Below, piece after piece: positions 1 through 64,000 of a DNA stretch of 64,000 bases. Location of the stretch: positions 1,952,001 to 2,016,000 of the forward strand of contig OZ220691.1 of the NCBI GenBank assembly GCA_965116475.1. Reading direction: 5' to 3'. This stretch comes from Gemmatimonadota bacterium. GTDB lineage: Bacteria > Gemmatimonadota > Gemmatimonadetes > Palauibacterales > Palauibacteraceae. A program made the translations under genes and the position numbers. The notes under the pieces were generated by a model. The model made no database searches. It was not told the origin of the DNA and saw nothing but the letters and a program-made list of their open reading frames with translations. Numbering within the stretch: the stretch's first letter is position 1; every line of letters begins with the position of its first letter.

Positions 1-895
1 GCGGGAGGAGGCCCGTCAGGCCATTCCCGCTCAGGTCGAGCCCGGTGACCTGCCCGAGACTGTCGGCGGTCACGCCGTGCCATCCGTCGAGCGCCGCAAC
101 GGCCTGCAGTCGCAGGGACCCCTCCGCTTGTATCGTCCACCACTCCACGTCCTCCCAACCCTCGGCGTGCGCCCACTGGTCCCCTTCGGCGGACTCGTAC
201 AGTGACAGGAGAACGCGGGTATCCGCCGAGTTGCAGAACGGCCCGTTGTAATCGAGGGTGCCCGGGTTCACCTGATCCGCGGCGATGTCTTCGGCCCAGC
301 CGATAAAGGCGGCCGTGCCGGGGGCGCAGAGACCATCGTTCTCCGAGAACCGGAAAGTGGCGGGATCCAGGTTCAGGAAGCTGCGCGGAATAGCCCCTCC
401 AAGGTTGTTCCTGGAGAGCCGCAGGTGCGCCAGCCGGAGGAGCCTTCCGATTTCGGCCGGAATGGGGCCAGTCAGCCGATTGCCTCCGAGGTCCAGGTGC
501 GTGAGGTCCCTCAGATGCCCGACGTCGGCCGGGATCGAGCCCGCCAGCTGGTTATGTCCCAGTGACAGCTGCTTAACCCGTCCTGCCTCGACCCACACGC
601 CGTGCCAGTCGCCGAGCGGCGCGTCGGTGAGCCAGTTGTCGCGGTTTTTCCAGTTGGGGCCATCGGTCGCATGGTACAGGGCGACGAGCGCGGCCCGGTC
701 GGAGTCCGAGTTCGCGGCCGAAACGGCGGCGGTCGCCGAGACCGCGCCCGATTCCGGCCGCTCCGTGCGGTCGGGCGCGACGGAGTCGTCCATACAGGAG
801 AGAGCCAGCGCGCACGCCAGGCCAGCCTTGAGCAACGGGTGCCCGGTCCCGGTGGTCGACACTGCCGCGGGCCGCTCACGTCCCAGCGCTTTCAT
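1..895 (-). CDS. Leucine-rich-repeat lipoprotein (plant RLK-type LRR with N-cap), runs off window start
   Basis: Hand translation from ATG 895: MKALGRERP...LACALALSC (lipobox-like), DRAALVALYHATDGPNWKNRDNWLTDAPLGDWHGV, LRRs such as LDLGGNRLTGPIPAEIG. ATGA overlap with the stop of the upstream LRR gene. Confidence 0.9.
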   Translation of the reverse strand, partial: MKALGRERPAAVSTTGTGHPLLKAGLACALALSCMDDSVAPDRTERPESGAVSATAAVSAANSDSDRAALVALYHATDGPNWKNRDNWLTDAPLGDWHGVWVEAGRVKQLSLGHNQLAGSIPADVGHLRDLTHLDLGGNRLTGPIPAEIGRLLRLAHLRLSRNNLGGAIPRSFLNLDPATFRFSENDGLCAPGTAAFIGWAEDIAADQVNPGTLDYNGPFCNSADTRVLLSLYESAEGDQWAHAEGWEDVEWWTIQAEGSLRLQAVAALDGWHGVTADSLGQVTGLDLSGNGLTGLLP

Positions 896-3800
896 CGCGT
901 TCCGCCATCCCGGTCCGCCCCGTAAGGGAGGCCCCGGCTGAAGAGAAGCGTGAGGTCACTCCCGAGACCGCCGTCCGGGAGCGTCGTGACAGGCACGCCG
1001 TCGCGGATCGCAACGCCGGAATAGCCGGGAAGGACGGTCGTGCCCGGCTGGCCCCGCAGAATCGCGCGGATCGACCCCGTCGATGAATCGCGGAGGATTG
1101 CCGTCGGCCGATCGGTATTCTCGTCCAGGGTGACGGCCCCTCCCGGACCCGACAGAGTGAGTCGCGCCAGCAAGTTGGCCCACTCGGGCTCGAGCGGAAG
1201 CACGAAAGCAAATCCGGCCCCCCCATCCCGCGCGGTCGCCCGGGGCAGATCGAAGGCCAGCGAAAAGAGCGTCGTACCCGCGGTCGTGCTCCCGGTCAAC
1301 CTGTAGTCTCTTCCGGCCCGGGGCAGCCACGGTGGAGCGTCGACGACGAAAGCCGGTTCGAGGTGCGGCACCCCCGAATCCTCTACTCCACCCCAGAGGA
1401 GCAACCCGGGAGCAGCGCCGGGCATGGCCGTCACCCTGCCGCCGCCGTCCATTGCGGTAAGGTCAAGGGCGCGCGTGAAGTGGAATCCGCTGATCCACCG
1501 GGGCTCGCATTCGGACATCAGGTCGTATCTTTCCGGCGTGACGAGCGTCTGGTGACGACGGTCGTACCCCCAGTCTCCGATCGAACCGTCTCCGTTCGGG
1601 AACGCTCGACCGAACCAATCGGTTCGCCCGTCGCACGGGGCCTCGTTCAGCCCCATGCTGGAGCCCAATTGCTGTGCCATCACCCAGGGATCGAAGACCG
1701 CGAAGCTCGACCCCCGGGAGGCTGCCCCCGGCGGCCCCATGATCTCCCCGGCCATCGTTGCCATGTAGTGACCCACTCCACCCTCGATTCGGCGTATGGC
1801 CGCCGCCTCCCCCGCCAGCCTGAACGTGTGGTTGGAGAAAGTCGTCACCGGCGGGTGCACGACAGGTCTCAGTTCTCCGACCGGCAAGAGGGTCCGCAGA
1901 GGAAAAAAGATGTCATCGTCCGCGGCGAGGTTCGCGGTCAGGTGCAGGATGGACGAGTCCGGCGCCGCTCTGTACAGGAAGGGGATGACCGTGAGGTCGA
2001 GCGGGGGAACGGCCCTCACATCAATGCGCAGCCGACCGGCCTCGGGAAAGCGTGACGGAAGGTCCAATCCCCCTTGGAGGCTCCCGTCCGGATCGATCTG
2101 GAGCACCACTTCCAGGCCCGGCTGGATCACCCAGCCGGGAATATCGGCGTTGAGGGACAACCCCAGGGATCCCTCATCGATTTCAGCCGGAATGACGACC
2201 GTTCCCGCGGGCAAGTCCCGTGTCAAAACTTCGGTGTCCCCCCGGTAGAAGCGGGCGCGCACCGGGGGCATGGTCTGTCCTGCGACGTTCGGGGAAGCCA
2301 CGAAGACGCGAAGCAGCGCAGGCTCCCCCGCGACCAGCGGCACCGGCGCCGAGAGCGACTGCACCGACTGCGTCAAGTATGCGTTCACGCCCACGCACAA
2401 CGGGGTGGCCTCCGCGCCCCTGCCGGCGAGCCAGTCGAGGAAGTCCGGAGCCCTCGGGGCGCAGAGCCCGGTATCGTCCAGGGCAAGCTCCCCCAGTTCC
2501 GGAAGGGAGGCCAGACTCAAGGGCAGCGGTCCCGTAAGGTCCCGATTCGCGGCCAGATCCAGCCGCTCGAGGTTCGCGAGTTCTCCGAGTTCCGTGGGCA
2601 GGTTGCCCGACAGTTCGTTGTCGGCAAGCAGGAGTTCGCGCAGACTCGACAGGCTTCCCAGCTCGGCCGGAATCGAGTACCGCAGCCGGTTACCGCGCAG
2701 ATCCAGCACTTCGAGACTCGACAGACGGCCCAGTTCCACAGGTATCGCGTAGTTGAGACCGGGAGAGGGGTAGGCGGGGGGCTGTCGCATCCTGCTTAGA
2801 TCCAGCACTCTCAACGCGGCAAGCTGCCCGAGCTCGGGCGGGATCGGGCCCACGAGACGATTGCCGCTCAGGTCCAGGACTCTTGCGCGTCGCAGTTTCC
2901 CGAGTGCCCCCGGTATGGAACCGTATAAGTCGTTGTCGCTTAGATCGAGCACTTCCAGGTTTGGAAGGTCACCCAGTGTCTCCATGCTTACATTGTCGAG
3001 CCGGTTCTGTCCCAGCTTCAGGTCGATCAGGCTCTCGAGCCGGTGGAGTCCCCATATTCGGCCCACCAAACCGTTGTCCGTCAGGTCCAGCGCCTGCACG
3101 CGACCAAGGGAGTCGACGGTCACACCGTACCAGTCCGTTGGATCGGCCGCCGCGCCGACCTCCAACCACTCTTCGATTCCTTCAAGCCATCCCGTGGAAT
3201 TCGTCCAGTTCTCGCCACCCGCGAAGTAGTAGAGCGACTCCAACTCAAGCACGTCGGTCGCGTTGCAGAACGGCCCGGCGTAGGAGATCCGCTCCGGCGG
3301 CGCAGGCGAACGGTTACGGATCGCGCCCGCCCATTCGATGAAGTTCGTGGTGCCGGGCGCACAAAGGTTGTTGTTTCGCCCGAACCGGAATTCGAACAGC
3401 TCAAGCGAGAGAAAACTGCGGGGCACGCTGCCGGTCAGGCGGTTCGAGGACAGTTCCAGACGCATCAGTTCCCGCAGATTGCCGAGGCTGGCGGGAAGCG
3501 GTCCGGTCAGACGATTCCAGGAGAGATCCAGCTCCCTCAACGCGTCGAGCCCGTCGATCTCCTCGGGGATGGATTCTGTCAGGAGATTTCGGGAGAGGTT
3601 CAGCCTGGTCAGGCCGCCCAGGTTCCCCAACTCGGCCGGAATGGCGCCGGTGAGCCGGTTCCCGGACAGATTCACCGTGTGCAGCTTCTCCAGTCTGGAC
3701 AGTTCCTTCGGGAGCGGTCCCCCCAAGCTGTTGTCCGGGAGCAACAACACTTCGAGGTTCGCGAGGTCGCCGATCTCGGCCGGAACAGGGCCGTATAGAG

Positions 3801-4356
3801 CGTTCTTCCCCAGGCTCAGTTCGACGACCTGGCCGGCGTCGTCCACCCGGACGCCGCTCCAGTTCGCGACCGGGGCATCCGTCAACCAGTTGTCCCTCCC
3901 GATCCAGTTCGGCCCGTCCGTGGCCCCGTAGAACGCCTCGAGCGCCACCCGATCCGACTCCGCGCTCGTCACGAGCACTGCCGCGCTGCCCGAAGCCGAC
4001 CGGACCGAGGCGCTCACCGTCGCCGCCCCGTAGCCCACTGACGTGACCAGTCCTCCGGCGTCTACGGCCGCGACCGCCTCAGCCGTACTCGACCAGGTGG
4101 GAGTCACATCGCGCATGACCCGTCCGTTCTGATCACGGACAGTCGCCTCCAGACGCACGGTGGCGCCGAGCGCCGTAAACCGGATGGTGGGAGGGTCGAC
4201 CGAGACGGACGCAGGCTGGGGACGTGCGATCGGCTCGGCGGGACCATCCCCGCACGAGGCGACCGTCATGATCGCAACGCACGTTGCAGCGACCGCGCGG
4301 CCCGCCGCGCACCGCCCGGATCCGCGTGGGCGTCCGAACTGATCCGGGTTTCCCAT
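892..4356 (-). CDS. Lipoprotein with Ig-like (Big_2) domain, two LRR blocks and a C-terminal metallopeptidase-like domain with degenerate Zn motif
   Basis: ORF 892..4386, likely ATG 4356. VASC lipobox; WSSTAEAVAAVDAGGLVT Ig motif; many LxLxxNxLxGxIP repeats; C-terminal ...APC...IGDWGYD...DLMS. Confidence 0.9.
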   Translation of the reverse strand: MGNPDQFGRPRGSGRCAAGRAVAATCVAIMTVASCGDGPAEPIARPQPASVSVDPPTIRFTALGATVRLEATVRDQNGRVMRDVTPTWSSTAEAVAAVDAGGLVTSVGYGAATVSASVRSASGSAAVLVTSAESDRVALEAFYGATDGPNWIGRDNWLTDAPVANWSGVRVDDAGQVVELSLGKNALYGPVPAEIGDLANLEVLLLPDNSLGGPLPKELSRLEKLHTVNLSGNRLTGAIPAELGNLGGLTRLNLSRNLLTESIPEEIDGLDALRELDLSWNRLTGPLPASLGNLRELMRLELSSNRLTGSVPRSFLSLELFEFRFGRNNNLCAPGTTNFIEWAGAIRNRSPAPPERISYAGPFCNATDVLELESLYYFAGGENWTNSTGWLEGIEEWLEVGAAADPTDWYGVTVDSLGRVQALDLTDNGLVGRIWGLHRLESLIDLKLGQNRLDNVSMETLGDLPNLEVLDLSDNDLYGSIPGALGKLRRARVLDLSGNRLVGPIPPELGQLAALRVLDLSRMRQPPAYPSPGLNYAIPVELGRLSSLEVLDLRGNRLRYSIPAELGSLSSLRELLLADNELSGNLPTELGELANLERLDLAANRDLTGPLPLSLASLPELGELALDDTGLCAPRAPDFLDWLAGRGAEATPLCVGVNAYLTQSVQSLSAPVPLVAGEPALLRVFVASPNVAGQTMPPVRARFYRGDTEVLTRDLPAGTVVIPAEIDEGSLGLSLNADIPGWVIQPGLEVVLQIDPDGSLQGGLDLPSRFPEAGRLRIDVRAVPPLDLTVIPFLYRAAPDSSILHLTANLAADDDIFFPLRTLLPVGELRPVVHPPVTTFSNHTFRLAGEAAAIRRIEGGVGHYMATMAGEIMGPPGAASRGSSFAVFDPWVMAQQLGSSMGLNEAPCDGRTDWFGRAFPNGDGSIGDWGYDRRHQTLVTPERYDLMSECEPRWISGFHFTRALDLTAMDGGGRVTAMPGAAPGLLLWGGVEDSGVPHLEPAFVVDAPPWLPRAGRDYRLTGSTTAGTTLFSLAFDLPRATARDGGAGFAFVLPLEPEWANLLARLTLSGPGGAVTLDENTDRPTAILRDSSTGSIRAILRGQPGTTVLPGYSGVAIRDGVPVTTLPDGGLGSDLTLLFSRGLPYGADRDGGTR

Positions 4357-4518
4357 GGCGATCTCCGAACCCCCTTTCGAGGCCACCGACCAGAATTAAA
4401 ACGAGCCGGTCACTCCGAAACTGACAGATGAATCTTGCCGCACCCATCGCCGTGGCGAACTATCCGCTGGGCCCACGGGTTCGGTCATGGGTCGCACCTC
4501 GGAGGGCGGGTTCGGAAA

Positions 4519-5643
4519 ATGAGACTTGAAACGCTGGCAGTGAAATCGGGCATGGACCCGGATGGGACGAGCCGGGCGATCGCGCCCCCGATCACCCTCT
4601 CGACCACGTTCGAGCGCGGGGAGGACGGGTCGTACCCCGGAGGGTTCGACTACTCCCGCAGCGGGAACCCGAACCGGGCCTTGCTGGAGGCGGCGCTGGC
4701 CGCGCTGGAAGGCGGGCCGGAAGCCGTCGCGTTCCCCTCGGGGATGGCCGCGACCTTCGCCGTCATCTTCTCGCTCGCGCCGGGGGATCACGTCGTCGCC
4801 GCGGACGACGCGTACTACGGGACCGGCGTTCTCCTGCGGGATTCTTTCGCCGAGCGCGGCATCGAGGCGAGCTTCGTCGACATGACGGACCTCGACGCCG
4901 TCCGGGCCGCCATGCGGCCGACCACCCGCCTCGTGTGGATGGAGACGCCGTCGAACCCGCTCATCCGCATCTCCGACATCGAGGCGCTCGCCTGCATCGC
5001 GCGGGAGGGCGCGGCGATCTCGTGCTGCGACAACACGTGGGCGACGCCGCTCCTGCAGCGGCCGCTGGATCTCGGCGTGGATCTCGTCATGCACTCCACG
5101 ACCAAGTACTTCGGCGGCCACAGCGACGTGACCGGCGGCGCGGTGATTGTCCGCGAGCCGGGCGAGACGCTCGAGGCGCTGCGGAAGATCCAGAAGGACG
5201 GCGGTCTCGTGCCCTCGCCCTTCGACGCCTGGCTCACGAGGCGCGGCCTCGAATCCCTCGCCGCGCGCATGGCCATGCACTGCGCCAACGCTCTGGAGCT
5301 CGCCCGCTTCCTCGACGCCCACCCGCGCGTCGAGCGCGTCCACTATCCGGGGCTGGAGGACGATCCCGGACACGCACTCGCCGCGCGTCAGATGTCCGGC
5401 TTCGGCGGCATGCTGTCCTTCGACGTCGTGGGCGGCCGGGACGAGGCGTTCGCCGTCGCGGCCAACGTGAGGGTCATCGCCCGGGCCACGAGTCTCGGGG
5501 GGACGCATTCCCTCATCGAGCACCGCGCCTCGGTGGAGGGCGCGACGACGCGCGCGCCCGAGAACCTGCTCCGCATGTCCGCCGGCCTCGAACACGTTGA
5601 CGACCTGAAGGAAGATCTGGACCGGGCCCTCGCCGCCGCCTGA
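4519..5643 (+). CDS. PLP-dependent Cys/Met metabolism enzyme (cystathionine gamma-synthase/lyase family)
   Basis: YSRSGNPNR, SGMAA, ETPSNP, DNTWATP, HSTTKYFGGHSD, SLGG and LLRMSAGLE motifs; ATG 4519. Confidence 0.93.
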   Translation: MRLETLAVKSGMDPDGTSRAIAPPITLSTTFERGEDGSYPGGFDYSRSGNPNRALLEAALAALEGGPEAVAFPSGMAATFAVIFSLAPGDHVVAADDAYYGTGVLLRDSFAERGIEASFVDMTDLDAVRAAMRPTTRLVWMETPSNPLIRISDIEALACIAREGAAISCCDNTWATPLLQRPLDLGVDLVMHSTTKYFGGHSDVTGGAVIVREPGETLEALRKIQKDGGLVPSPFDAWLTRRGLESLAARMAMHCANALELARFLDAHPRVERVHYPGLEDDPGHALAARQMSGFGGMLSFDVVGGRDEAFAVAANVRVIARATSLGGTHSLIEHRASVEGATTRAPENLLRMSAGLEHVDDLKEDLDRALAAA

Positions 5644-5662
5644 GCTCCCCACAGCCGCCCAG

Positions 5663-5682
5663 GACGTTCCCGCGGGAACGTC
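5663..5682. repeat. Perfect 20-bp palindrome GACGTTCCCGCGGGAACGTC (REP-like or terminator-like)
   Basis: Read directly. The 16-bp core CGTTCCCGCGGGAACG recurs at 15749-15764. Confidence 0.7.
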
Positions 5683-5687
5683 TCAGC

Positions 5688-5810
5688 GAAGGGCGAGCCA
5701 GCAGTGGGAGTCGGTCGTGTCCGTGTAGTGCGGACCGTCCGGCATGGCGGGCGGCGCGTCGGGGCCGACGTGCCAGATCGAGGCCTGCGTTCCGTTCATC
5801 CGGTTGATCA
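5688..5810 (-). pseudogene. Duplicated 123-bp fragment of the soxG-like region of the sarcosine oxidase alpha-gamma gene
   Basis: Aligns without gaps to 7725-7847 with 7 mismatches (hand count); encodes INRMNGTQASIWHVGP...DTTDSHCWLAL. Confidence 0.92.
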
Positions 5811-5827
5811 TCGTGGGGCGCGCCGGT

Positions 5828-7012
5828 TCAGTCGGAGCAGAGGTGGATGTCGCCGGGCGCTTCACCACGCTCCACGCGGTCGAGGGCCTCGTGCAGCGGC
5901 GGAAGCGTCCACTCGCCGATACGAGGGTAGGGATCTTCGAATCCGGCCCACAGAACCCTCTCGTCCGGGCCGATCCGCGCCACCGTGATGCGGTGGTCGA
6001 GTTCGTATTCCACCACGAACCGGCCGTCCCACGTGAAGACGTGCAGGAACTTGCCGAGGCCGTCGCGGTGCTCCCCGTCGAACACCGCGTACACGAGCCG
6101 GTCGGACACCACCACGTCCTTATAGGCATCCGTGCTCCTTGCGTGGTCGGGAAACAACCTGCCGTCGACGATCTCGAACACGGGCTCCGTGTGTCGCGGA
6201 CCGATCACCCGCAAGTACCGGTGCGCTTCCAGATCGACGAGGTCGACGTATGGCCTGGACCAGTAGACGACCGCCGCGCGGTGACCCGCCACGTCCATGT
6301 GACCTTCATTGTAGAGGCGAGAAAGCCTGGCGCTGCCGCCTGTGTCCTTCGGCAGGAAGGGGGGCAGCGTTGCCAGGCGGCTGCGGAGCCGACCGTCCGA
6401 ATCGAACGTGACCAGCGTGTGGTAGGCGAAGATGCCGCTGCCGATATAGCCATCGTCGAGCGGCGCGAGGCTGGAGATGCGTTCCGCCGCGTAGAACGGC
6501 GATTCGTCGAGGAACGTAACCGTTCCGGATGGCGCGTCGAAGCTGAACCGGCTAAACCTGCGGTTCACCTGATCGTAGATCTCCAGCGCGCCGGGACGTG
6601 CGGCGGACCAGTACATGCTGAGCGGCGTCTCGAACTCGAGGGGTCCGCGCCCCTTCTTGCCGAAGGCCTGTACGATCCGGCCGTCGCTTCGATCAACCAC
6701 CTTCATTCGGGGATCCGAGTAGGTGTCGGATGCCAAGAGATAGGCATCGCTCAGAGGGAAGAGACCCCACACGTATCCGAAGTCGTCCTCGCCTCCGATG
6801 CGTCGATCCAGCGTCAGGCGACAGTCGTTGAAGATCGGACTGCCGGAAGACACGGTGGGCGCCGCCTCCAACTGGACGATCAGAGGCAGGTACGCCTCTT
6901 CCGCGGGCTGCCTCTCGGGAGCCCCGCAACCGCCGAGAACGATCGGCAGGGCAGCGACTCCGAAGAAAGCGGCCCGGCTCCCACAGTGGGAGCCGGGCGC
7001 TCGGCGAAGCAT
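5828..7012 (-). CDS. 6-bladed beta-propeller lipoprotein (BF3164/TolB-like)
   Basis: ATG 7012 overlaps the peptide stop (TGATG). Lipobox IVLGGC; FGKKGRGPLEF propeller motif; LHVFTWDGRFV C-terminal blade. Confidence 0.8.
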   Translation of the reverse strand: MLRRAPGSHCGSRAAFFGVAALPIVLGGCGAPERQPAEEAYLPLIVQLEAAPTVSSGSPIFNDCRLTLDRRIGGEDDFGYVWGLFPLSDAYLLASDTYSDPRMKVVDRSDGRIVQAFGKKGRGPLEFETPLSMYWSAARPGALEIYDQVNRRFSRFSFDAPSGTVTFLDESPFYAAERISSLAPLDDGYIGSGIFAYHTLVTFDSDGRLRSRLATLPPFLPKDTGGSARLSRLYNEGHMDVAGHRAAVVYWSRPYVDLVDLEAHRYLRVIGPRHTEPVFEIVDGRLFPDHARSTDAYKDVVVSDRLVYAVFDGEHRDGLGKFLHVFTWDGRFVVEYELDHRITVARIGPDERVLWAGFEDPYPRIGEWTLPPLHEALDRVERGEAPGDIHLCSD

Positions 7013-7230
7013 CAATCGCAACCGAAGTTGCAGTACCACTCCGACCCGAGATCGTCATCGGGACACGGCGGAGTGAGGGTGCCCTGCGCGCAACCGTAGC
7101 CGGACTGCGCGCAGGCCTCGGAGACCTCGAGAATCGATCCAGCCGCGATGGCCTCGGCAGATCCCAGCCGGACAGGAAGCATGACCAAGCCCAGCACGAG
7201 GCACGCGAGCACGGCGAGTCGGGTCTTTAT
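7012..7230 (-). CDS. Small secreted Cys-rich peptide (72 aa from an ATA start, or 66 aa from GTG 7212)
   Basis: SD AAGGAG 7 nt before ATA. (M)KTRLAVLACLVLGLVMLPV is a signal-like N-terminus, followed by LEVSEACAQ and a tail with 4 more Cys. Stop is coupled to the propeller start. Confidence 0.78.
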   Translation of the reverse strand: MKTRLAVLACLVLGLVMLPVRLGSAEAIAAGSILEVSEACAQSGYGCAQGTLTPPCPDDDLGSEWYCNFGCD

Positions 7231-7275
7231 GTGCGAACTCCTTCAGCAAGGGTAAGGGGACTTTTGAAGCGCCCG

Positions 7276-7305
7276 ACGATACTCCCCCCCCCGTCGATAT
7301 CGCAA
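7276..7305 (-). promoter_or_regulatory. Putative sigma70-type promoter TTGCGA-N18-TATCGT with a G9 tract in the spacer
   Basis: -35 at 7305-7300, -10 at 7281-7276, C9 on the + strand at 7284-7292; about 45 nt upstream of the peptide start. Confidence 0.55.
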
Positions 7306-7306
7306 G

Positions 7307-7346
7307 CCTATACGCAGCATGGAGTCCCTATACGCAGCATGGAGTC
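7307..7346. repeat. Perfect 20-bp tandem duplication CCTATACGCAGCATGGAGTC x2
   Basis: Read directly; abuts the putative -35 box. Confidence 0.95.
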
Positions 7347-7455
7347 GTCCGACCGGTGATCTTGGTGGACAGAATGGGGGCGGGGACCGTCGGTAACGAC
7401 ACGCGTTTATGTAAAATGACTTATGTAATCCATCGAACGAGCCCGCGGGAATATC

Positions 7456-10400
7456 TCAGCTTTCGAGCAGGCGAATCCGGTCGGTGAAGACACGCTCGCC
7501 GGCCGGGCGCAGGCCCGCGTGGCGGCCTGATTCGAGGAGCGCTTCGACGAAGGTCTGTCCGTACCCGCGACTGAACGCGAGGAGGACGGCGTCGTCTTGC
7601 CAAGTGACGACTTGGCAGGGGACATGGAGGATCGGACCCTGCGTGAGGAAGGGCCGGACGCGCGCCGGATCGAAGAGGTCGAGACTCGTGACGCTCTCCA
7701 GCACTTCGCGAACGGACCCTCCCAGAAGGGCGAGCCAGCAGTGGGAGTCGGTCGTGTCCGTGAAGTGCGGACCGGCCGGCATGGCGGGAGGCGCGCCGGG
7801 GCCGACGTGCCAGATCGAGGCCTGGGTGCCGTTCATCCGATTGATCAGCAGACCGTCGCGGACCGCGACAGCTCCCGGTTGGCGCGGCACGTCGAGGCCG
7901 AACGGCCGCACGGTCCGAATGTCGCGGTGCTGGATGTCCCAGCGCGCGCGGTGGCTGAGGTCGATGAGGCAGGCCTGGCGCAGCGCGTCGGTGGGGGCGC
8001 GGTCGGTTTCGTAGTCGAGCACCACGTTCCAGCCGGCCCGGCGCTCGGTGCGGGCGGGCGCGGCGTCGAAGCGGACCGGAGACCGGCGATGGGCCGCGGG
8101 CGCCGGCTGCGGTGGTACCTCGCCGGCCCGGGGCGGGCGCCCTTCGGGGGCGGTCCGCAGGCGCGTCCCTTTCGGATCGTGGAAGTGGGGAGGCACCACG
8201 GTCGCCGTCGAACGGACGGTCCGCCGGCCCAGCGATTCGTACAGGTCGAGCGAACGGCCCCGCTCCGCCAGCCGGTCCTCGACGAGCGCGAGTCCGTACT
8301 GCCAGCCCAGCGTCTCGCTGTGCCGCGTCGTGCACACGAAGCCGGCGATCCGCTCCCCGTCCACGACGAGTGCCCCGTCCCCGGGCCGGCGGACGGCGGC
8401 AGGAGCGGTCCCGGCGCCCGGGTCGCCGGACGCGGGGTCGTCGACGCGGAGTCCGACGAGCTTCAGCCGCCCGGTCTGCCCCTCGCAGTGGCGCAGCGCC
8501 GCGGCGCCCACCTTGCCGGAGGCCGTGTCCTCGCGGTCCCACAGCCAGCCCATGCCGATGTCGAGGAGGGTGACGCGCTGCTCGGACTCCGTCCCGATGA
8601 TCACGTGTCCCTTCTCGGCCCGCAGACAGCTCTGCGCTTCGAGCCCGAACGGGCGGATGCCGTACTCCGCTCCGGCCTCCCACAGCAGGTCCCACACGTA
8701 CCGGGCGCTGCTCGCGCGCATGTGCAGTTCATAGGACAGCTCACCCACGAACCCCAGGCGCAGGCACCGCGCCGCCACGCCGTCGCCGACCTCGATCTCG
8801 CGGCAGCCGAGGTACGGGAACGCCTCGTCCGACAGGTCCGTGCCCGTGATTCTCCCGAGCACCCGCCGCGCGTTCGGGCCGGCCACGTTGATGGAGGCGA
8901 GCGCGTCGGTGAGGTTCACGAGGTTGTAGTCCCATCCGTCGTATCGGGTGTGGAAACGGAGCCACTCGACCGTGGTCCCCGCCCGGTTCGAACTCGTCGT
9001 GAAGTAGAACTCGTCCTCACCCGTCCGCACGACGACGCCGTCGTCGATGATGTTGCCCGTGTCGTTGCACATCGCCGAATACATGCAGCGGCCGGGCCGC
9101 GCGCGCGTCATGTCGGAGACGTAGACGCGCTGGAGCGCGCGCAGGGCGTCGGGTCCCCAGATCCGGAACTTGCCCAGCGGCGAACTGTCCAGGAGGCCGA
9201 CATTCTCGCGCACGTTGCGGATCTCCTCCCGACACTCCCGGTCCGCGCTGAAGTAGCGCGCCCTCAGCCAGGGCCCCGCCCGCCGGAACACGGCGCCCCG
9301 CGCGGCCTGGTCGTCGTGGAGCGGAGTGCGCTTGTGGACGTCGTGGTTCGGGCCCGCGAGCGTCGAGAGGGAAGGGGGGATGACCGGTGGCCGCACCGTG
9401 GTGGCGGCGAAGCTGCCCAGCGGCCGATCCGCGATTTCGGCCATCGCCATGGCGAGGTTCTGACCCGGCACGCGGTACTGGCCGGGGCCGAGGCCGAAGT
9501 TCCCGAAGCGCTTCGCGAGTTCGGGCACGTCGAGGCCGTAGGCGGTGCACTGGGCCGCGTTCTTCCACGTGCCGTCTTCGTCAAAATCGAGGAACGCCTT
9601 GCGGCCGGGGGCGAGACGCCGTCCTGCGGCGGGTCCGCGGACGATCGAGGAGCCCCGGGCGGGCCCCGGCAGGTCGGCCAGGCGCGCGCGCTCCCGGGTC
9701 AGCGCGTCCCCGACGCTCGCGCCGCACTCCGCGGCGGCCTCTAGCCCCGCGATCCGCCCGGAACAGGCGAGCGCCTCGAGGTCGGTGAGCCGCAGGACGC
9801 CGCCCGCGGCGAACACGTCGGGTGGGAGGCGCTCGAGCTCGAAGGTCCGGGTGCGCTCGCCGTGGCGGAACCGCGCGCCGGCACACGAGAGGACGCCGAT
9901 GTCCGGCTGCCGCCCCGCGCTCGCCACCAGCAGGTCGCACGCCACGCGCAGCGCGTCGCCCGCCGCACCGCCCACCGCACCGCTCCCCGCGCCGCCCGCC
10001 GCCCGGGCCGCCAACTCGATTGCCCGCACGCGCCCCCGCCCGCGCACGCGGGACGCGGCCCAGCCCGGCCGGAAGTCGATGCCCGCGCCCGCCAGGGCGT
10101 CCACCAGCTCCGGGTCGTGCCCGTCGCGCCGCGCGTCGGCGACGACGCGTACGTCCACGCCGAGCGCGGCCAGATCCGCCGCCGCCTCGAGCCCGAGGTC
10201 GTCGCCCACGCTGAAGGCGGCGGCCGCGCCCGGCCGGACGCCGTACGTTCGCGCGAGCCGGATCGCCGTGTCGGCCTGCATCGCGCCCGGCCGGTCGTTG
10301 TGCTCGAACACGAGCGGCCGCTCGATCGAGCCGGTCGCGACCACGATCGTCCGCGCGCGGCACTCCCAGTGCACTTCCCCCCGTCCCCCTTCGGACGGCG

Positions 10401-11196
10401 CGTCCGGTCCCGGAAGCTGAAAGCCCGTGAGGAGGTTCTCCCCCCAGATCCCCGTCACCGGCGCGTGCCGGAACACGCGCATGGATTCCATGCGTTCGAG
10501 CCGGTCGGCGAGCGCGGACGCCTCCCCGGCGAGCGCACGACCGTCCCGCACCCGCCAGTCGAGGTGCCCACCCAGCCACGGCCGGCGCTCGAACAGGCAT
10601 ACGCGGAGGCCGAGCCGCCCCGCCTCGAGCGCCGCGGACAGCCCGGCCGGACCGCCGCCGACCACCGCCACGTCCGCGTGCAGGTAGCGCTCCGCCCGTC
10701 CCCCCGTGTATGCCCGTTCCCCCGCGCCCGTCCGCTCCGCCGCGTCGGGCCGTAGCACCCCCAGGCCGGCCAGCCCGCGCATCCGCTCCTGGAAGAACCG
10801 GGCGGCCCACGCGGGGCGGTGGAACAGCCGGTAGTAGAACCCCGCCGGCATGAACCGGTCGAGCCGGTCCAGGAAACCGAGGGCGTCAAAGCGCGGATCC
10901 CCGCGCACGTTCTGGGCGCCGACCTCCATCCCCTCGCGCAGCGGCGTCGTCCCCGCGGACTGGTTCGGCACGCCGTCGACCGAGACGAGCTGGCTCGACC
11001 CTTCGCCCTCCAGATCGTACAGCCCCCGGGGCCGGTGATACTCGAAGCTCCGGCCGAAGGTGCGGACCCCCGCCCCCCAGAGCGCCGAGGCGACCGTATC
11101 TCCCTCGAACCCCTCCAGCGCGCGCCCGCACCAGCGGAAACCGAGCGGCCGCGAGCGGTCGATCCGCTCCGTCGACGACGGCGGCAGCCGACTCAC
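7456..11196 (-). CDS. soxA: Sarcosine oxidase-like alpha subunit fused to a C-terminal gamma-subunit-like domain
   Basis: GDTVASAL...RSFEYHRPRG N-terminus; VVGGGPAGL; TVRPP; GcvT-like DDGVV, RLGFVGELSYEL and RAEKGH motifs; then about 210 aa SoxG-like (LIDLSHRARWD...SRGYGQ). GTG 11196 overlaps the soxD stop. Confidence 0.9.
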   Translation of the reverse strand: MSRLPPSSTERIDRSRPLGFRWCGRALEGFEGDTVASALWGAGVRTFGRSFEYHRPRGLYDLEGEGSSQLVSVDGVPNQSAGTTPLREGMEVGAQNVRGDPRFDALGFLDRLDRFMPAGFYYRLFHRPAWAARFFQERMRGLAGLGVLRPDAAERTGAGERAYTGGRAERYLHADVAVVGGGPAGLSAALEAGRLGLRVCLFERRPWLGGHLDWRVRDGRALAGEASALADRLERMESMRVFRHAPVTGIWGENLLTGFQLPGPDAPSEGGRGEVHWECRARTIVVATGSIERPLVFEHNDRPGAMQADTAIRLARTYGVRPGAAAAFSVGDDLGLEAAADLAALGVDVRVVADARRDGHDPELVDALAGAGIDFRPGWAASRVRGRGRVRAIELAARAAGGAGSGAVGGAAGDALRVACDLLVASAGRQPDIGVLSCAGARFRHGERTRTFELERLPPDVFAAGGVLRLTDLEALACSGRIAGLEAAAECGASVGDALTRERARLADLPGPARGSSIVRGPAAGRRLAPGRKAFLDFDEDGTWKNAAQCTAYGLDVPELAKRFGNFGLGPGQYRVPGQNLAMAMAEIADRPLGSFAATTVRPPVIPPSLSTLAGPNHDVHKRTPLHDDQAARGAVFRRAGPWLRARYFSADRECREEIRNVRENVGLLDSSPLGKFRIWGPDALRALQRVYVSDMTRARPGRCMYSAMCNDTGNIIDDGVVVRTGEDEFYFTTSSNRAGTTVEWLRFHTRYDGWDYNLVNLTDALASINVAGPNARRVLGRITGTDLSDEAFPYLGCREIEVGDGVAARCLRLGFVGELSYELHMRASSARYVWDLLWEAGAEYGIRPFGLEAQSCLRAEKGHVIIGTESEQRVTLLDIGMGWLWDREDTASGKVGAAALRHCEGQTGRLKLVGLRVDDPASGDPGAGTAPAAVRRPGDGALVVDGERIAGFVCTTRHSETLGWQYGLALVEDRLAERGRSLDLYESLGRRTVRSTATVVPPHFHDPKGTRLRTAPEGRPPRAGEVPPQPAPAAHRRSPVRFDAAPARTERRAGWNVVLDYETDRAPTDALRQACLIDLSHRARWDIQHRDIRTVRPFGLDVPRQPGAVAVRDGLLINRMNGTQASIWHVGPGAPPAMPAGPHFTDTTDSHCWLALLGGSVREVLESVTSLDLFDPARVRPFLTQGPILHVPCQVVTWQDDAVLLAFSRGYGQTFVEALLESGRHAGLRPAGERVFTDRIRLLES

Positions 11197-11495
11197 GACG
11201 AGTCTCCCCCGCGCGCCTCGCCGCCGCCGGGCCGGGTCTCCCGGTTCGTGGCTGGGTCGCGCCACGTCGAGAACCAGACGCCGCAGCCCGCCCCGTGGTG
11301 CCACCACTCCTCACGCGGCTCCGGACGGTTCATGCGAAACTGCGCCCAGCGGAAGTGCGCCTCCGCGGCGGCCCCGCGATCCGCGCCCTCCGCGGCATCT
11401 CCCTCGGCCGGTCTCGGCCCCCGCTCGGGTCCTCCGTACGTGAACTCGTACACGTCGCGCTTCCCGCACACCGGGCACGTCAACCGGAACGTCAC
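11193..11495 (-). CDS. soxD: Sarcosine oxidase delta subunit
   Basis: CPVCGKRDVYEFTYGG and EEWWHHGAGCGVWFSTWRD Zn-ligand motifs. Confidence 0.93.
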   Translation of the reverse strand: MTFRLTCPVCGKRDVYEFTYGGPERGPRPAEGDAAEGADRGAAAEAHFRWAQFRMNRPEPREEWWHHGAGCGVWFSTWRDPATNRETRPGGGEARGGDSS

Positions 11496-11514
11496 GGCAC
11501 CATCAGTCCCACTA

Positions 11515-12765
11515 TCAATCCCACTGTCCGTACTTCATGGTCGCGGCCGTTTCTCCCATGTAGCGGTTCTCCAGGAAACGGCGCAGCGCGAACGGCTTCA
11601 GGATCTCCGGCGCCTCCTCGCGCGCCATGAACTCGGCCATGTACTTGCCGGCCACCGGCCCGGACTTGAACCCGAAGTATCCCCAGCCCACGTCCACGTA
11701 GAGCCCCTCGTGGGCGAAGTTGCCGTCGAGGATCGGCGCCATGTCCGGCGTCATGTCCGCCAGCCCCGCCCAGACCCTCAGGAACCGCACGCCCTTCAGG
11801 CACGGCATGAAGTCCGTCAGCGCCTCCGCCTGGTGCTTGAAGTAGCCCGCGGTCACGTCCGTCGTGTAGTTCACCTGCGGGTCCATGTGCGCGCCCGTCG
11901 CGATCTCCCCCTTCAGCGTCTGGTTCGCATAGACGTGGTAGGCCCCGGAACTCACGACATGGTGCAGGAACGGCTTCAGCGGCTGCGTGACCATCGCCTG
12001 GATCGTGAGCGGGTTCACCGGCAGTTCGATGTCGAGCATGGCCGCGATCGCGGGCCCGTATCCCCCGGCCATGATCCCGAGCTTCCGGCACCCGATCGGC
12101 CCCGCGCTCGTCCGCACGCCCGTCACGCGCCCGCCCTCGGTATCGATCCCCTGCACCTCGACGCCCTGGTGGATCGCGGCCCCGTGCAGGCTGGCGCCCC
12201 GGGCCAGTCCCCACACCACCGCGTCGTGCCGCACCACGCCCCCGGGCGGGTGGTACATGCCGGCCTGGATCGGATGCGCAGGCCGGTCCGACACGTCCAG
12301 CGCCGGCACCAGTTCCTTGCACTGCCGCGGGTCGAGCAGTTCCGAGCGCACGCCGCAGAAGTTCGCCGTGTTGATGGAGAGCCGGAACGCGGCCACCGCC
12401 GCCTCGCTGTGCGCGAGGTTGAGGTTGCCGCAGTTATGGAACATGAGATTGAAGTCGAGTTCGTCCGTGAGGACGGGCCACAGCTTCAGGCCCTCGTCAT
12501 AGAGCGGGACGTTCGCCTGCGTGCGCTGGTTCGCGCGCACGATCGCCGTGTTCCGCCCGGACCCGCCGAACCCGATGTACTGGCCCTCGAGAACGGCGAT
12601 GTCCCGGACGCCGTGGTCCCTCGCCAGGTAGTAGGCCGTCGCGAGCCCGTGGATGCCGCCCCCGATGATCACCACGTCGTAGTGGCGGCGGAGCGGCCTC
12701 TCCTCCCACAGGCGGCCCGGCCGGAAGACCCCCGCCCCGAGTGCGGACTTCAGGCGCCGCATCAC
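11515..12765 (-). CDS. soxB: Sarcosine oxidase-like beta subunit (FAD-dependent)
   Basis: YDVVIIGGGIHGLATAYYLA, GGSGRNTAIVR, GWGYFGFK motifs; operon position. Confidence 0.93.
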   Translation of the reverse strand: MMRRLKSALGAGVFRPGRLWEERPLRRHYDVVIIGGGIHGLATAYYLARDHGVRDIAVLEGQYIGFGGSGRNTAIVRANQRTQANVPLYDEGLKLWPVLTDELDFNLMFHNCGNLNLAHSEAAVAAFRLSINTANFCGVRSELLDPRQCKELVPALDVSDRPAHPIQAGMYHPPGGVVRHDAVVWGLARGASLHGAAIHQGVEVQGIDTEGGRVTGVRTSAGPIGCRKLGIMAGGYGPAIAAMLDIELPVNPLTIQAMVTQPLKPFLHHVVSSGAYHVYANQTLKGEIATGAHMDPQVNYTTDVTAGYFKHQAEALTDFMPCLKGVRFLRVWAGLADMTPDMAPILDGNFAHEGLYVDVGWGYFGFKSGPVAGKYMAEFMAREEAPEILKPFALRRFLENRYMGETAATMKYGQWD

Positions 12766-12774
12766 GCCTGAGGG

Positions 12775-14094
12775 TCAGCCGATGACCGAGTAGGACGAAT
12801 CCGGATTCATCGTCCGCAGCCGGCTGAAGAACCCGAGGTTACAGTCCCGCCTCGTATACTTCATATGGAACTGGACCGGATCCGCGTCGTGGTCGCGCCC
12901 GTCCTCGACCTGCTCGATGAGTTCCGCCATGAGCTGGCCCGCGACCGGCGCGTTCTTGAACTGGTTCCCGGAGGTTCCCACCGCCATGTAGAAGCCGGGC
13001 AGGTCCGACTTGTCATAGATCGGGATCCAGTCGTCCGACACGTCGTAGAGGTCGACGAGTCCCTGCCGCGCCTCCGGCACCGGGAGTCCCTGCACCCGCT
13101 GCGCCTCGCGCAGGACCTGCGTCCTCCATTGATAACTGAAGGTATTGTCATAGTCGTCCGGATCTTCCACCCACTCCAGGTCGTCGCATGGCGGATCCTC
13201 CGAACCGATCAGAATGTGATTGCCGACTTCCGGCCGCGAATAACACCCGATATCGCTGTCGGAAATCAGCATCCCGACCACGTTATAGTCGACGCCCTCC
13301 GGCGCGGGCACGTGGCACACCTCCTGCTTCAGCGCGCGCGTCCTGATGTTCATCCCCTCCTCGACCCCCGCCATGCGGTTGATGACGAAGGAATGGGGAC
13401 CGCCCACGTTGACCACGACGGGCGCCCGCACCTCGGACCCGTCCTTCAGGCGGACGCCCGCGACCCTGCCGCTCTCCCGCAGGATCTCCGTCACCTCCGT
13501 GTTGAAGCGGAACTCGCCCCCGTGCGCCTCGCACCCGAGCTGCACGTTGTGGCAGCAGAGCTGCGGGTCGTTGATGTACCCGGACTCCGGGATGTAGAGG
13601 GCCCCGGCCACGTTTCCGCCGGAGGGCCGCCCGAACCCCGGATCCTCCTCCGTCACGGGAGGGCCGAACCGCCGCGTGTCGAGGAAGGAGAGCTTCTCCT
13701 TCATCCCCTCCGCGTCCAGGTCCTCGTAGGCGACGTGGAGTTCGTCGAGACTGGCCTTCACCTTCTCCAGGTAGTGATTCTTCTCCGTCTTCGTGACGAG
13801 GCAGCCGGTGTTGACGTAGCGCGCCAGCCCGGAGGGGTCCGGCACGCCGACGTACTTCCCCCAGTCGAGCCAGTAGAAGTAGGACTCGCGCGCCATGGCC
13901 ACGCCGTCGGGCGTCGAGTAGTGGAGACGGATGATGGCGCAGGTGTTCGAGGTCGACCCGTACCCGGCGGCGGGCAGCTTGTCGACGTTGAGGGTCCGGA
14001 ACCCGCGCCTGGCCAGCTCGAGTCCGGTGCAGACGCCGATGACGCCGGCGCCGATGACGATCGCGTCGTAGTCCCTGGACATCGCTTCACTCAC
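12775..14094 (-). CDS. FAD-dependent oxidoreductase (DAO/monomeric sarcosine oxidase-like)
   Basis: DAIVIGAGVIG dinucleotide fold; YDVSDDWIPIYD; GTSGNQFKNAP. Confidence 0.9.
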   Translation of the reverse strand: MSEAMSRDYDAIVIGAGVIGVCTGLELARRGFRTLNVDKLPAAGYGSTSNTCAIIRLHYSTPDGVAMARESYFYWLDWGKYVGVPDPSGLARYVNTGCLVTKTEKNHYLEKVKASLDELHVAYEDLDAEGMKEKLSFLDTRRFGPPVTEEDPGFGRPSGGNVAGALYIPESGYINDPQLCCHNVQLGCEAHGGEFRFNTEVTEILRESGRVAGVRLKDGSEVRAPVVVNVGGPHSFVINRMAGVEEGMNIRTRALKQEVCHVPAPEGVDYNVVGMLISDSDIGCYSRPEVGNHILIGSEDPPCDDLEWVEDPDDYDNTFSYQWRTQVLREAQRVQGLPVPEARQGLVDLYDVSDDWIPIYDKSDLPGFYMAVGTSGNQFKNAPVAGQLMAELIEQVEDGRDHDADPVQFHMKYTRRDCNLGFFSRLRTMNPDSSYSVIG

Positions 14095-14114
14095 CTTCGC
14101 TCAGCCGCCCTCGC

Positions 14115-15563
14115 TCAGCCGCCGATGCGCTCGTACACCGCGTGCGAGACGCGCTCGTTCCCGTCCGCGTCCGTGCTCCGGTACTCGTTGTCGATCCGGT
14201 TTCCGTCCTCGGACAGGACGTTGATGATGACCTGCGTGACGCGGCCGTCCCGCCGGCTCGTGATCCGGTTCGTGTAGCGGTCGACGACCTCCACCGCCGT
14301 CTCGACCCCGTCCCGTCCGGTCACGGGCCGGAACTCGCCATCGAACATCGTGTCGTAGCTCCACTTCGACTCGCCGCCGCGGGCGTTCGTCGACTCGACG
14401 GTGATCTTCATCCCGCCGTCGCCCCACGGTTCGTACGTCATGACGTTGAGGGCCGGGGCCGGCGCGTCGGAGCGCAGCTTCCACACGCCGTAACGGGGAT
14501 TGGCGCGGCCGGCGGCCGGATCCGCCGGGGTCCCGGGGTTGAACAGGAAGTAGTCGTAGATGGCGCGTGAGATCTGGGCGATCGTCGCCTCGCGCGCCGG
14601 GACCGGCCGCTCCGAGTCCTTCACGAACACCACCGTGATCACGTGCCCGGCGCCGTCCGGAAGGTAGATGTAGCCGACGTCGTTGGTGGTCCCGCCGATC
14701 GTCCCCGTTTTGTGCCCGACCGGGGTGCCGGGGGGCAGCACGCCCTTGATGCGGCCGGCGCCCGTCTGGACGCGCAGCATGACGTCCTTGAAGACCTCCG
14801 TGTTCTTCGAGCCCAGCGCCTCGCCCGCCCAGGTCATGGCGAGCAGGTGCGCCATCGCGCGGGGCGTCGACGTGTCGCGCGGATCGGTCGAGAAGGCCTC
14901 GCGCGCCGCCCCGCGCTCGGCTGCCGGCACCTCGGCGGCCCGTTCCCTGAACTCCGCCATGGAGATGCGGCCGTCCGCAGGCGTCTCGACGCCGGAATAG
15001 TCCCCGATCAGCGACGAGGTCGGCCGATCCACGCTCAGGCCGTCGACCCGGAGTTCCGCCATGCGCGCGTTCACCGCGTCGGGTCCGCCGGCCGCGGTGA
15101 GGGTGAGATCCGTCGCGCTGTTGTCGGAGATGAGAAGCATCAGTTCCATCAGATTCCGGAGGGAGAGGGCCACCCCGGGGTCGTCGAACAGGTTCGAGAT
15201 CGTGCCGCTGCCGGGATGGATGTCCGCGGGTTCGAGTTCGACCATGTCCGCCAGCGAGATCTCGCCGCGGTCGACCCGGGACAGGAGTTGCACCGCGATC
15301 GGAACCTTGTAGGTCGAGGCCATGGGGAAGCGCTCGTCCTCGTTGAACCACACCGCGCGCCCGGTCTCGATGTGAACCGCTCCGACGCCCACCGTGCCGC
15401 CGCTGCTCGGCGCCATGCGCTCGATCTCCGCCAGGAGACGGCCGAGGCCGGCGTCCCCCGCGGGCGTGACGGACTGCGCCGCGACAGGAACGGCGGTCCA
15501 CGGCCCGACCGCCAGGGCCGCGACGGCCAGGGTTGCGAAGTAACGACGTGTCCGGACGCGCAT
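14115..15563 (-). CDS. Class A beta-lactamase-like serine hydrolase with a C-terminal beta-rich (lipocalin-like) domain
   Basis: Signal peptide; ERFPMASTYK (SxxK), SDN, RDTSTP, HKTGT; about 130 extra C-terminal residues. Confidence 0.88.
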   Translation of the reverse strand: MRVRTRRYFATLAVAALAVGPWTAVPVAAQSVTPAGDAGLGRLLAEIERMAPSSGGTVGVGAVHIETGRAVWFNEDERFPMASTYKVPIAVQLLSRVDRGEISLADMVELEPADIHPGSGTISNLFDDPGVALSLRNLMELMLLISDNSATDLTLTAAGGPDAVNARMAELRVDGLSVDRPTSSLIGDYSGVETPADGRISMAEFRERAAEVPAAERGAAREAFSTDPRDTSTPRAMAHLLAMTWAGEALGSKNTEVFKDVMLRVQTGAGRIKGVLPPGTPVGHKTGTIGGTTNDVGYIYLPDGAGHVITVVFVKDSERPVPAREATIAQISRAIYDYFLFNPGTPADPAAGRANPRYGVWKLRSDAPAPALNVMTYEPWGDGGMKITVESTNARGGESKWSYDTMFDGEFRPVTGRDGVETAVEVVDRYTNRITSRRDGRVTQVIINVLSEDGNRIDNEYRSTDADGNERVSHAVYERIGG

Positions 15564-15715
15564 CGATCATACTCCGTGGGTTCGTTTGAGCTGGGTCCCG
15601 CTCCAGCCGGTACGGTAGCCGTTGCGGAACGCGCGGACGAGACCACCGGGGCCGGGTCGCCCCGAGTGTCGGGTCGGTGGCATACTCCGCGATCCACGCA
15701 GGTGGGAGGGAGACG

Positions 15716-17089
15716 ATGCAGGGCAATCGGAACGAGGCTACCGCGAGACGTTCCCGCGGGAACGCGCCGCAGGATGCTGGGAGCTCGCCGCAGGATGCCG
15801 GGAGCGCAGAGCCGGCCGCGAACGGCGGCGCGCTGACGCCGGTCGAGCGCCGCGCCGTGGAGGCGGTGGACGCGGAACGGCTCTTCGCGGTGCTGGCCGA
15901 CCTCATCGCGATCGAGAGCGTCGCGAACCGCGAGACGCCGGCCCAGGAGCGGGTGGCGGAGGAGATGCGCGCCATCGGTCTCGAGACGGACGTGTGGGAG
16001 ATCGACTTCGAGCGGCTGCGCCGGCACCCTGCCTACACGGCCGACGTGGAGCGTCGCGAAGGACTCGGCGTGGTCGGGACCGTGGGACGCGGCAACGACC
16101 GCACGCTGATCGTCAACGGCCACGTCGATGTCGTCCCCGCCGGCGAGCTCGAGCGCTGGGCGCACCCGCCCTTCGAACTCACGGAGCGCGGCGGGCGTCT
16201 GTTCGGGCGCGGGGTCGTGGACATGAAGGGGCAGTTGTGCGGCGCGCTGGCGGCGGCGCGGGCGCTGCGCGACGCGGGCATCGAGCTGGACGGCGTGCTG
16301 CAGATCCAGAGCGTGATCGGCGAGGAGGACGGCGGCTCGGGGACGCTGGCCACGATCGAGCGCGGGCACACGGGTGACGGGGCGATCGTCGTCGAGCCGA
16401 CGGAGTTCGTCATCGCGCCCGCGCAGGCCGGCGCGCTCAGCTTCCGGCTCACCGTCCCCGGCCTCGCGGCGCACGGGGCGCTGCGCGAGGAGGGCGTGGA
16501 TCCGGTCGAGAAGTTCATCCCCATCTTCCAGCGGCTCCGGGCCCTCGAGGCGGACCGGAACCGCGACGTGGCCGACCCGCTGTTCCACGGCGAGGCGCTG
16601 CCGTACGCCCTGACCATGGGACGGCTCCGGGCGGGCATCTGGCCCTCGACCGTGGCCGAGAACCTCGTCGTCGAGGGACGCTACGGCGTGGCGCCCGGGG
16701 AGGACCTCGCCGGGGCGCGCCGCGCGCTCGAGGACGCCGTGGCCGAGGCCGCGTCCGGTGACGCCTGGCTGAGCGACCACTCGCCCACCGTCGAGTGGGT
16801 CGGGGCGCAGTTCGCCCCCGCCCGCACGGACGAGCGCACCCCCGTGGTCGGCACGCTGGCCGGCGCCGCGCGGTCGCTCGGCGGCACGGAACCCCGCGTC
16901 GGGGGCGTGCGCTACGGCGCGGACATGCGGCTCCTCGTCAACCACGGCCACGTGCCCACGGTGCTCTTCGGCCCCGGCGACGTCCGCGAGGCCCACCGCC
17001 CCGACGAGAGCATCCGCGCCCGGGAGCTGGTCGAACTGGCCCGCATCCTCGCCGTCACCGCCGTCCGCTTCTGCAGAATCCGTCCTTGA
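15716..17089 (+). CDS. ArgE/DapE-family M20 deacylase
   Basis: NGHVDVVP, GRGVVDMKG, GEEDG, FGPG..AHRPDE motifs; SD GGAGG before ATG 15716. Confidence 0.93.
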   Translation: MQGNRNEATARRSRGNAPQDAGSSPQDAGSAEPAANGGALTPVERRAVEAVDAERLFAVLADLIAIESVANRETPAQERVAEEMRAIGLETDVWEIDFERLRRHPAYTADVERREGLGVVGTVGRGNDRTLIVNGHVDVVPAGELERWAHPPFELTERGGRLFGRGVVDMKGQLCGALAAARALRDAGIELDGVLQIQSVIGEEDGGSGTLATIERGHTGDGAIVVEPTEFVIAPAQAGALSFRLTVPGLAAHGALREEGVDPVEKFIPIFQRLRALEADRNRDVADPLFHGEALPYALTMGRLRAGIWPSTVAENLVVEGRYGVAPGEDLAGARRALEDAVAEAASGDAWLSDHSPTVEWVGAQFAPARTDERTPVVGTLAGAARSLGGTEPRVGGVRYGADMRLLVNHGHVPTVLFGPGDVREAHRPDESIRARELVELARILAVTAVRFCRIRP

Positions 17090-17092
17090 GCG

Positions 17093-18262
17093 TCAGCGAC
17101 TGCCGGACAGTTCGTACACGGCGACATGACCTTCGTGTGGGCTGAATTCGATCACGGTTCGCTCCGGATCAAGACCGAAGCGCAATTCATCGGGGAAGGC
17201 GGGCCCGTCGCTTGCGAAGAGGATCGAGCCCGCGTTCCGGCCCGACGCGTCGAATCTGTCGATGTGAAGATAGCCTTCCTCCGTCGGGGCTCCGGCCAGG
17301 GCCCACACCTCGCCATCGTTGCCGATCCGCACGTCCGCCAGCAGTTCCACCATGTGAATGGTCTGGGTCGTGCCCGGGGACGGGACGCCGTCGCCGGTCT
17401 CCCGCAACTGCCGACGGTACGCCTCCCGGAGTTCGTCCGGCATGCAGGTCTCAAGCGTGCGCATGTGCTCGCCACCTTCGAAGAGTTCGATGATGCCGCT
17501 CCAGGGGAAATAGACGGCCACAAATCGACCATGGGCCGCGATCCCCACGTCCACGAAGCTCGGCACATTGTATCGCCGGGCGTCGAGACTGTCCGACGCT
17601 GCCGACCAGTGCGCTCGACGCTCGCGCCCGTTCCAGGTTCTGCTGGTGAGCAGCGGCGCTTCCCGCGTGCGTCCGGACTGCAGATTGGAGACCCACACGC
17701 CGTGCCCGAGCCAGACCCGCCCATCGTCCGTGACGCCGGTATCCTGGGCTTCGGAGTCGAGGCGAAACGTACGTATGAACTCGCCGCCGCCGCCGAACCG
17801 ATGGACGGCGGGGGGACCCTTCTGGAGCACCATTAGGTCACCCGTCCCCGGCTCGGAGGTGGCGAGGGAAACAGGCTCTGCCAATTCCCCGGGGCCCGGC
17901 CCTCCACCGGCCCACGTCTCCCACGACGCCAGGTCGTCCGATATCCAGAGAAGCTCACGAGAGCGGGCGTCGAGCGCCGCATAACCGGCACGATAGGGGA
18001 TGAGATCCCGAAGCTGGCCAGGTGTCCATGGCACATCCGGGCTCACGCGCTCTCCACGATACCGGCTGGCTTCGAGGCCATCCGCCTGCAGGATGCGGGT
18101 GCCGCTCACGACCGCCGTATCCGCGACCGAGGTCACGCAGCTTCGAGGAGGGATGAACCCCCCGGGGGGTGCGTAAACTTCCTGGGCACGCGCTCGGCCC
18201 GTGGGCCATGCGAAGCTCGCCGTGAGAAGGAGGAGCGCTCCATACGCTCGGGTGGCATTCAT
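17093..18262 (-). CDS. Secreted beta-propeller-like hypothetical protein
   Basis: Signal MNATRAYGALLLL...ARA-Q; GGGPGPGEL motif; HIDRFDASG-type blades; atypical codon usage. Confidence 0.7.
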   Translation of the reverse strand: MNATRAYGALLLLTASFAWPTGRARAQEVYAPPGGFIPPRSCVTSVADTAVVSGTRILQADGLEASRYRGERVSPDVPWTPGQLRDLIPYRAGYAALDARSRELLWISDDLASWETWAGGGPGPGELAEPVSLATSEPGTGDLMVLQKGPPAVHRFGGGGEFIRTFRLDSEAQDTGVTDDGRVWLGHGVWVSNLQSGRTREAPLLTSRTWNGRERRAHWSAASDSLDARRYNVPSFVDVGIAAHGRFVAVYFPWSGIIELFEGGEHMRTLETCMPDELREAYRRQLRETGDGVPSPGTTQTIHMVELLADVRIGNDGEVWALAGAPTEEGYLHIDRFDASGRNAGSILFASDGPAFPDELRFGLDPERTVIEFSPHEGHVAVYELSGSR

Positions 18263-18409
18263 TGATCCGTACTCGCTCCGAAGACAACAGGTGGGGTACT
18301 GACCCGGAGCCGTACACCCGAAGGCGCCCCAGGTGCCCCGGCCACCGCGCCATCGCGATTCCCGCTCAGACGCTCCGCGCTGGCGTCTCTCACCGTGATC
18401 TTCACACTC

Positions 18410-18453
18410 GCCGCGGTTCAACCCGATTGCCGTCGTCAACCCGCGAGCCCTCG
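18410..18453 (+). pseudogene. Remnant copy of the amidase 5' coding region
   Basis: 44 bp matching 19584-19627 with 4 mismatches (encodes PRFNxIAVVNPRAL). Confidence 0.8.
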
Positions 18454-18484
18454 GGACCGCCGGGGCGCCGGGTTAGGTCCCTTC

Positions 18485-18596
18485 GGCACAGGCGTTTCGA
18501 CGAGGAATAGCAGCGCCATTTCGAGGAGGAGTAACGCAGGAAGGACGGATGCCCGGCGCTCGAATGGTCTTCAGGACTTCTGCGACACTGCACTAG
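18485..18596. mobile_element. Diverged, truncated member of the MITE-like repeat family
   Basis: Shares the ordered blocks GACGAGG, AATAGCAGCGCYATTT, GAGGAG..ACGCAG, GATGC, CGCTCGAA and CTTYTGC with the copy at 45085-45255. Ends in CTAG, which contains the vapC stop. Confidence 0.6.
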
Positions 18597-18994
18597 GAGG
18601 GATCCAGGACCGACACCCCCGTCGGCTCGAAGTGCCGAACATTGCGCGTGACGACCGTCAGCCCGCGCTCCAGAGCCGAGGCGGCGATCAGGAGATCCGC
18701 GTCCTGGCGGCCCAGTGCCTGAGAGAGGCGCCCCCAGCGCCTCGCCGTCGGAAGGTCCACGGGCAGAATACGGTCCCCATATAGCCTCATGACGTCGTCG
18801 AGCCAGGCACCCAGCGTGTCCGCGAAACCCGGATTGCGGCGTCGCTGCTTCTTGATTCCCCGCTCGATCTCGCCGATGGAAACCACGCTGAGATACAGGT
18901 CCCCCGTCCGCTGGCTCGCCACCCACCGGACGACAGGACGACTGCGTTCACGTTGGCGGAGCGCCGACAGAACGTCGGTATCGACCAGGAACAT
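18593..18994 (-). CDS. vapC: PIN-domain toxin, VapC family
   Basis: MFLVDTDVLS, SVVSIGEI, DLLIAASAL, VTRNVRHF motifs. Confidence 0.93.
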   Translation of the reverse strand: MFLVDTDVLSALRQRERSRPVVRWVASQRTGDLYLSVVSIGEIERGIKKQRRRNPGFADTLGAWLDDVMRLYGDRILPVDLPTARRWGRLSQALGRQDADLLIAASALERGLTVVTRNVRHFEPTGVSVLDPS

Positions 18995-19248
18995 CAGAAA
19001 TCGACCTGCCGGAGGCTCAAGGGACGCCGCTCGAATTCGCCATCATCGCGAGGAATCGCGAGCAGCACCTCCGCCAGGCTCGGTGCGGCCGCCGTCTCCG
19101 TCCGCCGGAGTCGCTCGTACTCCTCCACCGACACTACCACGACGGCCGGCTTCCCCCGCCGCGTCACGCGCTGCGGCTCTCCCGCCACGGCTGCCGCGAC
19201 GACCGCGCTGAACCGGTTCTTCGCATCATGTAACGGCCATTCATTCAT
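18994..19248 (-). CDS. Phd/YefM-family antitoxin
   Basis: WPLHDAKNRFSAVV...PQRVTRRGKPAVVVVSVEEY; coupled to vapC. Confidence 0.93.
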   Translation of the reverse strand: MNEWPLHDAKNRFSAVVAAAVAGEPQRVTRRGKPAVVVVSVEEYERLRRTETAAAPSLAEVLLAIPRDDGEFERRPLSLRQVDF

Positions 19249-19260
19249 CGGAACTCCTAA

Positions 19261-19296
19261 TGTCCAACAGATATGTCTAGATTATTAGGTTGGACA
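19261..19296. promoter_or_regulatory. Putative TA autoregulatory operator (TGTCCAAC...GTTGGACA inverted repeat with internal TCTAGA)
   Basis: AT-rich inverted repeat just upstream of the phd start. Confidence 0.55.
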
Positions 19297-19374
19297 GATT
19301 GTGCGGTCAAGTTGAGGCTGCGTACCCTTTTCAACGGCTGGTCAACTCGAGTTCCCCCGAGGACAGGTGCTGCC

Positions 19375-20955
19375 ATGTCTGCTCGCACGTCGATCGCAAT
19401 CCGCTTGGCCCTCTCATTCGCCCTGGCGTTCACGGCGGCCCCGTTCGCGCTCCACGCGCAGGCGTTCGCGGTCGAGGAGACGACGGTCGCGGACGTCCAC
19501 GCGGCCTTCCGGTCGGGCGACCTCACCTGCGAGGGCCTGGTGGAGAGCTACCTGGCGCGCATCGATGCCTACGACAAGCAGGGGCCGCGGTTCAACGCGA
19601 TCGCTGTCGTCAACCCGCGCGCCCTCGAGGAGGCCCGCGCTCTCGACGCGGCCTTCGCCTCCGGTGGACTCTCCGGGCCTCTGCACTGCGTCCCCGTCCT
19701 CCTCAAGGACCAGGTCGAAACGAGCGACATGCCGACGACCTACGGGTCGGCGCTCTTCGCGGGCTACATGTCGGAGCGGGACGGAACCATCGTCACGCGG
19801 ATGAAGGAGGCGGGCGCCCTCATCATCGCCAAGACGAACATGGGGGAGTTCGCCTCGCGCTACGTCGGCTCGGGGTTCGGGATCATCCGCAACGCGTACG
19901 ACCCGGGGCGGAACCCGAGCGGCTCCTCCGGCGGCACGGGATCCGGCGTGGCGGCGAACCTCGGCCTCATCGGCATCGGCGAGGACACGGGAGGTTCCAT
20001 CCGCGGGCCGGCGGCCGTCGCCTCGCTCGTCGGCCTCCGTCCCACGCTCCCGCTCGTGAGCCGGTTCGGGATGATGCCCGCCAATCCCACCACCGACACG
20101 ATGGGTCCGATGACCCGCACCGTGACGGACGCGGCCATCCTCCTCGATGTCATCGCCGGCTACGACCCCAACGACCCGGTGACGGCATACTCCGTGGAAC
20201 AGGTCCCGGATTCCTATGCGGCCGGACTCGACGCGGGGGCGCTGGCGGGCGCCCGGATCGGCGTCATCCGCGAGCCGATGGATCGCTCCGTGGACACGGC
20301 GTCTGAGGGATTCGAACAGGTGCGCGCCCGGATGGAGGCGGCGATCGGCACGCTCCGCGACCTGGGGGCCGAGGTATTCGATGTCGCCATCCCCGGGATC
20401 GAGCGGGTGAGCGCCGTCTTCGCCGCCAACTCCTACGAGACCGAGGAGGTGACCGACGCCTACCTCGCCGAACTTCGTGACCCGCCGTACCGCACGCTGG
20501 CGTCCATCCTGCTGAGCGGCCGCGTCAACCCTTGGCGGGCCGCCGGCATGGCCGATCTCCTCGGGAAGACGACCCGCGACCCCGGCTACCTCCAGTATCT
20601 GCTCGACCGCGAGCAGGTCCGGGAGGACGTCATTGCGACGATGGCGGAGCACGATCTCGACGCCTTCGTCTACGCCACCTTCGACCATCCGCCGGCCCCG
20701 GTCGCCGACGATGTGGAGACGAACCCCGCCCCGAACGACCGCTACGCCCTCGGCGACAACCGCTCGCTGAGCCCGCTGACCGGCTTCCCGGCGCTCACCG
20801 TGCCCGCGGGATTCACGGACGACGGCCTCCCGGTGGGTCTCGAGTTCCTGGGCCGCCCCTTCACGGAGGCGATGCTCCTCGGCTTCGGCTACGCCTACGA
20901 GCAGGCGACGAACCACCGCCGCCCGCCGCCCACCGCCCCGCCCCTCGGACGTTGA
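19375..20955 (+). CDS. Secreted amidase-signature family enzyme
   Basis: Signal peptide; PVLLKD, GSSGG, EDTGGSIRGP (Ser-cisSer-Lys triad motifs). Confidence 0.93.
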   Translation: MSARTSIAIRLALSFALAFTAAPFALHAQAFAVEETTVADVHAAFRSGDLTCEGLVESYLARIDAYDKQGPRFNAIAVVNPRALEEARALDAAFASGGLSGPLHCVPVLLKDQVETSDMPTTYGSALFAGYMSERDGTIVTRMKEAGALIIAKTNMGEFASRYVGSGFGIIRNAYDPGRNPSGSSGGTGSGVAANLGLIGIGEDTGGSIRGPAAVASLVGLRPTLPLVSRFGMMPANPTTDTMGPMTRTVTDAAILLDVIAGYDPNDPVTAYSVEQVPDSYAAGLDAGALAGARIGVIREPMDRSVDTASEGFEQVRARMEAAIGTLRDLGAEVFDVAIPGIERVSAVFAANSYETEEVTDAYLAELRDPPYRTLASILLSGRVNPWRAAGMADLLGKTTRDPGYLQYLLDREQVREDVIATMAEHDLDAFVYATFDHPPAPVADDVETNPAPNDRYALGDNRSLSPLTGFPALTVPAGFTDDGLPVGLEFLGRPFTEAMLLGFGYAYEQATNHRRPPPTAPPLGR

Positions 20956-20980
20956 CTCGACCGGACTTGCACCATCATCT

Positions 20981-21005
20981 TGTGCATGCGTCAAAATCAT
21001 GCACA
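20981..21005. promoter_or_regulatory. Putative operator TGTGCATG-N9-CATGCACA
   Basis: Perfect 8-bp inverted repeat 13 nt upstream of the antitoxin ATG. Confidence 0.6.
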
Positions 21006-21018
21006 TGCAAGAGGGGTC

Positions 21019-21300
21019 ATGTCGAGGATTCACTTCGTCGTCAAGGAAAGCGCCAAGATCCGCTACCAGGCGGAGGCGGAGCGTGAGGGAAAGTCTCTCG
21101 GGCAATGGCTGCGCGAGGCCGCCGATCAGAAACTGGAGGCCGCCCGTCCACGCCTGTTCACCGTAGACGAACTCAATGCGTTCGCCGCCGAGTGCGCCGC
21201 TCGCCATCCCCCCGGTTCCAAGGAGCCGGATTGGCCGGAATACAAGCGTATGATCGCCGAAGGGAAGCTCAGTTCGGCTAGGAAACTGGGTTTCCTGTGA
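21019..21300 (+). CDS. Putative ribbon-helix-helix antitoxin
   Basis: MSRIHFVV...AEREGKSLGQWLREAA RHH-like pattern; GTGA overlap with the PIN gene. Confidence 0.75.
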   Translation: MSRIHFVVKESAKIRYQAEAEREGKSLGQWLREAADQKLEAARPRLFTVDELNAFAAECAARHPPGSKEPDWPEYKRMIAEGKLSSARKLGFL

Positions 21301-21692
21301 TCTTCGTTGATGCCAACCTGTTCATCTACTTCGTTGGCACGGAGGATCCCCGACGGGAGCAGGCTTGGGACTTCTTCCGCCGGTCGAGGGAGCGGAATAC
21401 ACCGCTAGTCACGTCCGCCGAAGTTCTTCAGGAACTCCTCCACGTGTACGTGCGTCAGAACGAGCAAGGCAACCTCCATGCGGCGTTCGGTCTCGTGGAG
21501 GCGACCGTGAGCGAGGTCTGGTCCGTTCACCGTGAGGATGTCGAGATGGCCGGGAATATGGTCAACGCACATCCAGAACTCGAAGCGCGGGATCTTGTTC
21601 ATCTCGCGTGCTGCATCCGGCGGGAGCCTGAGGACCTCATGACGTTCGACCGGGCGCTGGCCGCGGCCTGGCGTTCCCGGTCGCCCCGGTAG
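21297..21692 (+). CDS. vapC: PIN-domain toxin, VapC family
   Basis: MIFVDANLFIY, TSAEVLQE, ARDLVHLA, TFDRAL motifs. Confidence 0.9.
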   Translation: MIFVDANLFIYFVGTEDPRREQAWDFFRRSRERNTPLVTSAEVLQELLHVYVRQNEQGNLHAAFGLVEATVSEVWSVHREDVEMAGNMVNAHPELEARDLVHLACCIRREPEDLMTFDRALAAAWRSRSPR

Positions 21693-21694
21693 CC

Positions 21695-24600
21695 ATGACA
21701 AAGAAGGAGAGCAGCGAGATGACGGATTCGTCGAGGCGTGGCGCATCGCGCGTGCGGATGGCGCTCGTTTGGGGCGTCTTCATGGGAGTTCCCGGCCTCC
21801 TTCCTCCCGATATGGCGGAGGTTCGGGCCCAGGAGGTCGATCAGTCGCTCGTGGCGGAGGTCGTGGCCGGCCTCCCGCTGCGCGAGATCGGCCCTGCCCT
21901 CATGGGCGGCCGGATCGCCGACATCGCCGTGCACCCGCACCGGAGCAGCACCTGGTACATCGCGGTCGGCTCCGGCGGCGTGTGGAAGACGACGAACGCC
22001 GGCGTGACGTGGGACGCGATCTTCGAGGACCAGTCCGTGTACTCGATCGGCGACATCGCGATCGACCCCAACCACCCGGACGTCATCTGGGTGGGGACGG
22101 GGGAGAACGTCAGCGGGCGCCACGTCGGCTGGGGGGACGGCGTGTACCGCAGCCGCAACGGCGGGGAGACGTGGGAGAACGTCGGCCTCCGGGACTCTCA
22201 GCACATCGGGAAGATCCTCATCGACCCGCGCGACAGCGACGTGATCCTGGTGGCGGCCGAGGGATCCCTCTGGGCGCCGGGCGGCGAACGGGGGGTGTAC
22301 AAGTCCACCGACGGCGGCGACTCCTGGCGGCTCGTCCTGGAGATCGACGAGAACACGGGCGTCACCGACATCGAGTTCGCACCCGGCAACCCCGACATGG
22401 TCTACGCGGCCGCGTACGAGCGGCGCCGCAAGATCTGGGGACACCTGGCCGGCGGACCCAACTCCGGCATCTACAAGTCCACCGACGGCGGCGAAAACTG
22501 GCGACGGATCACGGCTGGACTCCCCGGCGGCGACGTGGGCAAGATCGGACTCGCCGTCACGCCGGCGAACCCCGAGGCCGTGTACGCGACCATGGAGGCG
22601 AACGACGAGGAGCGCGGCTTCTACCGGTCCCTCGACAAGGGGGAGAGCTGGGAGCGGCGGAACTCGTACATCTCCGGCGGCACCGGTCCCCACTACTACC
22701 AGGAGATCGAGGCGTCGCCGCACGACGCCGATGTCGTGTACCAGATGGACGTCTTCATCCAGGTCACGCGCGATGGGGGCGCCACGTTCGGGAACCTCGA
22801 GACGGCGCGCGACAAGCACAGCGACAACCACGCCCTGTGGGTCGACCCGGAGGACCCGCTGCACCTCCTCGTCGGCACGGACGCCGGTCTGTACGAGAGC
22901 TTCGACGACGGCCGCACCTTCCGGCACTTCCCGAACCTGCCCATCTCGCAGTTCTACAAGCTGACGCTCGACAACTCGGAGCCGTTCTACAACGTGCTCG
23001 GCGGCGCGCAGGACCTCGGCACGCTGTGGGGTCCCGCACGCACGACGAACATCGAGGGCGTGCGGAACCGGGACTGGTACGTGCCGATGGGGGCAGACGG
23101 CTACGCGGTCCAGATCGATCCCAGGGATCCGGACATCCTCTACCTGCAGACGCAGCAGGGGAACCTCTACCGCTACGACCGGGGGAGCGAGGAGGCGCTC
23201 GACATCCAGGCGCAGCCCGCGCCCGGCGACCCGCCCGAACGCTGGAACTGGGACGCGCCGGTCCTCATCAGCCCGCACAACGCCGACCGCATCTACCACG
23301 GCTCGCAGCGCGTGTGGGCGAGCGACGACCGGGGCAACTCGTGGACGGCGATCAGCGGCGATCTGACGACGAACGTGAACCGCTACGAACTGGAGTTCAT
23401 GGGCCGCGTGTGGAGCGTCGACGACCTCATCGACAACGGCGCCATGTCCAAGTACGCGACCCTCACCGGCATCTCCGAATCGCCGGTGACGGCGGGCGTG
23501 ATCTACACGGGGAGCGATGACGGACTCATCCACGCGACGGAGGACGGCGGGGCGAACTGGCGGCTCGCGAGCGCCCTTCCCGGCGTGCCCGAGCGGGCGT
23601 TCATCAACGACGTGGAGGCGTCGCAATTCGACGCGGCGACGGTCTTCGCCGTGGCGGACAACCACAAGGAGGGCGACTTCCGGCCGCTCGTGTTCGAGAG
23701 CAACGACGGGGGTCGGACGTGGCGCTCGATCGCGGGCGATCTGCCCGCCGGGACGATCCTGTGGGCGATCGAACAGGACCACCTGAACCCGAACCTCCTC
23801 TTCCTCGGAGCCGAGTTCGGGATGTACGCGAGCGTGAACGGCGGCGAGAACTGGCACATGCTTCCCGGTCCGACGATCCCGCACCGGGACCTGGAGGTTC
23901 AGCGGCGCGACAACGACGTGGTCGGGTCGACGTTCGGCCGCGGCTTCCAGGTGCTGGACGACTACACGCCGCTGCGCGAACTGGCGGGCGCCGCGACCAC
24001 GGCCATCGCCGCCGCGGAGGGAGGGGCGCTGTTCCCGGTCCGCGACGCCTGGTGGTACATCCCCTCCGTCCCCATGCAGGCGCGCGGCAAGCCGACGCTG
24101 GGGTCGGACGACTACACCGCGCCGAACCCGGACTTCGGGGCCGTGATCTCCTACTACCTGCCCGAGACCTCGACGACGGCCGCGGAAGTGCGACGCGCCG
24201 CCGAAGCCGAGGTGCGAGCGGCCGGAGGCGACGTGGCGTTCCCAGGCTACGACGTGTTGAACGCGGAGACGGCGGAGAGCGGCCCCCGGGCGCTGATCGC
24301 GATCGCCGACGGGGACGGCCGAACCGTGCGCTGGGTGACCGGCCCCGCCAGCCAGGGGCTGCACCGCGTGAGCTGGGACCTGCGGGCTCCGGCGCCCGAT
24401 CCGATCGACCTCACGGTACCCGGCTTCACGCCGCCGTGGGTGGGACCGCCCCAGGGACCCCTCGTCGCCCCCGGCGCATACTCCGCGCAGCTCGTCGTGG
24501 TCACGGCCGAAGGCGCGCGCGAGGTCGGACAGGCGCAGACCTTCGAGGTGAAAGCCGTGCCCACGGCCGAGCCCGGCACGGACTTCGGGGCCGTGGTCGC

Positions 24601-25051
24601 CTTCCAGAACGAGGCGTCGGAGTTGAGGCGCCGCATCGCCTCGGCGGGCGAGGAAGTCGGACGCGCCCGCGACCGGCTCCGTCACATGCGGGCCGCCCTC
24701 CTCGAGGCGCCGGACGCCCCGCTCGCACTGTTCGGGGACCTCGATGCGCTCGGCTCGAGCCTTCAGGACTTCTCGATCCGCCTCTTCGGCGACCCCGCGC
24801 GGCAGAGGCTCAATGAGTCCACCGTGCCCTCGATCTCGAACCGCGTGGGACGGGTGATCGGCGGCCACTGGGACACGCGCCAGACGCCCACGGCGACGCA
24901 TCGCCGCAACCTGGAGATCGCCGAGACGGACTTCGGCGCCTGGCTGTCGGAGTTCCGGAACTTCATGGACGGCGCCTTCGCCAACGCCGAAACCGCGCTC
25001 GAAGCGGCCGGAGCCCCCTGGACCCCCGGCCGCCCCCTCCCCGGCCGCTAG
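21695..25051 (+). CDS. Secreted VPS10/BNR-repeat glycosyl hydrolase-like protein
   Basis: REIGPALMGGRIAD N-terminus and multiple SxDGGxxW Asp-boxes. Alternative start 21719. Confidence 0.9.
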   Translation: MTKKESSEMTDSSRRGASRVRMALVWGVFMGVPGLLPPDMAEVRAQEVDQSLVAEVVAGLPLREIGPALMGGRIADIAVHPHRSSTWYIAVGSGGVWKTTNAGVTWDAIFEDQSVYSIGDIAIDPNHPDVIWVGTGENVSGRHVGWGDGVYRSRNGGETWENVGLRDSQHIGKILIDPRDSDVILVAAEGSLWAPGGERGVYKSTDGGDSWRLVLEIDENTGVTDIEFAPGNPDMVYAAAYERRRKIWGHLAGGPNSGIYKSTDGGENWRRITAGLPGGDVGKIGLAVTPANPEAVYATMEANDEERGFYRSLDKGESWERRNSYISGGTGPHYYQEIEASPHDADVVYQMDVFIQVTRDGGATFGNLETARDKHSDNHALWVDPEDPLHLLVGTDAGLYESFDDGRTFRHFPNLPISQFYKLTLDNSEPFYNVLGGAQDLGTLWGPARTTNIEGVRNRDWYVPMGADGYAVQIDPRDPDILYLQTQQGNLYRYDRGSEEALDIQAQPAPGDPPERWNWDAPVLISPHNADRIYHGSQRVWASDDRGNSWTAISGDLTTNVNRYELEFMGRVWSVDDLIDNGAMSKYATLTGISESPVTAGVIYTGSDDGLIHATEDGGANWRLASALPGVPERAFINDVEASQFDAATVFAVADNHKEGDFRPLVFESNDGGRTWRSIAGDLPAGTILWAIEQDHLNPNLLFLGAEFGMYASVNGGENWHMLPGPTIPHRDLEVQRRDNDVVGSTFGRGFQVLDDYTPLRELAGAATTAIAAAEGGALFPVRDAWWYIPSVPMQARGKPTLGSDDYTAPNPDFGAVISYYLPETSTTAAEVRRAAEAEVRAAGGDVAFPGYDVLNAETAESGPRALIAIADGDGRTVRWVTGPASQGLHRVSWDLRAPAPDPIDLTVPGFTPPWVGPPQGPLVAPGAYSAQLVVVTAEGAREVGQAQTFEVKAVPTAEPGTDFGAVVAFQNEASELRRRIASAGEEVGRARDRLRHMRAALLEAPDAPLALFGDLDALGSSLQDFSIRLFGDPARQRLNESTVPSISNRVGRVIGGHWDTRQTPTATHRRNLEIAETDFGAWLSEFRNFMDGAFANAETALEAAGAPWTPGRPLPGR

Positions 25052-25082
25052 CCCAACGCCGCCGGGGCCTCGCCGTCGGTCG

Positions 25083-26795
25083 TCAGTGGCCGATGGCGAG
25101 GCCGTCCTTGCGGGGGTCTGACGCGCCGGCCCAGCCGCGCTCGAGCTTCATGACGAGCTGACCGCCGCCGAACGAGGCGCTCTCCCAGTCCACGAGTTCG
25201 TGGCCGAGCGCGCCCATGCCGGCTTCGAGTCCGTCGGTCAGCCGCTCGACCGCCACCCGGAGCCCGCCCATGTGGCGGAAGCGGGCCGCGTCGATCGCCT
25301 GCTGCGGGTCCATCCCGAACTCGATCATGTTGAGGACGACCTGCGTGTGCCCCTGCGGCTGCATCGAGCCGCCCATGACGCCGAACGCCATCAGCGGCTC
25401 GCCGCCCCGGGTCACGAACCCCGGAATCAGCGTGTGGAAGGGCCGCTTGCCGGGCGCCACCTGGTTCGGGTGCCCGTCCTCGAGCGTGAAGCCGGCCCCG
25501 CGGTTCTGCAGCACGAACCCCGTCCCCGGGACGACGACGCCCGAGCCGAACGAGCCGTAGATGGAGTGGATGAAGGAGACCATGTTCCCGTACCGGTCGG
25601 CGACCGACAGGTAAATCGTCTCCGTCGCGGTCGCGAATTCGCCGGGCTCGACCCGGTCGGCGGCCACGGCCGGGTTGATGAGCGCCCGCCGCGACGCGAG
25701 GTAGTCGGGGTCGAGGAGTTGTTTCGGGTCGATCTCCATGTGGTCGGCATCCCCGACGTGCCGCGCCAGGTCCGCGAAGGCCACCTTCTTGGCCTCGATC
25801 AGGTGGTGGAGGTACTCGGGCGAGTTATGCCCCATGCCCGCCAGGTCGAACGGCTCGAGCATCCCCAGCATCTGCAGGGCGGCGACGCCCTGGCCGGCGG
25901 GCGGCAACTCCCAGATCGTCCACCCCTTGTAGTCCATGGACAGCGGCTCGACCCAGCGCACCTCCATCGCCGCCATGTCGGCCGGCGTGAGATAGCCGCC
26001 GAGTTCGGCGAGTCCCTCGGCCACCCGCGTGCCCAGCGCGCCTCCGTACATGGCGGCCGGGCCCTCCGCCGCGATCGTGCGCAGCGAACTCGCGAAGTCG
26101 GGGTTCCGGAACCACTCGCCCGCTTCGGGCGCCCGCTCGCCGTCGATGAGGTAGGTCGCCGCGGCCCCCGGATCCGCCTGCAGCTTGCGCAACTGCCCCT
26201 GCCACTGGCCCGCGATGATCGGTGTGACAGGGAAGCCCTCCTCGGCCAGCGCGATGGCCGGCGCCACGAGGTCGGCGAGCGGGCGGCTCCCGTACTTCTC
26301 GTTGAGTGCGCCCCAGCCCGCGATCGCCCCCGGCACGGTCACCGCCCCCGGCCCCGAGCCCGGCACGCGGTCGTAGCCGTCCGCCCGGATCCGTTCCGGC
26401 GTCATGTGGGTCCCCGCGCGGCCGGTCGCGTCCAGACCGACGAGACGCCCCTCCTCCGCGGACCAGAAGAGCGCGAACAGGTCGCCGCCGAGTCCCGTCA
26501 TGTGCGGCTCGACGAGCGAGAGCACGGACGAGGCCGCGATCGCCGCGTCGAAGGCGTTGCCGCCGTCGCGCAGCACGCCGAGCGCAACGCTCGACGCCAT
26601 GGGCTGGCTCGTCGCGACCATTCCGTTCGGGGCGTAGACGGTGGACCGCCCCGCCATGGACCCCGGAGCATTCATCGCGGCCTCCTGACTTGACGAGTTC
26701 CTCCGGCTCTCCGCGCCCGCCGTGCCGCAGGCGGCGGCGGTCACGGGGAGAACGGCGAGGACGAGAGTCGTGGCAACGTCGCGCATGCACATCAT
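25083..26795 (-). CDS. ggt: Gamma-glutamyltransferase (lipoprotein)
   Basis: GGNAFDAAIA, EPHMTGLGGDLF, E-TIYLSVAD nucleophile site, PGKRPFHTLIP, GVMGG..QPQGH, SDPRKDG. Confidence 0.93.
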   Translation of the reverse strand: MMCMRDVATTLVLAVLPVTAAACGTAGAESRRNSSSQEAAMNAPGSMAGRSTVYAPNGMVATSQPMASSVALGVLRDGGNAFDAAIAASSVLSLVEPHMTGLGGDLFALFWSAEEGRLVGLDATGRAGTHMTPERIRADGYDRVPGSGPGAVTVPGAIAGWGALNEKYGSRPLADLVAPAIALAEEGFPVTPIIAGQWQGQLRKLQADPGAAATYLIDGERAPEAGEWFRNPDFASSLRTIAAEGPAAMYGGALGTRVAEGLAELGGYLTPADMAAMEVRWVEPLSMDYKGWTIWELPPAGQGVAALQMLGMLEPFDLAGMGHNSPEYLHHLIEAKKVAFADLARHVGDADHMEIDPKQLLDPDYLASRRALINPAVAADRVEPGEFATATETIYLSVADRYGNMVSFIHSIYGSFGSGVVVPGTGFVLQNRGAGFTLEDGHPNQVAPGKRPFHTLIPGFVTRGGEPLMAFGVMGGSMQPQGHTQVVLNMIEFGMDPQQAIDAARFRHMGGLRVAVERLTDGLEAGMGALGHELVDWESASFGGGQLVMKLERGWAGASDPRKDGLAIGH

Positions 26796-26798
26796 TCG

Positions 26799-26837
26799 GC
26801 TGATCCCCCTGACTGATCCCTCTGGCTGATCCCCCTG
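26799..26837. repeat. 13-bp tandem repeat x3 (GCTGATCCCCCTG consensus) upstream of ggt
   Basis: Read directly. Confidence 0.85.
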
Positions 26838-26876
26838 AGGGTGACGGTCGGGCCCGCACCGGGCGCCGCACGCACA

Positions 26877-27776
26877 CTACGGCCTCCATGCGGCCATGGC
26901 ATCCCAGCGCGGGTGGCGCGTGAGGTTCACCGGCCCCGATCCGTCCGCGCCCATCGCGTAAACCTCCGAGTTCCCGTCCCGCTTGGTCGAGAACAGCACG
27001 TACTCGCCGTCCGGCGACCAGCGCGGCAGTTCGTCCACTCCGGCGCGCCCCGAGAGGTTGGTCTGGCCGCCGCCATCCGCCCGCATGACGTAGATCTCGG
27101 CGTCGCCGATATCCCGGTAGGACGTGAAGACGATGCGCGATCCATCCGGCGACCACGAGGGGGAACGAGCGCCACCTTCAACCGGGAGCCTCGCGAGCCC
27201 CGTCCCATCCGCCCTCATCGTCCACAGCGAGAACCGCCGACCCCCGTCCCGGTCCGAGGCAAAGACGATCCGGGCACCGTCGGGCGACCAGTCCGGATCC
27301 ACGTCGAAGGACGATGGGCTCCGCGTGAGGTTCACCGGATTCGATCCGTCCACGTCGATCACCCAGACCTCCGGATCCCCCGTCCGCTCGGAGACGAAGA
27401 CCACCCGCTTCCCATCCGGTGACAGGCGCCCGGAACGGTCGTTGGCCGAATCCCGTGTCACCGGCCTCGCGTTCGAGCCGTCCGCGTCCATCAGAAAGAT
27501 GTCGGGGTTCCCGTCGCGCCAACTCGTGAACACGATCCGCGAACCGTCCGGCGTCCAGCTGGGCTCGAGGTTCGTCTCCCCTTCCTCCGTCAGCGGCCGC
27601 TGTCCCGTCCCGTCCGCGTTCGCCACCCAGATGCGCATGTATTGCCCACGGATCGCGGTGAAGACGATCTCGCCCGCCGCGGGCGGCTCGGGGCCCGTGG
27701 CGTCCACGCACCCGAGCGCCGCCAGCGAAGCCAGCATCACGCAAAGGAGATTTCGCACGGCCTTGGCAGCTGCCAT
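26877..27776 (-). CDS. TolB/PD40-repeat lipoprotein
   Basis: Lipobox ALGC; repeated PxWSPDGxRIVFxSxRDG. Confidence 0.9.
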   Translation of the reverse strand: MAAAKAVRNLLCVMLASLAALGCVDATGPEPPAAGEIVFTAIRGQYMRIWVANADGTGQRPLTEEGETNLEPSWTPDGSRIVFTSWRDGNPDIFLMDADGSNARPVTRDSANDRSGRLSPDGKRVVFVSERTGDPEVWVIDVDGSNPVNLTRSPSSFDVDPDWSPDGARIVFASDRDGGRRFSLWTMRADGTGLARLPVEGGARSPSWSPDGSRIVFTSYRDIGDAEIYVMRADGGGQTNLSGRAGVDELPRWSPDGEYVLFSTKRDGNSEVYAMGADGSGPVNLTRHPRWDAMAAWRP

Positions 27777-27847
27777 CCCTCGTTGCGTCCCTCCGGGGCG
27801 CGGACAAGCTTGCGCCATGGCGGTTCGGATCGACCAGGGAGTCAAAG

Positions 27848-29152
27848 ATGAGACAAATCGTACGCTCGCACCAAGCCCTCCTGCCTGCGTTGTCCCTCTT
27901 TCTCGCCCCGTTTCTCGGGTTCGGTTGCGGAGGAGCGGCGGACGATGCGGGAACCGCGGCCGGCGAGGAGGCTTCCATGGACGAGGCCGAACTGGAGCGG
28001 CGCGCGCGCGAGATCCACGAGCGCGTGCTCACGGTCGACACGCACGACGACATCCCCTACAACTTCGCCACCCCGGAGGTGGATCCGCTCAACGCGGACC
28101 GGCAGGTGAATCTCGAGAAGATGCGGGCCGGCGGGCTCGACGTCGGCTTCTTCATCGTCTACGTGGGACAGACCGAGCGCACGCCGGAGAACTACGAGGC
28201 GGCGAAGCAGGGCGCGATGACGAAGTTCGAGGCGATCCACCGCATGACGAACGAGATGTACCCGGAGCAGATCGGCCTCGCCCACACCGCCGCCGACGCG
28301 GAGCGGATCCACGCCGAGGGCCGGCTCGTGGCGGCGATCGGGATCGAGAACGGGTACGTGATCGGGACGGATCTCTCCCTCCTCGAGCGATACCACGAAC
28401 TCGGCGCCCGCTACATCACGCTGGCGCACAACGGGAACAACGACATCGCCGATTCGGCGCAACCCAACTTCGGGTTCGGCGACACGCCGGAGGAGAACGG
28501 GGGCATCAGCGACTTCGGCGAGGAGGTGATCGCCGAGATGAACCGGCTCGGGATCATGGTCGACGTCTCCCATATCTCGAAGGCGGCCAGCCTCGAGGCG
28601 ATGGAACTCTCCGAGGCTCCGGTCATCGCGTCGCACTCCGGCGCCCACGCCGTGAACGCCCACCCCCGCAACATGGACGACGAGCAGTTGTACGCCCTGC
28701 GCGAGAACGGCGGTGTGATCCAGGCCGTCGCCCTCGGGGCCTTCGTGAAGTCGCCCCCGGAGGACCAGCAGGCGGAGGTTACCGCGCTCCGGGAGGAGAT
28801 CGGCTTCACGAGCTTCTCCCAGATGACGGACGAACAGCGCGTCGCCTTCCGCGAGGGGATGGCCGAGATCCGGTCGCGGTATCCGGCCGTGAACGTGGCG
28901 GACTTCGTCGACCATATCGACCACGCCGTCAACCTGATCGGCATCGATTACGTCGGGATCAGTTCGGACTTTGATGGCGGTGGCGGCATCGAGGGGTGGA
29001 GCGATGCCTCGGAGACCTTCAACGTCACGCTCGAACTCGTGCGCCGCGGCTATTCCGAGGAAGAGATCCGGCGACTCTGGGGCGGGAACACGCTGCGCAT
29101 CTGGCGCGCCGCCGAGGAAGTCGCCGCTGAACTGCAGCAGGCCGGGGGCTGA
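27848..29152 (+). CDS. Membrane dipeptidase (M19) lipoprotein
   Basis: DTHDD, IGIENG, DVSH, ASHS, RNMDD, SSDFDG, GGNTLR motifs. Confidence 0.93.
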   Translation: MRQIVRSHQALLPALSLFLAPFLGFGCGGAADDAGTAAGEEASMDEAELERRAREIHERVLTVDTHDDIPYNFATPEVDPLNADRQVNLEKMRAGGLDVGFFIVYVGQTERTPENYEAAKQGAMTKFEAIHRMTNEMYPEQIGLAHTAADAERIHAEGRLVAAIGIENGYVIGTDLSLLERYHELGARYITLAHNGNNDIADSAQPNFGFGDTPEENGGISDFGEEVIAEMNRLGIMVDVSHISKAASLEAMELSEAPVIASHSGAHAVNAHPRNMDDEQLYALRENGGVIQAVALGAFVKSPPEDQQAEVTALREEIGFTSFSQMTDEQRVAFREGMAEIRSRYPAVNVADFVDHIDHAVNLIGIDYVGISSDFDGGGGIEGWSDASETFNVTLELVRRGYSEEEIRRLWGGNTLRIWRAAEEVAAELQQAGG

Positions 29153-30894
29153 TGAGCTTCAGGGCCCTCGCCACGGTCTCCTCGCTGGCGCTCGCGGCAG
29201 CCGCCTGCAGCGAATCGCCGGGCGCAGCCGCCGGGGCGGAGGCTCCCTTCCGGGTCGGCGCGACGCTCGACGTCGGGGCGGCCCCGCACGGCATCCGGTT
29301 CAGCGCGGATGGCGACACCGCCTGGGTGGCCCTGAGCGGCGAAGGCGGGATCGCGGTCGTGGAACTCTCCGCGTCCGCCGTCGTGGCGCGCTGGGAGGCC
29401 GGGGACGCGCCGCTCGACCTCGTCCGCGTCGACGGCGGCTGGCTGGTGAGCCAGTTCCGGGATTCGACGCTCATCCGGCTTGACGACGAGGGCCGGATCG
29501 TCCCCGGCGCCGTGTGGGATGTCGGGGCGGGTCCGTCGCTGTTCACGCCCGGGACCGTGCGCGGAGAGACCTGGATCACGACCGAGTTCTCCGACCGGTT
29601 GTGGACGGTGGACACCCGCGAGGGAACGCCGCGCGAATTCCACGCCACCGGCGACCGCCCCTATCCCGCGGACGTGATGTGGGACGGATCCCACGCCTTC
29701 GTCCCCAACCTCGATGAAGGGTCGGTCTCCGTCATCGATCTCCTGAACGGTGAACTGGACGCCACCGTCGAGGCGTGTCCAGGCCCGCCGGGGGGCGCGC
29801 TCACGCCCGATCAGGTCACCTACATCGTCGCCTGCGGCGGATCCGACGAGGTGGCCTTCATCAACACCGCGTCCTTCGCCGTCACGGGCCGCGTCTCGGA
29901 GGGCCTCGGTCCCCGGCCGTTCTCGGTCGCGGTGCCCGCGGACGGCCGCCACGCGTTGGTCAACAACGCGGGCGGGAACACCGTCTCCGTCGTCGACCTC
30001 GAGTCCCGCGCCGTCGTGCAGCGGCTCGAGGTCGGCGAGCAGCCCATCGTCCTCCGCGTGCACCCGGACGGCGAGCGCGTGTTCGTGGCGAACGAGATAT
30101 CGGGCACGCTGGTCGAACTGGTGCCGACCGCGGGATCGACCGCGGCGGGTTCGCCCGCTCCCTCCGACTCTCCCTCCGATGGCGAGGCGGCGCTGACCGA
30201 GGTCGTCGTGCTCGGGATGATCCACTCGGGCCACGAGACCAGCGAGACGTTCAGCCTCGAGGTCGTTCGCGACCTGGTGCGCGAGATCGATCCGGACTAC
30301 TGGCTGACGGAAATCCCGCCCAACCGCTGGGACCGCGCATGGGCCGAGTTCGAGGCCGCCGGGACGGTCGAGGAGCCCCGGGTCCGCCGCTTCCCCGAGT
30401 ACATGGAGGGGCTCTTCCCTCTCTCCCGCGAACTCGACTTCGAGGTCATTCCCACGGCGGGGTGGACCGAACCGATGTCGGACTTCCGGGCCGCGTATCT
30501 CGACGCCTACTCACGGGACCCGGACCGGGCCGACCGGTGGGCGGAATACCGGGCGGCCGCGGAGGCCTCAGCCGAGGCGCTCGCCGCGGGCGCGGCGGAC
30601 GACCCGCGCTGGATCCACACCGACGCCTACGACGAAGCCTACGACATCCGCATGCGGACGTACGCCCGCCTGTTCGACGCGGATCTGGGCCCCGGAGGGT
30701 GGGACGCGATCAACGCCTCGCACTGGGCGTACATCGAAGACGGGCTGGACCGGCATCGGGGCGAGGGGGTTCGCTTCCTCCTCACCTACGGCGCGGGCCA
30801 CAAGGGGCCCTTCCTGCGCGAACTCCGGCAGCGCGACGACATCGTGCTCCTGGACGTGGGACCGTTCCTCGATCGGATAGCCGCTGCCCGCTAG
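29152..30894 (+). CDS. Lipoprotein with a YVTN-type beta-propeller and a C-terminal TraB/GumN-like domain
   Basis: AAAC lipobox; VGxxP and SVSVIDL repeats; C-terminal VVLGMIH...TE...YGAGH. Confidence 0.75.
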   Translation: MSFRALATVSSLALAAAACSESPGAAAGAEAPFRVGATLDVGAAPHGIRFSADGDTAWVALSGEGGIAVVELSASAVVARWEAGDAPLDLVRVDGGWLVSQFRDSTLIRLDDEGRIVPGAVWDVGAGPSLFTPGTVRGETWITTEFSDRLWTVDTREGTPREFHATGDRPYPADVMWDGSHAFVPNLDEGSVSVIDLLNGELDATVEACPGPPGGALTPDQVTYIVACGGSDEVAFINTASFAVTGRVSEGLGPRPFSVAVPADGRHALVNNAGGNTVSVVDLESRAVVQRLEVGEQPIVLRVHPDGERVFVANEISGTLVELVPTAGSTAAGSPAPSDSPSDGEAALTEVVVLGMIHSGHETSETFSLEVVRDLVREIDPDYWLTEIPPNRWDRAWAEFEAAGTVEEPRVRRFPEYMEGLFPLSRELDFEVIPTAGWTEPMSDFRAAYLDAYSRDPDRADRWAEYRAAAEASAEALAAGAADDPRWIHTDAYDEAYDIRMRTYARLFDADLGPGGWDAINASHWAYIEDGLDRHRGEGVRFLLTYGAGHKGPFLRELRQRDDIVLLDVGPFLDRIAAAR

Positions 30895-30921
30895 GCGAGG
30901 TCGCCGCAGTCGGCCGAGCCG

Positions 30922-32766
30922 CTAGTCTCCGAGCAGGTCCAGGATCGCGGACTTCGAGATCAGTTCCGAGAAGACGTGGGGCTCCCCGCCCGGCCGGTAG
31001 AGGACGTAGAAGGGGATGCCGTAGCGGCCGAAGTCGGCCAGGTAGCGGCCGATCGACTCGTCGCGCCGCGTCCAGTCGGCCCGCATGGCGATGACGTCGT
31101 GCCGTTCGAACGCGCCCGCCACCTCCTCGGTCTCCAGGAAGAGCGTCTCGTTGACCTTGCAGGTGAAGCACCAGTCGGCCGTCACGTCGACGAACACGTA
31201 GGTGCCCTCCGCCGCGAGGTCCTCGGCCCGCTCGCGGTCGAAGGGCTGCCACGCGATCAGGCGGTCCTCCGGCGCGACGCCGATCGTCGAGGGCCCCGCT
31301 TCGGAGCGCCCCGCGGCCACCGTGGAGACCGCCACCACGGTCAGCGCCGCCGCGGCGACCCCGGCGAGGCGGCGCCCTGCCCGCCCGCGCTGCGACCGGC
31401 TGGCGAGCCAGATCGCGAGCGCCACGGCCAGCAGCCCGATCTCGAAGAAGGCCACGCGCGGCGCCGACACCAGGCCCGACATAACGAAGAGGAGCCACAC
31501 CAGCGTCGCCGCGAGCAGGAACCCCATCACGACGCGGAAGGTCGCCATCCACGGCCCCGGCCGCGGCAGCACGCGCCCCGCTGCCGGGAACGCCGCCAGG
31601 AGCAGGTACGGAGAGGCCATCCCGGCGCCGATCGCCCCGAACATCGCCACCGTTGTGCCCGAATCCTGCGTGAGCGCGAAGCCGAGCGCCGTCCCCAGGA
31701 AGGGGGCGGAGCAGGGCGTCGCCATCAGCGTGGCGAAGAAGCCGGTCACCAGGTGCCCCGCGAGCCCCTCGGAGGGACCCGACGAGCCCACCTTGGCCAG
31801 CGTCCCCGGGAGGTGGATCTCGAACAGCCCCCACATGTTGAGCGTGAAGAGAAGGATCACGACCGCGAGCGCCCCGACGAACAGCGGCTCCTGGAACTGG
31901 ATCCCCCAGCCCACCGCGACGCCGGCCGCGCGCGCCCCGATCGCCGCCCCCGCCAGCAGCAGGAAGGAGAGGATGATTCCGGCCGCCGTGGCGAGGCTCC
32001 CCGTCGTGAGCGCGCGCCGGCCCCCCTCCGCGCTCTTCATCAGCCCGAACACCTTCAGCGACAGCACGGGCAGCACGCACGGCATCGCGTTCAGGATCAG
32101 CCCGCCCAGGAAGCCCAGGAGCACGAACCACAGGAAGCCACGCCCCGCGCCCCCGACCTGCGATCCCCCGCTGCCCGTCGCGGCTTCCGCCGCCGCGAAG
32201 AACTCGGGGTTCGCGACCTCCCCCCCGGCGGCGATCGTCAGCCCCACCGTGGCCGGCGTCGTCACCGGCGCGAGGCACATTTTGTCGTCGCACGCCTGGT
32301 AGGTGACGTTCGTCCGGATGGGGTACGTGCCGGTCGCCGCTCCCGCCGGCGTCGGCAGCTCGGCCCGGATGAAGATCTCGCCCTCGTACACGGAGATGGC
32401 CGTGGGCGCGAACTCGAAGCGCTTCATCTCGCCCGGGGGATAGCGAGGCGTCTCCGGCGCCGGCCAGTCCGGCGGCGCCTCGATGTCGATCTCCGTCGCG
32501 ATCAGATAATCGTAGGTCGGCTCGTAGCTGTTCGTGTGCCAGCCGTCCTCGATGATGAGGCGCACCGCGAGTTCCGCGGGCTCGCCGGCGAGGTAGGCGG
32601 TGCGGTCGAGGGCGACGGCGATGTCCCCCTTCTCGAGATCGAGCGCCCCCTGCCGGGGAAGCTGCGCCGCGCCCGGACCCGGGAGGAGAGATCCCGCGAC
32701 CGCGGCCCACACGCCCGCGAACACCGGCCAGGCGCGCCGAACTCCGCCGCGTTGCTCCCGCGCCAT
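30922..32766 (-). CDS. dsbD: DsbD-family protein-disulfide reductase with thioredoxin domain
   Basis: GWHTNS, YQACDDKMC, LNAMPCVLPV, ATPCSAPFLG, TADWCFTCK. Confidence 0.92.
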   Translation of the reverse strand: MAREQRGGVRRAWPVFAGVWAAVAGSLLPGPGAAQLPRQGALDLEKGDIAVALDRTAYLAGEPAELAVRLIIEDGWHTNSYEPTYDYLIATEIDIEAPPDWPAPETPRYPPGEMKRFEFAPTAISVYEGEIFIRAELPTPAGAATGTYPIRTNVTYQACDDKMCLAPVTTPATVGLTIAAGGEVANPEFFAAAEAATGSGGSQVGGAGRGFLWFVLLGFLGGLILNAMPCVLPVLSLKVFGLMKSAEGGRRALTTGSLATAAGIILSFLLLAGAAIGARAAGVAVGWGIQFQEPLFVGALAVVILLFTLNMWGLFEIHLPGTLAKVGSSGPSEGLAGHLVTGFFATLMATPCSAPFLGTALGFALTQDSGTTVAMFGAIGAGMASPYLLLAAFPAAGRVLPRPGPWMATFRVVMGFLLAATLVWLLFVMSGLVSAPRVAFFEIGLLAVALAIWLASRSQRGRAGRRLAGVAAAALTVVAVSTVAAGRSEAGPSTIGVAPEDRLIAWQPFDRERAEDLAAEGTYVFVDVTADWCFTCKVNETLFLETEEVAGAFERHDVIAMRADWTRRDESIGRYLADFGRYGIPFYVLYRPGGEPHVFSELISKSAILDLLGD

Positions 32767-32985
32767 CCTGCCTCTCGAACCGACCTTCATTCGTCTTGAT
32801 CCTCTGAACTCGAGCTTCCGACAACCCGACGGGAAAATTAGCCGCCCGACCCTTGCGTCAAAACACCCGCCATGCCTGCCGCGATGGATGCCCACGATGG
32901 ACGCCGGCGATTGACGCCCGCATTTGCGGCGGACCACTCTTGAAGGAACGAGGCACGTCCCGCGACACCGGAACCGGAGGGCGAC

Positions 32986-33393
32986 ATGAAACGCTGGGGT
33001 CTGCTGCTGCTGAGAGTGAGCACGGGGTGGCTGCTGGTGATGTGGGGGCTCGACAAGTTCGTCAACGTGGAGCACGGCCAGCGCGTGGCCGAGAGCTTCT
33101 ATCTGGGGATCGGTTCGCAGGCGGTCGTCCAGAACGTGTTCGGCGGCCTGGAGATCGCCCTCGGTCTGCTCGTGGTGGCGGGCCTGTTGAGGAAGTGGGC
33201 GTACCCCGCGGCGTTCGTCGTCCTCCTCATCACGGCGCTCGCCGTCTGGAAGTCGATTCTCGATCCGTGGGGCTGGGTCCTCGAGGGATCGCAGGTCCTC
33301 TTCTATCCCTCGATCATCGTTCTCGCCGGCGCCATGGTCCTGTGGGGCACGATGGACCAGGACGAGTTGACGGTCGACGCCCGTCTGGGCTGA
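32986..33393 (+). CDS. DoxX-family membrane protein
   Basis: LLLRVSTG...WGLDKF, GGLEIALG; four hydrophobic segments; SD GGAGG. Confidence 0.8.
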   Translation: MKRWGLLLLRVSTGWLLVMWGLDKFVNVEHGQRVAESFYLGIGSQAVVQNVFGGLEIALGLLVVAGLLRKWAYPAAFVVLLITALAVWKSILDPWGWVLEGSQVLFYPSIIVLAGAMVLWGTMDQDELTVDARLG

Positions 33394-33421
33394 CCTGTGA
33401 GCTGACCTGCCCGGCCCCGGC

Positions 33422-33448
33422 CCGGCGCGTTTCGAGGCGACGCGCCGG
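33422..33448. terminator. GC-rich hairpin between convergent genes
   Basis: CCGGCGCGT...ACGCGCCGG stem; no U-tract. Confidence 0.45.
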
Positions 33449-33460
33449 ACGGGTCGGGAA

Positions 33461-34990
33461 TCAGCCGTGCTCCGGCTCGGGCCGGTGGACCCTTCCGAGC
33501 CGCCACATGCCGATGGCGACCAGCACCGCGACGATCGGTAGGCCGGCCGCCCCCGTGAGGACGATCAGCGAGGCCATCATGAAGGCGACCGTTGCGGCGA
33601 TGAGGCCCGTGAGGAGCCAGCCGCCGAGCACCACCATGATGCCCGTCACGCGCTGGCCGCCGTCGGTGGTCGTCCAGGTCCGGTCCCCGAAAGAGGCGCC
33701 CATCGCGGCCATGAACGTGATGTACGTCGTCGACAGGGGCAGCCTGTTGGCCGTGCCGATGGAGATGAGCAGCGCCGCGACCGTCAGATTCACGCTCGCG
33801 CGCAGCAGATCGTACGGAGGATCGTCCGCGTCCGGCGGGGGCGGTGCGGTCTGCACCTCGATATGCTCCCGGAGCCTGCGCGGGGTGAGGCGCTGCGCGA
33901 GAAGGAAGCCGGAGTATCCCCACGTCGCAATCGACGTGCCCAGCTTGCTGTCGCGGAAGCGCTGAGGTGTGTGGCTTTGCGCGGCCAGGCGGATCTCCGT
34001 GTCCGTCACGCGACGCGCTTTCCGGGACCTGATGAGCGCCACGGCCATGACGAGACCCGCCACCAGTAGCGCCCACGGCGGCGTCGGCACCCGGCCGGAG
34101 AGGTCGACCCCTTCCACGAGCACTGCCTGGAAGGCCGCGACCGACGGACCGATGAAGTTGACGAGGTCGTTTCCGGCGAATGCCATGGACAGCGCGCCCG
34201 TGCCGGTGAGCACGATGACGCCGACCACCGTCCTGGGCCGCCGCCGCAACGCGAACGCAAACACGCTCGACAGGACGAACACTCCGGCGAGAATCAGGAC
34301 GATCTGCTCGCGCAGCATCGTCATCGTCTCCTCACCGAGAAGCGCGGCGCCCTGCAGACCCTTGAACAGCACGAAATAGCCCATCGCCGAGAACGAGACG
34401 CCGGTCCAGAGCCAGCCCCAGCGCGGAAAGCTCTCCTTCAGGTTGAATCCGTACAGGATCCGTACCAGCCACATGACCGCGGCCGCGCTCACAAAGGCAG
34501 TGACAACGGAGAGGAAGATGGCGGTGTAGATGCCGAGGACCGGCCCCGTGTTGATCACTTCCAGCGCCCCGCGGAACCCGCCCGCCGAGGTCCAGAAGGC
34601 GACCGCGATCGAGGCGCCCACGAGTTCCGACACGATCGATACGGTCGTGCTCGTCGGCAGCCCGAAGGTGTTGAACAGATCCAGGAGGAGGACGTCCGCC
34701 GCCATGACGCCGAGATAGAGCGCGAGGATCGAGGTCAGGATGATCGTCCCGTCCACGTCGGTGAAGAAGCTGGGGTCGAACACGCCGCGCCGCGCCACTT
34801 CCATGAGGCCGCTCGATGTGAACGCGCCGAGGAGGATCCCGATCGTGGCGATGATCATGATGAGGCGCCGCCGCGCCACCCGGGACCCGAACGCCGAGTT
34901 CAGGAAGTTCACCGCATCGTTCGCGACCCCGACCCAGAGATCGAAGGTCGCGAGCCCGAGAATCAGAAGCAGAGCAATCGTTTCGAACAA
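33461..34990 (-). CDS. Inorganic phosphate transporter (PiT family)
   Basis: GVANDAVNF, GLPTSTT, FAGNDLVNFIGP and LPLSTTY signature repeats. Confidence 0.92.
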   Translation of the reverse strand: MFETIALLLILGLATFDLWVGVANDAVNFLNSAFGSRVARRRLIMIIATIGILLGAFTSSGLMEVARRGVFDPSFFTDVDGTIILTSILALYLGVMAADVLLLDLFNTFGLPTSTTVSIVSELVGASIAVAFWTSAGGFRGALEVINTGPVLGIYTAIFLSVVTAFVSAAAVMWLVRILYGFNLKESFPRWGWLWTGVSFSAMGYFVLFKGLQGAALLGEETMTMLREQIVLILAGVFVLSSVFAFALRRRPRTVVGVIVLTGTGALSMAFAGNDLVNFIGPSVAAFQAVLVEGVDLSGRVPTPPWALLVAGLVMAVALIRSRKARRVTDTEIRLAAQSHTPQRFRDSKLGTSIATWGYSGFLLAQRLTPRRLREHIEVQTAPPPPDADDPPYDLLRASVNLTVAALLISIGTANRLPLSTTYITFMAAMGASFGDRTWTTTDGGQRVTGIMVVLGGWLLTGLIAATVAFMMASLIVLTGAAGLPIVAVLVAIGMWRLGRVHRPEPEHG

Positions 34991-35096
34991 TGGATCAACG
35001 CCTGGCTGGGGCTGCGGACGTCCGGAACCGGGTCACACCTGGCAGCCACGGACAATGCTTTCAGCGCCAACCCTAGGCTGATTTCACCACGGAGCA

Positions 35097-35118
35097 AGCG
35101 TCGTGACGGGACTGTTAC
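35097..35118 (-). promoter_or_regulatory. Putative Pho-box-like tandem (GTAACAGTCCC GTCACGACGCT)
   Basis: Two GTxAC half-sites with 11-bp period upstream of the phosphate transporter. Confidence 0.45.
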
Positions 35119-35145
35119 GTCAGCGCCCTTCGGCTTCACCTTCCC

Positions 35146-35319
35146 TGGCAGCCCGTGGCAAAACCCCGCTGCGTTCGAGCGGCGCTGCATCTCGCCCGAA
35201 ACGCTGCGCTCTGCGTCGCTCCTCGGTCGCGTAGCGCTGCTATGCTCCCTCGTCGCTCCTTGTCAGGCGAGCGCTTCACCGCCCTCGGCGCTGACGCGGG
35301 GTTTTGCCACGGACTGCCA
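35146..35319. mobile_element. MITE-like element, about 170 bp, with ~24-bp terminal inverted repeats
   Basis: TGGCAGCCCGTGGCAAAACCCCGC...GCGGGGTTTTGCCACGGACTGCCA; near-identical inverted copy at 45085-45255. Confidence 0.85.
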
Positions 35320-35572
35320 CGCGATCCGCCGCCTCCGGCGGCTCCCCGCCGCTTCGCTTCAGGAGCCTTCGCGCCGCTCCGATGTCGGCCCCATCAGAGC
35401 GCTCGGCGAAGAACTCGGCCGTCCTCATGGCCGTGATCTTCTCTGCCACCGCCGTTGCCACGAACTGATTGATGCTGGTTCCGTCCTCTTCGCTGATCTC
35501 GCGTACAGCCATCTTGAGAGATGAGGGGAGACGCAGGGGGTAGGTGCTGGTTTGCTTATGCCTCCGCGTCAT
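35276..35572 (-). CDS. HicB-like RHH antitoxin; C-terminus reads into the MITE
   Basis: YPLRLPSSLK...GTSINQFVATAVAEKI; ATGA overlap with the PIN gene. Confidence 0.85.
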   Translation of the reverse strand: MTRRHKQTSTYPLRLPSSLKMAVREISEEDGTSINQFVATAVAEKITAMRTAEFFAERSDGADIGAARRLLKRSGGEPPEAADRVAVRGKTPRQRRGR

Positions 35573-35991
35573 TTCCGTATCCTCTGAAGCGCTTGTTGGG
35601 GCGACAACAACTTCATCCCGAATCTCTCGGCGGCGTCGCCAAAATCGCGCCGGTTGAAGGTGACCAGGGCGTCCGCGCCTCCGTTGATGGCGGCTTCGAG
35701 CACCATCTCATCCGCTGGATCGCGAAGCTGCGGACGCCACAGAAACCGCGATCGCACCGGCTCTGCCACCGCGCACAGGGCCGACATGATGACTTCAACT
35801 TCAGACTCCTTGAGACCAGCGACGATTCGCTGTGCCGGAGCCTTGCATATACTCTCGTATTCCAACACGAGCGCCACCGAGAGAAGCAACGTGAACTCCT
35901 GCCGCAACGCACGGTCGAGGAGATCCGCCGAGGCGCCACTTGGGCTTCGCAGGCCAGCGACGATGACGTTCGTGTCGAGAACGAGACGCAT
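35569..35991 (-). CDS. PIN-family putative toxin
   Basis: MRLVLDTNVIVAGLRS, WRPQLRDPADEMVLE, VTFNRRDF. Confidence 0.9.
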   Translation of the reverse strand: MRLVLDTNVIVAGLRSPSGASADLLDRALRQEFTLLLSVALVLEYESICKAPAQRIVAGLKESEVEVIMSALCAVAEPVRSRFLWRPQLRDPADEMVLEAAINGGADALVTFNRRDFGDAAERFGMKLLSPQQALQRIRK

Positions 35992-36067
35992 CGTATACGA
36001 TATCACATCGCCCACGATGTGAAAAGGTCCCGCCGGGTTAACCTGACGGGTGATGAAGGAGGAGCGG

Positions 36068-37189
36068 ATGCGGGTTCCCCCATTCCTTATGGAGCGGTGG
36101 CAGTCGACGTTCGAGCACCGCGTGGACTACAACCTCTCCGAGAGCGGCGTACACCCGCTCACGCTGTCGGAACTGCTGGAACTCATCGACCTGGACCCGG
36201 GCGGCGTCCGTCTGGAGTACGGCCAGAGCGATGGGTCGGACCCGCTCAAGGCCGTCATCGCGGGACTGTACCGGGGGGCGCTCGCCGACAACATCATCGT
36301 CACGACCGGCGGGGCCGAAGCGAACTACGTGGTGCTGTGGAGCCTGGTGTCGGCCGGGGACCGCGTCGTGGCGCTGGAGCCCACCTACGGCCAGACGCCG
36401 GGAATCGCGCGGGGACTCGGCGCGGATGTCGTCTCGTGGCAACTGAGGGAGGATCTCGGCTGGCAGCCCGAGCCGGGAAGTGCGGCCGACGTCATCACGC
36501 CGGGGACGCGTCTCGTCATCGTCACGAACCCCAACAATCCGACGGGAGCGGTCCTCTCGGGCGCGGCCATGGACGAAATCGTCGGCGCCGCCGAGGCGGT
36601 CGGGGCCTGGATTCTGTCGGACGAGGTCTACATCGGGGCGGAGGTCGAGGGCCCGGAGACGCCGAGCTTCTGGGGCCGCTACGACCGGGTGATCGTGACG
36701 GGCTCGCTCTCGAAGGCCTACGCGCTTCCGGGGCTCCGGCTCGGCTGGATCACGGCGCCGGCGCACATGCACGAGGAGTTCTGGAGCCGGAAGGACTACA
36801 CGACGATCACGCCGGCCACCCTGTCGGACGTCGCGGCGCGCCGGGTCCTGAGCGCGGAGGTGCGCCCCCGCCTGCTCGAGAGGACGCGCGGGATCATCCG
36901 CGCCAATCTCTCCCGCGTCACCCGCTGGCTCGATGACCGCGCGGACCTGTTCGCCTACCGGGCGCCGGATGCCGGTGCGATCTGCTACGTGCGCTACGAT
37001 CTCGACATCAACTCCACCGAACTGGCGGAGCGCCTGCGGGCCGAAAAGGGCGTGCTCCTCGTGCCGGGGGATCATTTCGGCATGGATCGCTACCTGCGGA
37101 TCGGCTTCGGAAACCCGGCCGCGGAACTCGACGAGGCGCTCGACCGGGTGGCGGCCCTTCTCGAGGAGGCCTGCGCCACCGCGGCTTGA
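36068..37189 (+). CDS. Aminotransferase class I/II
   Basis: NLSESG, NPNNPTG, DEVY, SLSKAYALPGLRLGW; SD AGGAGG. Confidence 0.93.
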   Translation: MRVPPFLMERWQSTFEHRVDYNLSESGVHPLTLSELLELIDLDPGGVRLEYGQSDGSDPLKAVIAGLYRGALADNIIVTTGGAEANYVVLWSLVSAGDRVVALEPTYGQTPGIARGLGADVVSWQLREDLGWQPEPGSAADVITPGTRLVIVTNPNNPTGAVLSGAAMDEIVGAAEAVGAWILSDEVYIGAEVEGPETPSFWGRYDRVIVTGSLSKAYALPGLRLGWITAPAHMHEEFWSRKDYTTITPATLSDVAARRVLSAEVRPRLLERTRGIIRANLSRVTRWLDDRADLFAYRAPDAGAICYVRYDLDINSTELAERLRAEKGVLLVPGDHFGMDRYLRIGFGNPAAELDEALDRVAALLEEACATAA

Positions 37190-37198
37190 GGTCGTACG

Positions 37199-38695
37199 GT
37201 GTCCGCGACGGTCGAAGTCGAGGTCAAGCTCACCGGGCGTCCCGGGGAGTTGTGCGCGGCTTTCGACGACCTGATCGGTACCAGCCCGGTTCGCCAACGA
37301 CTGCGGACGGTCTACTACGACACCTCGGAGGGCCACCTGCGGCGTCGCGGTTTCGCCCTCAGGATCCGGAGTCGGCCCGGCGTCCGGGAACTGACCCTGA
37401 AGAAGGATGAGGGGGACGGGCTGACCCGTGGCGAGTGGACCTCGCCCCTGCCGTCCACGACCGGGGATGAGGAAACGCCGACGCTCGATCGACTCCCTCC
37501 CGAGGCTCCCGTTGGCGATCTGGGGATCGCGGGCGCCGACGCGCTGAACCCCACCTTTCTCACGGACATCGAGCGCACGAAGAAGGAAGTCCAGGCGGGC
37601 GACGCCATGGTCGAGGTGTCGCTGGACACGGGACGGATCTCGGCCGGCGAGCGTGAGGCGCCGGTAGCCGAACTGGAGCTGGAGCTCCTGAGCGGGTCGG
37701 CGGGAGACATGCTGGCGGGTGCGCGCGCGCTCCTGGAGAAGCGCCGCCTCACCGTCGGGACGCGCTCCAAGGCGGCGAGAGGCAGCGACCTGCTACTGGG
37801 CGCGTCGCCGGCCGCCGTCCGGGCGACCCGGGTGAAACTCGATCCGGCGGATTCGATCGACGAGGCGCTCGCGAAGGTCGTCCGCGCGGCTTCGATCCAC
37901 GTGACGGGGAATCTCGCTCCGGTCGCGGAGGTCGGCGATCCGGAAGGCGTCCACCAACTGCGGGTCTCCCTGCGGCGGCTGCGCTCGGCGCTCCTCTTCC
38001 TCAAGCCCCATCTGGGCTCCCGCGCCGCCGCCCTGAACCGCGAGGCCCGGCGCGCGCTGAAGCGGCTGGGCCCGGCGCGCGACCTCGATGTCTTTCTGCT
38101 CGAAACGCTGCCTCCCGTGATCGATGCGAACCCGGGTGCGTCATCGCTGCCGCGGCTCCGGGACGCCGCCCGGGAACGGCGGGCCGTGGCCTGGGAAGCG
38201 GCGCGGAAGTTGATTCGGGGCCGGCGGTTCAACCGGTTCGTCCTCGATCTGCTCCGGGTGCCGCACCACGGCGGACTCGTCGTGCGGGACGCCGACGAGC
38301 CCCTCCTGGCGACCGCGAGGCGCAGGCTGAACGGGAGATACCGGAGCCTGATGAAGGCGGGGAGCGGCTTCGATCGCCTGAGCGAGCAGGAGCGCCACCG
38401 GGTCAGGATCGCGCTCAAGAAGCTCCGCTACGCGTGCGGCTACTCCCGGACCCTCTTCCCCGGCCCGGCGGTGGACACCTGTCTCCGACGCCTGTCGGCG
38501 CTGCAGGATGACCTGGGCCGGCTGAACGATGCGTCGGTCGCCCGGCTGATCTCGCGAGAACTGGCCGCATCCGATCCGCGCGCGGCCGACGGCGCCTCGC
38601 GGGTCGTCGAATGGTGCGACCGGCGGGCGCGCGAGGCGGAGCCCGGTCTTATTGAATCCTGGCGGACCTTCGCTGCGACGGAACCGTTCTGGTAG
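37199..38695 (+). CDS. CYTH + CHAD domain protein (polyphosphate/triphosphate-related)
   Basis: EVEVKL, YYDT, ELELEL (CYTH); VHQLRVSLRRLRS, RDLDV, HRVRIALKKLRY, QDDLGRLND (CHAD). Confidence 0.92.
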   Translation: MSATVEVEVKLTGRPGELCAAFDDLIGTSPVRQRLRTVYYDTSEGHLRRRGFALRIRSRPGVRELTLKKDEGDGLTRGEWTSPLPSTTGDEETPTLDRLPPEAPVGDLGIAGADALNPTFLTDIERTKKEVQAGDAMVEVSLDTGRISAGEREAPVAELELELLSGSAGDMLAGARALLEKRRLTVGTRSKAARGSDLLLGASPAAVRATRVKLDPADSIDEALAKVVRAASIHVTGNLAPVAEVGDPEGVHQLRVSLRRLRSALLFLKPHLGSRAAALNREARRALKRLGPARDLDVFLLETLPPVIDANPGASSLPRLRDAARERRAVAWEAARKLIRGRRFNRFVLDLLRVPHHGGLVVRDADEPLLATARRRLNGRYRSLMKAGSGFDRLSEQERHRVRIALKKLRYACGYSRTLFPGPAVDTCLRRLSALQDDLGRLNDASVARLISRELAASDPRAADGASRVVEWCDRRAREAEPGLIESWRTFAATEPFW

Positions 38696-38734
38696 CTCGG
38701 CCGCGCGGCTGGCCTCCCGGCGGCTCGGTATCCC

Positions 38735-39988
38735 TCAGTGGACGACGCGGGGTCCGAGCGAGCGGCGGTGACTGCGGACGCCGCGCGCGAAGAGGAGCAG
38801 CGTGAGCAGGAGCGCGGCCCCGCCGATCAGGAGCCGCACCGGATTGTCCGAGACGCGGTTGCCGGGGCTGTCGAGCAGGGCGTCGAAGAGCGTCGGCGGA
38901 TCGTACAGGACCCCGCCCTTGCCCACGCGGGACACCGTCTGCGTGAGCGAAACATCCAGGCGCGGATCGCTCTCGAGAATGAGAAAGTCGCCCAGCTTGC
39001 CCGGCTCCAGCGTACCCCGGGAGTCGTCGAGTCCCAGGTGGCGGGCCGCCTCGCGCGTGGCCGCGTAGAGCGCGTCCTCCGCCGTCAGTCCGGCCGTGAC
39101 GAGCGCGTCCATCTCCTCGTGCAGCGCCAGCCCCGGCGCGAGCGCGCCGTTCGTGGCCGTGGAGACGGATCCTCCGGCGGCGTGGAATTCCCGCACGAAC
39201 TCGCGGAGCACCTCCAGCGCCGCTCCCAACCGTTCCGCCTCGGCGGGCGTTCGGTCGGGGAGGAGCCGGTCCTGGATGCGCTCCGTGACCATCGCGTACT
39301 CGACAAGGGGGTTCATCCCGTGCGGGAGCCGGTAGGGCGCCGCCCATCGTTCCTGCTCCAGGAGGCGCGGCGCGAACGCGGCGCCCCGGGCTCCCATCGC
39401 GCGGGCGGAGTCCAGCAGCGCATCCCGGTCGGCGAGCGCCGGCCGCGACCGCGCGTAGAGCTGGAGATCTCGCGGCTCGCGGCCCGGCGGCCCGGCGTCG
39501 AGCGGGATCGTCGCCGCGACGACCTGGCCGAAGAGACCGAGCGGGTACGGCGGTTCCTCCACGGGCGTTGCCGGCCGCGGCGCGGGGATGCGCGCGTCAT
39601 CGCTGCCCGATGGCGGCAGCGGCTCCCCTTCGGGCCCCTCCGGAATCTCCGGGACGGCCGCCGTCGTGACGCCGAGCAGAAAGGCCAGGTAGGCGGCCTG
39701 CTCGTTGCTCGGCACCTCCGCGGCCTCCTTCACGTCGATCAGCCCCGGCACCACCCAGAAGCCGTCCGCGTCGAGCACCTCCACGCCCGCCGGTCCGTCG
39801 CAGTCGGCCGGCGCGCCCACGCACGTCACCCGGCCGTCGACCACGACGAGCCGCCCGCCCGGCCACACCGCCCCGGTGCCGTCGATGATGTTCCCGTTGT
39901 CGACCACGATCGATCCGGGCCCGCCGCACGCCGCGACGCCGACCAGAAGGGCGGCTGCCAGCCCCGAACAGCGTTTCATTCCCGTCAT
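38735..39988 (-). CDS. Amidohydrolase-fold lipoprotein with degenerate metal motif and C-terminal TM helix
   Basis: VAAC lipobox; IIDGTG, VVPGLIDVKE, ATREAARHLG...GTLEPGKLGDF; ATGA overlap with hisN. Confidence 0.8.
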   Translation of the reverse strand: MTGMKRCSGLAAALLVGVAACGGPGSIVVDNGNIIDGTGAVWPGGRLVVVDGRVTCVGAPADCDGPAGVEVLDADGFWVVPGLIDVKEAAEVPSNEQAAYLAFLLGVTTAAVPEIPEGPEGEPLPPSGSDDARIPAPRPATPVEEPPYPLGLFGQVVAATIPLDAGPPGREPRDLQLYARSRPALADRDALLDSARAMGARGAAFAPRLLEQERWAAPYRLPHGMNPLVEYAMVTERIQDRLLPDRTPAEAERLGAALEVLREFVREFHAAGGSVSTATNGALAPGLALHEEMDALVTAGLTAEDALYAATREAARHLGLDDSRGTLEPGKLGDFLILESDPRLDVSLTQTVSRVGKGGVLYDPPTLFDALLDSPGNRVSDNPVRLLIGGAALLLTLLLFARGVRSHRRSLGPRVVH

Positions 39989-40800
39989 GACGTTCCAGCT
40001 CCGTTCAGGATCTCCATCGCCTCCCTGTGGAGCGCCGGCGCGGCCGCCACCGTCGACGCGCCACCGATGGGGTCGTCCCCTTCCCAGGTCGTGATCACGC
40101 CGCCCGCGCCCCTGATGACCGGGACCAGCGCCGCAATGTCCCAGGGATGCATGATGGGATCGAGCATGATGTCGCCTCGCCCGGTCGCGACCATGAGATA
40201 TCCGTAACAGTCGCCCCAGCCACGGTACAGCGCCGCTCTCGACCACAGCGCCTCGAACCCCGCGAGGTTCCGGTGCCGGCCGACCGCCCCCGGATCCGTC
40301 GTCAGGAGCAGTGCCTCCGACAACGCGCGGTCTTCGCGCACCCGTACCGCCTTCCCGTTGAAGGTCGTCCCCGATGCGGTGCCGATGGCAAGCTCGCGCG
40401 TGATCGGCTGGTGGATCACCCCCAGGATCGGCTCTCCGTCGCGCAGCAGCCCGATGAGCGTACCGAACAGCGGGACGCCCGCGACGAAGGAGATCGTCCC
40501 GTCGATCGGATCCAGCACCCACACGTATTCCGCGTCGTCGTTCTGCGGGCCGAACTCCTCGCCCACGATGCCGTGGTCGGGAAAGCGCTCCAGGATCCGG
40601 TCGCGGAGGAGCGTCTCGGCGTAGCGATCCGCCACGGTGACGGGCGACGCGTCCGCCTTGGACTCCACGGCCAGGTCGGGATGGCGGAACATGCCCGCGA
40701 TCGCCCGGCCGGATTCCTCGGCCAGCTCCGCCGCGAAGTCTCTCAGCGAATCGGGGTCCACCTCTCCTCCGGTTTCGAGTTTGAGCGCAATCCGGCCCAC
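39985..40800 (-). CDS. hisN: Histidinol-phosphatase / inositol monophosphatase family
   Basis: KADASPVTVADR, GEEFG, WVLDPIDGT, WGDCYGY, WDIAA. Start uncertain. Confidence 0.85.
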   Translation of the reverse strand: MGRIALKLETGGEVDPDSLRDFAAELAEESGRAIAGMFRHPDLAVESKADASPVTVADRYAETLLRDRILERFPDHGIVGEEFGPQNDDAEYVWVLDPIDGTISFVAGVPLFGTLIGLLRDGEPILGVIHQPITRELAIGTASGTTFNGKAVRVREDRALSEALLLTTDPGAVGRHRNLAGFEALWSRAALYRGWGDCYGYLMVATGRGDIMLDPIMHPWDIAALVPVIRGAGGVITTWEGDDPIGGASTVAAAPALHREAMEILNGAGTS

Positions 40801-40842
40801 AGGTTAGTGTCGCGTCCGGGACACTACACTAGGTTCCCGGTC

Positions 40843-41829
40843 ATGCTCAGGCTTCATCCGTACGAATACCACATGCCGCGCGCGCTCGACGAGGCGCTGT
40901 CGCTGCTCGCCGCCCACGGCGACGACGCGATGCCCATCGCCGGCGGGACCGACCTCGTCCCCAACATGAAGCACGGGCTGTTCACGCCCGGCCACCTCGT
41001 CGCCCTCAGCCGCGTCCGGGAGATGCGCGGGATCGCCGCCACCGGGGAAGAGATCCGCATCGGTGCAGCCGAGACGCTGACGTCGGTCGCGACCCACCCG
41101 GACGTCCTCGCGCGGATCCCCAGCCTGGCCCGCGCCGCCGAACTCGTGTCGGGTCCGCAATTGCGGCGGGTCGGCACCATCGGCGGCAACGTCTGCCTCG
41201 ACACGCGGTGCGCGTACTACAACCAGACGAGGTTCTGGCGGAAGGCGCTCGGTTACTGCCTGAAGAAGGACGGCGACGTCTGCCACGTCGTGAAGGGCGG
41301 CACCCGCTGCGTCGCGGCGCACTCGGCCGACACGCCGCCCGTGCTCTCGGTGCTCGATGCGGTCCTCGAAGTCGCGGACGAGAACGGGACGCGCGACGTG
41401 CCGATCCGGCGCTTCTTCACATCCGACGGGATCTGGAACCGATCCATCGGGAGAAGCGAACTCGTCGTCGCGATCCGCATTCCGCAGCCGCCAGCGGGTA
41501 CGCGGGTCGCGTTTCAGAAACTCCGGCCGCGCGCCGCGATCGATTTCCCGCTGGCCAACCTCGCGGTGCGCGTCGGACGCGACGACGACGGCCGCGTGTC
41601 CGATTTCCGCCTCGTCGTTTCCGCGATGGGCGCCTACCCCCGCCACGTGGGCAAGGTCGAGGACGCCGCCCTCGGGAACCGCCTCGGTACCGGCGTGATC
41701 GAGGCCGTGGCCGAGCAGGCGTTCCGCCAGTGCCACCCGCTCTCCAACATCACGGTCGACCCGGAATGGCGCCGCGCCATGATCCCCGTCCTCGTCCGCC
41801 GCGCCCTCAACGAGATCGCCGCCGCCTGA
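40843..41829 (+). CDS. FAD-binding subunit of a xanthine-dehydrogenase-family enzyme, HcrB-like with 4Fe-4S insert
   Basis: AGGTDL, GTIGGNVCLDTRCAYYNQ...CLKKDGDVCHV...RCVA. Confidence 0.9.
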   Translation: MLRLHPYEYHMPRALDEALSLLAAHGDDAMPIAGGTDLVPNMKHGLFTPGHLVALSRVREMRGIAATGEEIRIGAAETLTSVATHPDVLARIPSLARAAELVSGPQLRRVGTIGGNVCLDTRCAYYNQTRFWRKALGYCLKKDGDVCHVVKGGTRCVAAHSADTPPVLSVLDAVLEVADENGTRDVPIRRFFTSDGIWNRSIGRSELVVAIRIPQPPAGTRVAFQKLRPRAAIDFPLANLAVRVGRDDDGRVSDFRLVVSAMGAYPRHVGKVEDAALGNRLGTGVIEAVAEQAFRQCHPLSNITVDPEWRRAMIPVLVRRALNEIAAA

Positions 41830-41898
41830 AGAGCAGGCGAAGCTCAGCAGGCGAGACTCAGCAGGCGAGACTCAGCAGGCGAGACTCAGTAGGCGAAG
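41829..41898. repeat. 14-bp tandem repeat (CTCAGCAGGCGAGA): 3 perfect and 2 variant units
   Basis: Read directly; the last unit contains the stop of the convergent gene. Confidence 0.92.
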
Positions 41899-43034
41899 AG
41901 GTCGGCGAGGGGGACGTAGGCCTCGCCGGCGAAGGCGAGCACATCGTCGATGCCGAACAGGATCTCATCGAGCGCCGCGAGTTCCGAGTCGGTGAATCCC
42001 TGCCCCGCGGCATCGATGAAGACGGGCGCTTCAACGGTGCCCTCCACCAGAGCCTCCACGCGCCCCGCCTGGCGGATCTCGCCCTCCTGCGCCCCGTTCA
42101 CGACGGCGAGGTCGACGAGCGTCCGCCCGGCCGAGCCATCGATGTCCATGCGGAAGAGGAGAGCCGCGTGCGATCCGTCCGCCGACAGATCGCCGCCCAC
42201 CCGCAACCGTACCTCGGTCCCCTCGGCGGAGAGCACGCGGTGCGTGGACGTGACATGGGTCATCCCCGCCGCGTCATCGAACTCAAGCAACTCGTCGAGT
42301 TCGAAGTCAAAGCGCCCGTTCTGGTCTTCCGCGAACCCCTCGGCGAGCAGGCTCACCGACACCCCGTTCGCGTCGGACGCGAAGGCGCCGTCCACGAGGT
42401 AGTCGGCGACGCGCCGGGTTCCGCCCCCGCTCGTATCGAAGGCCTGGATCCGCAGCCGCGCGGACACCGCGTCGCTCTCGTCCATGAGATCCACGAACCC
42501 GAACGGCCGCAGCGGAAGCGCGGGCAGACCGGACGCAAGATCGACCACGTACAGCTCGAACCGGACCCCGTTTTCCGGACCGCCGTCCCCGAGCTCGACA
42601 TACGCGTCGATGGACGCGTCGAAGATGAACTCCTTGCCGAGCACGTTGATCGGGAAGAGCGGGGTCTGCCCGCCCCGCGCGCGGCTCGCGGCCACGTTCG
42701 CCACCGCCCGTTCGAGCGAACGCGGCTTGAGCGCGCGGAGGAGGTCGACCCGGTCGGACGAGCCGCGGAGTTGTGAGTGGGCCACGCGATTCGCCGGGGG
42801 CGCGGACAGCCCGAGCACCTCGGCGATCATCCGCACCTGCGCCACGATCGCGTTGTCCGCGGCGAACCGGAGCGAGTAGATGGAGTTCGCCGCCAGCTCC
42901 GGATCGAAGGGGGGATCGGGCAGCGGCGGTCCGACGATGCCCCGTTCTTCCCCACAACCCGCGGCCGCCAGTACGAACAGCCCAGCCACCAGGACACGAC
43001 ACCTTCCCACCAGGGCACGACATCTTCCCGCCAC
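41886..43034 (-). CDS. Hypothetical lipoprotein
   Basis: GTG 43034 after a GAGGGAGG SD; AAAGC lipobox; beta-rich acidic body; host-like codon bias. Confidence 0.75.
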   Translation of the reverse strand: MAGRCRALVGRCRVLVAGLFVLAAAGCGEERGIVGPPLPDPPFDPELAANSIYSLRFAADNAIVAQVRMIAEVLGLSAPPANRVAHSQLRGSSDRVDLLRALKPRSLERAVANVAASRARGGQTPLFPINVLGKEFIFDASIDAYVELGDGGPENGVRFELYVVDLASGLPALPLRPFGFVDLMDESDAVSARLRIQAFDTSGGGTRRVADYLVDGAFASDANGVSVSLLAEGFAEDQNGRFDFELDELLEFDDAAGMTHVTSTHRVLSAEGTEVRLRVGGDLSADGSHAALLFRMDIDGSAGRTLVDLAVVNGAQEGEIRQAGRVEALVEGTVEAPVFIDAAGQGFTDSELAALDEILFGIDDVLAFAGEAYVPLADLFAY

Positions 43035-43281
43035 TGCGATCCCTCCCTCATGGTTGAAGCCACGGTTGATGCGATTCGACAGAAGAAAGACGAGACGGGT
43101 GGGGAGCAGGTCACCGGCACGGGGGAGCACGGGGAACACGGGGCGAGTACGGGGAGCACGCGGGCGGCGGAAGCGGCTGGTCACGGTCCCCACCGCGCGC
43201 ATACCTTGGCGAAGCGTTCAAGAATCCGGCATTCGTCACTACGGCCCCCGACCCGGGGGCTCTTGATTCCGAGGAGGTAGG

Positions 43282-43893
43282 ATGCACGCCTTGCCCGACC
43301 TGCCGTATGCCCACGACGCGCTCGAACCGACGATCGACGCGCGCACGATGGAGATCCACCACGGCAAGCATCACCAGGTGTACGTGAACATGCTCAACGG
43401 CGCGCTCGAGGGTCACGACGACCTCGCGGGCCTCTCCCTGGAGGCCCTCCTGCGCGGCATCGCCGACGTGCCCGAGTCCATCCGCGGCGCGGTCAGGAAC
43501 CACGGCGGCGGACACGCGAACCACTCGCTGTTCTGGACTTCGATGTCTCCGGACGGGGGCGGGAGTCCGTCCGGCGACCTCGCGGCCGCCATCGACGGCG
43601 CCTGCGGTTCCTTCGACGACTTCAAGGCGGCGTTCCAGCAGGCGGGGCTCACCCGCTTCGGCAGCGGCTGGGCATGGCTCGTGGCCGGGAGCGGAGGCGA
43701 ACTCTCGGTGTACTCCACCGCGAACCAGGACAGCCCGCTGATGCAGGGAGACACGCCGCTCCTGGGCGTGGATGTGTGGGAGCACGCGTACTACCTGAAC
43801 TACCAGAATCGCCGGGCGGACTACCTCGCCGCCTTCTGGGACGTGGTGGACTGGGCCGCCGTGGCCGCCCGCCACGCCGCCGCCACCGGCTGA
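43282..43893 (+). CDS. sodA: Superoxide dismutase, Fe/Mn family (Mn-type residues)
   Basis: [35 protein letters not shown]. Confidence 0.95.
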
Positions 43894-43896
43894 CCG

Positions 43897-43926
43897 CCCC
43901 GAAACCGCAGCGGCCCGGCTTCGGGG
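43897..43926. terminator. Hairpin between convergent sodA and pfkA
   Basis: CCCCGAAACCG...CGGCTTCGGGG stem with one mismatch. Confidence 0.5.
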
Positions 43927-45063
43927 TCAGTCGCCGAGGCTGACCCCGATCGCCTGGGCGGTCATCACGATGTCGCCGTCGACCGGCACCAGCTTGGGAT
44001 CGGCGAGCGCCTCGGCCAGCGGGATCGCCCGTACCAGCGGCGGGTCGAGCGCGACCATCGTCCCGAATCGGCCGCGGGCCACGCACCGCACGGCGGCGGC
44101 GCCGAAGCGCAGCGACATGACGCGGTCGTAGGAGGTCGGCGTGCCGCCGCGCTGCAAGTGGCCCAGCGTCAGCGACCGCGTCTCCTTCCCCGTGCGCCGG
44201 GCAATCTCGCGCGCCACCATGTCGCCCAGCCCGCCCAGCCGCTCCTGGTCTTCCCCGCCACCGTGGACGGTCTTCGTGACCATCTCGCCGCCGCCGGGCG
44301 ACGCGCCCTCCGCCACGCAGACGATGCTGAACTCGCGCCCCGCGGCCTCACGCTCCCGGATCTTGTCGCACACTCTCTCGATGTCGAACGGAATCTCGGG
44401 GATGAGGATGACGTCGGCCGAGCCGGCCAGCCCGCTGTAGAGCGCGATCCATCCGGCGTCCCGTCCCATGACTTCCACCACCATCACGCGGCGGTGGCTC
44501 TCCGCCGTCGAGTGGAGCTTTCCGATCGCGTCGGTCGCCGTCTCGACCGCCGTCAGAAACCCGAACGTCAGGCTGGTTCCGCAGAGGTCGTTGTCGATCG
44601 TCTTCGGCACGCCGACCACCGGAAGCCCGCGCTTCGACAGCCGGTGCGCGAGGTGGAGACTGCCGTCCCCGCCGATCGCGATCAGCGCGTCGATACCGTG
44701 CTGCCGCAGGCTCTCGATGACCTCGCCGGACCGGTCGCGCTCCTCGATCGAACCGTCCGGCAGGCGCACCGGCCACGCAAACGGATCCGAGCGGTTGGTC
44801 GTCCCCAGAATCGTCCCGCCGCGGTGCGTGATCCCCCGCACTTCATCGCTCCCCAGCGGAATCACCTGCCCGGGATCGTCCGCCAGCAGCCCACCATAGC
44901 CGTTCTCGATGCCCACCACGCTCCAGCCACGGCGGCGGGCGCTCAACACGATGGCCCGGATCACCGCGTTCAGGCCCGGCGCGTCGCCGCCGCCGGTGTT
45001 GATCGCGATCTTCTTGATCGCTCCCGCTCCCCCGCCGCCGGGTGTCGCTTTTCGCTCGTTCAT
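43927..45063 (-). CDS. pfkA: 6-phosphofructokinase
   Basis: TGGGDAPGLN, GGDGS, PKTIDND, EVMGR, GHLQRGG. Confidence 0.95.
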   Translation of the reverse strand: MNERKATPGGGGAGAIKKIAINTGGGDAPGLNAVIRAIVLSARRRGWSVVGIENGYGGLLADDPGQVIPLGSDEVRGITHRGGTILGTTNRSDPFAWPVRLPDGSIEERDRSGEVIESLRQHGIDALIAIGGDGSLHLAHRLSKRGLPVVGVPKTIDNDLCGTSLTFGFLTAVETATDAIGKLHSTAESHRRVMVVEVMGRDAGWIALYSGLAGSADVILIPEIPFDIERVCDKIREREAAGREFSIVCVAEGASPGGGEMVTKTVHGGGEDQERLGGLGDMVAREIARRTGKETRSLTLGHLQRGGTPTSYDRVMSLRFGAAAVRCVARGRFGTMVALDPPLVRAIPLAEALADPKLVPVDGDIVMTAQAIGVSLGD

Positions 45064-45084
45064 GGCCCGATAATCGGCCTCGCA

Positions 45085-45255
45085 GCAGCGCGTGGCAAAA
45101 CCCCGCGTTAGCGCCGAGAGCGGTGGAGCGCTCGCCTGACAAGGAGCGACGAGGGAGAATAGCAGCGCTATTTGACCGAGGAGCGACGCAGAGCGTAGCG
45201 GTTCAGGCGAGATGCAGCGCCGCTCGAACGCAGCGGGGCTTTTGCCGCGCGCTGC
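45085..45255. mobile_element. Second MITE-like copy, inverted relative to 35146-35319
   Basis: GCAGCGCGTGGCAAAACCCCGC...GCGGGGCTTTTGCCGCGCGCTGC; the reverse complement aligns along its whole length (about 90% by eye). Confidence 0.85.
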
Positions 45256-45297
45256 AGGGGTTGACGCTACGGCCGCGGGTCGGCACCCTCGCTCCCC

Positions 45298-45978
45298 ATG
45301 TCACCGCCCCGCCCGCTGGAAACGATCCTGTTCGATCTCGACGGGACTCTCGTGGACTCGACCCACCTCATCGCGGAGTCCTGGCGCCATACGATGCGGA
45401 CCCACTTCGAGGACCCGCCTCCGGACGAGGTGTGGCTGAGTACGCTGGGGCAGCCGCTGCGGACCCAACTCGGCTATCTGGTGGACTCGGCCGAGGAAGT
45501 TCAGGCCATGGTCGACACCTACATCGACCACAACTTCCGGGAACACGAACGGCTCATCCGTTCATTCCCCGGCGTCCGCGAGACCGTCGGGCGGCTGCGC
45601 GCGAAAGGGGTGCGGCTCGGCGTGGTCACGAGCAAGGCGAGCGCCGGAACGGCCCGAAGTCTGGCCGCTTGCACGCTGGATCAGGCGCTCTTCGACGTGA
45701 TCGTCACGTCCGACGAGCCGGTACCGCACAAGCCCGACCCGGCCCCAATCCGCCTGGCCCTCGAACGGCTGGAAGCCGCCGCCGAGACCGCCGCCTACGT
45801 GGGGGATTCCGTATGGGACATGCGGGCGGGGCACGCGGCCGGCGTGACGACGATCGCCGCGCTCTGGGGCCCGTTCCCGGAGCGCGTGCTCGCCCTCGAA
45901 CGCCCCCACATCATGCTCGACGCGATCGAGGACATCGTCCGCTACGTCGTCGCGGCCGAGCCGCCGCCGCCCGCCTGA
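45298..45978 (+). CDS. HAD-superfamily hydrolase (PpaX-like)
   Basis: FDLDGTLVDS, VVTSK, KPDP, YVGDS..D. Confidence 0.92.
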   Translation: MSPPRPLETILFDLDGTLVDSTHLIAESWRHTMRTHFEDPPPDEVWLSTLGQPLRTQLGYLVDSAEEVQAMVDTYIDHNFREHERLIRSFPGVRETVGRLRAKGVRLGVVTSKASAGTARSLAACTLDQALFDVIVTSDEPVPHKPDPAPIRLALERLEAAAETAAYVGDSVWDMRAGHAAGVTTIAALWGPFPERVLALERPHIMLDAIEDIVRYVVAAEPPPPA

Positions 45979-45997
45979 CGGATTCGCGCGCGGGCGG

Positions 45998-48736
45998 TTA
46001 GTCCCCGGCGTCCGTCCCGTTCTCCGAGAAGGCGAGCGTCCCCTCTTCGAGCGAGCCGTTGGCCAGCGCCGCGGCGAGCGCTTCGTCGAGCGTCTCCACC
46101 AGGTGGAATTCGAGCTGCTCGCACACGTGATCCGGGAGATCCTCCAGGTCGCCCTCGTTGACCGCCGGGAGGATGATCTCGCCGATCCCCGCCCGGGCGG
46201 CGCCGAGCACCTTCTCCTTCACGCCGCCGATCGGCAGCACGCGCCCGGAGAGCGTGATCTCGCCCGTCATCGCGACGTCGTGCCGCACCGGGTGGTCGCC
46301 GAGGGCGCTCACGAGCGCCACCGCCATGGCGATGCCCGCCGACGGCCCTTCCTTCGGGATGGCCCCGGCCGGGACGTGGATGTGGATCTCGTGATCCCGT
46401 AGCCGTTCCTCCGTGAGATCGAGCCCGTTCGCATGGCTGCGCGCGAAGGTGAGGGCGGCCTGCGCGCTCTCCTTCATGACGTCGCCGAGCTGTCCCGTGA
46501 GGACGAGCCCTTCCTTGCCCTTCAGGACCCTCGTCTCGACGAGCATGATGTCGCCGCCCACGGGCGTATAGAACATGCCCGTCGCCACGCCGACCGCGTC
46601 GTCCTCCATCTTTTCGGCGGCATGCACCTTCGGCCGGCCCAGCAGTTCGCGCAGGTCATCCGCGTCCACCGCGGCCTCCGGGGATCCCGTCGCGATCTTC
46701 CGCGCGGACTTCCGGCAGACCGAGCCCAGTTCGCGTTCGAGTTGCCGCACGCCGGCCTCGCGGGTGTAGCGGGTGATGATCGCGCGAATCGCGCCCTCGT
46801 CGACCTCGACCTGCTCCGGGAGCAGGCCGTTCCGCCGCTTCTGCCTGGGAAGGAGGAAGCGGCGCGCGATCTCGAGCTTCTCGGCTTCCGTATAGCCGCG
46901 GAATTCGATCGCCTCCATCCGGTCGCGCAGGGGGCCGGGGATCTGCTCGAACACATTCGCCGTGGCGATGAACAGCACCTGCGAGAGATCGAACGGCACC
47001 CCGAGGTAGTGGTCCACGAACGACTCGTTCTGCGCCGGGTCCAGCACCTCCATGAGGGCCGCCGACGGATCGCCCTGGAAGGACACGCCCAGTTTGTCGA
47101 TCTCATCCAGGAGGAACACGGGGTTCTTCGTTCCCGCCCGCTTCAACCCCTCGATGATGCGGCCGGCCATCGCGCCCACGTACGTGCGCCGGTGTCCGCG
47201 GATGTCCGCCTCGTCCCGCGCCCCGCCCAGCGACACGCGGACGTACTTGCGGCCCATGGCGTCGGCGATGGAACGTGCGATCGAGGTCTTGCCCACGCCC
47301 GGCGGCCCGACGAAGAGGAGCGTCTCCCCCGCGCGGTCGTCTTCATATCCGGGCACAGTGTCGGTCCCGGCCTCGCCCGGGTCGTCCCCCTCGTCCGCTT
47401 CGTCGCTGCCCGCCGCAGCCTCGGTGTCCGCGCCGTCGTCGTCGGTCGCGACGCCCTCGGCCTCGTCGTCTGTCGCGTCGCCGGCGTCATCCTCTGCCTC
47501 GGCGTCTTCCGCCTCGGCGGCCTCCGCTTCGGCCGCTTCCCGAATCCTCGTCTCTTCCTGCAGCTTCCGAACCGCGAGGAAATCGAGGACCCGGTCCTTG
47601 ACGTCCTGAAGCCCGTAGTGATCCCGTTCCAGGATCTCTTCGGCGCGGCCGATGTCCAGCTGTTCCTCGGTCGTATCGGACCAGGGGAGGTCCGCGACGA
47701 TCTCCAGGTACGTCCGCACGACCTGGGCCTCCGCCGACTCGCGCGGGATGCGCTCGAGGCGCCGAAGCTCGCGGTCGACTTCCTGGCGCGCCTCCTCCGG
47801 CAACTCGAGCGCCTCGATGCGCTCACGGAGGTCGTTCGCCTCCTGGGAGTCGATGTCCTCGCCCAGCTCCTTCTGGATCGCCTTCATCTGCTCGCGCAGG
47901 AAGATCTCGCGCTGCCTCTCCCCCAACTCCTCCTGCACCTGCTCGCGGATCTCCTCCTGGGCCTCGAGCAGCCCGATCTGCTTCTGCAGGTGCACGAGAA
48001 GCGAGCGCAGCCGCGCCTCGACGGAGAGGGTCTCGAGGAGTTCCTGCTTCTGCTCGACCTCGAGCTCGGTGTAGAAGGCGACGAGATCGGCGAGTTCCCC
48101 GGGCGTCGACACCCCGCCCAGCAGATGGTCGACGATTTCCTTCGGGACGCCGCGCAGGCGGCTGACTTCCGCGGATCTCTCGTGGACCTCCTTGTAGAGC
48201 GCCGCGAAGGCCCGCTCGTCCGGGTCGAGCGGATCCATGTCGTCCATGTCTCGCGCGACGACCTCGAGGTATCCGTCGCGCTCGGTGTATTCGAGGGCGG
48301 CGGCACGGGCATCGCCCTGGATGACCATCTGGATGCCGCCGGGCACCTTCTGCATCTGCGCGATCCGGCACACGGTCCCGATACGGTACAGGTGCTCCGG
48401 GTCCGGCCGCTCGATTTCGGCATCGAGCTGGGCGACCGCGAACAGCAGCTTGTCGCCCGCGATGGCCCGGTCGATGGCCTTCATGGTTTTGTCCCGACCC
48501 GCGGCGATCGGCGCCGCCACGGCGGGGAACACGACCGTGCCCCGGAGGGGGAGCACGGGCAGCCGCAAGCGCTTCGACTCGGTCCGGTCCGCGGGCTCCG
48601 TCCCCTCGGCGGCAGCCGTGTCCTCGGCGCCCTCCACCTCGTCGCCGTCCACCTCGGCGACCGTCATCTCAAGCAGGACGCCGCCGTTTTCCGGCAGCGC
48701 CTCCGCCTGATCCTTGCGTCCGTTTTCTTCGCTCAT
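45998..48736 (-). CDS. lon: ATP-dependent Lon protease
   Basis: LPVLPLR, DHYGL, GPPGVGKT, RGHRRTYVGA, LLDEIDK, PKEGPSAG, IGGVKEK. Confidence 0.96.
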   Translation of the reverse strand: MSEENGRKDQAEALPENGGVLLEMTVAEVDGDEVEGAEDTAAAEGTEPADRTESKRLRLPVLPLRGTVVFPAVAAPIAAGRDKTMKAIDRAIAGDKLLFAVAQLDAEIERPDPEHLYRIGTVCRIAQMQKVPGGIQMVIQGDARAAALEYTERDGYLEVVARDMDDMDPLDPDERAFAALYKEVHERSAEVSRLRGVPKEIVDHLLGGVSTPGELADLVAFYTELEVEQKQELLETLSVEARLRSLLVHLQKQIGLLEAQEEIREQVQEELGERQREIFLREQMKAIQKELGEDIDSQEANDLRERIEALELPEEARQEVDRELRRLERIPRESAEAQVVRTYLEIVADLPWSDTTEEQLDIGRAEEILERDHYGLQDVKDRVLDFLAVRKLQEETRIREAAEAEAAEAEDAEAEDDAGDATDDEAEGVATDDDGADTEAAAGSDEADEGDDPGEAGTDTVPGYEDDRAGETLLFVGPPGVGKTSIARSIADAMGRKYVRVSLGGARDEADIRGHRRTYVGAMAGRIIEGLKRAGTKNPVFLLDEIDKLGVSFQGDPSAALMEVLDPAQNESFVDHYLGVPFDLSQVLFIATANVFEQIPGPLRDRMEAIEFRGYTEAEKLEIARRFLLPRQKRRNGLLPEQVEVDEGAIRAIITRYTREAGVRQLERELGSVCRKSARKIATGSPEAAVDADDLRELLGRPKVHAAEKMEDDAVGVATGMFYTPVGGDIMLVETRVLKGKEGLVLTGQLGDVMKESAQAALTFARSHANGLDLTEERLRDHEIHIHVPAGAIPKEGPSAGIAMAVALVSALGDHPVRHDVAMTGEITLSGRVLPIGGVKEKVLGAARAGIGEIILPAVNEGDLEDLPDHVCEQLEFHLVETLDEALAAALANGSLEEGTLAFSENGTDAGD

Positions 48737-48980
48737 ACTCGCGTAGCTTCTATGTTCTCGCGCGACACGCGCGCGTCAGTCGGATTCGCGTCCTGCGGTG
48801 CAGGTTTCGGGCCCGAAGGTCTCGCCCCGGGGCTCCCCACATCCGCCGATCTGGCGCAATGACGCTCGTAGAGGTCTGCCGCCGCGGGCGGTGTGCGTCA
48901 AGACGGCAGCCGGCCGCGCTCGCCCGGCACCCCGGCGGCGCTTGCTTGGCAGCCGCACGGTATCTTGCCATCTTGAGGGC

Positions 48981-50228
48981 ATGGCGAAACAGACATTGAG
49001 TACGGGCGGCCGCAAGACGTCGACCGCGGAGGAACGCTATTACCGGCGCGGGCTGGGTCTGAAGAAGGAGATCCAGCCGGTGATCGATTTCGAGTACGGG
49101 AGCGCCATCGTCTCCCTCATCAGGGAGCGGGACTTCGAGCTCCAGGCCGGGCGCATCCTCCTGCGCCTCGCGAAGAGTTCCGGTTTCTGCTACGGCGTGG
49201 ACCGTGCGGTCGACTACGCGTACGAGTCGCGCCGCAAGTTCCCGGATCGGCGGATCCTGCTCGTGGGCGAGATCATCCACAACCCGCATGTGAACCGCCG
49301 GCTCCGGGAGATGGAGATCGAGTTCCTCTATCCTTCCGACGACGGGGAGTTCGACTTCAGCGGCGTCACCGTCGACGATGTCGTGATCATCCCGGCCTTC
49401 GGCGTGACGCTGCATGATTTCGAGGCGTTGCGGGCCCTCGACTGCATTCTCGTCGACACGACGTGCGGCTCGGTGCTCAACGTGTGGAAGCGGGTGGAGG
49501 GCTACGCCCGCGACGGTTTCACCTCGATCATCCACGGCAAGCACTGGCACGAGGAGACCCGGGCGACCAGTTCGCAGGTGCTGAAGCACGAGAACGGGAA
49601 GTTCCTCATCGTTCGCGACATGGAGCAGGCTCAACTCGTGTGCTCGTACATCCGCGGCGAAGGGGAGCGCGATTCCTTCATGCGGACGTTCGCGGAGTCG
49701 GTGTCCGAAGGGTTCGATCCCGACCTCCACCTGGAGAAGGTCGGCGTCGCCAACCAGACGACGATGCTGGCTTCGGAGTCGCTGGCGATCGCGGCGAAAC
49801 TCGGCGAGGCGGTCGCCGACCGATGGGGCGCGGAGGAGCTGCCGGACCGGTTCCGCAGCTTCGACACGATCTGCTCGGCGACCCAGAAGCGGCAGGACGC
49901 CGTCAAGGACATGATGGAGGATCCGCCGGACCTCATGGTCGTGATCGGGGGCTACAACTCCTCGAACACGAACCAGCTCGCGTACCTCTGCGGACTGTAC
50001 ACGACGACGTACCACATCGAGGATGCCGCCTGCATCGACACCGTGCGCGGGCGCATCACTCACAAACCGCTGGGGACCGCCGAGACGGTGACGGAGGGCG
50101 CCTGGCTGCCGGACGGGAACATCAGCATCGGCATCACGGCGGGCGCCTCCACGCCGAACTCGAAGCTCGGCGAGGCGGTGGAGCGCATCCTGCGGGGCGT
50201 GGGCTACGACCCTTCCCGCCTCCTGTAG
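48981..50228 (+). CDS. ispH: 4-hydroxy-3-methylbut-2-enyl diphosphate reductase
   Basis: GFCYGVDRA, IIHNP, DTTC, NQTT, DTICSAT, GGYNSSNT, TAGASTP. Confidence 0.95.
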   Translation: MAKQTLSTGGRKTSTAEERYYRRGLGLKKEIQPVIDFEYGSAIVSLIRERDFELQAGRILLRLAKSSGFCYGVDRAVDYAYESRRKFPDRRILLVGEIIHNPHVNRRLREMEIEFLYPSDDGEFDFSGVTVDDVVIIPAFGVTLHDFEALRALDCILVDTTCGSVLNVWKRVEGYARDGFTSIIHGKHWHEETRATSSQVLKHENGKFLIVRDMEQAQLVCSYIRGEGERDSFMRTFAESVSEGFDPDLHLEKVGVANQTTMLASESLAIAAKLGEAVADRWGAEELPDRFRSFDTICSATQKRQDAVKDMMEDPPDLMVVIGGYNSSNTNQLAYLCGLYTTTYHIEDAACIDTVRGRITHKPLGTAETVTEGAWLPDGNISIGITAGASTPNSKLGEAVERILRGVGYDPSRLL

Positions 50229-50280
50229 CGCACGGGAACACCCCGCGTCGGCGCCGGGGGCGGCGAAGCGCTCGGGCTCC

Positions 50281-50913
50281 TCAGTCGCCGGCGAGCGCCG
50301 CCCGGAAACGGGCCTGCAGCAGAACGCCGTCCCGCGGCGGATATGAGCCCGCTTCCGCGCTGAGCGCGACCTTCGCGACGCACAGCACCGGGCCTTCCTC
50401 CTCGAACAGGGTTCCCGCGAGCGCGTCGAAATCCGTCCCTTCGGCCCCGTCGTCGGACCCGTCGTCGGCCCCGTCGTCGGCCCCGCCGCCGACCGTGAAG
50501 GCCGTCTCGATGCCGGCCCCGCGCGCCATCGCGGCGATGTCCGTGCTCTTCCCCGTGAGCCCCGCCTGACGTCCGGTCTCGCCGAACGCCTCGTTGTCGA
50601 GTACGAGGAGGGCGAGGTTGGAGGGGGCCTGGGCCGCGATCGTGGCGAGGCTCCCCACCCCCATCAGTAGCTCGGCGTCGCCGGTGACCACCAGCACCCG
50701 GCGCGCCGGCCGCGCGAGCGCGACGCCGAGCCCCAGCATCGCCGCCCCGCCCATCGCGCCCCAGAAGTAGAAGTTGAGCGGCGAGTCGCCCACCGCGTGA
50801 CAATCCCACGCCGGAGAACCGAGTCCCGCGACCACGGCCGCATCGCCGCGCCGGTCCAGGATCCCTGCGACGAGGGCGCGCCGGTCCAGCCGGTCCAGCT
50901 TCGCGTCCCCCAT
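50281..50913 (-). CDS. TPP-dependent decarboxylase beta subunit (sulfopyruvate/phosphonopyruvate decarboxylase-like)
   Basis: WGAMG, TGDAELLM...LDNE TPP-binding motif; TGATG coupling. Confidence 0.85.
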   Translation of the reverse strand: MGDAKLDRLDRRALVAGILDRRGDAAVVAGLGSPAWDCHAVGDSPLNFYFWGAMGGAAMLGLGVALARPARRVLVVTGDAELLMGVGSLATIAAQAPSNLALLVLDNEAFGETGRQAGLTGKSTDIAAMARGAGIETAFTVGGGADDGADDGSDDGAEGTDFDALAGTLFEEEGPVLCVAKVALSAEAGSYPPRDGVLLQARFRAALAGD

Positions 50914-51551
50914 CAGTCCCCGCTCACGAACGACTTGGCGCCGATGATGTGCTGGCCGACGAGCACCGCGGCGGGGCGGCCCGTCCCCCGCGCCCGCGCG
51001 GCGGCTTCCGCGAACGCCGGCGCCACCCCGGAGGCGGAGTCCGGGCGGAACACGTCCACTCCGAGCGCTGCGAGGAGGTCGGGGACGGCGCGCCCCATCG
51101 GGACCTGCCACGGGTTCCGCTCCTCGGCTTCGCCGCGCATGGACACGAGGAGGAGGCACGGAATCCGGCACACGTTCGGGAGCCCGAGCATGTTCACGAT
51201 GTTGCCGACCCCGCTCGACTGGAGGGCGACGGCCGCGAGTTCGCCGCCGAGCCACGTTCCGCAAGCGAGGGCGATCCCCTCCTCCTCCGTCGTGAGCGTG
51301 ATGAGCCGGATCCCGGGGTCGGCCTCGCACAGTTCGAGGAACCTCCCGAGCCCTGCGTCCGGTACCGTGGCGACGTGACGGATGCCGAGCCCCGGGAGCG
51401 ACCGGAAGACCTGCTCTCCCCAATCGGCGCCGTCGGAGCCGGCGGAGCCATCCGAGCCGTCGGCGCCGTCCGAGCCACCGGCGCCGTCCGAGCCGTCCGA
51501 GCCACCGGAGTCTCGGCGCGACGGGATGTGCGGGCCGTCCACTGTGCTCAA
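50913..51551 (-). CDS. TPP-dependent decarboxylase alpha subunit (ComD-like) with N-terminal GSD repeats
   Basis: VPDAG, TTEEEG, QSSGVGN, MRG...NPWQVPMG. TTG start uncertain. Confidence 0.85.
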   Translation of the reverse strand: MSTVDGPHIPSRRDSGGSDGSDGAGGSDGADGSDGSAGSDGADWGEQVFRSLPGLGIRHVATVPDAGLGRFLELCEADPGIRLITLTTEEEGIALACGTWLGGELAAVALQSSGVGNIVNMLGLPNVCRIPCLLLVSMRGEAEERNPWQVPMGRAVPDLLAALGVDVFRPDSASGVAPAFAEAAARARGTGRPAAVLVGQHIIGAKSFVSGD

Positions 51552-51710
51552 CGCTCCACCTCGATCCGGGCTGGGGATTCGCGTCCCGCGTTCCTTCCGG
51601 CGGGGAATATGCCGCCCCGTTCCGCCCGGAGCCATCGCGGCGCCCGCCGACAACCCGTACCCTCCGTCCCATCCCCTCGATCAACGAGACCCGGACGGAA
51701 ACCGGCCCAC

Positions 51711-52874
51711 GTGTTCACGAGTTCCGAAGACGGCTACGAGGCGATCCGCGAGGGCGTTCGCGGCCTGTGCGAGCGCTTTCCGGGAGAGTACTGGCGGGAC
51801 CGGGACCGCGAGAGCGCCTACCCGACGGCGTTCATCGAGGCGCTGACCGAGGCGGGATATCTCGCGGCGCTCATCCCCGAGGAATACGGGGGCGCCGGAC
51901 TCGACCTCAAGGCGGCGTGCGTCATCCTCGAGATGATCCAGCGCACCGGGTGCAACGGCGCCGCCTGCCACGCCCAGATGTACATCATGGGCACCCTGCT
52001 CAGGCATGGCGGCGAGGCGCAGAAGCGGCGCTACCTGCCCCGGATCGCGGCGGGCGAGTTGCGTCTGCAGGCCTTCGGCGTGAGCGAGCCGACCTGCGGC
52101 ACGGACACGACCCGGATCGCGACGACGGCCGAGCGGGACGGCGACGCCTATGTGATCCACGGGCAGAAGACCTGGATCTCCCGCTCCGAGCACTCCGATC
52201 TCATGCTCCTGCTCGCGCGCACGACGCCTCGCGAGGAGAGCGCCAAGCCCACGGAGGGGATGTCCGTCTTCCTCGTCGACCTGCGGGACGCCGTCGGGGA
52301 GTCCGTCACGATCCGGCCCATAGAGACGATGATCAACCACTCCACCACCGAGGTGTTCTTCGACGGATTGCGCGTGCCGGCGGCGAACCTCATCGGCAAG
52401 GAGGGGAAGGGGTTCCGCTACATCCTCGATGGACTGAACGCCGAGCGCGTGCTCATCGCGGCCGAGTGCGTGGGGGACGCCCGCTTCTTCGTGGAGCACG
52501 CCGCGGAATACGCCAGGGACCGCGAAGTGTTCGGACGCCCCATCGGGCAGAACCAGGGCATCCAGTTTCCCATCGCCGAAGCCCACATGAAGACGGAGGC
52601 GGCGGCGCTCATGGTCGAGCGGGCCGCTTCGCTGTTCGACGAGGGGGCGCCGTGCGGCGCCGAGGCGAACATGGCCAAGTACCTCGCGGCGGACGCCTCG
52701 TGGGCCGCGGCCGACATGTGCATGCAGACCTACGGGGGCTTCGCCTTCTCCACCGAGTACGACATCGAACGCAAGTTTCGCGAGACGCGGCTGTACCAGG
52801 TGGCGCCGATCTCCACGAACCTGATCCTGTCTCATGTGGCGACCCACGTCCTGGGTCTCCCGAAGTCGTTCTGA
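51711..52874 (+). CDS. Acyl-CoA dehydrogenase
   Basis: IPEEYGG, QAFGVSEP, GQKTWISR, LNAER, FGRPIGQNQG, YGGFAF. Confidence 0.93.
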   Translation: MFTSSEDGYEAIREGVRGLCERFPGEYWRDRDRESAYPTAFIEALTEAGYLAALIPEEYGGAGLDLKAACVILEMIQRTGCNGAACHAQMYIMGTLLRHGGEAQKRRYLPRIAAGELRLQAFGVSEPTCGTDTTRIATTAERDGDAYVIHGQKTWISRSEHSDLMLLLARTTPREESAKPTEGMSVFLVDLRDAVGESVTIRPIETMINHSTTEVFFDGLRVPAANLIGKEGKGFRYILDGLNAERVLIAAECVGDARFFVEHAAEYARDREVFGRPIGQNQGIQFPIAEAHMKTEAAALMVERAASLFDEGAPCGAEANMAKYLAADASWAAADMCMQTYGGFAFSTEYDIERKFRETRLYQVAPISTNLILSHVATHVLGLPKSF

Positions 52875-52905
52875 AAGCGGGAGGATCGGCGATGACGGAG
52901 GATCG

Positions 52906-53757
52906 GTGATACCCGAAGGATCGGCGATGGACGGCGAGGCGCGCGGCGTCGGGCGCAGCGAGGAGGTGGTGGACCGGGCCTCCGCCACGCTTGCGAGCGC
53001 CATGCTGGCCACGCTGGACCGGGACCCGTCCGCACTGGGCGATGGAGACCCGCTCCCGCCGCTGTTCCACTGGATGTACTGCCGGGAACTGGCGCCGGGC
53101 AGCCAGCTCGATGTCGACGGCCACCAGAAGCGCGGCGACTTCCTGCCGGCGCTGCCGTTCTCGCGCCGCATGTGGGCCGGCGGCCGCCTGAAATTCGATG
53201 GGGCCGTCCGGGTGGGGGACGTGCTCCGCCGCCGCTCGACGGTCGTGTCGGTCACGCCCAAGACCGGGCGCAGCGGCCCGCTCGTCCTCGTCACGGTCGA
53301 GCACCGGATCTCGGGGAGCGACGGGGAGATCGTCGAGGAGCAGGACCTGGTCTTCCTCGAGCGGCCCACCGAGCCGCTGGTGCTGCCCGACGTTTCGGCC
53401 CCGCACGACGAGATGGAGTGGTCGGAGTCCGTGACGCCGAACGCCGCCATGCTGTTCCGGTTCTCCGCGCTCACCTTCAACGCGCACCGCATCCACTACG
53501 ACCGGAGCTACGCGCGCGATGTCGAGATGTATCCCGATCTCGTCGTGCACGGCCCGCTCGCGGCGCTGCTCCTCGCCGATCTCGCGGTCCGGCGCTCCGG
53601 ACGGCCGCTCCGGACGCTGACCTTCCGGGCCCGCCGCCCGATGTTCGTCGACCGGACGATCGCCCTTCAGGGATGGCGGTCGGGTAACGTCGTCGGTCTG
53701 AGGGCGCTCGACGAAACGGGTGCCCTCGCGATGTCCGCCCGCGCCGGCTTGGCCTGA
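52906..53757 (+). CDS. Double hot-dog hydratase (itaconyl-/mesaconyl-CoA hydratase-like)
   Basis: DGH..RGDFLP, RRMWAGG, LFRFSALTFNAHRIHYD, VVHGPL. Alternative ATG 52927. Confidence 0.88.
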   Translation: MIPEGSAMDGEARGVGRSEEVVDRASATLASAMLATLDRDPSALGDGDPLPPLFHWMYCRELAPGSQLDVDGHQKRGDFLPALPFSRRMWAGGRLKFDGAVRVGDVLRRRSTVVSVTPKTGRSGPLVLVTVEHRISGSDGEIVEEQDLVFLERPTEPLVLPDVSAPHDEMEWSESVTPNAAMLFRFSALTFNAHRIHYDRSYARDVEMYPDLVVHGPLAALLLADLAVRRSGRPLRTLTFRARRPMFVDRTIALQGWRSGNVVGLRALDETGALAMSARAGLA

Positions 53758-53790
53758 TCGCCTGAGCTTCCCGCTCCTGCGGGGCGTTTC

Positions 53791-54183
53791 CTACCCCTGC
53801 AGGGCGTCTTGAAGGACGACGATCCCGATTGCCGCGACCAGCACGCCGCCGACCCGCCACAGACCGGCGCCCATCCGGAGTCCCGTCTCCATCCCCTTGA
53901 GGGCGACCCCGGGCAGCAGGGCGTAGCACGCGCCCTTCGCCAGCGCCAGCCAGCCGTAGACGGTGAGGATCGTCGGCACGCCGCCCCACACGTTGTGGAA
54001 GGCGACGATGAAGGATCCGATCGCCATGGCGAGGAACGCGACCGTCAGGCTGCCGGCCGTCCCCTTCGACTGCAGGTGCTCCAGGAACGCCTTCCAGGCA
54101 TCCGGCCGGAGGAGGTACGAGACCCCCAAGACGATGAGGTTGATCGACACGAACACTTCCACTGCCCGCGTGAGGTCTTCCAT
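53791..54183 (-). CDS. Small 4-TM membrane protein
   Basis: SD AAGGAGG; four hydrophobic segments; FHNVW...YGW motif. Confidence 0.8.
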   Translation of the reverse strand: MEDLTRAVEVFVSINLIVLGVSYLLRPDAWKAFLEHLQSKGTAGSLTVAFLAMAIGSFIVAFHNVWGGVPTILTVYGWLALAKGACYALLPGVALKGMETGLRMGAGLWRVGGVLVAAIGIVVLQDALQG

Positions 54184-54260
54184 CCGTTTCCTCCTTCTCA
54201 GCTACGGGCCAAACGCTCGACCGGTCCCGGCCGTACGTCCTTTACTTTGCCGCTTTACCT

Positions 54261-55508
54261 TCAGAACTCGGCCAGCGCCGCCACGGCGCGTTCGTTGTCC
54301 TCGATCGTGTTGTAGAAGTGGGGGGAGAATCGAACGAGAGGTCCGCGATGGTCGACAACTACGTCGCGCGCGGCCAGGTGACGCACGGCGGCGGCCGCAT
54401 CGCGCGGGTGCTCGACGAGGACGAGGGCGGATCGGGCCGCCGGATCGGAGGCCTGGTGGAGCCTGTAGCCGAGATCCGACAACCTCTCCCGCAAGTCATT
54501 CGCCAGGAGTCGGTTACGCTGTTGAATGGCCGGGATCCCGTACTCGAGGACGATGGATAGCCCTCCCGCGGCCGTGTAGGCCACCCCCGCGGCGGGGGTC
54601 CCCAGTTCGAAGCGCCTGGCGTCCGCCCGAGGCGTCGCATCGCGAATGTCGAAAAGGAACTGGTTTTCAACACCGAACCACGAGAGGGTGACCGGATCGA
54701 TAGAAATCCCTGGGTTCACATGGAGATAGGCCATCCCCGGACCACCGCACAGCCACTTGAGCGCACCGCCGACGAGGAAGTCCACCCCCAGCGCTCCCGC
54801 GTCGATCGCGAGTTGTCCATTTGACTGATAAGCGTCCAATAGCATGAACGCCCCGCTGTCGTGCGCGATCCGGGTGAGTTCCGCCGCGTCCTGCGTGTTG
54901 CCGCTCGTGAAGAAGACGTGGGACGTCGCGAGCAGCGCGGTGCGTTCGTCCACGGCGGCGCGGATCGATTCGAGGGGGACGTGAATCCCGTCGGGACTCG
55001 GCACGATCTCCACTTCGAGATCGTTCGCCCGCTGCGACAGGAAATGGTGACCCACCGTCGGGAAGTCGAGTTCCGTGAGCACGACCTTGTTGCGGCCCGT
55101 GCCCCGAACGCTGGCCGCGATGGCCCCCCACACGACGGAGACGGCCGCGGAAACGCTCGACATGAGCGCGATCGTGTCCGCCTCGGCTTCAATGGTGCGC
55201 CCGAACTGAGCCCGGACTTCCTCGAGCTTGGCGACCCAGATCTCATACCAGGCGGCCGCGCCCATGTCGTGCCACAGCTCCTCGAAGCGCCGGCGCTCCT
55301 CCACGGAACGGAGAGAGAGCGCGCCGAGCGAGTTGGAGTTGAGGTAGGTCTTGCGGGAGAGGATCGGGAACTGGCCCCGCAACTCGTCGATGCGATCGTC
55401 GAGCGGCAGCGCCGGCTCCGCGACCCCGCCCGCCGCAGCCGGAGTGGCCGATCCCGCGGCGGCCGGACTGGCCGATCCGGACTCGGCCGGAATATCGTGT
55501 TTCGCCAT
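54261..55508 (-). CDS. Aminotransferase class V (kynureninase-like)
   Basis: YLNSNSLG, DFPT, SHVFF, DAYQS, GALKWLCGGPG, RFSPHFYN. Start uncertain. Confidence 0.9.
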   Translation of the reverse strand: MAKHDIPAESGSASPAAAGSATPAAAGGVAEPALPLDDRIDELRGQFPILSRKTYLNSNSLGALSLRSVEERRRFEELWHDMGAAAWYEIWVAKLEEVRAQFGRTIEAEADTIALMSSVSAAVSVVWGAIAASVRGTGRNKVVLTELDFPTVGHHFLSQRANDLEVEIVPSPDGIHVPLESIRAAVDERTALLATSHVFFTSGNTQDAAELTRIAHDSGAFMLLDAYQSNGQLAIDAGALGVDFLVGGALKWLCGGPGMAYLHVNPGISIDPVTLSWFGVENQFLFDIRDATPRADARRFELGTPAAGVAYTAAGGLSIVLEYGIPAIQQRNRLLANDLRERLSDLGYRLHQASDPAARSALVLVEHPRDAAAAVRHLAARDVVVDHRGPLVRFSPHFYNTIEDNERAVAALAEF

Positions 55509-55755
55509 GGATGATCCGTTGCCCTCGGCCCCGAAGAAGGGGCCGCTTCTCGACTTCGAGGCAGGTCAGACGCTCGAACGGCGCGACCGCAAGCATGCCG
55601 GTCCCGGCGGCGAGCCGGACTGCCCCCGGTGCGAAGCCCGCATGGTGCGCTGTGTCGAGCAGCACCGGGCGCCCCGCTCCGACGACTCGCCGTTCCGGGT
55701 GCGACTCGCGTGCCCGGCGACCGACTGCGGCGCGTGGACAACCTACAATTGGTAG
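55507..55755 (+). CDS. Small zinc-ribbon-like protein (82 aa)
   Basis: CPRC...CPATDC motif, ends YNW; fills the gap between flanking genes; TATCGT 8 nt upstream suggests a leaderless transcript. Confidence 0.7.
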   Translation: MDDPLPSAPKKGPLLDFEAGQTLERRDRKHAGPGGEPDCPRCEARMVRCVEQHRAPRSDDSPFRVRLACPATDCGAWTTYNW

Positions 55756-55783
55756 AAGACGTCCACCCCCGACAACCCGCCCG

Positions 55784-57178
55784 CTACCACTCCATCTCGG
55801 GGAGGACGTCTGCCTGGAGGCGGAACATCTCGTTGATGGTGTGGACCGCGGCGCGGTAGGAATCCGTCGTGGGGTCGAGCAGCAGCGCCTGCAGCAGCGT
55901 CCCGCGGGAACGCTCGGCGAAGGCGTCGACGAGGAGGCGGTTGATCGACGTCTGAGTCCTGAGCAGTGCGAGGATTCCCTCGGGTAGCGCCTCCATGGCG
56001 GCGGGATGGAGGCCGCTCGCGTCGGCGCGGGCGGGGACCTCCACTACGGCGCCATCCGGCAGGCCGGGCACGTAGCCTTCGTTCGGCACGTTCACCGCGT
56101 CGAGATGCGTATCGATCCCGCACAGCACACCCTCCAGCAGGGGGGCCGCCAACTCTCCCGACGGGATGAGTTCCCCGCCCGCTCCGGCCTCGTCCCCCCC
56201 GTCGGGGTCGTCGCCGTTGTCCCGCACCCGGGGGAGCGGGGACTCAGGAAACGCCGGCACATCGGTCGGATTCTCGCCGAGGTTGTAGAGCCAGGTCGGG
56301 GTCTCTCCCGTTTCCCACGGGGCGCCGCGCACGGGGTCGTAGAAGAACTGGAGGAGGCTGCTGCCGAGGAATTCACGCGCCCAGCCCAGGTATTCGCCGA
56401 TGTGGTTCGCCCCGGGGCTGGGATACCGGTCGAAGACGCGGAACAGGATGCGGCTGAGCGCGATCTCGTCCCAGTCGTGCAGCCAGTGCGCCTCCCGCTC
56501 GCGGCGCCGGAGTCTCGGGTAGAGGTCCTCGCCCGTCTCGCGGTCGCGCACGGACTCGAACCAGCTGAAGTGGTTGAGCCCGCTCGCCCGGGCGTCGAGG
56601 CGCTCCACCGGCAGTTCCAGGAGCCGCGCCATCTGTTCCATCCCGTGGAAAACGCCGTGGCAGAGGCCGACGACGCGCACGGATGAGAGCCGGCTCTGGG
56701 CTTCGCAAAGCTTGGTGAGCGGGTTGGTGTAGTTGACGAGCCACGCTTTGGGGCAGTGGACCTCCATCGCCCGCGCCAACTCGACCGCCGGACCCATGTT
56801 GCGCAGGGCGTGGAAGAGGCCGCCCGGCCCCCCGTTCTCTCCGTAGATCTGGGAAGACCCGAACGCGCGGGGGACGTGGAAGTCCTGAGCCCAGTAGAAA
56901 TAGCGGTTGATCTCGATGGCGAGGACTACCGCATGGGCGCCGGGGAGGGCGGCCTCGAGGTCCGTCGTTGCGGACACGGCGACATCCCGGCCCAGCCGCT
57001 CCGCCACCGCCTCCGCGTACGCCCGCGTGCGGGGCAGCTCCGACGGGTCGATGTCGACGAGCGCCAGGCTCAATCCCCGATCACACAGCGGATCGCTGAG
57101 GAGCACGTCGCGGATCGAAGCGGGGCCGAACTCGCGGCTGCCGGCGCCGACGAGGACGATCCTGAGCGGGTCGTTCAT
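55784..57178 (-). CDS. Family 4 glycoside hydrolase (NAD+-dependent, alpha-galactosidase-like)
   Basis: IVLVGAGS, GENGGPGG, NYTNP, GLCHG, GLNHF, NVPN...VVEVP. Confidence 0.93.
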   Translation of the reverse strand: MNDPLRIVLVGAGSREFGPASIRDVLLSDPLCDRGLSLALVDIDPSELPRTRAYAEAVAERLGRDVAVSATTDLEAALPGAHAVVLAIEINRYFYWAQDFHVPRAFGSSQIYGENGGPGGLFHALRNMGPAVELARAMEVHCPKAWLVNYTNPLTKLCEAQSRLSSVRVVGLCHGVFHGMEQMARLLELPVERLDARASGLNHFSWFESVRDRETGEDLYPRLRRREREAHWLHDWDEIALSRILFRVFDRYPSPGANHIGEYLGWAREFLGSSLLQFFYDPVRGAPWETGETPTWLYNLGENPTDVPAFPESPLPRVRDNGDDPDGGDEAGAGGELIPSGELAAPLLEGVLCGIDTHLDAVNVPNEGYVPGLPDGAVVEVPARADASGLHPAAMEALPEGILALLRTQTSINRLLVDAFAERSRGTLLQALLLDPTTDSYRAAVHTINEMFRLQADVLPEMEW

Positions 57179-58986
57179 GGCGCAGTCCCGGAGGGTGAGG
57201 CGGGCGATGCGGGCGTGTCGGCGTGCGCGATGCGCACCGTGATGGCCCCCGCGGCCAGCGACACGGCGATCAGGAGCACGCCCACGCCGGGGCGGCCCGT
57301 GAGCAGGTAGCCGATGCCGAGCAGGCTGGCGTAGACGAAGAGCGCGCCGAGCAGGAAGCCCGGCCACATGCGGCTCGCGGGCGGGTCGGACGAGCGGACG
57401 CCGGTGCGCGCGGCCACCCGGTGCCACCAGCCGCCGGGGTGTACCCGCCGGTAGAAGCGGTCCAGCACCTCGTCCGGCTCGGGCCGGGTCACGAGCACGA
57501 CGGCCAGCCAGAGCGCGGTGCACGCGACGAGGATGACGACCGCCCGGATGAGGTCCATCTCCGGCGCGTAGAAGCCGTCGGCGGCCCGGATCGCCGCGGC
57601 GGGCAGCACGGGTTCGAGCGCGCCGACCAGGACGCGACCGTTGGCCAGGAGCACCGAGCCTGCCATGGCGGCGATCTCGGCCCACGCGTTCACCCGCCAC
57701 CAGTACCAGCGCAGGAGCCACACGAGCGCGACCCCCGCCGTGAGTTCGATGATGTAGATCCACCCCCGCTGGATGGAGTCCATCTGCCAGGCCACGCCCG
57801 CGGCGACCGCCGCCAGCAGCACAACCATGATCCGCGACGCCGCGACGTAGTGCCGCTCGGAGCGGTTCTTCCTCAGGAAGCGGCGGTAGACATCGTTCAC
57901 CATGTACGACGCCCCCCAGCAGAGGTGCGTGTCCATCGTGCTCATGAACGCGGCCAGGAAGGTGGCGACCATCAGCCCCCGGAGTCCGGCCGGCATGAGT
58001 TCCCGGATCATCATCGGATAGGCGAGTTCCGGGTCGGCCGCGAGCGCCGGGTCCATGGCCGCCGGCGGGAAGACGAGGAGCGATCCGAGTCCCACCACGA
58101 TCCAGGGCCAGGTGAGGAGCACGGTCCCCGCGAAGGCGAACCACAGCGACGCCTTCACGGCCTGGCGCTCGTCCCGCGTCGCGAACAGGCGCTGGGCCAC
58201 GTAGCCGTCGCCCTGCCCGCTCCTCAGCCACAGGATGCCGATGAGGCAGATGAAGGAGACGATCTCGAGCGACGAGGCGGTGCCGGCGGACGGCACGAGA
58301 TCCAGCGCCCCCGGCGGCGCCTGCGGCACGTCGCGCACGGCGTCCGCCATCGCCGCCGGGCCGCCGAAACGGGTGAGCACGATCCCCGCCAGGGTGATCG
58401 CCCCGAGCATGCCCGCGACGAACTGGAGGAGGTCGGTGACGACGACGCCCCAGAGTCCCGACGCGACCGTGTAGGCGAGCGCGAGCCCGACGCAGACGGC
58501 CAGCGTCACGGCGGGGTCCCAGCCCAGCAGCACCCGGCTGAACTTCACCATCGCGAGCATGACCCAGCCCATGACGACGGCGTTCTTGAGGAGGCCCTGG
58601 TAGACCGCCGAGAAGGTCCGCAGCGCCCGGGCCGGCGCCCCGCCGTAGCGGATCTCGATGACCTCGGCGTCGGTGAGGACGCCCGCCCGCCGCCACAGGC
58701 GCGCGTAGAAGAAGGTCAGCATGAGGATCCCCGCCGCTTCGTACCACCAGAGCCAGTTGCCGTACACGCCCTGCCGGCGCACGAGGGCGGCCGTCGCGAG
58801 CGGGGCGTCCGTCGCGAACCACGTGGCCGCGATGGACGTGCCCGCGAGCCACCAGGGAAGCGAGCGGCCGGCGATGAAGTAGTCCTCGACGCTGCCGCCC
58901 GCCCGCCTCGCGAACCCGAACCCGATGGCGAGGACGATCGCGCCGTAGACGCCGACGACGACCCAGTCGAGCGTGGTCAGCGCCAT
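57175..58986 (-). CDS. Sodium:solute symporter
   Basis: DYFIAGRSLPWW, ATWFATD, GLWGVVVTD, QRLF, AAFMST. Confidence 0.93.
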   Translation of the reverse strand: MALTTLDWVVVGVYGAIVLAIGFGFARRAGGSVEDYFIAGRSLPWWLAGTSIAATWFATDAPLATAALVRRQGVYGNWLWWYEAAGILMLTFFYARLWRRAGVLTDAEVIEIRYGGAPARALRTFSAVYQGLLKNAVVMGWVMLAMVKFSRVLLGWDPAVTLAVCVGLALAYTVASGLWGVVVTDLLQFVAGMLGAITLAGIVLTRFGGPAAMADAVRDVPQAPPGALDLVPSAGTASSLEIVSFICLIGILWLRSGQGDGYVAQRLFATRDERQAVKASLWFAFAGTVLLTWPWIVVGLGSLLVFPPAAMDPALAADPELAYPMMIRELMPAGLRGLMVATFLAAFMSTMDTHLCWGASYMVNDVYRRFLRKNRSERHYVAASRIMVVLLAAVAAGVAWQMDSIQRGWIYIIELTAGVALVWLLRWYWWRVNAWAEIAAMAGSVLLANGRVLVGALEPVLPAAAIRAADGFYAPEMDLIRAVVILVACTALWLAVVLVTRPEPDEVLDRFYRRVHPGGWWHRVAARTGVRSSDPPASRMWPGFLLGALFVYASLLGIGYLLTGRPGVGVLLIAVSLAAGAITVRIAHADTPASPASPSGTAP

Positions 58987-61781
58987 GAAACGACGTTGGA
59001 GATGACGTTGGAGAGGATGCGGTAGGCGCCCGGCACGCCGTACGGCAGTTGCCGGTGGAGAGCGAGCGCGAGGTAGGTGTAGCGCCCCTCGCCCACGGGG
59101 GCCGTGAGCCAGACGCCCTCCTGCGGCGCCTGACCCGTGTCGTGCGTCTCCACGAGCGGCGTGTACGCCGGATCCCACTCGGAGAAGAACTTGGAGCCGC
59201 GCTGCTCGATCCACCCCTCGAAATCGGCCTCGGTGATGCGGTTCGGCGCGGTCATGAAGGGGTGGTCGGGCCGGAGCAGGCGGACCGGCGCATCCTCCTC
59301 CGACACCTCTTCCGCTCCCCGTGGAAGGGACGCCGGATACGGCGCCATCTCCGTGGGCACGTACTCCTGCGTCTGGTAGAGGACGACGAGGTGCCCGCCC
59401 CGGTCAGCGTACTCCAGGAGACGCCGGTTGTGTTCGACGAGGTCTTCCCGCACGGCGTAGGCGCGCGTGCCCACGACGATCGCGTGGAATCCCGCCCCGT
59501 CCCCGGCATCGTCTCCGGAACCCGCGCCGGCGGCCGGATCCAGTTCCGCGAGCGCGGCTTCGTCCAGCAGTTGGACCGTGGCGCCGAGCGCCTCGATCCC
59601 GGCCGGCACCTCATCTCCGACCCCCATCACGTAGCCGACCCGGATGCCTTCCAGATCGGCGACGGGAACGGACCGAACCGGCATGCGGGCGGGCCGCCAG
59701 AGCCGGGCCAGCGGCAGATCCCGGTGTTCGATGGTCCGGTATCCCCGGCGATAGTCCACTCCCCGCGCCCGGGCCACGGCCGCGACCTCCGCCTCGCCTC
59801 GCCATCCGGCCGGAGGCGCGATGACGAACGCCGCGTCCACGACCTCGCCCGGGTTGCGGAACTCGTGTTCCACCATGGCGGGGGTGCCGGGGGCCGTCGT
59901 CCACCCCTCCGGCAGCTCGAGACGAATGGCGGCGGAGAGGGGCGCCGCGTTCGCCGCGACCCGCGCGCGCACCTCCATCGGCCCCGCGGCCGACCCGCCG
60001 CCGCCACCCGCGCCGCTGTCGCCGCTCCCGCCGTCCACCGGCACGATGCCCACGCCCGGAGCCAGGGAAACGGAGAGGACCGGCAGCGTCTCGGCCCTCC
60101 GTGTCACGGTGCCGTAGGGCAGCCGAGAGACGGAGGCCGTCACCGGCACCGTGCGCGCGATGGCGTGCCCCCCGACGGCGAGTTCGACCCCCGCCGCCAG
60201 CGCCGGCCGCCGCCACGGAAGGTGAAGGTCCGCCGAATCCGCCACCTGGTAGTGGTTCTCCGACACGTCCCCGCGTCCGAAGTACGGCGCGGCGGGCGGG
60301 GCCGGCACCCGGACCTCGATCGCCTCCAGCGAGCCGTCCGTCCGACGCGCGATCCGGCTCGGCGGCGCCAGAATCTCGCCGCCGCGGCCCGCGATCCACG
60401 CCCTGACCCCGTCGCCCGCCGCGGACCCCGGCGCCTCGATCCGAAGGCGGATCACGGCCGGCTCGCCCGGCGCCAGAACGGCCTCGCCGCCGCCGGCCGC
60501 GCCGCCCGCCAGCTCCGCGGACACGACGGTCCCGCTCGCCGCCAGAAGCGCTTCCTCGAACTGCCGTTCCTTCAGCGAGAGCTGAAACCGCGTCTCAGGC
60601 GCGTCCGGCAGCGCGGCGCTCACCGCCCGGACCCATCCCAGCCCGCGGGCGACGTCGGCGACGGCGCGCCCCGGATCGCGGAAATCGAACGTCTCCGCCA
60701 CCGTGCCGACGAGGCGGTCCAGTTCGGCGAGCAGCGAGTCCGCCTCGGGAGAGGACGCCTCGCCCAGGAGCCCGGGGAGTCCTCTCAGCGTTGTGTCGAG
60801 CCCCGCGAAGAACGAATCCGCGCTGCCCGTCGTCGCGCGCGCCCCGGCCCCCGCCCCGCCGCCAGTGCCGTCGAGGCGCTCGTAGAAATAGCGGCCGCCG
60901 CCCGTCCGCACGCGCCCCGCCGTCTGGGAACGCTGCAAACCGAGCCCCCGGCTGGCCCAGCGCTGGTACGTATCGCCGAGCCACGGGCTCTTCCCGGCCG
61001 CGTTCACCTCCACGTCGTAGGGTTCGTCGACGCGAACCCCTCCGCGGAACGTGCGGAGGACCCGCCAGGGCCGGAGCCCCTCTTCGGAGATCTGGCGCGG
61101 AAAGCGGGTCGGGTCCGCGGCCGCGGCCACCGCTTCCGGCGGCAGCAGCCCCGCCGCGTGGTGGTGGCCGTGCCCGTCGCGCGCCGACCCGTGGAAGCGG
61201 CTTACGACGACGAGCGGCCGGTTGAGGCGGATGACGCGCACCATGTCCTCGAGCACCGCCTCCCGGTCCCAACTGCGGAAGGCTTCGTCCACCGACTTCG
61301 AGTAGCCGTAGTCGACCGCCATCGTGAAGTAGAGGTCGTCCAGGCCGTAGTAGCGGCCGGAGAGGACGAGTTCGCGCGTCCGGATCAGGCCGAGGGCGTC
61401 GAAGAGTTCCGGGCCGATCGCGTTCGCCCCGGCCTCGCCGCGGTTGAGGCTGAGGAGGGCGGTCCGGGCGCCCCACCCCCGGCTGGCCAGCGTGAGCATG
61501 CCGGCGTGTTCGTCGTCCGGGTGCGCCGTGACGTGGAGCAGGCTCGCGGTAGTGGCGAGCTTGCGGATGCGGTGCCAGGCCCCCATCGCCCCGCGGTCCA
61601 CGTCCAGCCGTTCCTCTCCCACCGGCGCCGGGAAGGCGAGGACGCGGTCCGGCGCCCGGCCGGCGGGACTCGACTGCGCCGCCGCCGCGGCAGCCCCCAC
61701 GAGGGTCGCCAGCGCCGCCGCGGCCGCCACGGTCGCCACCGGAAGGACGGCGCCGAGTCGGAGCTGCCTGCGATCGATCAT
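58977..61781 (-). CDS. Secreted PIG-L/LmbE-family deacetylase with Ig-like and C-terminal domains
   Basis: Signal peptide; AHPDDE, RGEAGAN, DYGYSK, HGHH; GYVMGVGD...VVGTRAY C-terminal domain. Confidence 0.9.
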   Translation of the reverse strand: MIDRRQLRLGAVLPVATVAAAAALATLVGAAAAAAQSSPAGRAPDRVLAFPAPVGEERLDVDRGAMGAWHRIRKLATTASLLHVTAHPDDEHAGMLTLASRGWGARTALLSLNRGEAGANAIGPELFDALGLIRTRELVLSGRYYGLDDLYFTMAVDYGYSKSVDEAFRSWDREAVLEDMVRVIRLNRPLVVVSRFHGSARDGHGHHHAAGLLPPEAVAAAADPTRFPRQISEEGLRPWRVLRTFRGGVRVDEPYDVEVNAAGKSPWLGDTYQRWASRGLGLQRSQTAGRVRTGGGRYFYERLDGTGGGAGAGARATTGSADSFFAGLDTTLRGLPGLLGEASSPEADSLLAELDRLVGTVAETFDFRDPGRAVADVARGLGWVRAVSAALPDAPETRFQLSLKERQFEEALLAASGTVVSAELAGGAAGGGEAVLAPGEPAVIRLRIEAPGSAAGDGVRAWIAGRGGEILAPPSRIARRTDGSLEAIEVRVPAPPAAPYFGRGDVSENHYQVADSADLHLPWRRPALAAGVELAVGGHAIARTVPVTASVSRLPYGTVTRRAETLPVLSVSLAPGVGIVPVDGGSGDSGAGGGGGSAAGPMEVRARVAANAAPLSAAIRLELPEGWTTAPGTPAMVEHEFRNPGEVVDAAFVIAPPAGWRGEAEVAAVARARGVDYRRGYRTIEHRDLPLARLWRPARMPVRSVPVADLEGIRVGYVMGVGDEVPAGIEALGATVQLLDEAALAELDPAAGAGSGDDAGDGAGFHAIVVGTRAYAVREDLVEHNRRLLEYADRGGHLVVLYQTQEYVPTEMAPYPASLPRGAEEVSEEDAPVRLLRPDHPFMTAPNRITEADFEGWIEQRGSKFFSEWDPAYTPLVETHDTGQAPQEGVWLTAPVGEGRYTYLALALHRQLPYGVPGAYRILSNVISNVVSWR

Positions 61782-61913
61782 GGATCATCCAGGTCGGAGG
61801 GTCCGCGTTCGCATCGTGCCCGCGGGCGGAAGTCCGGGCAAGGAGGGCTTGCGAGCGAGCCCAGCCCGCCGATACTCAGACGGATCGTTCCACGGCCGCC
61901 AACTCCGGACCCG

Positions 61914-62201
61914 ATGACAGACGCCAACATCCAGATCACGGTTGAGGGAACCCCGAACCCGCACGCGGCGAAGTTCGTGCTGGACCGCGACATTCCCGGC
62001 GAGGGGAGCCGCAGCTATTTCGATCCCGAGTCCGCCGCCGGGGACCCGCTGGCGGCGCGCCTGTTCGAGGTGGATGGGGTCCGCGCCCTGCTCATCGTCG
62101 AGAACTTCATCACGGTGACGAAGACCGCCGCGCTCGGGTGGCCGGACCTGCTGGACGAGATCGAGGAAGCCATCCTGAACGCGCTCCCCGCGCTGCAGTA
62201 A
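61914..62201 (+). CDS. NifU N-terminal (Nfu_N) domain protein
   Basis: TPNPHAAKF, PLAARLF.VDGV, FITVTK...W. Confidence 0.9.
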   Translation: MTDANIQITVEGTPNPHAAKFVLDRDIPGEGSRSYFDPESAAGDPLAARLFEVDGVRALLIVENFITVTKTAALGWPDLLDEIEEAILNALPALQ

Positions 62202-62375
62202 TCGCCGTCCGACCCCCCTCATTTGGGGGAGGAACCGTGCCCGCCGCGAGCTTGCCGTCGTGCCCTCATATTGTTATGGCACAACGTGTTGATACCAGGT
62301 ACATACCTCCCCTTAGGATCGTTCTTGGGCGACGGAACCACCGGCGCCAGGTCCATCACCTCGGGAAGGAGGAAC

Positions 62376-64000
62376 ATGTTCACGCTGCGCTGCTTCGGCG
62401 AAGTCGTGGCCTCGGACGCACGCGGGACAAGGATCTCGCTGCGGTCACGGAAGCACACGGGTCTCCTGCTCTACCTCGTGGCGCACCCCGGCACGGTCCA
62501 CATGCGGGAGACGCTCGCCGATCTGCTCTGGGATAGTCGCGACAGGAAAGCGCGACACTCGCTCAGCCAGGCCCTCTACGACATCCGCTCATCCGTCGGT
62601 CCCGTCATCGCCGTGGACGCCAACACGGTCCGGCTCGTGCCGCAGCGGGTCACCTATGAACTCGATGCTTTCGAGCGAGCGTTCCGGGCCGGGGACCACG
62701 AGACGGTCATCGATCTGTACCGGGGAGACTTCGCCCCCGGCCTGCTCAACCTGGGAGCCGACGAGTTCGAGCGCTGGCTGGACGGCGAACGCGAGCGCTG
62801 CCGCGTTCTGGTCGCCATGGCACTCAAGAACGTGCAACAGGCGGCCGAGGAGAGAGGCGACTGGGACCAGACGTGCCTGGCGGCGCTCCGGCTCGTGAGG
62901 CAAAACGAGTTCGACGAACACGCCCACAGCACCCTCATGCGTGCGTTATGCATGAAGGGCGACTACGCCTCCGCCCTCGCCTACTACCGGGCACTGGAGA
63001 AGTGCGGCTGGGTCGCCAGCGCCGCGACGCTGACGGAAACGGCGGCGTGGGCCCGGAGCCAGCTTGACGGCGCACCGCCCGTGGTCCGCGAGCCCCACGA
63101 ACCGCAGTTGTCGAATCGAGGAGGAGAATTCCGCCAGCTGAGCCTCGCCCTCCGTTCGTCCCGCGCCTTGCCCGTACGGTTGGTCCTGGCCGGCGAGCGC
63201 GGCCTCGGGCGGGAAGACGTGGTACGGAGCTTCGCCAGGTCCGTTTACAGCGGTGGAGGGTTGGTGCAGTGGCTGCCGCCGGATCTTGCGGGGGCACGGG
63301 AGGACCTGGCCACGGAGTTGGACCGGTACCCCGGAAAGACCCGGCTCATCGTCATCAAGGCCGATGTGGGCGATTGGGCCGCCGTCGATGACGTCATGCG
63401 AACGGCGGACTTCTCGGGCGCCCTGGTCGTCGGCTTCTCGAACCCGGAGGCGGCTCGGCAGGCGGAAGCCGCGCATCTGGTCGACTTCGTGATCCCCTTC
63501 GATCCGCTCACCATCGACGCGTGCGCGGCGTCGCTTCGGCTCATCGAGAGGGACTGCAGTCGTCCGCAGGCGCTCGAGAGTGCGAGGCTCTCCGGAGGCA
63601 ATCCGGCCCTGGCCAGGGCCATCCTCGGGGCGTGGATGCGGCACGGCTTCAGCCCCGCCACCGCCGGCGACCGGGAATCGGGCGGTCGATTGGCCTATGA
63701 GCAGTCCGCTGAGGTCCGGTCGATCGTCGGCGATCAACTGGAGACCCTCTCCCTAGCGGAGGAACGCCTGGCGACGGCGCTGGTGCTGCTCACCCGTGCG
63801 GCGCGCGCGCACGCCGAGTCGGTCGTGGCCGGACACTCGAGTCGGAATGCCCTTGAAGGGCTCCGGGCCAAGGGCTGGCTGCACTCCGAGGCCGGCCAGT
63901 GGACGGTGAGCCGCCCTCTGGCCGGCGCAGTGCTCACATGGAATCTGCCGCCGGACGAGAAAACGAAGGTACATTTGGCAGCCGCTCAAACTCTCGAACA
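62376..64000 (+). CDS. SARP/BTAD transcriptional regulator with AAA-like domain, runs off window end
   Basis: Hand translation: MFTLRCFG, LLLYL, RETLADLLW, ARHSLSQALY, LYRGDF, FERWLDGER, DEHAH..LMR; SD AAGGAGG. Confidence 0.88.
   Translation, partial: MFTLRCFGEVVASDARGTRISLRSRKHTGLLLYLVAHPGTVHMRETLADLLWDSRDRKARHSLSQALYDIRSSVGPVIAVDANTVRLVPQRVTYELDAFERAFRAGDHETVIDLYRGDFAPGLLNLGADEFERWLDGERERCRVLVAMALKNVQQAAEERGDWDQTCLAALRLVRQNEFDEHAHSTLMRALCMKGDYASALAYYRALEKCGWVASAATLTETAAWARSQLDGAPPVVREPHEPQLSNRGGEFRQLSLALRSSRALPVRLVLAGERGLGREDVVRSFARSVYSGGGLVQWLPPDLAGAREDLATELDRYPGKTRLIVIKADVGDWAAVDDVMRTADFSGALVVGFSNPEAARQAEAAHLVDFVIPFDPLTIDACAASLRLIERDCSRPQALESARLSGGNPALARAILGAWMRHGFSPATAGDRESGGRLAYEQSAEVRSIVGDQLETLSLAEERLATALVLLTRAARAHAESVVAGHSSRNALEGLRAKGWLHSEAGQWTVSRPLAGAVLTWNLPPDEKTKVHLAAAQTLE

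Follow-up and report, generated by a model that had tools for sequence, protein, structure and literature searches.

What might a bacterium gain from a short gene for an exported cysteine-containing peptide whose stop codon overlaps the start of a gene for a propeller lipoprotein? The question is raised by a two-gene cassette on the minus strand (5828..7230) of the 64,000-nucleotide stretch of DNA analyzed here (the window), which comes from a marine sponge-associated Gemmatimonadota bacterium. Exported small cysteine-containing peptides and propeller lipoproteins recur in several phyla, and in those parts of the literature on Cys peptide, propeller lipoprotein and anti-sigma systems, and on the genus of the host, that were available to us we found no functional study. 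A preliminary description, made from the letters of this DNA alone, had compared the cassette to the NVEALA peptide genes of Bacteroidota and their propeller neighbors, and had proposed a ligand-receptor or toxin-immunity pair. What is new here is a peptide family, as yet without a name, whose five-cysteine framework is fixed and whose pairing with the propeller is strict, the occurrence of the pair in two settings, inside ECF sigma operons and as a cassette that stands alone, and an insertion that appears to have been caught in the act, with the empty site in co-occurring strains. The outcome is a minimal two-protein system that is suited to tests of binding, processing and redox behavior.

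A conserved two-gene unit

The first gene of the cassette, for a five-cysteine peptide, occupies 7012..7230 (minus strand) and consists of 72 codons, counted from an ATA at 7230..7228 to a TGA stop at 7014..7012. The second, for a propeller lipoprotein of 394 residues, occupies 5828..7012 (minus strand), with its ATG at 7012..7010. The peptide stop shares its A with the propeller ATG (TGATG), just as the preliminary description had it, and no separate Shine-Dalgarno sequence for the propeller was seen in the inspected sequence. Peptide and propeller are a genuine conserved two-gene unit, in which an exported Cys peptide is followed by a propeller lipoprotein: a propeller ORF with the motif G..G.GP.E[FL] lies directly downstream of the peptide in all 21 of the peptide loci, and a small signal-peptide Cys ORF lies directly upstream of the propeller in 17 of the 23 loci that were detected through propeller matches, the other six being weak or partial matches. 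Small ORFs homologous to the peptide, which had been suggested as the thing to look for beside related propellers, do occur there.

Most relatives carry the pair behind an ECF sigma factor and a large zf-HC2/TPR anti-sigma factor. Two genomes (G014 and G010) each have two units with the order sigma, zf-HC2 anti-sigma, peptide, propeller, and the paralog in the genome of the window itself (C1, at ~729 kb) shows an anti-sigma, a peptide and a truncated propeller, while its sigma gene would fall outside the stretch examined. A match to AhpC-TSA was found in only one of five anti-sigmas and was weak (E 0.038). The window copy represents a rare stand-alone subtype; sigma and anti-sigma neighbors are absent at the window locus and also in G005, which has the closest propeller (37% identical). 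Upstream of the window peptide there are 225 nt of non-coding DNA and then a sarcosine-oxidase-like (sox-like) gene. The window pair shares with the sigma-linked operons its peptide family, its kind of propeller, the gene order and the coupling of the two genes, but it differs from them in having no sigma or anti-sigma gene, in being a divergent subtype (propellers about 25% identical, with another loop pattern) and in residing on a recent insertion. No paper on sigma-linked peptide/propeller operons was found in the literature available to us, and no related loci were found among the genome contigs searched with the queries P0191 and P0001 or among the metagenome contigs searched with P0001 and alignment A6.

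The five-cysteine peptide

The minus-strand frame of the peptide gene encodes ...KTRLAVLACLVLGLVMLPVRLGSAEAIAAGSILEVSEACAQSGYGCAQGTLTPPCPDDDLGSEWYCNFGCD. Its residues 1-27 are a predicted Sec-type signal, composed of KTR, a hydrophobic core, the invariant Pro19 and AEA, and a cleavage at AEA|I, at residue 27, would fit the -3/-1 rule. The part presumed to be exported, and probably joined by disulfides, would then be residues 28-72, with Cys40, 47, 56, 67 and 71. The motif ILEVSEACAQ and the tail of 31 residues with four cysteines that begins at Gln42 are present as first described, but that count of four holds for the tail only, and the exported part has five cysteines once the invariant Cys of EAC is included. 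Tat export was considered as well and rejected, with only one of the 48 family members touched by TAT_signal (E 0.0041), and with a twin arginine that is not conserved in the family and is absent in the window.

The peptide family has no name and is almost restricted to a single Gemmatimonadota genus, which database entries call Candidatus Palauibacter: it was found in 12 of 18 genomes of this genus, in none of 11 genomes from the other genera of the same bacterial family, and in 14 of the 401 genomes that sample the phylum as a whole. The family profile retrieves the window peptide within its own genome at E 4.4e-16 and matches 71 database proteins (E <= 0.01), which are 59-83 aa long and have no Pfam domain, and the subtype of the window (EACAQ...PPCPD...WYCNFGC), within which EACAQ is invariant, is represented by seven database proteins. 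The first Cys, that of EAC, is invariant in 48/48 sequences, and 45 of the 48 have exactly five cysteines from that residue onward. Such an odd number is unusual for a simply disulfide-stapled ligand and could point to metal, thioether or mixed-disulfide chemistry. The AF2 model of the peptide alone (from 48 sequences) reached a pLDDT of 52, so that no fold search was possible; a PDB sequence search with the peptide returned nothing below E 0.37, and the best cosine in the protein atlas (0.83, to unnamed clusters) is under the useful range. Bufferins, which are MNIO-modified and bind copper, and Sec-dependent bacteriocins resemble the window peptide in that a Sec signal precedes a short exported product rich in Cys. 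They differ from it in that the examined flanks of the window contain neither a maturase (MNIO/DUF692, radical-SAM or other) nor a dedicated exporter, and in that the partner is a propeller. Neither the window flanks nor those units of the relatives that were examined contain a RiPP maturase (radical SAM, YcaO, MNIO, lanthipeptide synthetase and the like).

The proposed kinship with NVEALA found no support in the profile searches. PF14055, the NVEALA family, matches neither the window peptide (E <= 1) nor any of the 48 family members (E <= 10), and its sole match in the genome lies elsewhere and is noise (17.6 bits, where the gathering score is 27 bits). In a comparison limited to the motifs, EVSEACAQ of the window and AVNEACAQ of a relative have only E-A-x-A in common with the NVEALA motif. 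The arrangement of the genes is another matter. NVEALA proteins, of about 70-86 aa, adjoin TolB_like/DUF5128 propeller lipoproteins in Bacteroidales, and in the window too an exported small-peptide gene, of 72 codons and with a Sec-type leader, lies directly upstream of a PF15869 lipoprotein that passes the Pfam threshold for TolB_like. The window cassette differs from the NVEALA/TolB_like cassettes in its high-G+C Gemmatimonadota host and in its peptide, which lacks a PF14055 match and has the fixed five-cysteine framework; the window cassette also has no thioredoxin-like partner. In the literature available to us, no study of the function of NVEALA proteins or of TolB_like propellers was found.

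The variation within the family bears on the idea that the secreted peptide harms competitors while the propeller protects its producer, as in a bacteriocin-like toxin with its immunity protein, or that the two form a polymorphic ligand-receptor pair. Conserved leaders ahead of hypervariable Cys tails had been predicted on these grounds, and we found the reverse. Among the sigma-linked members (n=42) the conserved columns G..L-S.A.C.E..CG...DC.CPD..Q..N..PRC lie in the mature part, whereas the signal peptide is variable, and no polymorphism of the kind that had been envisaged was seen. The gene order, with the small peptide first and a tightly coupled partner second, would suit a toxin and its antidote, as would the inserted and strain-variable state of the cassette, and the substitutions among four close orthologs are clustered in two loops between the cysteines (17 of 112 core positions changed versus 11 of 164 leader positions, an enrichment drawn from related sequences and a small sample). 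We nevertheless consider such a function improbable, since the leader is Sec-type and no outer-membrane exporter, C39/ABC transporter or double-glycine leader was found within 892-11307, since PADLOC gave no match, and since most members of the family are housed in sigma/anti-sigma operons. The partner, moreover, is a lipoprotein of 394 aa and no small membrane immunity protein, and to our knowledge the known peptide-immunity proteins are unlike a propeller lipoprotein of this size.

The propeller lipoprotein

The partner is a six-bladed NHL-type propeller of the TolB_like family (PF15869; 35.2 bits versus a gathering cut-off of 29.2, residues 110-343). It has a lipobox (VLGG|C, Cys29), the Cys of which is nearly invariant among 72 propeller homologs, and the GxxGxGPxEF motif that had been read from the sequence is borne out as GKKGRGPLEF, at residues 118-127. 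The AF2 model (pLDDT 91.9, pTM 0.88) finds its best structural matches among NHL domains (Brat, Z 22.3; TRIM2, Z 20.4), and the sequence profile of the propeller matches TRIM NHL chains at E ~1e-15; the corresponding values for BF0058 of B. fragilis (4raa) are Z 18.0 and a profile E of 0.0018. A disulfide between Cys64 and Cys392 is probable, and this Cys pair co-occurs in 6/6. The likeness to the NHL binding domains of Brat, TRIM2/3/71 and the PknD sensor extends to the six-bladed NHL fold (Z 18-22) and the TRIM NHL profile match, but identity to NHL domains and TolB is only 10-16%, and the window protein is a bacterial lipoprotein. The propeller face of TolB binds peptide segments of Pal and colicins. 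By analogy, NHL domains and TolB, as binding modules without catalysis, may provide a working model for a propeller that holds the peptide.

A different role for the propeller would be that of an enzyme or scaffold in the maturation of the peptide, for example through a cut at EACA|Q with later pyroglutamate formation, or as an aid to oxidative folding, with release of a four-cysteine, two-disulfide product. The motif EACAQ, just ahead of the Cys core, may indeed be a second processing site, as was first proposed; it is invariant in the window's subtype, and without the first Cys four cysteines, an even number, would remain. Peptidyl-alpha-hydroxyglycine lyase and lactonases are among the further structural neighbors of the propeller (3fw0, Z 19.9; 8djf, Z 19.6), and in one relative the propeller is immediately followed by a gene for a dedicated S26 signal peptidase. 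Of the five sigma-linked units examined, however, a single one has this S26 gene, the sigma-linked majority has no consistent cleavage motif after the first Cys, and the cut at ACA|Q would be made 22 residues past the hydrophobic core and would discard the very Cys that is invariant in every one of the 48 sequences. In the 72 propeller homologs, His is absent from the invariant and nearly invariant columns and no metal or catalytic set was found, and the best fold matches are to non-enzymatic NHL binding domains. A maturation function is unlikely on this balance, and the proposed ACA|Q cleavage is not supported.

A strain-specific insertion

The cassette is a horizontally inserted, strain-specific insertion of ~1.77 kb (5688-7460). 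It is bracketed by two copies of a 24-nt sequence that comprises the sox stop and a CCCGCGGG palindrome; the copy at 5664..5687 is 83% identical to that at 7437..7460, where the sox-like gene has its true 3' end. On its distal side the cassette is delimited by a 123-nt duplicate of an interior segment of this gene (5688..5810), 94% identical to the resident copy at 7725..7847 inside the intact sox-like gene. The G+C content is 0.61-0.65 inside the cassette versus 0.70-0.77 outside. Contigs from strains that co-occur or are related run from 5688 straight to 7471 and so preserve the empty site, the segment 5813-7435 is unmatched in the sox loci of 11/11 relatives, and a metC-like gene directly adjoins sox in eight of these 11. 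This insertion, the empty site of which is retained by co-occurring strains, identifies the pair, and not a whole operon, as the moving unit.

The sarcosine-oxidase-like neighbor had prompted the idea that the peptide is the small Cys-rich subunit of a propeller enzyme, comparable to methylamine dehydrogenase light chains or the gamma subunit of quinohemoprotein amine dehydrogenase, because an exported Cys-rich small protein and a propeller do lie here beside the gene of an amine-oxidizing enzyme. We rejected this quinoprotein idea as very improbable. The sox neighborhood is an accident of the insertion, because the sox locus of relatives is free of the cassette and other cassettes lie in unrelated contexts; no radical-SAM or other maturation gene is nearby, the peptide family has no conserved Trp, and the propeller has six NHL blades where those of methylamine and quinohemoprotein amine dehydrogenases have seven.

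The preliminary description had called the peptide gene a 72-aa ORF, and an open frame of 72 codons does exist, but no ATG, GTG or TTG stands at its head. Codon 1 is the ATA, 7 nt past a Shine-Dalgarno-like AAGGAG (7238..7243, minus strand), and the first in-frame ATG, GTG or TTG is a GTG at 7212, which would give a protein of 66 aa without the basic N-region. Met occupies the position equivalent to the ATA in three of four close orthologs (P0069, P0071 and P0072), and purine-rich Shine-Dalgarno-like stretches (GGAGG, AAAGGA and others) are found shortly before the ATG at the equivalent position in 15 relatives. By this comparison the ATG of the peptide gene has become ATA in this genome, so that the peptide is probably expressed only weakly, as is the propeller coupled to it, and the cassette may be in decay here. 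The fourth ortholog, P0070, has T at the position of the ATA and an M further upstream, and its lack of a Met at the canonical start may speak for a flexible start rather than for gene decay.

A more drastic interpretation is that the cassette is a non-functional remnant, which arrived by recombination, lost its peptide start and now lies idle. This would agree with the ATA in place of the orthologs' ATG, with the dependence of the propeller on coupling to the peptide frame, with the absence of the cassette from the corresponding loci of the relatives, and with the state of the genome's own sigma-linked copy, the propeller of which is truncated at about residue 202. Against it, both frames are intact and free of internal stops and frameshifts, the AAGGAG has been kept at the right distance, and low-level initiation is possible at non-ATG starts. 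The same sequence is carried, moreover, by the main population of run X1 (depth 65), and a second study supplied a run that agrees with it throughout 5600-6940; no RNA run was among the public runs listed as containing the region. We regard a dead remnant as unlikely.

A possible binding pair of the cell envelope

The reading that we prefer, with a probability of roughly 0.45 (somewhat short of even odds), is that the inserted cassette encodes a ligand and its partner in the cell envelope, with binding between the two predicted, and that the pair is here orphaned and possibly decaying. The first gene would yield a mini-protein of about 45 residues, exported by Sec and built on the conserved five-cysteine framework, and the second, coupled to it in translation via TGATG, a six-bladed NHL-type lipoprotein without a recognizable catalytic constellation. 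The two would meet in the envelope and bind each other: the peptide, after oxidative folding, would be the ligand or a small subunit, and the propeller, tethered to the membrane, its receptor or carrier. In the sigma-linked relatives the pair is the distal half of the operon and most likely feeds an envelope signal to the anti-sigma factor, and the window copy belongs to a rare stand-alone subtype that has escaped from such an operon. The window copy itself has no sigma or anti-sigma neighbor that would explain a signaling output. A complex prediction for peptide residues 28-72 and propeller residues 40-394, made with alignments and without controls, gave a score of 0.02 versus a mark of 0.32, which speaks neither for nor against binding.

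A broader proposal, and a rather unlikely one, is that the pair is the self-contained mobile core of a wide and undescribed class of envelope peptide-receptor systems in diderm bacteria, other forms of which would be the NVEALA/TolB_like cassettes, the sigma-linked units and the peptide-propeller arrays of sponge symbionts. The propeller would then read the folding or redox state of the peptide, including that of the odd invariant Cys, and the anti-sigma factor, where one is attached, would convert that state into gene expression. If this were true, the stand-alone cassette of the window would be an example of the pair functioning and spreading without a regulator.

The non-coding leader and an intragenic hairpin

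The leader between the stop of the sox-like gene and the peptide gene (7231..7455, minus strand) is AT-richer; within it lie a G8 run and two identical 20-nt units in tandem (7307-7346). No sigma-70-like promoter site was detected in the leader region, and a script search for ECF-type motifs that this leader might share with the sequences upstream of four sigma genes, whose starts were guessed from the longest ORFs, gave none that was convincing. A scan of 5600-7600 against Rfam returned only sub-threshold noise. A strong RNA hairpin is predicted further downstream, at 6972..6998 (minus strand), where a perfect stem of 12 bp with a loop of 3 is followed by CGCUUUCUUC in a terminator-like site that starts 14 nt past the peptide stop and lies within propeller codons 5-14 (MFE -36.6 kcal/mol, z -3.8, 0 of 200 shuffles). 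The hairpin is not family-wide, since no loci stand out except that of the window and the paralog in its genome, and it may act as an attenuator or as a stabilizer of a 3' end.

The peptide gene and its start codon

The peptide frame lies on the minus strand, is open throughout from a stop codon at 7245..7243 to the TGA at 7014..7012, and encodes RSSH-IKTRLAVLACLVLGLVMLPVRLGSAEAIAAGSILEVSEACAQSGYGCAQGTLTPPCPDDDLGSEWYCNFGCD. The preliminary description had presented it as an ORF of 72 aa; the motifs and counts given for it are correct, but the usual start codon is absent, codon 1 of the 72-aa version being ATA (7230..7228). The earliest ATG, GTG or TTG in the frame is the GTG at 7212, from which a peptide of 66 aa would be made and the basic N-region would be lost. 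An AAGGAG is located 7 nt before the ATA. In 15 relatives the equivalent position is occupied by ATG, shortly 3' of a purine-rich, Shine-Dalgarno-like stretch, and the close orthologs P0069, P0071 and P0072 (83-92% identical) start with MKTRLAV, while the ortholog P0070 has T at the ATA-equivalent position and M further upstream. At its true start, the window thus has an ATG that has changed to ATA. A Logan contig from the public sequencing run X1 (depth 65) has the same sequence as the window over 5696-7573, and may stem from the assembly's own sample. Decay of the window copy is a live rival to a functional role, with the ATA on one side of the balance and the uninterrupted frame on the other.

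The peptide stop has one base in common (TGATG) with the ATG of the propeller ORF (5828..7012, minus strand, 394 aa), which has the lipobox VLGG/C29 and the motif GKKGRGPLEF; the overlap and the lipoprotein with GxxGxGPxEF were thus described accurately from the start.

A family of small peptides paired with propellers

The peptide and propeller genes are real and belong together, and the module that they form is real and uncharacterised. The peptide has no Pfam or NCBIfam match at E <= 1, and no paper on such a system was found in a literature search covering titles and abstract openings. A profile of the peptide family matched 71 proteins in a collection of 5.8 billion, all of them 59-83 aa in length and none with a Pfam domain; the named entries are annotated as "hypothetical protein" and assigned to Candidatus Palauibacter or Gemmatimonadales. 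The window's own genome has two copies, that of the window (E 4.4e-16) and one at C1:729168-729371. In a sample of the phylum, for which 14 candidates per genome were scored, the family was found in 14 of 401 genomes, including 12 of the 18 of Candidatus Palauibacter and one genome in another family of the class, and in 0 of the 11 genomes of the family's other genera.

The expectation that homologous small ORFs would lie beside related propellers was borne out in both directions. By script, a small cysteine-containing ORF that encodes a signal peptide was located directly upstream at 17 of 23 propeller loci, the other six being weak or partial propeller matches, and a propeller ORF with G..G.GP.E[FL] lies directly downstream at all 21 peptide loci examined.

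In the peptide alignment, the hydrophobic core ends in an invariant Pro, the first Cys is likewise invariant, and the framework is C-x4-5-C...C-P-D...C. Exactly five cysteines, counted from the invariant Cys onward, are present in 45 of 48 peptides; the exceptions are P0071, which is clearly truncated, P0055, which has four and ends early, and a seven-Cys variant. The earlier count of four Cys is correct for the tail, but the exported part has five once the Cys of EAC is included. The cleavage proposed at ACA/Q would take place 22 residues behind the hydrophobic core and would discard the only Cys that is invariant in 48/48 sequences, and AEA/I (after residue 27) is at the usual distance. A second processing step at EACAQ is nevertheless conceivable, because a cut at ACA/Q leaves an even number of Cys and EACAQ does not vary within the subtype to which the window copy belongs.

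Kinship with the NVEALA peptides did not emerge, as that profile was not matched; the local likeness (EVSEACAQ in the window, AVNEACAQ in the relative G418) is too short to weigh. The idea of a conserved leader with a hypervariable tail is reversed in 42 sigma-linked members, in which the mature part is conserved and the signal peptide variable. Among four close orthologs of the window peptide, which are few and related sequences, differences occur at 17 of 112 core versus 11 of 164 signal-plus-linker positions, and concentrate at residues 49, 51, 53, 55 and 61-63, that is, in two inter-cysteine loops.

Sigma-linked and stand-alone subtypes

The genomes G014 and G010 each have two units with the gene order ECF sigma (Sigma70_r2/r4_2 domains), anti-sigma (~700 aa, zf-HC2 with TPR), peptide and TolB_like propeller. 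One of five anti-sigmas has a weak AhpC-TSA match. Five sigma-linked units were examined, and one of them, in G014, is directly followed by a gene (L050 7241-8083) for a type I signal peptidase (Peptidase_S26, E 3.9e-46), which may be a dedicated processor of the peptide or lipoprotein. For the second copy in the window's genome we saw the anti-sigma, peptide and propeller; the sigma gene would fall outside the fetched stretch. At this locus (C1:~728600-732000; L002, L025, L052) the peptide and anti-sigma genes are intact and the propeller can be aligned to a relative of 375 aa over residues 1-202 only, which means that its 3' half is truncated or replaced. The sigma-linked units sit in islands rich in DUF5128/NHL-type propeller genes and CarboxypepD_reg(-Plug) proteins (L052 3253-12705; L050 12208-19676; L051 6681-7874 and 16488-18848). 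The CarboxypepD_reg proteins of these islands are short, some with Plug, and end in ...IWTK without a TonB-receptor barrel.

The window pair is an orphan: it was inserted recently, its start codon is impaired, and it belongs to a rare stand-alone subtype that has seven members in the large collection (down to 46% identity, in P0228) and the common motifs EACAQ, PPCPD and WYCNFGC. Ahead of it are 225 non-coding nt and a gene for a 1283-aa sarcosine-oxidase-alpha-like (sox-like) protein, and it is followed by a convergent gene for a Cys/Met-metabolism PLP enzyme. The propeller of G005, at 37% identity the closest in the genomes searched, is likewise isolated, with a TrkA-type channel gene on one side and a Fic gene on the other, and the peptide C-termini are alike (YYCNFGCGIG in G005, WYCNFGCD in the window). 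Two genes away (892-4386, minus strand) is encoded an exported protein of 1164 aa that combines a Big_2 domain with extended arrays of leucine-rich repeats; eukaryote-like repeat proteins of this kind are frequent among sponge symbionts.

The propeller lipoprotein and the role of the pair

The propeller passes the threshold of Pfam TolB_like (PF15869; 35.2 bits versus 29.2). Relatives occur in 22 of 41 related genomes searched and in 18 of 24 of the genus, the window's own genome left out; apart from the single one at 37%, most are 23-27% identical. The AF2 model (72 homologs) is a confident six-bladed propeller (pLDDT 91.9, pTM 0.88). Foldseek retrieved generic propellers, including B. fragilis BF0058 (4raa), which the sequence profile also reaches (E 0.0018). 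An independent structure search placed NHL domains on top (Brat, Z 22.3; Mei-P26, 21.6; TRIM2, 20.4), followed within ~3 Z units by phytase, peptidyl-hydroxyglycine lyase (19.9), Drp35 and lactonases, so that the fold alone leaves binder versus enzyme undecided. The residues that are nearly invariant among the 72 homologs (D96, G118, G121, G123, P124, E126, D147, R152, N235, Y297, W328 and others) match the NHL repeat signature and include no His, from which we infer that a binding module is favoured over an enzyme. C64 and a C-terminal Cys make up an additional pair in propellers of the stand-alone subtype, and their co-occurrence in 6 of 6 sequences having C64 suggests a disulfide.

We regard an envelope ligand-partner pair as the most likely, putative mechanism, at a probability of about 0.45. 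Peptide maturation as the role of the pair is a live rival, which the S26 peptidase gene would suit and the preference for a binding module would not. Toxin-immunity, proposed at the outset, is likewise still a rival: the order of the two coupled genes would fit it, and against it are the lack of an exporter and of a suitable leader at 892-11307, the conserved framework and the location of most relatives in sigma operons.

Insertion of the cassette

The peptide-propeller cassette is an insertion. It is bracketed by two pairs of direct repeats, one 123 nt long (5688-5810 and 7725-7847, 94% identical), the other comprising the sox stop and a palindrome over 24 nt (5664-5687 and 7437-7460, 83% identical); the distal copies, downstream of the propeller gene, are a piece of the 3' part of sox joined to a stop. 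The G+C content is 0.61-0.65 within the cassette versus 0.70-0.77 around it. In a minor X1 contig (depth 6.8 versus 65) and one contig of run X3, position 5688 (or 5687) is followed, after only 9-10 other letters, by 7471; these contigs are the empty site. Nothing in 5813-7435 matched any of the 11 sox loci compared, which come from those species genomes of the genus that matched sox best; in eight of these loci a metC-like gene directly adjoins the sox 3' end, and three have other flank content. The duplicated fragment is up to 94% identical to the copies of other species and 94% identical to the resident copy, an equal similarity which suggests that the cassette came by recombination from a related genome.

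In the sponge-metagenome run X4, a 214-nt contig covers 7002-7215 with one difference. Run X2, from a different study, has a 10.4-kb contig identical to the window over 5600-6940, then 20 unlike letters to the contig end, and no coverage of 6941-7900; the break at 6940 may reflect another strain, whose junction in the signal-peptide region of the propeller differs, or the end of an assembly. The sox-like protein itself (7456-11307, minus strand) has Fer2_4, Pyr_redox_2, SO_alpha_A3 and GCV_T domains, a weak SoxG match at residues 792-881 (E 0.0024) and a C-terminal extension that contains the duplicated 123-nt piece.

A hairpin and the non-coding leader

On the minus strand, a hairpin with a perfect 12-bp stem (6998..6972) and a partly U-rich tract behind it begins 14 nt 3' of the peptide stop, within the propeller's signal-peptide codons. 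A 71-nt stretch folds with an MFE of -36.6 kcal/mol (z -3.8; 0 of 200 shuffles). The effect of the hairpin may be to reduce the expression of the propeller compared with the peptide, or to shield the peptide message. It is no family-wide feature: at 21 loci examined, it stands out in the window (z -3.2) and in the paralog in the same genome (z -2.3) only. Compared at the protein level, the ortholog P0073 retains the residues of both arms of the stem (APGS...GSR), with a difference in the loop. A G8 run (near 7281-7288) and a perfect 20-nt tandem duplication (7307-7346, CCTATACGCAGCATGGAGTC twice) are located in the non-coding leader that precedes the peptide gene, and two copies of TTACATAA occur in AT-rich sequence farther upstream on the minus strand.
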